A stretch of DNA of 49,253 bases, filler included, from Catajapyx aquilonaris (taxonomy: Eukaryota): assembly GCA_000934665.2 (NCBI GenBank). It is 2 parts of 2 records of this genome, joined end to end, with 100 filler letters (N's around TTAATTAATTAA, not from the genome) between each part and the next. Parts side by side here need not be neighbours in the genome. Positions count along the whole stretch, not along the records: positions 1 to 24,571 come from JYFJ02005487.1; 1 more part is not named here. One strand, 5' to 3'. Under the pieces are notes generated by a model, which saw only the letters and a program-made list of their open reading frames with translations, did no database searches and was not told the DNA's origin. Below are positions 1 through 49,253 of the stretch, in pieces; the stretch's first letter is position 1; each line of letters starts with the position of its first letter. The translations under genes were made by a program, and so were the position numbers.

Positions 1-255
1 GCTTTTTGCCCCCCCCCCCCTCCCTTGCCCAGAAATATCTGCATGACTTGCAAGCCAGGAGAAAAATACTCCTGGGCTATATTTTTTGTGCAAAAAAAAA
101 AGAGCGTCAGATATCATAGGATATAGGGAGTGATTTACGAGTTAGTTCGCGGTCCTGTTGGGAGATGGCGAGTCTTTGTGGCAAGCATGAAGGGCGGCTC
201 TTCGCGACATCTAACCTGGATATCAACAAACTCTACACATATTTTCTAGTTAATA

Positions 256-1078
256 CAGTTAAATCCGGATATAACAGACTTTAAGTGACCGATAAAATCA
301 GTGGATGTTATAACCGAGGTCTATTATAGCCAAAAAAATCGCCACTTTTTCAACAATTTTTTTTTGCTTTCCATATGCTTATAATGCACACATACTACTG
401 ATTATTTATTAATGAAGCTATCCACAACAATACAAAATTAGCTAACCCGTAACTTATTAGGCAGGACCTCAAAAAAAATCCGTCTCCTTCTTGCCAAATA
501 TACCAGAAAAAGAATGATTTTGACATTTTCTGCAAGTGTGATCAGTGACATAATGTGGGAAAATCACCCCCCCCCCCTCTCCAGTATGCACTCGTTTGGG
601 AATAAAGGAAGTTTGAGTAATCAAATGCAGCATATCGCACTCCACCAGTAGCAGTAATGTTGTATGTCCACAATTTGACGGAAATATGTCCTTCACTGGG
701 TAGTTCAGTGTGAGACGCATCCACCAGTAGAAAATGTTACAATTTGGACCAAAAATGGCGATGTAGTGTTAAAATTTCCATCAATTGTGATAGCTTTTTA
801 CTGTACAAAATGTGACATGCTTTAGGCTCCCCTGTATAATTAATGACCTTTTTGTGACATACAATACTTGTACTGGTGGAGTGCGATATTTTCCCACCCT
901 GAGGCCGAGATGCCAAGATATGGTCTTTTATACCCGCGAGGTGAGGTGAAAATGAGTATGTTATATCAGGAGTAAAAATACACAGGGCCGTATATGGAAG
1001 TATGCCGGGACCAACCCTTCCAGTCTGTTATAACCGAAAGTCTGTTACAGCCGAGGCTGTTATATCCGGATTCAACTG
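256..1078. mobile_element. Non-autonomous Tc1/mariner (pogo/Tigger-like) element / MITE
   Basis: Left end is TA|CAGTTAAATCCGGATATAACAG (256-277). Right end 1057-1078 is its reverse complement with one mismatch, followed by TG (decayed TA). Subterminal GTTATAACCGA repeats; no transposase ORF. Confidence 0.75.
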
Positions 1079-1762
1079 TGACGTCACACTTGTCGTATAG
1101 CCTCCTGACAATCCCTACTCTCGCTACCACCCAGGCACACCCTTGGCCCAGAGGCACGACTCGGGCCCTAACCTGCCCGTCAACACCAACACCGACGACA
1201 CATGCAACCATGACCTACTTATTATTACCATGCTGGTTGGCCCTCGGTGGTGGTCACCTGTCGACATGGTGACACTACTTCCCGGTACGGCGGTGCAGAG
1301 TTGGCCGAGGGCGGCCCGGGGTCAGTGACCCCCACTGAGCGAGTGTCACTGACTGATAAAAAAGAGCTCCAGATGGCGGGCTCTGACTGGCTGGGACCTA
1401 CCCAATCATCATAAACCAAAACCCAAAATATCATTTATATTATTTATTATTATTATTATTATTAATTACTTATTATTTAGCATCAGATAACCCTGTCCCA
1501 TGGAGGGCAGACCATGTGGGCCTTTGATGTGGGCCATGGTCTGCCCGCCGAATTTTGCAAGCAGCTGACTTTCGTACTACTGCTCACGACCTAGTTAGAA
1601 TAAATTAAACCAAGCAATAATATCGCGATTAAATTAATAGTATTTGAACAATTAACATTTAATAACGCCACAAAAATCAATAGCCAACTAGTATCAGTAA
1701 ATGCTTAATAATTATTTTGCAGCAGTTTCTTCTGACGAGCGTGGATTCGAACACGCCCTTTT

Positions 1763-1772
1763 CCGCCATCTT
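1763..1772 (+). promoter_or_regulatory. YY1/Pho-type motif CCGCCATCTT near the probable HIBCH 5' non-coding exon
   Basis: Matches CCGCCATNTT on the HIBCH sense strand, upstream of GT donor candidates (~1887). The same motif occurs at the SENP8 5' end. Confidence 0.35.
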
Positions 1773-2029
1773 TCATTTTTTCATTATTATTTTCTCTGCC
1801 GTCTGCTTTCACCTTCCAGTGAATTATTCCCAATTAATTTCTGGCGTTAATTAACGCTCGTCACCATCCCGCAAAAAAGAGTGTAAGGTAATGCCGCACT
1901 GGTTGCATGCCGGGTACAGGAGCCAAACGAGCTTAAAAGGCCACGTTGTGATGTTGAGCAACACATTTGCATAAGCATGCCCTGAATTAATTCCCATAGA
2001 TTGGCCTACAATAATTAGCAAAGTACAGC

Positions 2030-3270
2030 GTCACATGTACTTCATAATATGTACCGTACTTACAGTATGTACCAGTGCTTGTAGCGTACATATCAAGTAC
2101 ATGTACTTGTATGTACGTTGCACATACCCCTGTTTGTATGTATGTTACTTGTATTTGTATGTACGTTAGACCTACACATACTCATACTGGTATGTAGGCT
2201 GCGTTACATGTACTTGTATGTACTATATCGCTCAAAAAGATGGAGACGATTTTGCATTTGGTTTCGACGCAAAATCGTCTCTTTATCTTTTTGAGCGATG
2301 TAGTACTTTATATGTGCATTACATGTAGTTGTATGTACTTTATACGTGCATTACGTGTACTTGTATGTACTTTATATGTGCATTATGTGTACTTGTAGGC
2401 TATGTAATATCTACCCTACATGTACGTGTACTTGTATGTACGTAATATGTACCCTACATGTAGTACATGTACTTGTATGTACGTAATATGTACCCTACAT
2501 GTAGTACATGTACTTGTATGTACGTAATATGTACCCTACATGTAGTACATGTAGTACATGTACTTGTATGTACGTAATATGTACACTACATGTACGTGTA
2601 CTTGTATGTACGTAATATGTACACTACATGTACGTGTACTTGTATGTACGTAATATGTACACTACATGTACGTGTACTTGTATGTACGTAATATGTACAC
2701 TACATGTACCCTACATGTCATGTACTTGTATGTACATAATATGTACACTACATGTACGTAATATGTACCCTACATGTACTTGTATGTACGTAATATGTAC
2801 ACTACATGTAAGTGTACTTGTATGTACGTAATATGTACCCTACATGTAGTACATGTACTTGTATGTATGTAATATGTACCCTACATGTAGTACATGTAGT
2901 ACATGTACTTGTATGTACGTAATATGTACACTACATGTACGTGTACTTGTATGTACGTAATATGTACACTACATGTTCGTGTACTTGTATGTACGTAATA
3001 TGTACACTACATGTACCCTACATGTACATGTACTTGTATGTACATAATATGTACACTACATGTACGTAATATGTACCCTACATGTACTTGTATGTACGTA
3101 ATATGTACACTACATGTAAGTGTACTTGTATGTACGTAATATGTACCCTACATGCACATGTACTTGTATGTACGTAATATGTACCCTACATGCACATGTA
3201 CTTGTATGTACGTAATATGTACCCTACATGCACATGTACTTGTATGTACGTAATATCTGGTAATATGTAC
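2030..3270. repeat. GTAC/CATG-rich minisatellite (units ~32-41 bp, core TACATGTACTTGTATGTACGTAATATGTAC)
   Basis: About twenty near-identical units at 2400-3255 with degenerate flanks. Lies upstream of the CAG acceptor (3372-3374) that precedes the HIBCH ATG. Confidence 0.95.
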
Positions 3271-3376
3271 TTAATAATATTTACAACAGAGCAGAGGCAT
3301 AAAGCTGCATGCGCAAGATCGAGCATTGATACCGTATTGTTAATTAATTAATTAATTAATTATTACCCTTGCAGAT

Positions 3377-4678
3377 ATGCTGAGACGATTGGTCCAACTT
3401 CAGCGTGCAATTAGTCCTCGTTTGTGTGCCATGTCCACAGCAGGAGAGTCGCAAGATGTCATCTTGGAGGTTAAGAACGGGAAGGGAATTGCGACGCTCA
3501 ATAGGCCGAAGGTATGATCGCATTGTACGGCTCGTACTTGGTACTTAAGCTGTTTTACGTTTGCAGGCGCTGAACTCCTTGAATCTCGGCATGTTGCGGT
3601 CGTTCTATCCTGCGCTGGTTGACTGGGAAGGGAGCGTGGATATGGTGATGATTCGAGGTGCGGGCGAGAAAGCCTTTTGCTCAGGCGGGGATGTCCGAGC
3701 CATTGCAGTCGCTGCCAAGAAGGGGGAATTGGGCATGCCGCGAGACTTCTTCTCCACCGAGTACAAGCTCAACAGCTTGATCGGCTCGCTGCACATTCCA
3801 TACGTGGCGTTACTTGACGGGATTACCATGGGCGGAGGAGTCGGCGTGTCCGTCCACGGCTACTTCAGGGTGGCTACAGAGCGGACAATGTTCGCAATGC
3901 CTGAGACTGCCATCGGGTTCTTCCCAGACGTCGGCGGATCCTTCTTCCTTCCCAGACTTGGCGGAAACCTGGGCACATTCCTGGGCCTAACCGGATTCAG
4001 GCTGAAAGGCAGGGACGTACTGAAAGCCGGGGTGGCGACACATCTGTGCGACTCCTCAAAACTGCCCAGCTTGGAAGAGGAACTGATCACAATGAAATCG
4101 CCAACTGCAATCGCAATCGAAGAAGTGCTCGACCGGTAATGGTAGCATCTTGGTTGTTTTGAGTTCAAGTTGATTAACCTTTCTTGTAGGTACACCACGG
4201 AGGCGACATTTGGATCCGATAATTTCGTGCTGGAACCTCACCTGAAGGAGATAGAGTCCCACTTCGGCCACCAGACATGCGAGGAGATATTCGCATCGCT
4301 CGATAAGGCGGCTGGGTCATCAAAGTTCGCCACCAACACTCTCGAAGGGCTTCAGAAAGTGTCGCCGGTGTCGCTCAAGGTGACGCTTCGGGCCCTGCAG
4401 GAAGGTGCGGAAAAGAGCCTTCAGGAATGCCTGCAGATGGAGTTCAGGATTGCGATGCAGTTCACTAGAGAGCATGATCTGTATGAAGGTAATGGTCGAA
4501 ATTTGTATTAGTATGACACGTGGCACCAATGCAATCTATTTTCCAAGGCGTACGAGCAGCACTGATCGACAAGGACCAGAAGCCAGCCTGGAAGCCAAAC
4601 TCATTGGAGGGAGTCACGCCCGAGCATGTACGCAAATTCTTCGCACCACTTCCGCCTGACGAAGAACTGCAACTGTAA
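3377..4678 (+). CDS. HIBCH: 3-hydroxyisobutyryl-CoA hydrolase, mitochondrial (crotonase fold), 377 aa; exons 3377-3511, 3567-4135, 4190-4488, 4548-4678
   Basis: Motifs [42 protein letters not shown] and [13 protein letters not shown]. Arg-rich N-terminal targeting peptide. All introns GT-AG; 1134 nt in frame. Confidence 0.95.
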
Positions 4679-5386
4679 AAGGATTACGACGAAATGATGA
4701 ACGTTCCTATTATTTTTTTTTATAGAGTCTATTTTTGTAGGCATGGTGCTAAAAATCTGCATTTAACAGTGTAATGCTGAAATAGATACGTGCAAATATC
4801 CGAATGATAATACGAACGTTCTTGCAAGTTGCGAACTCATTTCTTTTTTTTATTCAAGGGAAATTGTAAAAGACAGGTGGACGCCTTTCTTTCTCTCTCT
4901 CAATACTTATCAAATGTCTCAACACATATTCCTCCCGCCCCAAAAAAGAAAAACTCTGGACTGTTAGGGACTTCCCCCCTCCCCTGTACGTAAAAAGAAA
5001 ATGCGAGTGAACAGACCCCACTGGTAAATTGTTTTTATAAGTCATATATACAGCAAAAATTGCGCTATACATCCGAAAAAAGAGCGGGGGAGCGGACGAG
5101 TTCACCAGATTTATTGTTATTTGAACAAAGACCGATGAAAAATAATTTATACAGGGCCCCACAAAATAATTAATTGAAATCCAAATCGCCCTCTTGCAAC
5201 ACGAGGGTTGGAAGAAAAATTGTTTTTGCTTTTTTTTTCAAAATGTAAAGGTGGGAAATTACGCCACAAACCACAAATATTGTCCAGAAAAAAATGAAAG
5301 ACAGGACCTCGAACGAAACGAACTAGACCTCATGGTTGGGTTGTTTTTTTTTCCAAGTTTTGAGTGTGCTGCTTCTGGGGGTTTTA

Positions 5387-8300
5387 TCAGTCGATGTATT
5401 GTGCCAGCCATCGGAATCCTTCGCCGTATCCCTGCCTCTTCAGAACTGAGCACATGAAAAGCTCCAGTGGACGTCCCGGGAGCTCCGTTCTGGCCACCTT
5501 GCCCTGCAAAAACAATGGTTTTATCAATCCGCATTTAGCTTCTTCAAGGTGCAACAGCCTTACCTTTCCTGTGGTCTGGCCATACAGCCCAAACCAATTC
5601 CTGAGCTCGTCCTCAGAAGCTGCCCCTGGCCTGTCGATCTTGTTGCCGAGGACGAGGATCGGGCAGTTGCAGAGCTGCTCATCTGTCAGCAAGGAGTCCA
5701 GCTCCACTTTGGACTCCGAAAAGCGATCCCGGTCGCACGCATCAATGAGGAATACAACCGCATCCACGGCCGGGAAGTAATCCTTCCATACACGCCTCGC
5801 TGAAATTACCAAACAATTGAAATGCCTATCGAACAGCACATTACAGGCCCTGTAATGGACACGTACAACTACTTCGCAATCATTACAAATCAGCACTGAG
5901 CGAATCACTCGCACATTTGAGCGATTGTTTTCAAACAATAACAACAACACATTTCATCGACCTGAACATTTTTGAGGTAATTTACTAGTCGACAACAAAT
6001 TGGTTTCGATGCACCAGTCGTGGCCGTTACTTTCACTTAAATTAACAATGCAGGTAGTGCATAGGTTGAAAACCAGGAGTATAAACAAGCTCATAATGTC
6101 ACCTTGATGATGTCCTCCAAGGTCAAAGGTTGTGAATCGCATGTTCCCTATGGAGAGCTCTTCCGATGCTGGAAAAAAAATCAACGGACTGCGATTAGAT
6201 TTAGCCCGCAATTAAGCATGACATGCAAATTAAAACAGTTTGTGGTCCAATGTCGACTCGGCTTAACTCATCCGTAACTTCGGGTAATTATACACAACAA
6301 GCAGTGAAATGCGGATTCCCACTACTGAACCAACAAAAGGCCAGTCGTACACGAGAAAGATCTTCATACTCGTACTGCTATGTAAAATTCACAATATGAA
6401 AATATTCCTTCTTAGTGAGTCGATATGACTTTTAAGGCAAATTCTTGCGATTATTTAGCAATCAAAGGTACGTTCATGACTCTGCTTGATATAACGCATA
6501 AGCAATTTCGAAATAATAGTGGGAAAAACCAGAGTTCATTAGCTTCAAACGGGCATTCTCTCCCGCAATTTTTTAAACCTTAAACTTGTGAACTGAAACC
6601 AAGCACTTTTAATTACTTTACTACCGCAAAGAGCCGTCGGCGTACAGTACAAGTTATTACTACGACTAGGTAAATGCTTAGCAAATTATGTTGCCAAAAA
6701 AAGCACTTGTTAGTTATTAAACGCTTGCTCCCTCGTTACAACAAAGGACCACAAAAACAATGATAAGCTGGATTTGTTAAGACGGCAATAATCTCACTGG
6801 CGTGAAGGGTGGGGACGTGCTGGGCCATCCGGTCATCTTTGAGCATGTGCAAAAGGGTGGTCTTCCCCGCATTGTCCAGACCCAGGAATAGCAATTTGCC
6901 GGACTTGTTCCACAGACCTGCGATTATTTTTAAAAAAAAGAAGAACATAATAATCACATCATTAACTAGATAAAAAAATGCCGGGGTCAAAAATACCATC
7001 CCGCACAAGAGTGGGAATAATCGGCAGTAAAAAAAATGTACTCAGGGTCACCTAAGCATGCAAAACCTGCTCCTGACCTTCAAGTTTTTTTTTTCTCTCG
7101 TTCCATTGCACAGCTTCCTGTTAATTTTGTTTTTTTTTTCTAAATGTTTCTCAGGTGGAATCAACTGCACTGCGCAGCTTTGGAGAAAGTTTTTTCTTCT
7201 TCGCAATTAGCATATCCCCACCCCCACACGGATCCGTACTTGTTTAAAGTTGATCAATCGTCACCTTTCACTTGCCAAACAGGTGGCCTCAAATTATTTT
7301 CGATGCAAACATTTCACTGAACATGACGAGCACAATTCGCTACAAATGCTCATAAATGGCCGCCGATGACTGATTATATTATTAACGAGGCTACAATTCA
7401 GCAACGACTATAATTCAAAAGCGATGGTGCAGTACTTGTTAGCATAGGTAACAACTGAAGCTTAATTTCACAACTTCAACATGCACACATTTACGGCAAG
7501 TGAAAGGCGATGCATCATCGAAAATGCTTTCAAAACGACTTACTGTATGGAATCGGATCTATTTGATCCTCGTCGACCAGCAATCGCAACAGAGTCGCTT
7601 TACCGGAATTTGCCAAACCTGCAAACGCCAGTCGCGGCTTCTTCCAAACACCTTCAATAAAAATTCGGGGGGCCTTTAATTTTGCGAGAAAAACAGACGA
7701 CACAGAAACAGCTGTTTTCATGATCTGGCCATGCGCCAATTGCACTTGGAACAACAGTCCTTCCCCGGGGTTATTGTGTAAGTTTAAAATCTGATTCAGG
7801 AGCAAGTTTCTTTGCCAAGGCTTTTACGCTTTGTCCTTTTTTATATATACACGTCATCAGCAGCAAGCAACACCTTTCTTATCTAATCGGACCAGTGGGC
7901 CAAGATAATCATCTCGACATTGTTATGAAGCATCCTGCATGATCATGGCAATTCGCTGCAGAAATTGGGGTCAAAGTTCGTGTGGGCAACACACTTCCAA
8001 TACTGTAATGCAGCTTAAGAACTCGTAACATTGTAGATGTCATCAAAAATTTTCAAGCTTCGTATGCAAAAAGATTTTATCTCACTTGAACTTTGTGATG
8101 TAAACAAGTGGAAATCTCAAGCTACTTCTGAAATGAATCATGGTTTCTGACGATGTGTCAGCAATTTTTGAAGAAAACGGTCGTTTAATTATTATCATTA
8201 CATAAAATAAGTACCAGGATGCTACGAAGCGACCCACGAATCGTAAATGTACACCTGAAGAATTCGAGTAATGTTGCGCTAAACCAAGCTGTACGTGTAA

Positions 8301-10397
8301 ATTACGCCAAACAATTTTTCCCCAACTTACGACACCACTGTTCACATGTTTGATGCCTAATTATTCAATTCCCTGCAATACTTTTTAAATGGGTACGTAA
8401 ATCGACAGTCACTTCGAATTAATTTCATCCGAAGGTGATATACAGCATGGTATTTTGTTATGTTTTCATTCAGTGAGGAAACTTAAGGTCATGTCACAAC
8501 CTGTAACACTACACGGATATTGCTAAACAGAATTTCCATGTTAAATTCAAGGCAACTGGCTTCTAAAAATGGACGTGGCAGCTGCAAAGTGTGTGAAATC
8601 GAGGTGGAAGCTGGTCATTTGAGTAATTCAAAATGGTGTGTATGACAGCTCATGTCTTTTCAATTTTAAGAAAATGGTACGTACTGACATCAGCGTCACA
8701 TCAACTGACAAAAATTTTGTCCAATTTATCAAACACTCTGGCATTAATGATGTGCTCCGATTCACTTTTCTTCACAGCATATAAACAGAGGCAACAAGTT
8801 ATATGTAATCACTTAACGACACAAATTTTTTTTAAACAAATTTACGGCCTGTTAAGACAAGCATCATTGTTAGCACGAGACTGGACACTGAAATGTAATC
8901 TGCTCAATAGTTACAAAATGTTTCAGGTTGTTTCAACTCCCGTCATTGTGATGTCTTGTCTATTCCCTTGTCGCATGCAGCACAATGCCTCATGTGACTA
9001 GAATTAGGATTGCATTATGTTCCTCAGAAATTCTATTTCAGATGAGCAAAAATTGCGTATCGTAAAATCCTGCATTACAAAATAAACTACAATATTCAAC
9101 CTTACTGTACACTTACATTGCACATTAACTAAATCCAAGCAGCCGTTAAAGTACTTAATAAATTGCGCCCAAAATTGAGGTCAGCACATATTGCGCAGAA
9201 GTGGCGATCGATTAATAATTGGCCCACCATTAAGAACACTTGCAAACTGTGCTGACAGGTAGTCGACATAAATTTGTCATTAATAAAATTATATCAAAAA
9301 ACTGGGCAAACATATACAGCAATACCGCGCTTCATGACCAACTTTAAATTACAGTAATTTTAATCACTTTCAATGCTCCATTGCTATCACGCATAATAAG
9401 CGCAGGCGTACCATTTAAAAATCAATTAATCTTCATTTCACATGGTTATTATTGGTCCAGCATGTTTTAAGGCTGTGCACTACCAATACCGCACTTCATG
9501 ACCCAATATTTTCCCAGTAATTTTAATAAGTTTCAACGCTCCCCTTGCTCTTAAGGTATGTGTTTACATGCGAGTTATTTGACAAGCGAATCGGAGCGAT
9601 TAAGTCGCCGAGCAAAGGAACCAATATGGTTCGAGGTGAAAGTAACAATCAATTTATTATTATACTATACTATGTATTCTTCTTTGTTAATTGTTAATCT
9701 GGTGTCTGCCTCCCTGCGGAATGAGGCAGAGAGGTTAATAAATGATCGAGGGCCGTTTTCTCGAACAGTGGTTCAAATGTAAACCCGGTTCAAAGCCGGT
9801 TTAAACCCTTGACAACAGCCTAACAACAATCAAATCAGGGATTAAACTGGCTTTGAACCCGGTTTACATTTGAACTACTGTTCGAGAAAACGGCCCTCAG
9901 AAAGTAACAATCGATTTTCGTCTCCCTTCAATACTGGTTACCCGCTCGGTGATGACATTGTGCGATCAAATCACTCGCATGTAAATCCTGCTTTACACAT
10001 AGTAAGTGCAGCAATAATCATTTTAAAATCCATTATTCTTACTATTCATGCGAGCGATTCGACGAGCGTCGCCAAGGCTGACTAACCCGAGTAACCAGCA
10101 TTGTTTGAGGCGAAAATCGATTGTTAACTTCTATCTCGGCTAAGACTTCGCTTGTCAAATCGCTCACATGCAAAACGTAAAAGGATAAACATGTTACGGC
10201 CTTATTAACGCTATTTATGCAATGCACTTCTCAAGTACGCCCCAGCTGCCTCTGTACGTTCAGCAGGGCAATGGCCGTGTTCTTTTAGGTCATTAGTTCC
10301 GCACAACATCTCCGCATTGGTCAACTTGTACCATATTTTGCGCCGGATACTCACCTAAGTAGCGCAGCACGTTTGTGAACCAGTCCCAAAGGAACAT
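5387..10397 (-). CDS. SAR1: COPII small GTPase Sar1, 193 aa; exons 10397-10355, 6917-6798, 6168-6103, 5799-5564, 5503-5387
   Basis: [15 protein letters not shown] amphipathic helix, [10 protein letters not shown]-loop, DLGGH, NKID and [17 protein letters not shown]-terminus. GT-AG introns; 582 nt in frame. A 5'-UTR intron lies at 10423-10486. Confidence 0.96.
7544..7651 (-). other. Putative alternative (duplicated, diverged) SAR1 coding exon 2
   Basis: 108 nt between TTTTTATTGAAG| and |GTAAGT, phase 1 at both ends like exon 6917-6798. Encodes [36 protein letters not shown] versus [40 protein letters not shown]. Confidence 0.7.
9750..9896. mobile_element. PIF/Harbinger-like fold-back MITE (147 bp)
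   Basis: Near-perfect inverted arms of ~60 bp, beginning GGGCCGTTTTCTCGAACAG and ending CTGTTCGAGAAAACGGCCC. The 3-bp flanks are imperfect (CGA/TCA). Confidence 0.7.
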
Positions 10398-10717
10398 CTT
10401 TGTGTATGTGTGTGTTCTAAAGCCTGCGGGGGGCAGAACAAGTGATTAGAACACATGCTGTTGAATTGGAATAGGCCTCGAGTTACCTTTCTTTTGAGAG
10501 AGAAGAAGAGGTCACCGAACAGGACCCCGAGGCAGTTAAAATCGTGGTTGAAAGGTGGGGGACAGTAATAATACTTTGTTTTTTTAAAAAAAATGAGTTG
10601 AATTTTTTGGGGACTTAAAAAGTGGGGGAGAGAGAAGTGGACACAAGACTTTTTTTTCCCCCGAAAAAATCGAACGTGTTGAGTGGAAACCGAGCAGGTC
10701 TCTCGCTTAGCTGCGAG

Positions 10718-10754
10718 TGACGTCAAATCAGGATGGTTGGCATTCGTGACGTAA
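10718..10754. promoter_or_regulatory. Paired CRE/ATF-like sites upstream of SAR1
   Basis: TGACGTCA (10718-10725) and TGACGTAA (10747-10754) lie 320-360 bp above the SAR1 ATG. CCAAT boxes occur at ~10842 and ~10866. Confidence 0.45.
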
Positions 10755-11862
10755 TCAGGGGGAGGGGGGGAGGAAGAGGTGGGGTGGAGAGGGGGGAAAA
10801 AAAGGGGGCTACACAGTGGAGTCACAACCGGGCTGGCTCGGATTGGATAGAAAAAACTAATGAAACCAATCCGGAAGCAGAGAAGCAAACTGACGCATGC
10901 GACCTAAATTCCGACTGAATTATGTAAACCACAGTAACAGCACAATACGCATGCGCTACAACAGACAAGTGGATCGCATGTTAACACAATCCAGCTTCAT
11001 CAAGAGCCGACCAATCAGAACGTGGATCGATCTAACGACGCATGCATACTACGCTGAGGTTGGAACATGTTAGTAAATAATGAAGGTTTGGTGTACAATT
11101 GAAGGCGGACATGTTGGATCCAACTAGTTCGTGGAAGATTGTGATTGGCCGCCCCACTGGATACAAGATGTCGCGATTTTGTGGGACCCATTATGGCGCG
11201 CAATTTCAATTTACAACTTCAATGGACTCGGATTGCGCATGCGCCGTTCAGGAATCTGCTGAAAATGCATTTCAATGGCTAAATTCGTGTAAAAACATGA
11301 TTTCCTGGTAAAATCAGCTGTAATTAATGTAGGCCTAATTATTAATTATGATTAAGTATTAATAATTAATTAGTGTAATAAATGTAATTAATGTACCACA
11401 ATTATAAATATAGTAACTTATAATAATTTATGGTACAACTCCGTTTGCCGGATGCAACAGCAACCAGGAAACAGAAAATAACCTAATTAATGTAAATTAT
11501 AACAATTGTGCAGTACTGTAATTTTTGTAATAAATATGCGCATTTATGTACTTAATTTATAAGCATCCATTCAGCACATTTTCATAGTTTCATGAACAAG
11601 AGATCATGCCTTTTCGCACCTGGAAATGTGATTATTACTATCAATTAACCATCTTGATGGGAATATGCCGTGAAGGAAATGTATGTATGTATGTATGTAT
11701 GTAATTAACTATCATTGTCCCCGCACTGGCGTATAGAAAATCTTATATCCTTTTCATGCACGCAACCCCATTTAATCGTGCCTAGAAAGAAACGATGCGG
11801 TTGCAACAATTCACAACAAAGTTCGTTCATACCAAAGATTCTCATTGTCACGTTTCCTCCGT

Positions 11863-12578
11863 TCACTTTTTCCTGGACACGAGTTCCGTGATTGCACTTT
11901 CAATCCTCTTCCTTGCCCCTTCGACCCTGCTCAGTGGTGGTACGCTGCCCTCAAGTCCCTCCACGAGATTCCCCTTGGACAAGTATATCTCAGCCAGATG
12001 CTCCGCACAGCACAAGACGTGCACCCCACAGTCATACGAGTTCCCCTGCTGCAAGGCCTGTCCCTCCTTGTATTTGAGCTTCGGAGTCAGCCGGTTGGCC
12101 AGACTCTGCGCAGCCTGCCGATTCATACCGTTGGACGAGTCGAAGTGGAAGAAGAGCGAGTCTGGTTGGCTCAACACCAGCAAGCTCCAGTGGCTTCCAA
12201 CAGGCTGGCTCGTAAAAACACCTGTCATCAGAAATGGTTATTATACCGCTATTGAACAGGTACACACGGAGACACAGTGTCATACTAACCAGCCTTCTGC
12301 ACCGAGTTGTTCACCGGCAGTAAAGCAAATTTGACATTAGGAGCCAACACCTGGGCGCCCATCACAGCCAGATCATCCCTGCTGCATTCCCTGAGAAGCT
12401 GCACCACCTCGGGAGCCACAAACAGGACGTCGTCCCTTCCCGAGAACATCCTCTCCTGAGTGTACTCAAGCCAGAACCCAATGAGGCGATCATTCAACCA
12501 GTTTGGCTCACAAAGCAGCTGCATGTCCGACTTGTACAACACACTGTCATTATAACTCAGCAACAATGTGTCCGGCAT
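11863..12578 (-). CDS. SENP8: NEDD8-specific protease SENP8/DEN1 (Ulp1/C48 family), ~215 aa; exons 12578-12290, 12221-11863
   Basis: LSYNDSVLYKSD and WLNDRLIGFWLEY motifs; catalytic His (SHWSLL), Asp (HFDS) and Gln/Cys (QQGNSYDCG). 68-nt GT-AG intron; 648 nt in frame. Confidence 0.92.
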
Positions 12579-12719
12579 TGCCTGAGAAGAAACGTACAAT
12601 GCAATAAAATCATACCAAATGCCAAAAATTGACTAAAAAATCTGCAACTTTCATGTACTCCTTACATACTAAGTACTTAAATTACTCTTTACATACAAAT
12701 ACTTAGTACTTGATGTATT

Positions 12720-13232
12720 CCTTACCATACCAAGTACGTAATGTACAGTACTGTTTACATACCAAGTACTTAGTACATAATGTATACTACTGTTTACATA
12801 CCAAGTACTTAGTACGTAATGTACTAAACTGTTTACATATCAAGTACTTAGTACGTAATGTACAATACTGTTTACATACCAAGTACTTAGTACGTAATGT
12901 ACTAAACTGTTTACATATCAAGTACTTAGTACGTAATGTACTAAACTGTTTACATACCAAGTACTTAGTACGTAATGTACTAAACTGTTTACATATCAGC
13001 TGATATGTAAACAGTACTGTACATTACGTACTAATACCTAGGTACTAGTACGTAATGTACAGTACTGTTCCCATACCAAGTACTTAGTACGTAATGTCAG
13101 GAGTGAATAACCTGGTAATGTACAGTACTGTTTAGTGTTTACATACCAAGTACTTAGTACGTAACGTACAGTACTGTTTACATACCAAGTACTTAGTACG
13201 TAATGTACAGTACTGTTTACATACCAAGTACT
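12720..13232. repeat. 39-bp GTAC-rich minisatellite with one inverted unit
   Basis: Unit CAAGTACTTAGTACGTAATGTAC(TAA/AGT)ACTGTTTACATA(C/T). An inverted copy is centred on CAGCTG at 12997-13002. Lies in the SENP8 5'-UTR intron (acceptor at 12582-12583). Confidence 0.95.
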
Positions 13233-13587
13233 TCTAAATACTTAATGTATTCCTTACATGCTATGTACTTAGTACTGATGTACTCCCTTAAAGTACTTGA
13301 CATGCTAATTATTCAATCAGAGCAAGTCTTACTTCCAAAATGTCTAATTATTATGAAAATTAATGATTTGTGAAACGTTCCGTTGAGTTGGTCGTTTGCT
13401 CCGAAGGCCTAATTAATGTGGCTGGCGGTTGAAGGAGTCTCCCGGGTGTACACCCAAACGTCCAGCTTGCCCTGGAAGTTCCACAGAGTTAATTATTAGC
13501 GCTAAAATTACCGTTAATTAATGAAGAGGACTCAAAATTGCATGAAATTGAAGGAATCCAGAAAAAAGAACACTTGGTTGTGGATTC

Positions 13588-13597
13588 AAAATGGCGG
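13588..13597 (-). promoter_or_regulatory. YY1/Pho-type motif CCGCCATTTT near the probable SENP8 transcription start
   Basis: AAAATGGCGG on + reads CCGCCATTTT on the SENP8 sense strand. Confidence 0.35.
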
Positions 13598-15132
13598 AAC
13601 ACCCTCCAAAGTTGCCAGACCATTATTGTACTTTAGAACGATTATGCGTGGATTAATTGCCAAATTGTTTCATTACTAAATTAAATCTAGTAACCACACT
13701 AGTAACATAATTAGATGTTTAAGAATTAATGGATTTAATTTATTAATAAATTTATTACGAAAAGTTGCCAGGTGCAGTGGTACTGTATTGCGGTATACAG
13801 TATTTTTTTGTACATTATTAAATGTTTTGCGATTGAAAATAAGTTGAATGCTGCACTTTTTATTTATCATGTAAAAATTCAGTGGTTCAGCAGTGACCTG
13901 GATAATCATGACCACTCCTTTGAATTGAAGGAGTATGACCCCATTACCTATACTGCCGGAGAATCTTGCGCTATTGCCGGCTATTGCAATTGGATGTGAT
14001 GTGATTATTTTATTATAATATCATTTTGGCACACTGAATTGGCTGATGTTAGTTCAAGAGACACATCCTTCAGATAACGTAAAGGATACACTATTTTGCA
14101 CTAGGTTTATCAATCTGATAAATTTTTGCAGATGTGTCGAAGACTGATGTTTTGATAATGGGATATATGCTATACAAGAAACTATTCAGATTTAGGGGAG
14201 GTTTGTTTTATTCACAATTAAATGACATTTATAACCTTATAATTTGAATTGAAGTGTAATTATGTTTCACTCGTGGTCTGTTTATTTTTCATGTTGCATA
14301 TGTACGGTCCGCAACAATTGAGGCACAGAAGAGTGAAAAAGAAGGAAAGGTTTTTTTTTTTTTGAAAAAGCTAGAAAAGCTAGCGATCAACTCGCAAAAA
14401 TTATTTCCACTCAATGTTCTCCATACCTGCAGGGATAGAATTCAGAATCTCAAAATAAAGTGCCATTTGGCCTCGATTTCAAAAGAAGGCTGTAACCAAA
14501 TTGTGACAAGGATAAACATGAGCCTTATTACGAAGCCACGAGTAAAAATTATTTTTGTCCTTGAAAGATTAGTGATACTATGCCTTTTTTAAAACTCCCA
14601 TTTTATCAACACACTTTACCAAGGTAGGGTCATACCCCTGAAAAGCATCAGAAAGTTTCATCACATCACATACACACTTTTATATGAGCATTTATTAGCC
14701 AGATAATGTCACATCTGTAGGCCTACATATCTATAGGCCTAATAACAGAGCTTGGGTGGGCTTGCGAGATTGAAAAATGCAAGATGTAAACAAGATGAGT
14801 TTATTTCTTCGAAGTGACCACTCTTTGTTGAGTCGTGAGTGGCACCGAGTTACACTCATGAGGTTGAAAAAGCATGCAATTTTGTACAAGACAAATTGAG
14901 CTTTTCTCGTCAATACAGCATCTTCCCAAAGTGCATCTTTACACAAAGTTAGAGACCTCAGCTCCAACATCTGAGAGAGCACTCGGGCAATAAATTAACA
15001 TGTTGACAAAACATGGATCACATCAGGTCAACCTGAGATTTAAGGTAACTAATTTTTTAAAACTATTTAAAACATTTAAAATTAGCCGAGTCTAATAAAT
15101 AAAATGTTTGTCATTTTTTTTTTCATGGACTT

Positions 15133-17962
15133 CTACGAAGGAGCAGGAACCAGGAGCATCTGAGGCTTGTTCTGGACCACGGCTTCATCCTGGAGCATCG
15201 CCTCGTCTTCTTCCATGATGGTGGATATGTGGTGGTCTCCTTCAGAGTCCCCATCGTACAGGCTGGTCTCGCTGCTGAACGGACTTGAAGAAAAGTGCAG
15301 GTTCTTGCCACCAGCAGGCAGCATCTCTTCTACGGAGAGGCTGCAAAAATCATAAAATTATTATTAATCAACATAGTTAAGATACGCTCTATTTTAATAA
15401 TTCCTCATTGCATTCTTAACAAGTTTTAATTTTTCTCTGAACTTGTTATGGTACAATAATTGTGTTTTACCACCAAAAATATTACATGAAAATGTTTGCT
15501 ATTACACTAAAATTTAGGATCATTTTTTAATAGGTCATACTCTTCAGTATAAATAGTGAAAGTAATTACTTTTGAATTTCAGTGGAAAATGAATGACTGC
15601 TACATTTAGATTAACATTCTGACAATGGCTGAAATTGCTCCTTACCTGTCACTAAATATGGATCCATTTCCTGAAGAAGGTGTGTTGACCATGATGAGGT
15701 TGATAGCAGGCACAGGCGTGTCGTCACGTTCTCCGCGGAGGTTGGCCTCCATGTCTCGGACGCTCAAGTTTGTCTGCAGGAACAGGTGCAAGATCCGCTC
15801 AGACAACCACACCTGACACTTCATCAAGCTGGAAACAGGAGCAATAATAATTAGTTGCACATCAATATGTTGGATGAATTCTGTATGGTACGCTACACCA
15901 AAAGCTGAAGCTTTAATAATTACGCCATTACGGTAACCTTTAATTATTCACAGGATGCTACCCTGCACATTAAGTGTGGAGTCCTGATTCTACTCAACTG
16001 ATAAACCACAACGCTGTGTGCAGTACTTACTTGCGCAAGAATTCAGCCAATCCCTTGCATCGCTCGTCCAAGTACTCCTGGGTATAACGGTGTATGGCAA
16101 ATACTTTCCTCGGTGGCAGAGACGGCAACTTGCTGTCAAAATAAAAACATACTGTAGAGTTGTCCAGCCAATCATATTCAAACATGACAAAAATAATCAG
16201 AAGGGAAATGACACAACTGTTCTGATCCAATCAATCTTTTTCTTGCCATGACAGCACAATAATTATTGATTGCTCAATTAACTAAGTTGATCTCTTACAA
16301 CAAATTAGTGCTGATGTATCATATAACATCACTTGTGAAACTGGTTAAGTAGCCACTAATCAGACCTTGCTGATGAAGATAATCAAGGCTTCTTGCACCT
16401 TTTAAACATGATAAAAAGATCTGCATCACCCACACGTACTCAAACGCATCACTTTAATCAAGAAAGCCATTTATGATAAGTTGCCTCCTTGATTAGACTT
16501 GAGCAATCAGGTCGTTTATTCTACGGAGTGTGTTACTTTAATTGTTATAAAGAAAATGCATGGCATATTTTCAATTAAGCAAAGTGGCCATCCAACAATA
16601 TGCAAACACAATGAGTGCAAATGCTTTGCACTATACGCATACTTACAGGGTTGGATGGTGCTCGTGAAGTCTCTGCCGCAACCATCTGAAATCAGCATAC
16701 CGTCGCCTGGACGTCGACTCAGTCAATGTGAAGGCCCAGTGATTGGTCTGAAATCAACCAGAGAAGAGACACTTTTAGCAATCAGGTTCAACCAAGCCTT
16801 TATACACCCAGTGGGCTGACTATTGCTCACCTTTATCTGCACCTGGTAAGTGGCAAATCTCATGTGCCACGGTGTGACAAAGATGACTGGCTCAGACACC
16901 TCCACGTCAATGTAAAGCTGCGGAAAAGACATTGAAAATAAAAACATCTGTGCAACTCATCTAATAATAATGGCTGTTGATATTTATTAATTCAAGGTGA
17001 AATTTAGTGAGAATTCATGCTTGTAGATTCAAATGGTTGTTGGAGCAAACAACCCGTAATTTCTCCCTCCTATATATGTCTCATGGACTTGTGCAGTACA
17101 CCATGTCAACACATAAAACCGGTTATGAACTCGACTGTTAGTCATACAACTATGAAGCGAGCTAATGATGGGTTATTTTTAGTCTCGGCGACAATAAGTT
17201 TCTGGTGCGTCTCAATACGTCTAGACAGCACAAGTTTGACAGGCGCCAACCTATTGTCTCCGAGTGTACATGTGGCTGCATAAACCATCTCGCAATAATT
17301 ACTGGTATATGCTCAATGCAATCATGATCACAATTATGGCGCATGATTAGTCAAAACTCCATACTTCTATTGTGGAAAAAAAAAATATATATCACTCGCT
17401 CTATCAGCACGATTATAAAAATGGGCCGTTGCTTTCAAAACATCGGGGGAAAAAACTACTGGGTGATCCAAAAGTCTGGACACACAGCAGGATACAATTG
17501 ACAATATAAATATTATTACCTATGTGTCCAGACTTATTTTTGGTCACCTTGTAGGTATAAGCGGTAAAGACCTATCGAGGTATTCAAATCAATAAGTACA
17601 CGCATGTACCTATGTCAAAAGGGGCCGCAAATCACCTCAAAATCACCAATTTTGCGAAAAATACATTACAATGTTACAAAAAATTGGTTGCGCGATTTTT
17701 TTTTGCAATAAAACCACATTAGGAAGTATAAATAGGTAGGCCTACATGTACGCAAATAAAGAAGTAAATAGAGTACCGCATGTACCAATCGGTCTGTCAA
17801 AAGGGGCCACTAATCCAAGTTGCAAAAATACACTACAAGGATACAAAAATTAGCAGCAACGTTGTGCGAAAATTGTTGCAAAAAAAGGAAAAATCTCGAA
17901 ATCGGTGATTTGGCCCCCCTAATTTGTGATATGCACTGTACCTTTTCACGTTCAGAGTCCAT
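15133..17962 (-). CDS. PX-domain sorting nexin, SNX10/SNX11-like, ~233 aa; exons 17962-17942, 16917-16831, 16747-16647, 16132-16031, 15828-15646, 15340-15133
   Basis: PX signature: YQVQIKTNHWAFT..S..RRRYADFRWLRQRL, LPSLPPRK, ERCKGLAEFL, LHLFLQT. Splice phases are consistent (702 nt). The first exon is less certain. Confidence 0.85.
17459..17551. mobile_element. Tiny Tc1/mariner-type MITE (~93 bp)
   Basis: TA|CTGGGTGATCCAAAAGTCTGGACAC ... GTGTCCAGACTTATTTTTGGTCACCTTG|TA: imperfect TIRs with TA on both sides. Confidence 0.6.
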
Positions 17963-20585
17963 TGCCTGCTGCTGCTGTGTGTATGGTCTGCTCGTAGATT
18001 CCTCCTGATGGATGTGATTGGGATGACCACTGTCCAAAGCCGTGTCCTGCTAGTGACTGAGGTGTTCACAGAGTGAGGTCCTAAAGGGGGAATGCAGCAG
18101 GACCAATTGCGAGGCAGTACTTTTAGAGCCGAGCATGAGTCAATCAGCAGGGAGCATCAGTTGGGGACTTTCCACGTGATATCACCTCTTGTCTCTCCCA
18201 GTCAGAGGCAGTTTGACCCGTTTAAATATAAAAAAATACACGTGACGTTTGACGCCCTATGGTCTGGACAAGGGGGCGGCGAGTAGGGGAGGGCTTGACC
18301 AAAGGACACCCGAAATTTCAGAATCGTCATATAGAGAGAGTCAACAATGGATCCGGATTAGGCCATGTCAATATTTTGACTCTTGGTAAAATTGGCAACC
18401 TTGGAGTACACACACACCTTTATTTCTTTTTATCGGTGAATATTGCCCCAACCTTTCTCGGCAATGTCAATATTAAGATATTTCATTCAGTGACACATGT
18501 TGACATCTTGTCTGGGTCGCTGCCCAAGGCGAAGGCTGTTGGACATTAATGGTGTCGTACTGGTGGCGCCATGATCCAATGCAGGCAAAAGAGCGAATCG
18601 CAATTTGCCTAAGTTATGATCAAGAGTGATCAAATGAAGGTGGTCATCCGGAGGATATAAGTGAAGGCCGCATATTTCGATTCGCTTTTTTCCGACAACA
18701 GCTCGTGGCACCACCAGCACAATGTCAGATCAGCAAGTGAATATCCTAATTCAATTTACGTTCAGCAAATATTAATTCAATCCTAGTCAAAGCTTTGATG
18801 ATTCAGACGATTGGAACTTGGGGGCATTGGACTGATTCATAGATTTTTGTACATGGGCCATGTCTCTCTATGACGTAATGAGGTTATTGTTCGGCTAATG
18901 AGTCATGTTTGGGGAGGGAAAGGATGAGGCAGAAAAGGACGCGAATATTCAGATAACGAATCACCGTGATTTCACTGCATTTGCGCCATAGTACACACAA
19001 TTTTTTCCTCCTTGTATTTTGGTATTGACATGCACACGTTTTGTATCAAAAAAGGCAGATAAATGTTTAAAAAACAATTTGTTATCTGTCAAGCGAAATT
19101 TGCTGATGGGGTTAAATCCATGCATCCAAATCAACAATTATGAAATATTGAAAGTGATAAATCGTTGGGCTATAAACGTGGGCAGCATTGCTGTTGTAAT
19201 TCAAAATGTATATAGTTACATAAAAATGGCATTCATGCTCTTTTTTTATTTAAAAAAATATAGGCTACGAATTGTGATAGAGTTCATCCGTACCCAAACA
19301 CATTTAAAGTCGTAAAAGGATAATCTCAATACAAGTAGGTGTATATCCATCACCTTGAAAAACCATATTGCTAAATAACTTCGTATGTAACCTCAAAAGT
19401 ACGGCCAAACAATTAATCTCCAAGAGAACTGTCTTTTATCATCCTGTGATAAGATGCAGGTGTAGTACAAGTACTTGTTTCCCATTGATACGACCGGAAA
19501 TGCAGACGCAATACCAATAATAGTAATATTCAAGAGGTCAACTGTCTCTAGCAACGTATTAAATGGTACTCAAATTACAAGCTTTTTCGCACAAATAATT
19601 CGCAATAAAGATCGTGGAAAATTGGTTTTCTTAATTACGTAATCCCCTCCCCAGTGTTATCATAAGGAGGTAGATCACATTTCCAGGTGTACTTAGGCCT
19701 TTCGATGCCCCCGATGCCCTGCATAATACTTGTTGTTTAGAGGGGAAAACCTTGATTGGCACAGGGATACACTTGTAAGTGCGCAAGTGTCGGAAAGTTT
19801 TTGTATCTTATCTCTGAGGTGCGCCTTTTGTCTTTGATGCGGTAAAAATCATCGGTCATTGTATTTTGCAACGTAGTGTTTATGCTCTCTGATAAAATTG
19901 GAAGAAGAAAAAACATCCGCTGTAAAAATCCATTGCCAACAAAGATGACTTTTCCTTCTTCAGTCACACTATTACGCATAAGGGAAGGAATATATATCTC
20001 ATTTTTTTTCTTAGTGAGTATAGGATATAAGAAGCGTAAATATTTAGACAGCCTGGCCAATGTCTAATAGAGATTTGTGATCGGGTACATGGCCCTATGG
20101 AGAGGTGAATCTGGTGACCGTATGTCGCGCCTGTGACTCATTAAAACCAAGTCAAGTCTAGGGCGGTATATAGTAAATATTCAGTTTACTCACCCCAAGT
20201 CAAAGGGTGTCCTTTCTTGACCAACTGTCACACAATATTTTTTGAAGCTTAGAAGGGAAAGAGGCAATACTGTTTCATTACAAATGTTTCGGGACAAATA
20301 TATGTAACATCAGCACTCAAGCAAGGTGAAGGTTATGGGATGACACCAGCACACACACATCTGTCCTTTGCTATATACAAGGTGAAGGATAATTCATCAA
20401 ATTATTTGTATGTGTACATGCAGTACATTTCAATGTTACTGATACTGTCCGCTCTCTGGATAAATAAACAGTGCTGAGCATACTGTTTGAATACAGTTCA
20501 AAAGTGTTCATGAGGGTTGACCCCCACCTTGTACTCTGTATTGCCTTCAGTTTCATGTTATCCCGAGGATATCAGTACTACTAAC

Positions 20586-20659
20586 ATTACCTAGTCTATT
20601 ATTTCCTTGTCATTCTGTCACTTTAGACAGAATGACAAGGAAATAATAGACTAGGTAAT
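20586..20659. repeat. Perfect 34-bp inverted repeat with a 6-nt loop
   Basis: ATTACCTAGTCTATTATTTCCTTGTCATTCTGTC, then ACTTTA, then the exact reverse complement. Confidence 0.9.
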
Positions 20660-22892
20660 CTTTGACCTTGAAAAATACTAAACAACCGCATGGCATGGAT
20701 TCATTTTGCAACAGGTTTTTTCCATTAATGATCAGACCCATCATCCTCGTCATCGTTCAAATCAATGTTCACAATCGCTGGCACTCGTCCTCCTCTCTTG
20801 CAGATTTTCCTGACTGGGAATGATGTCGGGCTTTTGTTTACCTGCTTCCTGTTGCTCTCCTTTAAATGTAATTGGCTGGTCAAAAATAATCCTGGCACCT
20901 TCAACATTAACACTCTACATCTGACCATAAAAAAATACAAGTTTCTCTTTCTAACTGCTTTATTTCATGTGACACAGTGCATTCACGCTAATGGAAACTT
21001 ATAAATACCAACTACTTGTTTATTTCAAAGATGACGACGTATTGAAGTGACCTGAAATTCGGAAGGGGATGGTATTCCAGGTTAAAAAAAGGGTCATGCC
21101 CTAACATGATGATTAGGAAACATATTATGATAAAAATAACCACACTTTAATTACACGTATGCAGAGGTGAAATATCAGAGTCACACATGCAGTGCAAAAT
21201 TACAATTTTTAATTTAACCGTAATTGAAAATACAGCATTCTTGAATATATTATCTTGGTTTTTCAGATGCAAAAAATTATGCTTGCATTTCTGGTGGCGT
21301 TCAGATCAGTGATCTTTTGCATTATACAACTATTCATGGGCTTCCGCTTACTCAGTTAAATGAAAGGTTGAAAGCAAAATCTCAGCAATCGCCATCTGAT
21401 TTGCCCATTAACACAGTTTCATGTGAATTTTCAAAAAAACAATTATCTGATAGGCGTGTATGTGTAGGCGACAACTTATGGCACTTGAAAAATCACATCT
21501 CCATTTCTGGTTGAAGTGAACAAAGGTTTACATATATCTTTTGCTTTTCATAATCTAACAAAACAGCAAATTTTCCAACTGTACTCGTTCTTCCTAAATG
21601 TTAATAAACGTATCCAGCTGTGTGTATGAGGGTAACTAGCGGTTGTGTCCCCCTAAAAATAGGCCTAAAGGCCAGATCATGGGGTATGTAATAAATAAAT
21701 AAATAAATAAACATGCCATTGAAAAGGACATGGAAGAGATGTTTTTAATGGTGTAAGCCTGTAAGTATAGGATTCAACAATCGACCCAACTCCACATGGA
21801 TAATTATATATCCGAGGTCAAAATAATATCATCATTTTGATGATTTTTGGCACATTCGACAATACTGGTATAAATTACTTTTTGGAATATTTTGTCCCAC
21901 TTGCTCCTACTAACAGACAAGTTCTTTAATTTTAAAAAAATAATAAAATGGTCTAGCAGACAATCAATTCAATATTTGGCATGTAATCGCCCAGTAATTC
22001 AATTTATTGTTAACATTTAACTAGCCTGAGGTTGTGTAAATTTTGCCGTAACCACTGTTTCCACATGGAATCCAGCCAGAAATCTTATTCACACTATTTC
22101 TTGACACACGATTGCATAACAGTTACTGAAACAGAATTAATTTTATAATTCTTCATTTTGTGACTGTTTCAGTATTCCAGGTCTGTGCTATAGTATCCTA
22201 CTAGATCCTATACCACACCATGGGCACTCAACCCTCACTCTTTGCTTTTCTTTCTTTCTCCTTCCCCACATTTCACAACAGATTCTCCACATACGGTACC
22301 TCTGCAGGAGTCCGCGACTTTTTCTACATCTAAACTGCTCTACACAAACTTAAAAAACTCTAACTCTTTTGCCTACAATACAATTCATTCGTAAACTAGA
22401 AAGACAGATTCTCAACCAGTGACAGAAAAGCAGGTCCAGTTGGGTGACAGAGACATGATCTGAATACCATTGAGTTATTAGCTTGCTATGGCATTTGATT
22501 TAGCATCAATTTTACACAATCACCAACAAGGTTGGAGACATCTGCCATTGTAAATTGTTCTCTGGGACTCTGGCAGTGAGCTCCGATTAGCTACACAGAT
22601 AAGCATGTGATCGTGTTCTGTTTGCTATGTGGAAATTTTGAATATTAAAAGGTCGTATTGGATTAGCTTTGGGCTGCTTCTGGTCAAGCTTCATTCATAC
22701 AAAACCAATGGGAGGATTGAAAAATCGGTTCAAATGTCGTTGGCATCCCTTACACTAACTTGTCTTTCCCTCACCATCACCATCAGGGATGCCCTAAGCC
22801 CTTCTTAATCACTAAACATTGCAGCTGACAGGGTGAATTCAGATATCTTGACTAAGACATCATCTCAGTGAATGGGGTCTTAAGCACCAAAA

Positions 22893-23885
22893 TCATTTTT
22901 CCCTTGTGTGTGTTTTCTCGTGCTTTTTCAAATTCCCTCGTTCAGCAAACATTTTCTTGCAAATCTCGCAACTGAATGGCTTCTCCCCTGTGTGGGTCAT
23001 CATGTGTCTATTCAAACTTCCTGACTCACTAAACTTTTTCTTGCAAATCTCGCAACTGAATGGCTTCTCCCCTGTGTGGGTCCTCATGTGGACATTCAAA
23101 TCCCCTGGCCGGCTAAACTTTCTCTTGCAAACCTCGCAACTGAATGACTTCTCCCCTGCGTGGGTCATCATGTGTGAATTCAAATGTCCTGACTGACTAA
23201 ACTTTCTCTCACACACCTTGCAGCTGAATGGCTTCTCCCCTGTGTGGGTTCGCATGTGCAGATTCAAATTTCCTGAGTGACGAAACTTTCTCTTGCAAAT
23301 TGAGCAACTGAATGGCTTCTCCCCTGTATGGGTTCGCATGTGCACATTCAAATGTTCTGACCGACTAAACTTTTTCTTGCAAATTGAGCAACTGAATGGC
23401 TTCTCACCTGTGTGGGTCATCATGTGTGCATTCAAACTAAGTGAGTGACTAAACTGTCTCTTGCAAATTGAGCAAATGAATGGCTTCTCCCCTGTATGGG
23501 TTCGCATGTGCACATTCAAATGTCCTGACTCACTAAACTTTTTCTTGCAAACATTGCAACAATATGGCTTCTCCCCTGTGTGGGTTCTCATGTGTGCATT
23601 CAAACTTCCAGACTGACTAAACTTTCTCTTGCAAATTGAGCAACTGAATGGCTTCTCCCCTGTGTGGGTTCTCATGTGTGCAATCAAATTTCCTGACCCA
23701 AACTTTCTATTGCAAATTATGCAACTGAATGGCTTCTCACCAGGATGGATTCTCATATGATTCCTCAATTTAGCCTTGTTAGTGAATATCTTCTTGCAAA
23801 TCTGACAAACCTTCCCCTCCAAGTGTTGCCTTCTCTGCATGTCTTGCTGGTTTCCATTCTTCACATTTTCTTGAGCATCGTTTGC
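22893..23885 (-). CDS. Terminal exon of a tandem C2H2 zinc-finger protein (11 fingers); upstream exons not identified
   Basis: Eleven CX2CX12HX3H units, mostly with TGEKPF linkers (finger 2 is one residue short). Acceptor CCATTTCAG| at 23886. Confidence 0.9.
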   Translation of the reverse strand, partial: ANDAQENVKNGNQQDMQRRQHLEGKVCQICKKIFTNKAKLRNHMRIHPGEKPFSCIICNRKFGSGNLIAHMRTHTGEKPFSCSICKRKFSQSGSLNAHMRTHTGEKPYCCNVCKKKFSESGHLNVHMRTHTGEKPFICSICKRQFSHSLSLNAHMMTHTGEKPFSCSICKKKFSRSEHLNVHMRTHTGEKPFSCSICKRKFRHSGNLNLHMRTHTGEKPFSCKVCERKFSQSGHLNSHMMTHAGEKSFSCEVCKRKFSRPGDLNVHMRTHTGEKPFSCEICKKKFSESGSLNRHMMTHTGEKPFSCEICKKMFAERGNLKKHEKTHTREK

Positions 23886-24078
23886 CTGAAATGGGTATGA
23901 GCTCATCACATTCTTGAAATAAATGCAGGTGTAGACGAAGAGCGAATGTTGGCACTCTCTAGGCTTGTCTTGCAATACCCCCGATTGGGTAATTGAACCG
24001 TGGAATCGGAAAACCAGACAAGTCAAATGAAAAGGCGGTTAGGTACTTGTTGCACTGAGCCTGTCTAAAATCCACATG

Positions 24079-24442
24079 AATGGTCGTAGGTGCACCAAAT
24101 TTGCAAGGGGGATGCATGCAACGAATCCAAACTAATCGGAATAGGTTGGAATAATATCTGAGCACCAGGGGCGACACTGTGGCCGTCTCTTTGGACCCCC
24201 TGCCCGCGAAAGGGCCCTTTGACTTTTCTGATTTTCCGATTCCATGGCTTGTAGAAGCCAAGATCCAGCCTGCTACAATCCAGAGGAATGGTCGTAGGTG
24301 CACCAAATTTGCAAGTGGGGTGCATGCAACGAATCCAAACTAATCGGAATTGGTTGGAATCATATCTGAGCACCAGAGGCGACACTGTGGCCGTTTCTTT
24401 GGACCCCCTGCCCAACTTGTCTGATTTTCCGATTCCATGGCT
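24079..24442. repeat. Diverged direct repeat (period 208 bp), probably TE-internal
   Basis: AATGGTCGTAGGTGCACCAAATTTGCAAG...GATTCCATGGCT begins at 24079 and again at 24287. Confidence 0.8.
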
Positions 24443-24571
24443 CGTGGAAGGCAAGAACCAGACAAGTCAGCATGGGTATAGTACCTACAAGACCTAGTAT
24501 GCCAACCGGCCTATGCCTCCAATGGAAAGCTCGCCCCCCAAAAAAGTTGAAAATCCGCCAGGTGGCACTGC

Positions 24572-24671
24572 NNNNNNNNNNNNNNNNNNNNNNNNNNNNN
24601 NNNNNNNNNNNNNNNTTAATTAATTAANNNNNNNNNNNNNNNNNNNNNNNNNNNNNNNNNNNNNNNNNNNN
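24572..24671. other. Artificial contig/scaffold spacer
   Basis: 44 N + TTAATTAATTAA (stops in all six frames) + 44 N, exactly 100 nt. Confidence 0.9.
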
Positions 24672-25177
24672 ACATCCTCAATGCTAAGGCACAATGAACT
24701 CTGATGTTAATAGTTAGTTACATTTGCAATATACCCTTTATATATGGGTTATATATCGATGGGTAACACACATATGATCGATGGCCTTGACATTCACAAA
24801 GCAACGTACTCCTTTATGTACTGTACAGTACGTTTCCAAGATGTTTCCATGTAATATTCCTCGTAGCCAAACTTCTTTATTATTATGTACTGTACATATC
24901 CCCATCATCGACGCCAAATTAAAATGGAAAAGTTAATGGTTAATGACTTCTCTTATTTACCATAAGAGTGAGAGACACGGGCGGGCTGTTATGATAATTA
25001 TGTGGAGTTGCGTCTGAGGAACAGGAATGCACCTTCACATGTAGAAAGGACTCTCTTTTTTTCCCGTTTTTTTCCTCTGGGGGGATACCCGGCGATACCC
25101 GGCGTTGCTCGAGAAGAAAGTAATGGAAATCAAGCTGAAAAGGACAGGCCAAAAAATGCATGTAATTAAGAATTAAG

Positions 25178-26070
25178 TCATATCGTCCATAATTCCAACA
25201 GCTTGAGCCATGTTTCTACTCAGTTTTTGGTAATCTATGTACTCTGCAGTCCACCTGAAGTTGAGGGCCTCTCCCACGAAGCAAGTAGCAGTTAACGTCG
25301 ATAGCAGGTATGGATGACACTCTTCGCTGCTCAGCTTCTCGTTATAAATTGTGCAAAGGTGTTTCTGTCGAAGTTGCCTGTCGTGTCCTCCAGCAGAATT
25401 GTCCCCAGTTGAGTATTTGCCAAATTGCTGGAATTATCTGATACAGACTTCAATGACGGTTCACCCTCGTTGCAGAAGAACCAGACGGTGGACAGCACCG
25501 AGGTTTGGTTGTCTCGAGAGTGGATGGTGACCTTGAACTTGAGCTTCGATGCTGGTGACTGGAGGAGGAAGTCTTCTTCCTCCGGATCGTCTCTGATCCA
25601 GATGATGAACTTGTCCTTGTTCTTTTTGACGACGACAACTCCTTCCTCTGGTTCCAGTAGTTCTTCCATTGCACTTTCATAATTCTCGAAGCAGGTGGTC
25701 ACCAGGTTCACCACACATTTGGTGACACGGGTTGGCTGGAATGCCACAGGACCACTCTTGGAATCACCAGATCCCACCGACGAGCAATCCCATCTGCTGG
25801 GCTGTGATCCGGTCGATCTGGCCAGCAGGACAGGTCTCCCTGCCATGGACATGTTCGACACCAGGTCATCAAGATGTGCAGGCCAACCCCACCCGAGGTC
25901 ATGGGTCACGGCCAGGGGACACTCCTGGTCCAGCAGATGACTGTTTTTCAGTATATTTCACACAGATTGAGTCACATTATCTTCCGAATTATGGCCAATC
26001 AGATGAATGAAAGCAACCGCACGACTAATATTACAATGACTATCGCACCCGTAGCCAAAATTTGGCAAAA
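25178..26070 (-). pseudogene. Divergent ionotropic receptor copy A (truncated pseudogene)
   Basis: Near-identical to the N-half of copy C. TGG-to-TGA at 25958-25960, 1-bp deletion near 25371, and homology stops after MAQAVGIMDDMT. The 3'-flank homology resumes at ~24960-25050. Confidence 0.88.
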
Positions 26071-26526
26071 CCTGCAATGAGGAAGACAATGGTAATGAAA
26101 AAAATGTAATGAGAAGGCTCGCGGAGTGACAACTCAGAAATAGCGTATAGCTGGTCGTCGTAAGACGGGGTTGAATAATTGAGTGGCATTGACTCAATGG
26201 ACATGAATCGGACATGAGAAAAGTTTTCATAAAACCTCGCGATACACAACATTGTGTGTAAACACTCTGTTGTTGGAGAGCAATGTTCCGTGTTGAGCAG
26301 TAGGAGTAGTGAACACTTTGACCTGACTTGGGTTGCGAGACCGGGACAGTGCCACATGCAGCTGGCCGTGATTGGGAGAAGACGGGTTCATCCAGGGAAA
26401 TGATAACGTGCTTATCTGGCTCTGCTAGTTATTGTTGATCGTCATGGCAAAGGCTGCATGGGATGACATTATGTCAAGGAACATATAAGACTTTTGGATC
26501 CGGATCTAGCAGGCTATGATTAATGC

Positions 26527-26601
<75 letters not shown>
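26527..26601. repeat. (TAA)25 microsatellite
   Basis: Perfect trinucleotide run. Confidence 0.95.
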
Positions 26602-26603
<2 letters not shown>

Positions 26604-26722
26604 GCTGATAATATAGCTGATATGAGCATATTTGAGTGACGCGGCAACATGAGGGATGGAGTTGCTCTTGTGTAGGTGATGCTGTATGGCTTTATGGTAC
26701 CGCAACAATACAGTCATCTGTT

Positions 26723-26992
26723 GGGCGAGACGGTGGTGGAGTGGTTAGCGCCGCACCCTTCCACCTCTAAGGTCCCGAGTTCGATCCCCGGATCGGACAG
26801 AGTATGTTTCTGTGGATAGAGTTTCGATGGGTTCTCTCCGTGTTCGCGTGGGTTTTCTCGGGGGTTCTCCCGTTTCCTCTGAGAAACAGAATCCATCACA
26901 GCGCAGGCAATGATTAAAGTCGGTCAATTAAAAGATGATCCCCTAAAAAGCTCAAGGAGGCCTATCATCACGGGGTATCCATTATCTCCACT
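26723..26992 (+). mobile_element. tRNA-derived SINE with a V-domain-like body
   Basis: A box TGGTGGAGTGG and B box GAGTTCGATCC, followed by GTTCTCTCCGTGTTCGCGTGGGTTTTCTCGGGGGTTCTCCCGTTTCCTC. Possible TSD GTCATCTGTTG at 26713-26723 and 26993-27003. Confidence 0.8.
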
Positions 26993-28299
26993 GTCATCTG
27001 TTGTGGCCCCGCCAGGCAAGGTTCGTCGCCCTGCAGGATATTTTTAGGTAATATTAATTATCAGGTAACTTTTTTCGGAAATTGCGAACAGTGTCTGCAG
27101 TTGTGAGGCTGTTAAACATTACAGTATACTCTCACTTGTCTACACTCAAAAGAAGATCAGCCTTCGGCCTCCAAAAAAAGACAGAATATTCACCCCGAAG
27201 TGTGGGGCAACTAATGGAGGCCATTACACTATGGAGGTATTATAGATTGACCAGCCAATAGGGAGTAGGCGATTGCTAAGGTTAGTAAATACTCAGGCCG
27301 TATTGCTTTCCGATAATTTCGCACAATTTCGTTGCGGTAATGAGCAAACATTGCACGGGAAGTGCCACTGCATTGTTGATGAATGCTTGCTCTTGTCAGA
27401 AGATAATTTGGTGGGGTCAAATGGAAAGGAAACAATCGATATGAAACTAAAAAGATACTGCTGATTATTATTACGTAGGATGCGAGATTTGCGTAGTGCC
27501 AATTTCCTTCTTCAGGAGATCCACTACCGGGATACGTCAAAATCTGGACCTCAATGTTGCAAAGAAATAACTAGAACTTTTAAGAATTTCGTATAGTGCG
27601 ATATGCCATATGAGGTAGCAGCGAGGGTATCATCAACATAACATCTTGTATGTTGCTGCCACAACAGACAGTGAGGCACAATGTGGCCGAATTTATTTTA
27701 CTGACTTCGGTGCTCATTGCTCAATTGCCATATTAGTACCGTACATGCGCCCCTCTCTTCAAACCCTGTAATAACGAATGCACACAACCATCTTGCTTTG
27801 AAACTGTCTTATTCCCAAGAACAGGCATAATATCTCATTTATATTTAAATGTCAAAAATTCATATGCTCCAGAAAGTAAAAGTTTTCCCAAAAATGCACC
27901 AAACTCACAAGTGCATAATAAACTACTAGCAGTGTTCATAACAATGTAAATAATGAATGAAAGGTTGAACCATCAGGAGAAATAACGTCTGGATTCATCT
28001 CACCACTGCAGGAATGAATGTGCTGAAGACATGAAGAAATGAGTTTTCCAGAAAAGCATCCTGCATCTTTTCATCACAACTGTTCTGCTAAGAAGGGTAA
28101 TTTTTGTGACATGCACCTTTATATTTAGAGTTACGGTGTTTGTAAATAAGGAAGATATTATTGCCTGAAACACAGAGGGGGAACTATGGGATGTAGTGCT
28201 ATAAAATTATGAATTAGCATAAGAGTGACAGACACTTGCGGGGTGTTATATCATCATAGTATGTGGAGTTGCATCTGAGGAACAGGAACGTACATACAT

Positions 28300-30291
28300 T
28301 TACTTGTAGAAAGGAAACTCTGGTGTGTGCTTACCGCAGTCGCACAAGAAACAAGAATAAAGGCGGCACTTGGGGGATCCAGAAAGGGCCCGTTGGAACA
28401 GTTCTTTACAGAAGGCGACAATGGCCAGTGAACATCCCAACATCAACATGCAGAAGGCTCCTTGAAGCTTGTCCAGAGAAAACCTGGCCGCCTTCTCCAG
28501 TTCTCCTCCGCCATTTTCCTCGACCACCCTAGCCAGTCGCCATAATTTCACATAGTCGCTGAACCGATCTCTCTTCACCTCGAGGCCAATGCTGTTGTAC
28601 ACTCCTATCCAGAAGCTGAAGTTGTCGGAGTAAACGGTTTCTTTGGCAAAGGCCATACCCATGTATAGGAAGAAAAGTGAATCGTCAGAAATGAATGCCG
28701 TGCCGCCAGTTGTAGCAGCAGCTTTCCCCAAATTATTGTTGAGCCAGAATACATCCGCCAGGCACACTTCGTTTTTTGAGAAAACATCTCTGATGCATTC
28801 CTCTTCTAACTTTATGTTTAGTTTCTCCATGACACCGGGGTATGCTTCGTGGACGTCTGCATCCGTTGACATCAAAAGGTCCTGAACAATAGGCATGGTG
28901 TTTATTCTAAAATCAGAGTTTCTTAGTTCAGGGAAGGTAGAGGGAATGAATTCCTTAGAAGGATGGGCCAGGAAATCAAAGAGCTTGGCTACATAACCTG
29001 TGTTGACGATGATCGTGAAGTAATCCCAAAAAATAAGGGCAATCATGAAGGACACAAATATTCCATACAGGCCCCCTTCACACTGGCCTAGGGTCCCTCG
29101 CACCAATTGTGTAGCACTTCCTACAAGGGAGTGAAATTCCCTGAGGTGGATATCAGGTATAACTTTCCATTTGTACAAAAGGAAAAGAAACGAGGCGTAA
29201 ATGACCAAAGAAAGGAGGAAACAACACCAGGCGACGGGTTCGTAAGGGTACACTATAACCAGAGGGCTGTTGATTACCTTAGGTTTGCGAGCTGCAAATG
29301 TAATTCTGTCCTGATGATAAGCACTGCTAAGGTCGAACACTAGGTATCCAAGTTCCACGTGAGGAAATGCAAGCAGAAATGGAATCCTTCCCATTTTGAT
29401 ATCCTCCAAAATTTCGAGAGCTTGAGCCATGTCTCTACTTAATTTTTGGAAATCTATGTACTCTGCATCCCACCTGAAGTTGAGGGCCTCTCCCACGAAG
29501 CAAGTAGCAGTGAGCGGCCCTTGCAGGTACGGATTGCACTCTTCATTACTCAGTTTCACATTAAAAAGCGTACGGAGGTGTTTCTGTCGAAAGTTTCCGG
29601 CCGTATCTTCCAGTAGAATTGTCCCCAGCTGAGTGTTTGCCCAGTTGCTGGAATTATCTGACACAGACTTCAATGAGGGTTCACCTTCGTCGCAGAAGAA
29701 GCAGACGGTGGACAGCAAGGACTGATTAGATAAGCGTGCTATAGCTATTTTCCCAGTCTAAACCCGCATATTACCACTACTGAGGAGGAAGTCGTCTTCT
29801 TCCGGATCGTCCCTGATCCAGATGATGAATTTGTCCTTGTTCTTTTTGACGATGACAACTCCTTCTTCGGGTTCCAGTAGCTCTTCCATTGCACTTTCAT
29901 AATTCTCGAAGCAGGTGGTCACCAGGTTCACCACACATTTAGCGACACGGGTTGGTTGGAATGCTACCAGATCACTATTGGAATCAGCAGACTCCACCGA
30001 CGAGCAATCCCATCTGCTAGGTTGAGACCCGGTCGATCTGGCCAGCAACACCGGTCTCCCTGCCATGGACATGTTGGACACCAGGTCATCAAGATGTGCA
30101 GGCCAACCCCACCCGAGGTCATGGGTCACGGCCAGGGGAACCTCCTGGTCGAGCAGGTGACTGTCCTTCAGCATATGCCAGACAGAATGAGTCACTTTAT
30201 CTTCCGAATGATGGCCAATCAGGTGAATGAAAGCAACCGCACGACTAATCACAATAATGGTGACGGTAATTAGGATGGCAAAAGGCATCAT
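28300..30291 (-). pseudogene. Divergent ionotropic receptor copy B, full length (664 codons), one in-frame TAG at 29758-29760
   Basis: ORFs 29758-30291 and 28300-29718 are in the same frame. Signal peptide, pre-M1 ITFAARKP..PYEPVAW, M2 YVAKLFDFL.HP and M3 LDKLQGAFCML are present. Intronless. Confidence 0.85.
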
Positions 30292-31044
30292 TTCGAACGT
30301 CTAAGGAACTTCAACGATCTAATGCTGTGCACTGTCTCTCTCCCTCTCCTGCTACTTATACTGACAGTACAGTAGGCCCTACAGTACTAACCATCATTTC
30401 TCCAAGGTCTGACCTTGGTGCTTCCCTTTACTCATGTGGCACTCGTAATATTTACCTGCACTTTCCCAAACCTGGAGATATAACATATACTCAAACGAGT
30501 GTATCGCAAGCAAACATTGTGCAGACAGTGCAGTAAGTGTCGATATTATTATGGATCAGCTATGACATCAGCACACAAGCAGAAACGAATTTATTGACTC
30601 TAACCAGAAAACGTTCCCCTTGGGAGTGGTATAATTAATTTCCTATTTCGCATCAGCTTAGATATCTCCTGTCTTAAAGGGACACTCCACTCAAAATACA
30701 AGTTGGCCCCCAAAAATCGGGCAAAGCAATACGATTCCAACGACACCAATAATTATTTTTTCCGATGAACGATGACCCCAGGGGAACCGGATCATTATGC
30801 GTATTTTGGCGATACGGTTGCAACCGTATGCTACTGTACACGACACCCTCGCCGCCTGGCGGCAGAAATGGGAAATAGGTGAGATTCTGGCTCTGCCCGC
30901 GAATTCAAACCGGAACGTTTTCGAACCGTATGCAACTGTTCACGACACCTGCGCCACCTATCGGCAGGAATTGAAAAATAGGGTGGTCATGCCGAGAATC
31001 CAGGAGGCGAATTCCATGTCAAGCCCGATCTTGCAGCAGCTGAC

Positions 31045-34000
31045 ATGGCGGAGCAAGAAGCACCTGGTAGTGTAGCTTGCACGAGTGATTATTGCGTTGT
31101 ATGTCGTCGCCGACGGAGAACAGGCGACGACATCAGTTTCTTCAAGTTTCCCAGAGGCAAACCGGATTTGATGCAAGCATGGCTAGCATCGCTGAATTTA
31201 CCGGCAACTCATGCACCCAAGCCTACTCATAGGGTGTGTATGGAACACTTTGACAAGCAGGTGATATTTCCTCGTGGACCAGGGCAGAAGAAGCGGTTTC
31301 TAAAGGCCAACGCTGTCCCCATGCTGCCAGTAGGTGCTTTCACGACCAGGCAAGTTCACATTTGGAACATGTCATATCTAAGTGCACCATTTGTTCTCCA
31401 CAGAGAACATCTTTCACACCATCCACAACAGGTTCAGGTGACGATCTGTCAACCTGGACACCGGTAGGTGCTTTCACGACCAGGCAAGTTCACATTTGGA
31501 ACATGTCATATCTAAGTGCACCATTTGTTCTCCACAGAGCACATCTTTCACACCATCCACAACAGGTTCAGGTGACGATCTGTCAACCTGGACACCGGTA
31601 GGTGTCTTAGTTTATTTCCATTATTGCCAGTCAATGTATAGTAGAAGAAGCATGATAAGGTATACGAGGCGAATGGGGTACTTGCAACAACAATAACACC
31701 TATCTCTGTCACATCATATATCCAATTTGATGCATGACATTCACATTGGCTATCACCAGAGGTGATTAGGGAACCCATGCTCACCCTTTTCTGACTAGGA
31801 ACCCATGTTGTCACCCCAGGCTTTGGCATTGTTATTTCCTTCACTTTGCAGAACATGAGAAGAGATAAAACGAGGTTCAGACGTGCTTCTGTGCAATGCA
31901 ATTTATACATCAGGCCCACGAAAAATGCACTCACACAGTGCTTACCTGACAGAAAGGAGCCAGTTAACAAGAGCAGTCAAACAGAATGTCCTCCTCTTTG
32001 CATCTCTAAAGAGGTGCAAACGTGTGCAGGCATTCAGAATGCAGAGGGGCCATTGACATCAACTCCGAAACGCAACAAAGCACCTGACCTAGGTGAGCTA
32101 CCGGTACCAATGTTCATTGCAAGAAGTCCATTTAGGCCTCAGTATTGCTATTACAGCTAACAATAATAAGTTTGCAAACTGATACAATCCCACAAAACCC
32201 TGTGTGATTTTCTCACTCTTGCACCTCATGACATAATAACTAGACAGTAGTCCCTGTATGACAATGTTACTATGGTGTGGGCAAATACTGAAGTGAACCT
32301 TTTCCCTGACGTCACCCACAGGGTGTAGTCTGGATGTCAGCCTCACGCCATTGAGTCATTCTGAACCGTGTGAGGAATCATATCAAATACCGAATGAGTC
32401 TAGCTATTCTGATATGGACTCAATATCTGAAACGTCGACAAAACAGTTCAGCTGCAATAAGGGTCCCTATCATCTTGTTCATGAAGAACAACTAGGACAG
32501 TTATTCTTGAAGTGCCTCCGCTGTGGCGAACCTGTCCAGGAAAAGAGCCAAGCCACACATGGTAGCATGGTGAGAGTCAGCATGGAATGCATCAATGGCC
32601 ATAAGGTCAATTGGGAGAGTGACCAGAAACTCTCCAGTGGACGTTCTCCAGCCTTGGGGAACATACTCCTACCCACCTGCATCGTCTTAAATGGTCTTGC
32701 ATACACCAGGATCCATGAGCTACTGGAAGATATGGCCATTCCCCATCTGAGCGAGACCCACTTCTACAATGTACAGAACCATTACATATATCCTGCACTC
32801 ATCAACAAGTGGGAGAGCCAGCAGCAAATCCTGTTCAATGAACTGAAGGACAATCCCGGTCGCATAATGCTGGCGGGTGATGGAAGATGCGACTCTCCGG
32901 GCCATAGTGCTAAATACTGCACCTACTCCCTCAGTAACCTACACAATCACAAGATCATAGATTTTCAGGTGGTGCAGATAGGACAGGTATGTAGGCTACA
33001 TGTTTTGTGCTGTGTCTTTCTTTGTACCACATTTATGTCAGAAATGATGTAACTTCCAGGAGCAAACAACATCAGCGAACCAGTTGGAAAAAGTGGCTTT
33101 TGAAATTGTCCTCCAAAGGCTTCTTACTGCTGGCATCCCAATTGACACAATTGTAACAGACAGGCATGCACAAATAACTGCCTTAATGAGAAAAAAAATA
33201 TCACTACATCAACCACCAATATGACATCTGGCATGTGGTCAGAAACATTTCAAAACACCTTCTCAAAGCAGCATCCTGACGGTGTAACAGTGAGCTATCA
33301 GAGTGGAGGGAAGCAATCGAGCTGCACCTGTGGTGGTGCTGTCAATATTGCAATGGGGATGCCACAGAGCTCCAGTATGATTGAATAATGGTTTCCTATC
33401 GAAGAAATGAACTATAAGGTTCTCATTCCAGAGAGCGATGGGAGTCCGTGTTGAAGCACATCATCAATGTCCACGAGTGGACAGGCAACAAGCAATTCCA
33501 TCGCTGCTTGCACCCACCCTATGGGGACAGACAACCGAGGTGGTTGAACAAGAACTCCTCAGCATATGCAGCACTTGTCAAGATAGTGCAAGGCGCAGCA
33601 CTGCGGCGTGCACTCCCACACATGACAGGGTATTGTCACACTGGACATTTGGAGGAATACCACAGCCTTCTCACCAAATACTGCCCTAAGAGACAGCATT
33701 TTTCTTTTCAAGGTGTGTTAATTTGATCTTTTGCGACATTGACATGAAATTAAAATACCAGATCTGATGATCAATGGGCCGGTCCACTCCATCCGGGCGA
33801 TAGCTTTATTATGTTGCAAAATTACAATTCCCCATCTTTCATTTCTACTAACAACATTGTAAAGTGGAAAAAATGCTATATACAATAATAAGAGCACATG
33901 TGTCAGTATGTAATATGCCCGACTAGGGGCAACTCCCCCCCCCCNCCCCCCCCCCCCCCCCAATGAGGTATGTACCTAAGGAAAAGGGGTAATAAATAAT

Positions 34001-34415
34001 AATAAAAAATTAGGGCGTGTCGTCACATCAGTTACTCGCTGAGAGAGACAGAGCGAAAAAAAAATTAACATTTCTCTACAACAGACTTATTACCATTGTT
34101 ACAGGCATGGTCTGTCGCAGCATTGTAGCAGCTATGGATCAGAATGCCAATGTTGCCCGTCAGAAAAAAACACTTGCCTCCGGGGAAGTATTGCACAGAC
34201 TGGTGTACAGTAAGATGAAGAAAAGGTGGGTGCCAAAAGCTGTTTATGAGCCAAAATCAAATCAGTTCAGGAGTGATCTCGTTGAAGAAATCATTCATCA
34301 CGATCCAGAATATCCCCACCCTTCATTCCCCGAAATTCCCTGTAATATTGCCCCTGTTCCAAAGCCATCCCTCGAGGAGGTCATGAAGACTAGGTACAGT
34401 CGCTTTCAGAGGTAG
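31045..34415 (+). pseudogene. Kolobok THAP + DDE transposase (~738 aa), disrupted; exons 31045-31329, 31404-31463, 31538-31597, 31852-32092, 32322-32986, 33060-33374, 33432-33712, 34105-34415
   Basis: THAP C2CH domain (CVVC..FFKFP..W..RVCMEHF..AVP) and catalytic-core motifs GDGRCDSPGH, TDRH, YDIWH, HTGHLEEYHS. An extra A in the A8 run 33191-33198 and a TGA at 33277-33279 break the frame. Confidence 0.88.
31330..31602 (+). repeat. 134-bp tandem duplication of a 74-nt intron plus a 60-nt exon
   Basis: GTAGGTG occurs at 31330, 31464 and 31598. The two copies are nearly identical. Confidence 0.92.
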
Positions 34416-34549
34416 CAATTTTAATGTTTCTTTCACATGTTCATACCCCTGTTGGGCTTCTTTGGTGATTGTGATGTATTGTGTGTATGGAATATTTTTT
34501 GGGGGTTCTTGTTATCATTATCACAAAAACTAATTCCCTACGGAATTGT

Positions 34550-35197
34550 AAAAAAAGGAAAGTAAGATCCAAGTAAAGGATAGAAATTACTGAAACAAGA
34601 CTGGGCTGCGTAAGATCTTCAACCTTATGGATAAATGTAACCCAGAGATCTTACTTCCGCATTTTACACAATAATTAGATTTGTATCATGGTGATGATCA
34701 AAGCGTCTTTGTCCATCAGCCATTCCAATGGTAATAAGCCAATCTGTGGACCATTAAACATTCAAGCTACTCAGTAAATCGATGAACAAATTAATTAATT
34801 CAAGGATTATATTTATCATTTATCCTTATTAAATATATTATATTATATATTATATTATGTTACATATTATATTATTATATGTGAATTATTATAATGTGTA
34901 ACATTTAACCTTCCAGCCACTTAGCTAATCGATGAACCAATTAAGAATTTTTTATCGTTTATTCTTATTATCATATTATGATTTTATTTTTATTATATTA
35001 TATTATTATTATAAGCACACCTATACCTTGATGAACAAAGACGCTTTGATCATCACCATGATACAAATCTAATTATTGTGTAAAATGCGGAAGTAAGATC
35101 TCTGGGTTACATTTATCCATAAGGTTGAAGATCTTACGCAGCCCAGTCTTGTTTCAGTAATTTCTATCCGTTACTTGGATCTTACTTTCCTTTTTTT
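34550..35197. repeat. ~170-bp near-perfect inverted repeat around an AT-rich spacer, abutting an N gap
   Basis: About 34550-34718 is the reverse complement of about 35030-35197, with very few mismatches. Confidence 0.88.
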
Positions 35198-37040
35198 NNN
35201 NNNNNNNNNNNNNNNNNNNNNNNNNNNNNNNNNNNNNNNNNNNNNNNNNNNNNNNNNNNNNNNNNNNNNNNNNNNNNNNNNNNNNNNNNNNNNNNNNNNN
35301 NNNNNNNNNNNNNNNNNNNNNNNNNGGGGGGGAGCGCCAAATTAGTAAATGGGAAGGCGAGTGACAAAAGGGCGCCGCAGGCGAAAATTTTTGGGGTTCA
35401 AGGTCACGCCAGCTACTGAGAGATTTGAATGGGCATATGGCTTATTGAAGAATTCCTTTTCTCCCCAACCTCTTCGTGGAGCACTTGGAGAAGCTTCGTG
35501 GAGCACCAAGTGCTCCGCAGAGCACAGTTTGGGAAACTCTGGTATAGAGAGAGGAGCGGATACTTACATCTTGGGCGGGAAGAAGATTTTCTTGGTCGGT
35601 TTTATTAAGTTTCGTACACAGTTGAGAGGAGAGTGGAGATAGAGTTTATGGAGATGTTGAGGTAGTGGCAGGCAGGATTATCAGGAAGTGTTGAGAGTCT
35701 CAACGACTTTTGTCATATAAGTTCTGGACCTAGAAAAGGCATGGTGGGAATTGTCCTGGTACAGAGAGAGGAGCGGATCCTTACCTCTTGGGCGTCTGAA
35801 AGATCTTTTTGGAAGGGGTTAAGGTTCGTACACAATTGAGAATTGAGAGAGATCATTTCTGATTAGTTTTATCTTGTGAAAGATGGCTGCTTATAGTTGG
35901 TTGCTTGGTTAATTTCTTTCCGACCAAATTTCATTATCACAAGTCCCTTCTTCATGACATCTGTCTAAGTTCTCAAATGTATAAGGTGGTTAGAAGTGAT
36001 TATTCGCTACCCGGCTGTACCCAGGACCCACCACGTGGAGGTGGTCGCGTTGTTCCCCACCCAATCACTTTCCCATGTGGACACAAGTCTCCTCAAAATA
36101 CTACTCTAGTACTGCAGGGACAAGAAATAAGATCTTGGCCTCTCTCATCATCCTGGTACATGATGGTGAGAGAAAGGGAAGAAAGTCGGTTATTGGGAGT
36201 GAGAATAACACTAAAGTCATATATCATACAGGCGTCGTATGCCTATGTGGTAAGAGTGGTTGCCGTTCGAATCAGCGGGAGGAGAAAGGGGGCAACACCA
36301 AAGTCTTATACTGATTGGACTACGTATACCGGCAAGGACGAACCGCAGAGGTTTACGAAGCCTGCGTGAATTATAAATGCATTAACTTACCAAAATCAAG
36401 ATAGTTTCAGTTTAGTTAGATTAAGTGGTTGAAGGGTGCAGGAGGACTGATGACACGAAGATTGAATGGAATTCATACGAACATGATAGAGTTATCGTAT
36501 CTGAGACAAATTCAATAATATTTGATGGTTGGCAACAATACAGTCATAATCGAGTCACTCAACTGTTGACCTAAGGAGGATACCATGGAAACTGAATGAA
36601 ATATAATAACAAGTTGAATGAATGAAATGTTTATTTAATAATAATGTAATGAAAATAAGGTAAAGCACATATTTATTTAAGCAGTTAGCGTACGTAATTC
36701 CGCATAAAGTGTAGAGATGATATCTACACAAAATAATATTCTAAATAATGTGTGACTATTGTCACACATGGATTCCAGTTGCACGCATTGCTGCTCATAA
36801 TGAATTATTCACTTATTATTTTATTTCGGCGTTCTATTATGTCCTTCGGTTTTTTTGTGTAGGGGATCGGGCACTGCAGCACGTCGGGCCGGATGCGTGT
36901 TCAAAATATGAAGGCTGTACTTGCAACGGTTTTTGAGATATGCTTGACAGAAAAACTCATCCCAACAACAACAACAACAAGGAAAATTTTCATTGTTGTT
37001 TTTGCACGAGGATCTTACTTATAGGGACTATCGTCCCTAC
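34551..37040. mobile_element. Helentron/HINE-like non-autonomous insertion nested in the Kolobok
   Basis: AAGTAAGATCC near the left end with internal IR GATCTTACTTCC (34647-34658). GGATCTTACTT (~37010-37020) is followed by hairpin TAGGGAC-TATC-GTCCCTA (37022-37039). A (CAA)n tract lies near the right end, both ends abut A runs, and there is no clear TSD. Confidence 0.5.
35460..35541. mobile_element. Right end of a hAT (Charlie-like) MITE; left end probably in the gap
   Basis: Ends GAGCACAGTTTGGGAAACTCTG, followed by GTATAGAG (NTNTANAN-type 8-mer). Confidence 0.45.
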
Positions 37041-38238
37041 AATATATTGTCTTCCTCTCTGGCCCTCTTGAACCCGGTGTAAACATTCCTGGGGTCTGGG
37101 AAATGCTTCCTCACAGTCTTCACGATGCAGGAGGGTATGACCCGCCTTTCACCTTTCCCGAGGTAGTCATGCCGCCAGGTGGTGAACTGGCGGTATGCAT
37201 AATGTCGGCATTCCCTAAATGAAACAATTGCACACCTGTGTGAATTTGTCACAATGCAATACATTAGTTAGGCATACATGCAATTCTTACTCACTTCTCA
37301 TCTAAAGTTATGCGCACAGGTTGGAGTTTCCGAAATTTTCTGTCTGTCATACTTGCCATCTGGATAGCAGTTTTGTCCAGACAGAGGCTGAGAAACTCGG
37401 GGTGATATGCCATACATGTATCTGGAAGTTAGGGTGCATTTTAGCATTTCAAGAAGTACATGCATATGGGTGTACCTGTTATTGACCTAAAATCCTCATC
37501 ACAGTGGTAATTTGAACAGTGAAATCCATCCTGGACTTTACTTTGTTTATTTACTGTACAATTGACCATTTTTCTACCCTTCCTGACAGTCCCATGACAC
37601 ACTTGCGAAGCCTTTGCAACACAACAGTATGCAGTAATTATCAAAATTATTATAGTCATGATAACAATAATAAAAATTATAAATCCTTGGGTAGTGCCTG
37701 ACCCTAAGGTGGTATTTTTTTTACGTGATCTCCCCCGGGTCGTTTGCAACACAAGTGTGTTGCGACCCACCGCCTGATCATCGCTGCTGTATGCGTTTCA
37801 CAACATACCTCCATTAGTCATCAATGTGCAGCAAACTTCCTCCTCCTGCTTCTTCATTGCAGCACAATTGCCACACTGGCACCATTCCTCAACAGGTCGT
37901 CGGGGATGGGATTGTGGACCTGCTGTTGTGGCAGCTTCGGCATTGCCCACTTCTTGCTCCACTTCCCCCTCCCCCTCCGCCTCCCCCTGCTCTTCCTCCT
38001 CCTCCTCCTCCTCGTCGTCGTCGTCGTCGTCGTCGTCATTGGGGTGGTAAGTGGCAGTGTACACATGACGTGCTGCAAGTGCCTCATATGTGGCCACCCC
38101 GTCGTCATACGGCTCGCACTGGTAGGGCCGCAGGGGAGGTGCGAGGGCGCCGAGATGGACTCGACCTGTGCCGGCCTCCGAAACATCGGGTGCACTTACA
38201 CACCCGGCCTCCTTTCTGTGGTCCGCCATCCTTCTCAT
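37037..38238 (-). CDS. KolX accessory protein with P2X7 intracellular (ballast)-like Cys-rich domain, ~244 aa; exons 38238-37809, 37421-37295, 37214-37037
   Basis: PYQCEP, acidic D/E tract, WCQCGNCAAM...EVCC, C..HPEF..LCL and RHYAYRQFTTWRHDYLGKGERRVIPSCIV..VRKHFP...YTGF. GT-AG introns; 735 nt in frame. Confidence 0.88.
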
Positions 38239-39741
38239 CAGATTCGCGCTCGAAGCTGGCGCGCTTGTGTTGCCTAGCGCGCCCCGCGCGGCAGTTGTTT
38301 GTTGAGAATCTCATCTAGTTCCGCCCGGTTCCACTCTGGTGGCGTCGCCACCTGCGTTTGCCCGTTTGAGCGCGGTTTTCGAACGACACACTTCCAGCCT
38401 TCGCCCTGGCCGTACCGTTCGTCTCTCAGAAAAACTGCTTATACCCTCGGAATCAGGATTTTTTGCCCGATTTTTAGAACCCAACTTGTATTTTGAGTGG
38501 AGTGTCCCTTTAAGCTTACGCATTCGGAATTCGAAATAAGTGACATCTGTCTGGTATGTCTTCGTTCTGCAAACCATTTTGCACTGAACGTAAATAAGTT
38601 ACGGTAGGCCTACATGCAAAAAATGCATTGAATAACTTCGAAGGAGCTTAACGTGAATAACATAATGCACAATTTTCTGGTATTTATTTTCCTGTCAATT
38701 ATCGAAAATGTTTACTACATGAACCTACACTATACATCTTGCAACGAAAAGGTCATTCAGTAATACCATAATATTATTACCAATTGTCTTCCGAATCGCG
38801 GGGCCTGGGGCAGGGGCCCCTGTTGCCCTCCCCCTAGGGCTTTTTTCTTGTTGTGATTGGGGGGCCCCTTAGGCCTGGAGCAGTGTTCCATTGCACCATG
38901 GCCCATGAGGTAGGAGTCATCTGCAAAGGAACTTCTCGTCTGTTACTGCACCGATTCATAACAGGCACCATGTCGCAGGATTTGATTGGTTCACTGAGTA
39001 CGGTACTCAACCGGTACTGTACTGCTTCCCCTTCAAACCCTGTTTGATAATGTATACAAGAAGCTGCATTTGAAATTGTCACAAGCACAGGCATAATTTT
39101 GCCTTTATTAGTCAAATGTCAAAAAAATCATATGCTGATGAATTACATTGCACAATTACAAATGTACTGTGACAAATATAAACCATGCGGATGTTCACCA
39201 TTAACTTTCTCAACTTAACACAAGAGCAATGTAATACAGAAAACGGCGTAATGAATTTAAATAATTTGAATATATATTCGGCATCAAAGGTGCTTGATTA
39301 ATTCCGAAAGTGACCCAGGCACGGTGATGAATACACAAAAACAATCTAAAACACACCAAATGCACCAGTACACACAAAATGCTATGATAATTTATATATA
39401 GCAATGTAAATAATGAATGAAATATTAAACCATCAGGACACAGAACTTCATGATTCATCTCAACATAGCAGAAATAAAATTAATGTACGTACTGAAGTTC
39501 TTGATTTTTTTTGCAGAAAAGCATTCTGCATCTTTTCATCACCACCATTCTGCCAAGAAGGTTAATTTTTCTGACCTGCACCTTCCTAGAGTTATGGTGC
39601 TTGTTTAGAAGGAAAATTACATTGTTTGAAATAAACAGTGGGATATAGTGTTATACATTAGCATAAGAATGACAGACACGTGAGGGCTGTTACGATAATG
39701 TAGAGTTGGTAGAGTTGCACTTGAGCATCAGAAACGTACAT

Positions 39742-41754
39742 TCACATGTAGAACGGAAACTCTGGCTTATTTACAGACGAATGCTTACAGCAGTCACACG
39801 AGAAGCAAGAATATGGACGGCACTTGCGCGATCCAGAAAGAGCGCGTTGCAACACTTCCTTAGAGAAGGCGACAATGGCCAGAGAACATCCCAACATCAA
39901 CATGCAGAAGGCTCCTTGCAGCTTGTCCAGAGAAAACCTGGCCGCTTGCTCCAGTGATCCTCCGCCATTCTCTTCGGCCATCCGCGCCAGTCGTCATAAT
40001 TTCACAAAATCAATGAACCGATCTCTCTTCACCTGGAGGCCAATGCTGTTGTACACACCTATCCAAAAGCTGAAGTTGTCGGAGTAAACACTCTCCTTGG
40101 CAAAGGCCATTGCCATGTACAGGAAGAAAAGTGAATCGTCGGAAGTGAATGACGGATCTGTGCCGTCAGTTGCAGGAGCCACTGTCTCCAAATAATATTC
40201 CAGCCAGAATTTATTTGCAAGGCACACTTCGTTTATTGAGAAAACATCTCTGATGCATTCATCTTTTGACTTGATGTGTAGATCCTCCATGATACCAGGG
40301 TATGCTTCGTGGACGTCTGCTTCCGTTGACGTCAAAAGGTCATAGACAATAGGCAAGGTGCTTATTCCAAAATCAGATTCTCTGAGTTGCAGGAAGGTAG
40401 AGGGAATGAATTCCTTAGAAGGATGGGCCAGGAAATCAAAGAGCTTAGCTACATAACCTGTGATGACGATGATCGTGAAGTAATTCCAAAATATCAGGGC
40501 AATCATGAAGGACAAAAATATTCCATAAAGGCCTCCTTCACCTTGGACAAGTGCAACTCGCCCCAATTTCTCAACAATTCCAAGAAGGGAGTTAAATTTG
40601 GCCAGGTGGGCGTCTGGCCTGATTTGCCATGTGGACAAAAAGAAAAGGAACGAGGCGTAAATGACCAAAGAAAGGAGGAAACAACACCAGGCGACGGGTT
40701 CGTAAGGGTACACTATAACCAGAGGCGTGTTGATTACCTTTGGTTTGCGAGCCACAAATGTAATTCTGTCCCGATAATAAGCACTGCTAAGGTCGAACAC
40801 CTTGTGTCCAATTTCCATGAGAGGAAATACAAGCAAAAATGGAATCCTTCCCATTGTCATATCGTCCATAATTCCAACAGCCTGAGCCATGTTTCTACTC
40901 AGTTTTTGGTAATCTATGTACTCTGCAGTCCACCTGAAGTTGAGGGCCTCTCCCACGAAGCAAGTAGCAGTTAATGTCGATAGCAGGTATGGATGACACT
41001 CTTCGCTGCTCAGCTTCTCATTATAAATTGTGCGAAGGTGTTTCTGTCGAAAGTTGCCTGCCGTGTCCTCCAGCAGAATTGTCCCCAGCTGAGTGTTTGC
41101 CCAGCAGTTGCTGGAATTCTCTGACACAGACTTCAATGAGGGTTGACCTTCGTCGCAGAAGAAGCAGACGGTGGACAGGACGGAGGTTTGGTTGTCACGA
41201 GAGTCGATGCTGACCTTGAACTTGAGCTTCGAAGCTGGTGACTGGAGGAGGAAGTCTTCTTCCTCCGGATCGTCCCTGATCCAGATGATGAATTTGTCCT
41301 TGTTCTTTTTGACGACGACAACTCCTTCCTCTGGTTCCAGTAGTTCTTCCATTGCACTTTCATAATTCTCGAAGCAGGTGGTCACCAGGTTCACCACACA
41401 TTTGGTGACACGGGTTGGTTGGAATGCTACCAGATCACTCTTGGAATCAGCAGACTCTACCGACGAGCAATCCCATCTGCTGGGCTGAGATCCGGTCGAT
41501 CTGGCCAGCAACACTGGTCTCCCTGCCATGGCCATGTTGGACACCAGGTCATCAAGATGTGCAGGCCAACCCCACCCGAGGTCATGGGTCACTGCCAGGG
41601 GACACTCCGGGTCGAGCAGGTGTCTGTCCTTCAGTATATTCCACACAGATAGAGTCACTTTATCATCCGAATGATGGCCAATCAGATGAATGAAAGCAAC
41701 CGCTCGACTAATTACAATAATGGTGACGGTAATTAGGATGGCAAAAGGCATCAT
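39742..41754 (-). pseudogene. Divergent ionotropic receptor copy C, full length (671 codons), single premature TGA at 39994-39996
   Basis: The 586-aa ORF and ORF 39742-39981 are in frame. Copy B has TGG (W) at the stop position. The M3 helix lies downstream of the stop. Confidence 0.88.
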
Positions 41755-42241
41755 TTCAATATCCTAAGAAACTTCGAGCATCTAATCCCGTGCACTCTAT
41801 CGCTTGCTACCTATACTGACAATTCTGACTTATGTTTGGCCACGTAACTGTGTCCTTGGTACGTACCGATTCATGAGAAACTCATTAAGTTCACTTGTAA
41901 TTTTTTCAAGCCTTTATCTCGGGTAAACAAATAAACATTGTGCCAGTGCGTGCTGGAATCATTATTGATCAATTTATGTACATCAGAACACAAGCAGAAA
42001 GGATATTAAACTTATTTATTATATTCTGCAAATATGCTCTCGACTCCTACGCAATTATTATATTTCCAATTGATGAGCTTCCTTATAGCTTTGTGAGTCA
42101 TATAAGCGTAATGAGAATAGGGTGACGATGATTTAAAAACCTATCAGATATTTTCTCTGGTTTATCATAATTATTCTGTATAAATATAGAACGCATTCTC
42201 CTGGACGAATCAGTTGTAACATTTTAAATGTAATAATCCTA

Positions 42242-42311
<70 letters not shown>
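42242..42311. repeat. (ATT)n microsatellite
   Basis: About 23 perfect trinucleotide units. Confidence 0.95.
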
Positions 42312-42314
<3 letters not shown>

Positions 42315-43893
42315 CTAATTGACAATATGCCAGTCACCCTCTCAGTCTCAGCCGGTCTCAGTTCATAGTGGGCATGATCCTTGGCCTTGGTTCTTCATTA
42401 TACTTGGTGTGAATGGATTGATTGTTCAGCAAACACGTTGGAAATGACTCTCTTATTGTTTTCCGATATCGCACGATTTAAACATGGGAACGAGCAAACA
42501 CTTCACAGAACGTGCCACTATACATTTCTGATGAATTAAATGTTTGAGCTTATCATTTTATGATAATTAGGTGGGGTCAAATTTATTTTTTAAACAATGT
42601 ATCTGAACGGAAAATATGAATTTTAATATTATTAGACTGTATGATAGTGTAATTGACGCAATGAAATAACTGGAACTTACGAACGGTTCTCCTACTTTCG
42701 TGACATGTCATTTTGTAGCGACTTGACAGTGAGATGTGTATGTGTGTACTATGCATCACTTGTTAATAGGAATATGAACAATACAAGTGGCATGCTTATG
42801 AACATATAATATTTTTAAATGCTTCCGTAAAACATGACTTCACATCCAGCAGCATCACGTAGACAGCAAACTGAAAGGGCTTTGTTTTTGCTACATCTGA
42901 GGAGGCGATAATACGACCATTAAGCTCGTATTAAACAAATTTTACTTTCGTTGGGAGTTTGCGCAATTTTATAGGCTTTGTTTAAAAATTTGATGTCACG
43001 TGACCCACTTACGAGAATTTACTTCTGTCTATGACCCATAAAAGGATTCTCAATTGCATTGAGGGCAACGTCGTATTGATTTTCGTCCTTGTACTCATCT
43101 TCGAATAATATGACTTTGAGTGAGGAGTGATTTCAGGGGGACTTGTCGTAAACACATGACTAGTGCTCCAAAGCTTCTAGGCCACTAATAGTCCCTACTA
43201 GTCTGGATAGTATACCGATAGACTCTCTGGAGGGAATGAACCACACTACTGACACTAGCAAAGGTACGGGTAATACAATATATTGTACTGTACAGAGTGC
43301 TATTCTATATTCGAGGTATACGGCATGAATTGTCTGCAATAAAAATATGGAAATACGACATCATTTCGAATCGGGTAGAAGGAAATGTTGGCCAATAATA
43401 ATAAGACGGAAACACTATTTTATTACATTTAAGATACAATACCAAAATAAGCATCTGTGTACAACTGTACAAATCCAGTTTAATTAGACATTTAAAGAAG
43501 ACAAACCGTTACAGAAAATACCGGTATGTCGTCTTGGACGAACAACCACAAGGGTAGCATCACTGATTTAGGGTTGACATGTTTGAGATATGTACCCCAC
43601 ATTTGTGGTGGTAACAAATTTAATTTCCCACCACTCCGTTGGAGTTAGATGCTCAATCAATGTTTTTGGAAATTAATTTGGTTTTGGAAACACTTAATTG
43701 AAGAACATTTGAGCAAATCAATCCACAAAGGTCCATCCAACAAGAAAATGACAATTACTGTATTTCCTGAGATACTTTATCCCGAATATATTGGCGTACG
43801 AACAGCATTAAATTGACTCTCAACGCTTTTAAATAAATATTGAATTTCAAAAATATTAATAAGCTATGATAGGCAACATGCTACATTAGCCTA

Positions 43894-43992
43894 CAGTTGA
43901 ATCCGGATGTATCAGCCTCGGCTATAACAGCCTTTCAGTTTTGACAGACTGATTTCCTCTAGTCGGTCCCCTGAAGTGTCCAGAATCAACTG
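43894..43992. mobile_element. 99-bp derivative of the pogo/Tigger-like MITE family at 256-1078
   Basis: TA|CAGTTGAATCCGGATGTATCAGCCTCGGCTATAACAG...AATCAACTG|TA; matches the reverse complement of ~1005-1078. Confidence 0.75.
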
Positions 43993-44022
43993 TATTTGTT
44001 GGATTTACCATATTCTTACGGG

Positions 44023-46001
44023 TTAGTGTATACCACGAGAAATGAGTTCGGCAACAAACATTACAGCACCGAGAAACCACGAGCAGATGAAGAGGAAGTA
44101 AAGAGGACCACTCATTTGCATAAAATTCAAGGCCATCGATCTCTCGTACAAAAGATCGCTTTTTCGAGCAGCCTTGATTCCCATCGCCAAACAGGCATGT
44201 TCAAACATCCGACTTAATTTGTCCACAATCCCCGAATCCCTCGTGTAAGTTAGAGTTCTACAAAAAATTGGAGATGTCAGGCTGTACTTTTCGGTAATTA
44301 TGCCTCCTTGCAACAAAATATCGTTGTCGTCTGCATACCTAGTTGGCACTTTCCCAGCATTGTCTGCGAACTGAAAGCTGGTGGCAAGTAAAACATCATA
44401 CACTGCAATACACGAATGATCGGAGTGTATGACTTCCAAGACGCACGAATTCAAATCGATATGTTCCATCATATCTTTGGCGATGGGAGCAAAGGACTCT
44501 AGATTAGTCAGCACACCGGCCATGTACGGTTTCATGAATACAACACCTCCCCAAGTCCACCTCGGCCATTTCACGTTGTCACTGAAATAAACAGGCAATT
44601 CTTCCAATTCAGGGCTGGCCAAAAACCCAAAGTAAAGAGCCTCGTAACCGCAGATTATGACCAGGGAAAAGGCCCACCAGAAGGCGATGAATATTCGGGC
44701 TGGTTGACTGATGGGAATCTGGTTTGGGTTTTCCTCGATCAGGGTGGAAAATAGATATCTCAAGGAATAGAGTAGGAGTGAGGGAGGAGGACGAGTGGAG
44801 AAGGGTGGGCTTAGGAGGGAATCGCTTTTCAAAATCACGCAGAGTATCACACTGCCGTTGCACTTGCCACAAAGATAAGTGCCCACATTTCAGGAGTGTA
44901 AGGCTGAGTAATTGATTTCCAAGAGTAACTAATTCTGGGAGCCCTAGTTATGAATGTAAGTGCAGATAATGAATGCGGATTAATGATGTCTGTGACAAAC
45001 GATATGGTATCTTTTAACATGGTCAATGCAAACACTGCTTCTCGTTTAACAATAATCCCAGTGGGACTTGTATAGTTACCGTCTGGGAGAAGAGCGTCTG
45101 GAATTTGACCGTCAATCATTTCGAAGGCTTCAATTTTCCAGTCAGAATTTAGAGCTTCACTGAGTGGCGACATGATAGATACCTGCATCAACATGGGCAT
45201 ATTGTTATCTAAAAAATATTCAAGTTCACCCTTGTCCAGTTGAAAAGCAAAAGTTCCATTGAGATGTTTATTGTGGAGATTCCTGGAATAATCCGGGAAC
45301 AATTCTTCCGGACTCTGTTCCTGACCCGCACCGTACGAACCTGTGTTGACCACTGCGGGATGACCTCCGTGGCAGAAGTGACAGTTGCTGAGCAGAGAGA
45401 GTCTCCTGGTGTGGTTGTGGTAGATCATCCCGAGGGAGAAGAGCATCCTCTCTGCGTCCGGGTGCAAGAGGGCGTCCCTCACCACACTGGATGATGGTCC
45501 ATCAGATGAAGGCGTCCAGAAGATGAACCTGTCCCTGTTGGTCTTGATCCGGACGATGGAGGCCAGGTGGCGGAGGAAGGGCCCGAGGTGGTGGCGGGGC
45601 TGGCCCCGGGGCAGGGCCAAGAGGAACAGCCCGCAGTTGTGGAGGTGCCTGGCCCTGGGTCTCTCCAGCCAAGAGAACCAGTACTCGAAGTCAGGAGGTC
45701 TGTTGGGGGTGGACTGGGGCAGGGATGGTGACCACCGGATGGACAGCACAGGAGATGAAGAGTGGGCCCTCTTCAGGAGGAGACGGGTCATCTGGTGGTC
45801 AAAGGAGGAGGACTGGGGTTGACCCGTGGCCAGCACCAGGAGGCAGCCCGGGTCATGATGGGCCATGAGCACCAGGGATGCCACCAGAGAGGCCTCTTCC
45901 TCCTCCTCCGATGACCACTCCAGCCCAACCTTCTTCCTGGTCAACCTAGAGTCACCTTCACCCACGCACAGAAGGAGAAGAAGCAACATTGCACGTCCCA
46001 T
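44023..46001 (-). pseudogene. Divergent ionotropic receptor copy D (distant paralog), single 2-bp frameshift at ~44848-44852
   Basis: Signal peptide, H.P.C.L and RDRFIFW motifs, CHFC (CFFC in copies B/C), LTFITRAP..PYTPEMW, RIFIAFWW..YEALYFGFL.SP and a C-terminal TM. The span is 659 codons plus 2 nt. Confidence 0.82.
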
Positions 46002-46769
46002 ATCCACAGTGGACTGTCGCCCTCGGCCTTGTCACATGCACATTTTATACCCCCAATGATTCGTCAATTTTTGACCAATATAAGCGCTTCATCTATTAAA
46101 ACACTGTTAAAACCTTCACTCTTCTCTCATCTACATCACCCAAGAATATTATTTCTTTATCCTTATTTTTCTTGGGTTGTAACATCCCCTAATAATTTAT
46201 AATTGGCTATTAGCGAATATATTTCTCTTTAAAACAATGCAATGAAAACAAGACTCGTGTGCCTTGCCCGGACATGTCATATTCCTGTATGGCTGTCACT
46301 TACATTGTCATTTCTTCCCATTATCTTACACTTGAGAGTGGTCTTTATGAAGCTGAACACTGTTCTTTAGCTCTATCCGTCAATGCTTGGAGCACTAGAA
46401 ACATGTGTTTTTAGAAAAGCATCCTAAAATTGCTACCAAATGAACGTCAGATTTGAAGATAATTGATAATAACTTTTTTTAGCTTGTTACGAGTACGTGC
46501 AGTGCCTGCCAGAAACCTACACGAAATATATAATTTCTACATTGGACTGCAATATGGTCTGCAATGATCTAGAGCGTCCGATTATTATGCACAATATCCA
46601 AGAACCCTTTTTTAATGTTTAGGGGTCAAGATCTACTGTATTCTTATTTGTAAAAGTTTACAACCGTGCAAAGTATGCAATTTAAAAAAAGTATCGACAC
46701 CCAATAATATTTTGCGGCTCTTGATTTGTGAACTGCGCAACGGGCTTTTTTCCACAGCTTCTATGGTCA

Positions 46770-47030
46770 CAGTTTTGATTACGCAAGTTACACTCAATTC
46801 AATTAGTATACCAATAATTTCAGATAGCCATGAATGCAAAAACAAAATAATTGAGAGGGGTCCCTTTCCTATATTCAAATTTTGACCGGCAGTCTTGGAC
46901 GTCTCTGAATCAACTGGGAAGCTTGAGTGTGCTTTTATTCCAGATATGCTCATTGCATATGTGGCGTTTCATTGGCAAACTTTAGGAGTGAACAACAATG
47001 CAGACACCATTCGATCACTTCATAATATTA
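46770..47030 (-). pseudogene. Possible decayed 3' fragment of another IR
   Basis: NLNIGKGPLSIILFLHSWLSEIIGILIELS resembles the copy D M3 region ALNFMQMSGPLYFLFICSWFLGAVMFVAELIS. Stops and a frameshift lie upstream. Confidence 0.3.
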
Positions 47031-47490
47031 TTATCTCTATTATTATACTGAGGCCGCAAATCCTCCCGCACCGCATGGGCTACAGCTTTGGGAGCTGTGT
47101 CTAAATTTAGCCCATGTTGTTTATATTTGCAAACCACTTTGTTTTTTGTTTTTTTGAAAAAAGTGGCCAGGGAATTTATAAAATGGAAAAAACGCCAACC
47201 GGCTTTTTTAAAAAAAGACCGCTGCCTTTCCACGGAATTCCCATCTCGGCCGCGTGGCGCCACCACCAGGGTGGCGACCTGTGGCGACTCGCTTACTTCT
47301 GCACCGTCTTACTTCGGCACGTCACCGTCGGATGTCGCTGCCTGGTCCGCGTCTCCCTCTCCCACCTCTCCCCCTATCTGTGTGTGTCCATTTTTGCACT
47401 TTTGCCAAATTTTGGCCAAATTTCGGCAAGTGTGTGCCTAATGGAAGGATTAATACACGTACAGTACAATATGCGTTTAGAATATGAGAT

Positions 47491-48324
47491 AGAAACGTTT
47501 AGGCCTACATCAAGACATCCCATATCTATTCTTGTGTCTGTCTGATTTTCTAAAGGTTGAACAAAATAGACGTCTGCCCACTCCATACCGCTCAATAAAA
47601 TCTGTGTAATGGCGCGTGGAATAAGAAACAAATCAATACAAAATCATGCCTGCTGTGGAAATTGGACACATCCGTGTGCGCAATACGAAAAGCAAATGAA
47701 ATATTAACCATTCCTCTCCTCATGTGTCGCTAGCAGCGTATGATGACTCTGGTCACCCTAAGCGCGAATATGACAATAAAGCAGCAGCTGAAATGCGATT
47801 ATCTCAATCTAGCAGCACATTGTGTATACAGGGAGTTTCTGAATTCAACCGACAAACTTGTAGGGGGAATAGAGGGGACCAAGACAAGCATATTTGACCT
47901 AGGAACCCCTGTCCGGAAACGCCATCTAGAGGAGGTTCATAGACGAGGAACGGGTGCGCTCAGACGCGTCACGTCAGGCGCTAGGCGAGCGGACCGTTTA
48001 GTTGCTAGGTGGCGCGCGGATTGTAGCCTACACAACTTCGCAATTCGCCATAACTTGGCAGCAAGCTAAACACTATTACTTTACGTGATCCTTCACTCTG
48101 TAGTGTACTTGATGAGAAACGTTTACGTCAAGAGACCCCAACTCTATTCTTGTTTCTGTCTGATATTTTAAGGCTGAACGAGAGGGATGTGGTGTCTCTC
48201 CAATCCATACCGCTCAATAAAATCTGTGTAATGGCACATGGAATAAAAAACAAATCAATACATCTGCCTGCTGGGGAAGTTAGACGCATCCGGATGAGCA
48301 TCACGAAAAGCAAATCAAATATTC
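47491..48324. repeat. Diverged ~210-bp direct duplication (47491-47705 and 48114-48324) with a mariner-like terminus between (TA|CAGGGAGTTTCTGAATTC at 47829)
   Basis: Both copies share TCCATACCGCTCAATAAAATCTGTGTAATGGC and ACGAAAAGCAAAT. Confidence 0.65.
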
Positions 48325-48809
48325 ACGCCTCTGCTGGTGACAAGGGGTGGAATTTATTGACTTCGATTCCTACCCGGGAATTTCTGTTATCGTTATTAAT
48401 GGTTGCCAAGAATTATTATGATAACAGTAGGCCTGACAGTATCAAACCTGGAGTTGGTGCTAAAACTTCAGTGGTGCGCTACTGTGCAGCGGTATAATCC
48501 AATGGGCATTTATTGGAACATTTTCATTCAACCTGCATGAAACCAGTAAGGTACTTACCTCCTGTCCTTCCAGTTGAAATAGAGAGTGTTGCAATCCTCT
48601 GTTAAGAGAGCCGGAAGCCTTTATTTCTGTCTGGTCAATTATTTACACGATCCCTGGAGTTACATGAAAAATGCAGGACCACAGTAAGTGTTATGGAATC
48701 GAAGTAAACATCATCTGATAAGCATCTTATCAATAGTAGCCTACAGTACACGATTAAAATAATAGTCTTATTATTGGTTTCTAACAATATTAGCGAAATC
48801 CAATAATAT

Positions 48810-49030
48810 GCCCATAATTGCAACATCTTGAGCCATGTTTGAACACAGTTTTTGTAATTGATGTACTCTGCTGCTGTCTATCTGAAGTTGAGGGACTCTC
48901 CAATGAAGCATGTAGCAGCTAACGTCACAAGCAGATATGGATTACACGCTTCGTTACTCAGTTTCTCATTATAGATTGTGCGAAGGAGCTTCTGTCGAAA
49001 GTTGCCGGCCCTGTCCTCCAGCAGAATTAT
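48810..49030 (-). pseudogene. Internal fragment of an A/B/C-type IR (copy E)
   Basis: Translates as ILLEDRAGNFRQKLLRTIYNEKLSNEACNPYLLVTLAATCFIGESLNFR*TAAEYINYKKLCSNMAQ. Flanks are unrelated. Confidence 0.85.
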
Positions 49031-49140
49031 GCCGTCCGAAGCAAGAAGACCGAAACTCAAAATCCACTTTCCCCTTTCGGCGAGCAAAAAAAAGCAAGTG
49101 TTACCGAGAGTATCTTCTAGAACGTTAATAATTTTATATA

Positions 49141-49253
49141 CAGGGTGTATCTGAACTCAGTGCCCCGACGTATATGACTGCATTCCTAGCCACCAGAGGA
49201 TCGATTTAAGTATAGGAGTCATTATGTTTGGCCGCCGCATTACGGAGATAATT
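49141..49253. mobile_element. Probable Tc1/mariner terminus running off the window
   Basis: TA|CAGGGTGTATCTGAACTC, similar to the end at 47829. No partner TIR is visible. Confidence 0.4.

Follow-up and report, generated by a model that had tools for sequence, protein, structure and literature searches.

The SAR1 gene of Catajapyx aquilonaris contains, in the 3.4-kb intron between its first coding exon and its P-loop exon, a diverged second copy of the P-loop exon, here called exon 2'. Exon 2' is very probably a real conserved coding exon. On balance, it is best read as a genuine selected alternative exon, which would yield a minor Sar1 isoform with impaired Mg2+ and GTP handling that modulates COPII. 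The existence of such an exon is already recorded in the public annotation of insects; the new elements are its occurrence in this lineage, the decay of the P-loop across lineages, and the question that this decay raises. The window is the whole stretch of DNA analysed, 49,253 nucleotides in length with filler included, and all positions refer to it.

The SAR1 gene here is on the minus strand and has five coding exons. The features are as follows, in the order of transcription.

10487..10657, minus strand: 5' UTR exon; joint 10422/10486 (cut +1), and spliced contig record 2 reaches 10657
10355..10423, minus strand: coding exon 1; ATG at 10397-10395, with joints in the spliced contig
7652..7672, minus strand: acceptor region of exon 2'; AAG/G with a short pyrimidine tract that has purine interruptions
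7653-7652, minus strand: AG dinucleotide of the exon 2' acceptor, by direct reading
7544..7651, minus strand: alternative exon 2' of SAR1; 108 nt, phase 1/1, by direct sequence reading
7538..7543, minus strand: donor of exon 2'; consensus GTAAGT, by direct reading
6798..6917, minus strand: canonical exon 2; 120 nt, phase 1/1, joints 10355>6917 and 6798>6168
6103..6168, minus strand: exon 3; 21 residues, by sequence reading and spliced contig
5564..5799, minus strand: exon 4; NKxD motif GNKID, common to both isoforms
4819..5503, minus strand: last exon; coding 5503..5387 including the stop, with a joint across a 60-nt intron

The 5' UTR exon and coding exon 1 are separated by a 63-nt intron. 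Exon 1 encodes 14 residues and the first base of a Gly codon. This corresponds to the N-terminal hydrophobic/amphipathic part of Sar1 and is common to both isoforms. Canonical exon 2 carries the P-loop GLDNAGKTT and switch I. Exon 3, also common to both isoforms, carries switch II with DxxG and the catalytic His (FDLGGHHQ). The best identity of exon 4 to any protein found is at most 88-90%. The 3' UTR extends to 4819 at least in spliced contig record 2. Exon 2' is located between exon 1 (10355) and canonical exon 2 (6917), upstream of the latter.

Direct reading of the minus strand confirms the segment described in the original prediction: it is stop-free over 108 nt, preceded by AG, followed by GTAAGT, and has phases 1/1. 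Phase-1 translation of 7651..7544 gives a 35-residue peptide with zero stops, which comprises beta1, the P-loop in the non-canonical form GLANSGKAT, alpha1, and switch I in a shortened form. The terminal A of exon 2' and the CA of exon 3 (6168) form ACA, a Thr codon. The acceptor of exon 2' is weaker than that of exon 2, as judged by eye. In the 3.4-kb intron, only 9% of the 108-nt windows are open in the given frame. An open exon of 3n length bounded by AG...GTRAGN has one qualifying donor in the entire intron, and this is the donor of exon 2'.

The ORF upstream of exon 2' contains a Met. The use of an intronic start codon, giving a different N-terminus, was considered and rejected: exon 1 is common to the RefSeq isoforms in other species, and such a reading needs an internal promoter, which nothing in the analysis supports.

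As had been proposed from their alignment, exon 2' truly derives from a duplication of the P-loop exon. The peptides of exon 2' and exon 2 are identical at 15 of 35 residues and positive at 21 of 35 (BLASTP, E 5e-9), and the nucleotide alignment contains gaps of 3, 3, and 12 nt only. Different codons are used at 10 of the 15 residues conserved between the two exons. Within the window, pS between them is 0.85 (saturated) and pN is 0.39. Synonymous differences are saturated while pN is only 0.39, which indicates that exon 2' is kept by selection; the earlier argument from diverged DNA with a preserved frame is thus borne out.

A profile was built from seven insect alternative SAR1 exons, with the window excluded. 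Among the 1659 six-frame ORFs of the window it matches exon 2' (53.4 bits, E 1.3e-15) and exon 2 only; canonical exon 2 scores 22.5 bits and the next-best ORF 4.5 bits. The canonical exons among 146 proteins scanned show 20–27 bits with the same profile, against 53.4–53.8 bits for exon 2' over both scans. A chance ORF is rejected on the profile score, the donor scan of the intron and pS/pN. Based on the phylogeny, 10 alternative exons, including that of the window, are separated from 16 canonical exons with split support 99/99. Exon 2' shares with the insect alternative exons the Ser before G-K, the Ala after Lys, and the motif I-D-P-x-P-aromatic, and the hydrophobic pattern of beta1 and alpha1 is conserved across the alternative exons. 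An independent lineage-specific duplication is rejected on the tree split and the shared derived residues. Exon 2' probably originated when the P-loop exon was duplicated in tandem, at the latest in the common ancestor that this arthropod has with cockroaches, stick insects, beetles, and sawflies, and it has probably been under purifying selection ever since.

Exon-swapped isoforms are seen in RefSeq models of Dendroctonus ponderosae (SAR1b X1, XP_048519608.1), Orussus abietinus (X1, XP_012283480.1), Neodiprion pinetum (X1, XP_046416000.1), and Cephus cinctus (X1 and X3, XP_015590495.1 and XP_015590513.1). The canonical isoform X4 of Cephus (XP_015590522.1) is identical to XP_015590513.1 except for the exon in question. 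An exon-swapped model is also present in Acanthoscelides obtectus (CAH1996375.1), and Diprion similis X1 is present by name in the clusters of exon-swapped RefSeq isoforms. These insect isoforms resemble the window in that the same exon is swapped, after exon 1 and at the same junction phase, and in the residues S-G-(K/R), E, and I-D-x-(V/I)-P with a non-canonical P-loop. The sequence GKAT of the window is also that of Dendroctonus, Acanthoscelides, and Timema, whereas the sawfly alternative exons read GRHS or GRRS. The Dendroctonus exon has a long insertion in switch I, which is not seen in the 108-nt exon of the window. The swap in insects is given by public isoform models, and the window belongs to another arthropod lineage. 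Since other insects are already annotated, "hidden" does not fit the arrangement in general, contrary to the original prediction.

Word-indexed protein searches recovered the exon in Blattodea, Phasmatodea, Coleoptera, and sawflies only; such a search with the exon 2' peptide of the window gave 17 candidates, none of which was scored. When 1.84 billion representative sequences were searched by HMMER with the 35-residue peptide, 15 proteins had E <= 0.001. Four of them were inspected and all are SAR1 fragments; the remaining 11 are 429–3205 aa long. Metagenome contigs were scanned twice for related loci; of the 483 and 596 pattern matches, 0 were confirmed by tblastn. Literature searches found no paper describing an alternative P-loop exon of SAR1. 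Two papers on Drosophila Sar1 (PMC2875407 and PMC6681134) do not discuss Sar1 isoforms, as far as the wording splice variant, isoform, or transcript reveals. The exon of the window adds one more case to an exon pair that is already annotated but has gone unstudied.

GK[ST] is found in 0 of the 10 alternative exons, and Asp at the position of Asp34 likewise in 0 of 10; all 16 canonical exons have GKTT and the Asp. In the numbering of hamster Sar1, exon 2' of the window has Ala for Asp34 and Ala for the Mg2+ ligand Thr39, and its GLANSGKA falls short of the full Walker A, GxxxxGK[ST]. According to the sections of PMC2150902 on these residues, Asp34 does not vary across the Sar1 family, and Thr39 ligates Mg2+ and is indispensable to the function of Sar1. 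The role in Mg2+ coordination given beforehand to the Thr after the P-loop Lys agrees with this account of Thr39. Lys38 is retained in the window, Timema, and beetles, so some nucleotide binding could be possible for the product of the window. Blattella retains the Ser, after Arg. In the GRHS and GRRS of sawflies, Lys and Thr are both lost.

The predicted exon 2' product has one residue fewer ahead of beta1, and its switch I is three residues shorter and contains the family-specific motif I-D-P-(V/I)-P-(Y/W). At the conserved Thr of VPT in switch I, the alternative exons have Tyr, Trp, His, Ala, or Glu. In the window, MAFFT places Tyr against this Thr and the junction Thr directly after it, in a shortened loop whose alignment is uncertain.

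Splicing to exon 3 had been expected to preserve a Thr of switch I at the junction. The codon ACA is formed as expected, and by alignment numbering its Thr matches Thr60 in hamster Sar1, a residue other than the P-loop ligand of Mg2+. The Mg2+ ligand of switch I in the GTP state is Thr56, so it is not the junction Thr either. Residue 60 is placed beyond switch I, which the relevant passage of PMC2150902 defines as residues 48–59. Nor is this residue conserved across the alternative isoforms: the window and Cephus have Thr, Orussus and Neodiprion have Pro, and Dendroctonus has Ala.

With the Pfam Arf model (PF00025), exon 2' alone stays below the cut-off of 22.3 bits, at 16.6, and exon 2 reaches 49.5. 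The whole alternative isoforms of other species score 127–156 bits via the shared exons; in Cephus, the alternative isoform scores 127.6 bits versus 183.3 for the canonical one. G3 DxxG with the catalytic His and G4 NKxD are both present, encoded by shared exons 3 and 4. AlphaFold2 models of the Dendroctonus alternative isoform have a mean pLDDT of 52.5 with 20 aligned sequences and 64.2 with 111. The entire N-terminal half is below 50, shared exons included, and the models are uninformative.

These data bear on whether the exon is used for a GTPase that works but differs in its kinetics or choice of partners, that is, a specialised Sar1 that is neither a pseudo-GTPase nor an inhibitor, similar to the division of labour between vertebrate SAR1A and SAR1B. 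Such a product would be compatible with Lys38 in the window, Timema, and beetles and the Ser after Arg in Blattella, with the supply of all other G motifs by the shared exons, with the conserved hydrophobic pattern of beta1 and alpha1, and with the Pfam Arf scores of the whole isoforms. It is difficult to reconcile with the loss of the full GK[ST] and of Asp34 in every alternative exon, with the sawfly P-loops deprived of Lys and Thr, and with the replacement of the VPT Thr by five different residues. The statement in PMC2150902 that Thr39 is essential to Sar1, in its passage on this residue, also argues against it. A working GTPase is thus a rather unlikely product.

Transcript evidence comes from the Logan contigs of one run (X1), whose library kind is not on record and which contains spliced contigs. 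In an abundant spliced contig of 1367 nt (depth 215), 10355 is joined straight to 6917, and the contigs of this run, the sole one examined, show no joint at 7651 or 7544. Positions 7544-7651 are uncovered, and an intronic contig at 7669-7923 (depth 3.3) ends 18 nt upstream of exon 2'; this gap in coverage counts as a blank and not as evidence. Because the spliced contig skips exon 2', the alternative form can be no more than a minor or tissue-restricted product of the sample.

The proposal of a mutually exclusive exon that would yield a GKA form of Sar1 is of the right kind, because the orthologous exons are swapped in the RefSeq models of sawflies and a bark beetle; the part of it that concerns splicing in this animal meets a contig that joins exon 1 to exon 2. 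Exon 2' and exon 2 are adjacent homologous exons of equal phase and encode the same structural element. Exon 2' is probably used in place of exon 2, not alongside it. The exon clusters of the arthropod muscle myosin heavy chain, as described in parts of PMC2257972 and PMC3912159, likewise consist of adjacent homologous exons of equal phase for the same structural element, with arthropod-wide conservation and a swapped element of the nucleotide site. The SAR1 pair differs from them in having two variants only, one of which breaks the catalytic-site consensus and does not merely tune the site.

The intron between exon 2' and exon 2 is 626 nt and both exons are of 3n length, so neither the frame nor steric hindrance enforces exclusion. 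A search for inverted repeats, such as docking/selector-type pairings, gave 14 pairs and found no mechanism that enforces exclusion. Pairs of 14–15 nt are at chance level by a rough estimate, and the strong ones are distant hairpins of repeat elements. One pair alone (I2) stands out. It starts ~25 nt downstream of the exon 2' donor, and the inverted repeat at 7252..7519 on the minus strand is a candidate RNA stem.

7252-7285 / 7486-7519, minus strand: imperfect inverted repeat I2; 34 nt, 74% complementary
7291-7305 / 7516-7530, minus strand: 15-nt pair I12 beside I2, from the inverted-repeat search

Several public models include both exons (five Timema species, Blattella, and Tenebrio), and therefore the sequence allows double inclusion. 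These tandem models have the alternative exon upstream of the canonical exon, an order also found in the window. The Timema model of 229 aa corresponds to 193 + 36 residues, and 36 residues correspond to the 108 nt of exon 2'. It is improbable that the main use of exon 2' is joint inclusion with exon 2 as a 36-residue insertion, as in the Timema models, or a mainly unproductive regulatory inclusion. Joint inclusion would keep the frame, and nothing found in the intron prevents it. The tandem records, however, are called "unnamed protein product", "hypothetical protein", or "small monomeric GTPase" and carry no isoform names, whereas the swap is seen in RefSeq isoform models of four genera and in Acanthoscelides models. 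Besides, two successive beta1/P-loop/alpha1 units would probably misfit one GTPase fold.

Least probable of all is a silent relic, an old duplicate no longer spliced in this lineage and open by accident: the abundant contig without exon 2', the fact that open 36-codon frames are not rare in the intron, and an acceptor that looks weak by eye (AAG and a poor pyrimidine tract) would suit it, but synonymous sites are saturated against exon 2 and replacement sites are not, the profile score is 31 bits above that of exon 2, derived residues are held in common with the insect alternative exons, and the exon has kept its splice sites, its phase, and its length of 108 nt intact, a retention unexpected for a neutral relic so old.

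The reading preferred here, a selected alternative exon for a nucleotide-impaired isoform, leads to the following scheme. The joints 10355>7651 and 7544>6168 would produce a Sar1 of 189 residues. This predicted protein would retain the N-terminal part for membrane and Sec12 recognition, switch II with the catalytic His, NKxD, and the C-terminal half, and would have beta1, the P-loop, alpha1, and switch I replaced. Exon 2' would be a minor, regulated alternative whose product is poor at handling Mg2+ and GTP, and for this reason the product may modulate COPII assembly instead of driving budding. One possible route is the occupancy of Sec12 or ER exit sites, much like Sar1[T39N].

Sar1[T39N] is the GDP-restricted dominant-negative form made in the laboratory (PDB 8e0b); according to the parts of PMC2150902 that deal with it, T39N blocks COPII through Sec12 and requires the N-terminal motif. 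In both T39N and the exon 2' product, the Mg2+-ligating Thr of the P-loop is lost and the N-terminal motif for Sec12-mediated inhibition is present, the latter because exon 1 is shared. Unlike in T39N, Asp34, alpha1, and the entire switch I are also changed, and position 39 is Ala, not Asn. The likeness is drawn from sequence, and exon 2' is not a point mutant. Vertebrate SAR1A and SAR1B (PDB 8dzm, 8e0a) are similar in providing two Sar1 forms per organism, presumably for different export needs. They are separate genes, whereas here one gene swaps one exon, and the SAR1B chain retains GKTT while the exon 2' variant has no GKT.

The suggestion of a pseudo-GTPase or dominant-negative function has gained strength, because all 10 alternative exons are without GK[ST] and Asp34, and such a function may be considered on these grounds. 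As judged from its residues, the product could be a nucleotide-impaired regulatory isoform, with a likelihood somewhat short of even. More tentatively, it can be speculated that arthropods have had a built-in nucleotide-impaired Sar1 for several hundred million years, a natural counterpart of T39N. It might serve as a brake or tuner of COPII through the trapping of Sec12 or the occupancy of ER exit sites, or be a membrane-binding form independent of GTP. If so, this isoform would have escaped notice for want of any search for it in the usual model systems.

Every COPII vesicle is started by Sar1, a switch that is regarded as one canonical GTPase. The alternative exon is kept in at least four insect orders and in this arthropod, always without GK[S/T] or Asp34. 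Its retention without the consensus points to a selected form of Sar1 that does not need normal Mg-GTP chemistry for its job. If this form regulates ER export, it would be a new point of control over secretion in insects, pest beetles and sawflies among them, and one that is tractable by genetics, as well as a natural experiment on Sar1 without its Mg2+ ligand. If it is a working GTPase instead, it would measure how far the P-loop of Sar1 can drift.

The structure of SAR1, which lies on the minus strand, is fixed by a 1367-nt spliced contig (depth 215) from X1, a sequencing run of assembled Logan contigs compared with the window. The library kind of X1 is unrecorded; as this contig is spliced at five introns, X1 behaves as RNA.

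SAR1 gene structure, with the exons and intron 1 of the X1 spliced contig
..10657-10487, minus: 5' UTR exon
10424-10486, minus: 63-nt intron between the 5' UTR exon and exon 1
10423-10355, minus: exon 1, with the ATG at 10397-10395
10354-6918, minus: intron 1, 3.4 kb
7651..7544, minus: alternative exon within intron 1 (read directly from the sequence)
6917-6798, minus: exon 2, the canonical P-loop exon
6168-6103, minus: exon 3
5799-5564, minus: exon 4
5504-5563, minus: 60-nt intron before the last exon
5503-..., minus: last exon, with the stop at 5389-5387

Exon 1 is joined directly to exon 2 in this abundant contig. The tiny introns of 63 and 60 nt stand alongside the 3.4-kb intron 1, and the 60-nt one contains no in-frame stop, with the result that ORF lists run through it. 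A loose run of 20 T past the 5' UTR at 10657 may reflect a genuine terminus or an artefact of the library. Exon 2 ends with ...PTLHA (6798-6803, minus), giving a switch I of TLHATSEEL, and the X1 contig matches the genome here without mismatch. The 12 other canonical SAR1 rows extending to the end of exon 2 all read TLHPTS, the models of Blattella, Tenebrio and the Logan beetle being too short. In the main isoform, Pro59 of switch I would then be replaced by Ala.

Intron 1 also contains a 62-nt inverted repeat (9748-9809 / 9837-9898; 94% complementary, 27-nt loop) and related inverted copies at 9563-9590 / 10147-10174 and 9899-9924 / 10107-10132. They resemble nested small repeat elements, and odd low-depth X1 joints fall within them (9590>10142; opposite strands at 10089/10136). 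Convergent with the SAR1 3' end is an ECH_2 enoyl-CoA hydratase family gene at 3549-4511 on the plus strand (Pfam PF16113, 261.9 and 83.5 bits in two exon ORFs), presumably a 3-hydroxyisobutyryl-CoA hydrolase; a separate X1 contig contains its 59-nt intron joint, 4485>4545. A complex tandem array at 2299-3256, rich in GTACAT-type motifs, is built on a 38-nt unit repeated about 22 times, with a higher-order period of 345 nt (89% matches).

The alternative exon has exactly the anatomy first described for it. It is 108 nt long, open and in phase 1, with its AG acceptor at 7653-7652 and its GTAAGT donor at 7543-7538 (both minus). The proposed resemblance to exon 2 is confirmed by 15 identities in 35 residues (E 5e-9), and the DNA alignment of the two exons has gaps of only 3, 3 and 12 nt. 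Although the given frame is open in 9% of the 108-nt windows of the intron, a chance ORF is ruled out by the donor count and a profile search: the GTAAGT of the segment is the only intron donor that closes an open AG...GTRAGN exon of 3n length, and among 1659 six-frame ORFs of the window only the segment and exon 2 match.

A search with exon 4 retrieves arthropod SAR1 proteins, the best named match being 88% identical (scorpion) and an unnamed one 90%. Some of them differ precisely at the exon 2 position: Cephus cinctus isoform X3 (P0079, XP_015590513.1), otherwise identical to the canonical X4 (P0077, XP_015590522.1), Orussus abietinus X1 and Neodiprion pinetum X1. A Timema model carries both versions in tandem. 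Based on HMMER, the 35-residue peptide of the segment matches 15 proteins at E <= 0.001 among 1.84 billion representatives. All four inspected, from Blattella germanica, Timema podura, Tenebrio molitor and an unnamed beetle-like Logan contig, are SAR1 fragments in which an alternative exon precedes the canonical one. The profile search added Dendroctonus ponderosae SAR1b isoform X1, and a scan of 146 proteins added Acanthoscelides obtectus. Cephus cinctus also has isoforms with a shorter, differing C-terminus (...TTGKKGHNAWQYPQEERRHL), which pairs with either P-loop exon, so the SAR1 gene of this sawfly has a second alternative event.

Against a profile built from seven alternative exons of insects, from which the window was left out, the segment scores 53.4-53.8 bits, two independent rows score 59.2 (Dendroctonus) and 37.2 bits (Acanthoscelides), and canonical exons score 20-27 bits. 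In the maximum-likelihood tree, the peptides of 10 alternative exons are set apart from those of 16 canonical ones with support of 99/99; drawn from only 30 columns, the tree bears on this split and not on the order within each set. Five derived characters are common to the segment and the insect alternative exons and absent from exon 2, among them Ser before G-K, Ala after Lys (in the segment, Timema and three beetles), Glu at the D-E position and the motif I-D-P-(V/I)-P-aromatic. The 108-nt size is the same in the segment and, as deduced from 229 = 193 + 36 residues, in Timema. On these sequence characters, the segment belongs with the insect alternative exons, beyond mere likeness to exon 2. 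The profile, the tree and the derived characters together indicate that the exon was duplicated before the lineage of this arthropod separated from those of cockroaches, stick insects, beetles and sawflies.

Between the two exons of the window, the 35 codons compared differ at 17 first, 11 second and 25 third positions, and different codons encode 10 of the 15 residues that are identical. The segment is 43% identical to exon 2 and about 50% identical to the Timema exon. Neutral drift over such a time would have lost this identity together with the frame, the phase and both splice sites. The claim of selection is therefore upheld, with pS saturated at 0.85 against a pN of 0.39, and the segment is very probably a real conserved coding exon. 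Canonical exons are nearly invariant from sponge to insects, whereas alternative exons are 31-60% identical among themselves; the latter are thus constrained, though by a different and looser rule.

The alternative exon replaces residues 21-59, numbered by alignment to hamster Sar1 (PDB 1f6b); this numbering agrees with the passages of PMC2150902 on Asp34, Thr39, Leu57, Asp75 and His79. In the window, Asp34 and Thr39 are both replaced by Ala, and one residue is missing from the stretch before beta1. Switch I (48-59) loses three residues, with Thr56 aligned to Tyr and no equivalents of Leu57-His58-Pro59, the loop alignment being uncertain. As predicted, an ACA (Thr) codon would form from the last A of the segment and exon 3; this residue is Thr60, which varies among Thr, Pro and Ala in alternative isoforms.

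P-loop ends of the alternative exons
GKAT: window, Timema, Dendroctonus, Acanthoscelides, Logan beetle
GKAS: Tenebrio
GRST: Blattella
GRHS: Cephus, Orussus
GRRS: Neodiprion

Neither GK[ST] nor Asp34 is kept in any of the 10 alternative exons, while all 16 canonical exons have GKTT and Asp34. Because of this departure, Pfam Arf scores are lower: 16.6 bits for the alternative exon against 49.5 for exon 2, and 127.6 bits for the alternative isoform of Cephus against 183.3 for the canonical protein. The N-terminal hydrophobic motif, switch II with His79 and NKxD are encoded in exons common to both isoforms. Such exons cannot diverge without harm to the canonical protein, so the isoform's own requirements are visible only in the alternative exon. 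Evidently, the canonical Mg2+ and phosphate ligands would not be among them. At the level of sequence, these comparisons demonstrate an alternative exon that is conserved, under selection and non-canonical in its P-loop.

Exon 2 is swapped for the alternative exon in public isoform models of other species, and the alternative exon is likely used in its place. Both exons are of 3n length, with a 626-nt intron between them. The sole above-chance inverted repeat near the alternative donor, an imperfect 34-nt one (7252-7285 / 7486-7519), starts about 25 nt downstream of it and is adjoined by a 15-nt pair (7291-7305 / 7516-7530). They form a candidate RNA stem that could affect splice choice.

The original prediction of a mutually exclusive, possibly dominant-negative GKA-type exon stands as to the conserved exon and its exchange in public models of others; the impaired GTPase is something that we only infer. 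The most likely role of the product, at slightly less than even odds, would be that of an impaired-GTPase regulator. Binding of Mg2+ and nucleotide by the alternative isoform would be poor. According to passages of PMC2150902, Thr39 of Sar1 is a ligand of Mg2+, COPII budding is blocked by T39N via interference with Sec12, and the N-terminal motif is required for this inhibition. The alternative isoform would retain that motif via exon 1. Given these facts, the most economical model would be one in which a minor isoform tunes export through competition for Sec12 or for ER exit sites. Against this model, switch I, also relevant to GEF and effector contacts, is rebuilt, and Lys38 is retained in the window's lineage.

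The likeness to Sar1[T39N] would be functional, the window isoform being no point mutant. Formally, the pair would be a two-member, tandem-duplicated case of the mutually exclusive exon clusters that are frequent among arthropods. Of the systems known, the annotated insect alternative-exon SAR1 isoforms come closest, and the window exon shares with them every feature of sequence and gene structure compared. No literature on a SAR1 alternative P-loop exon was found in a search with limited coverage of subscription journals. This kind of exon is already annotated in insects. It is striking that the P-loop consensus is gone in all ten lineages with the alternative exon.
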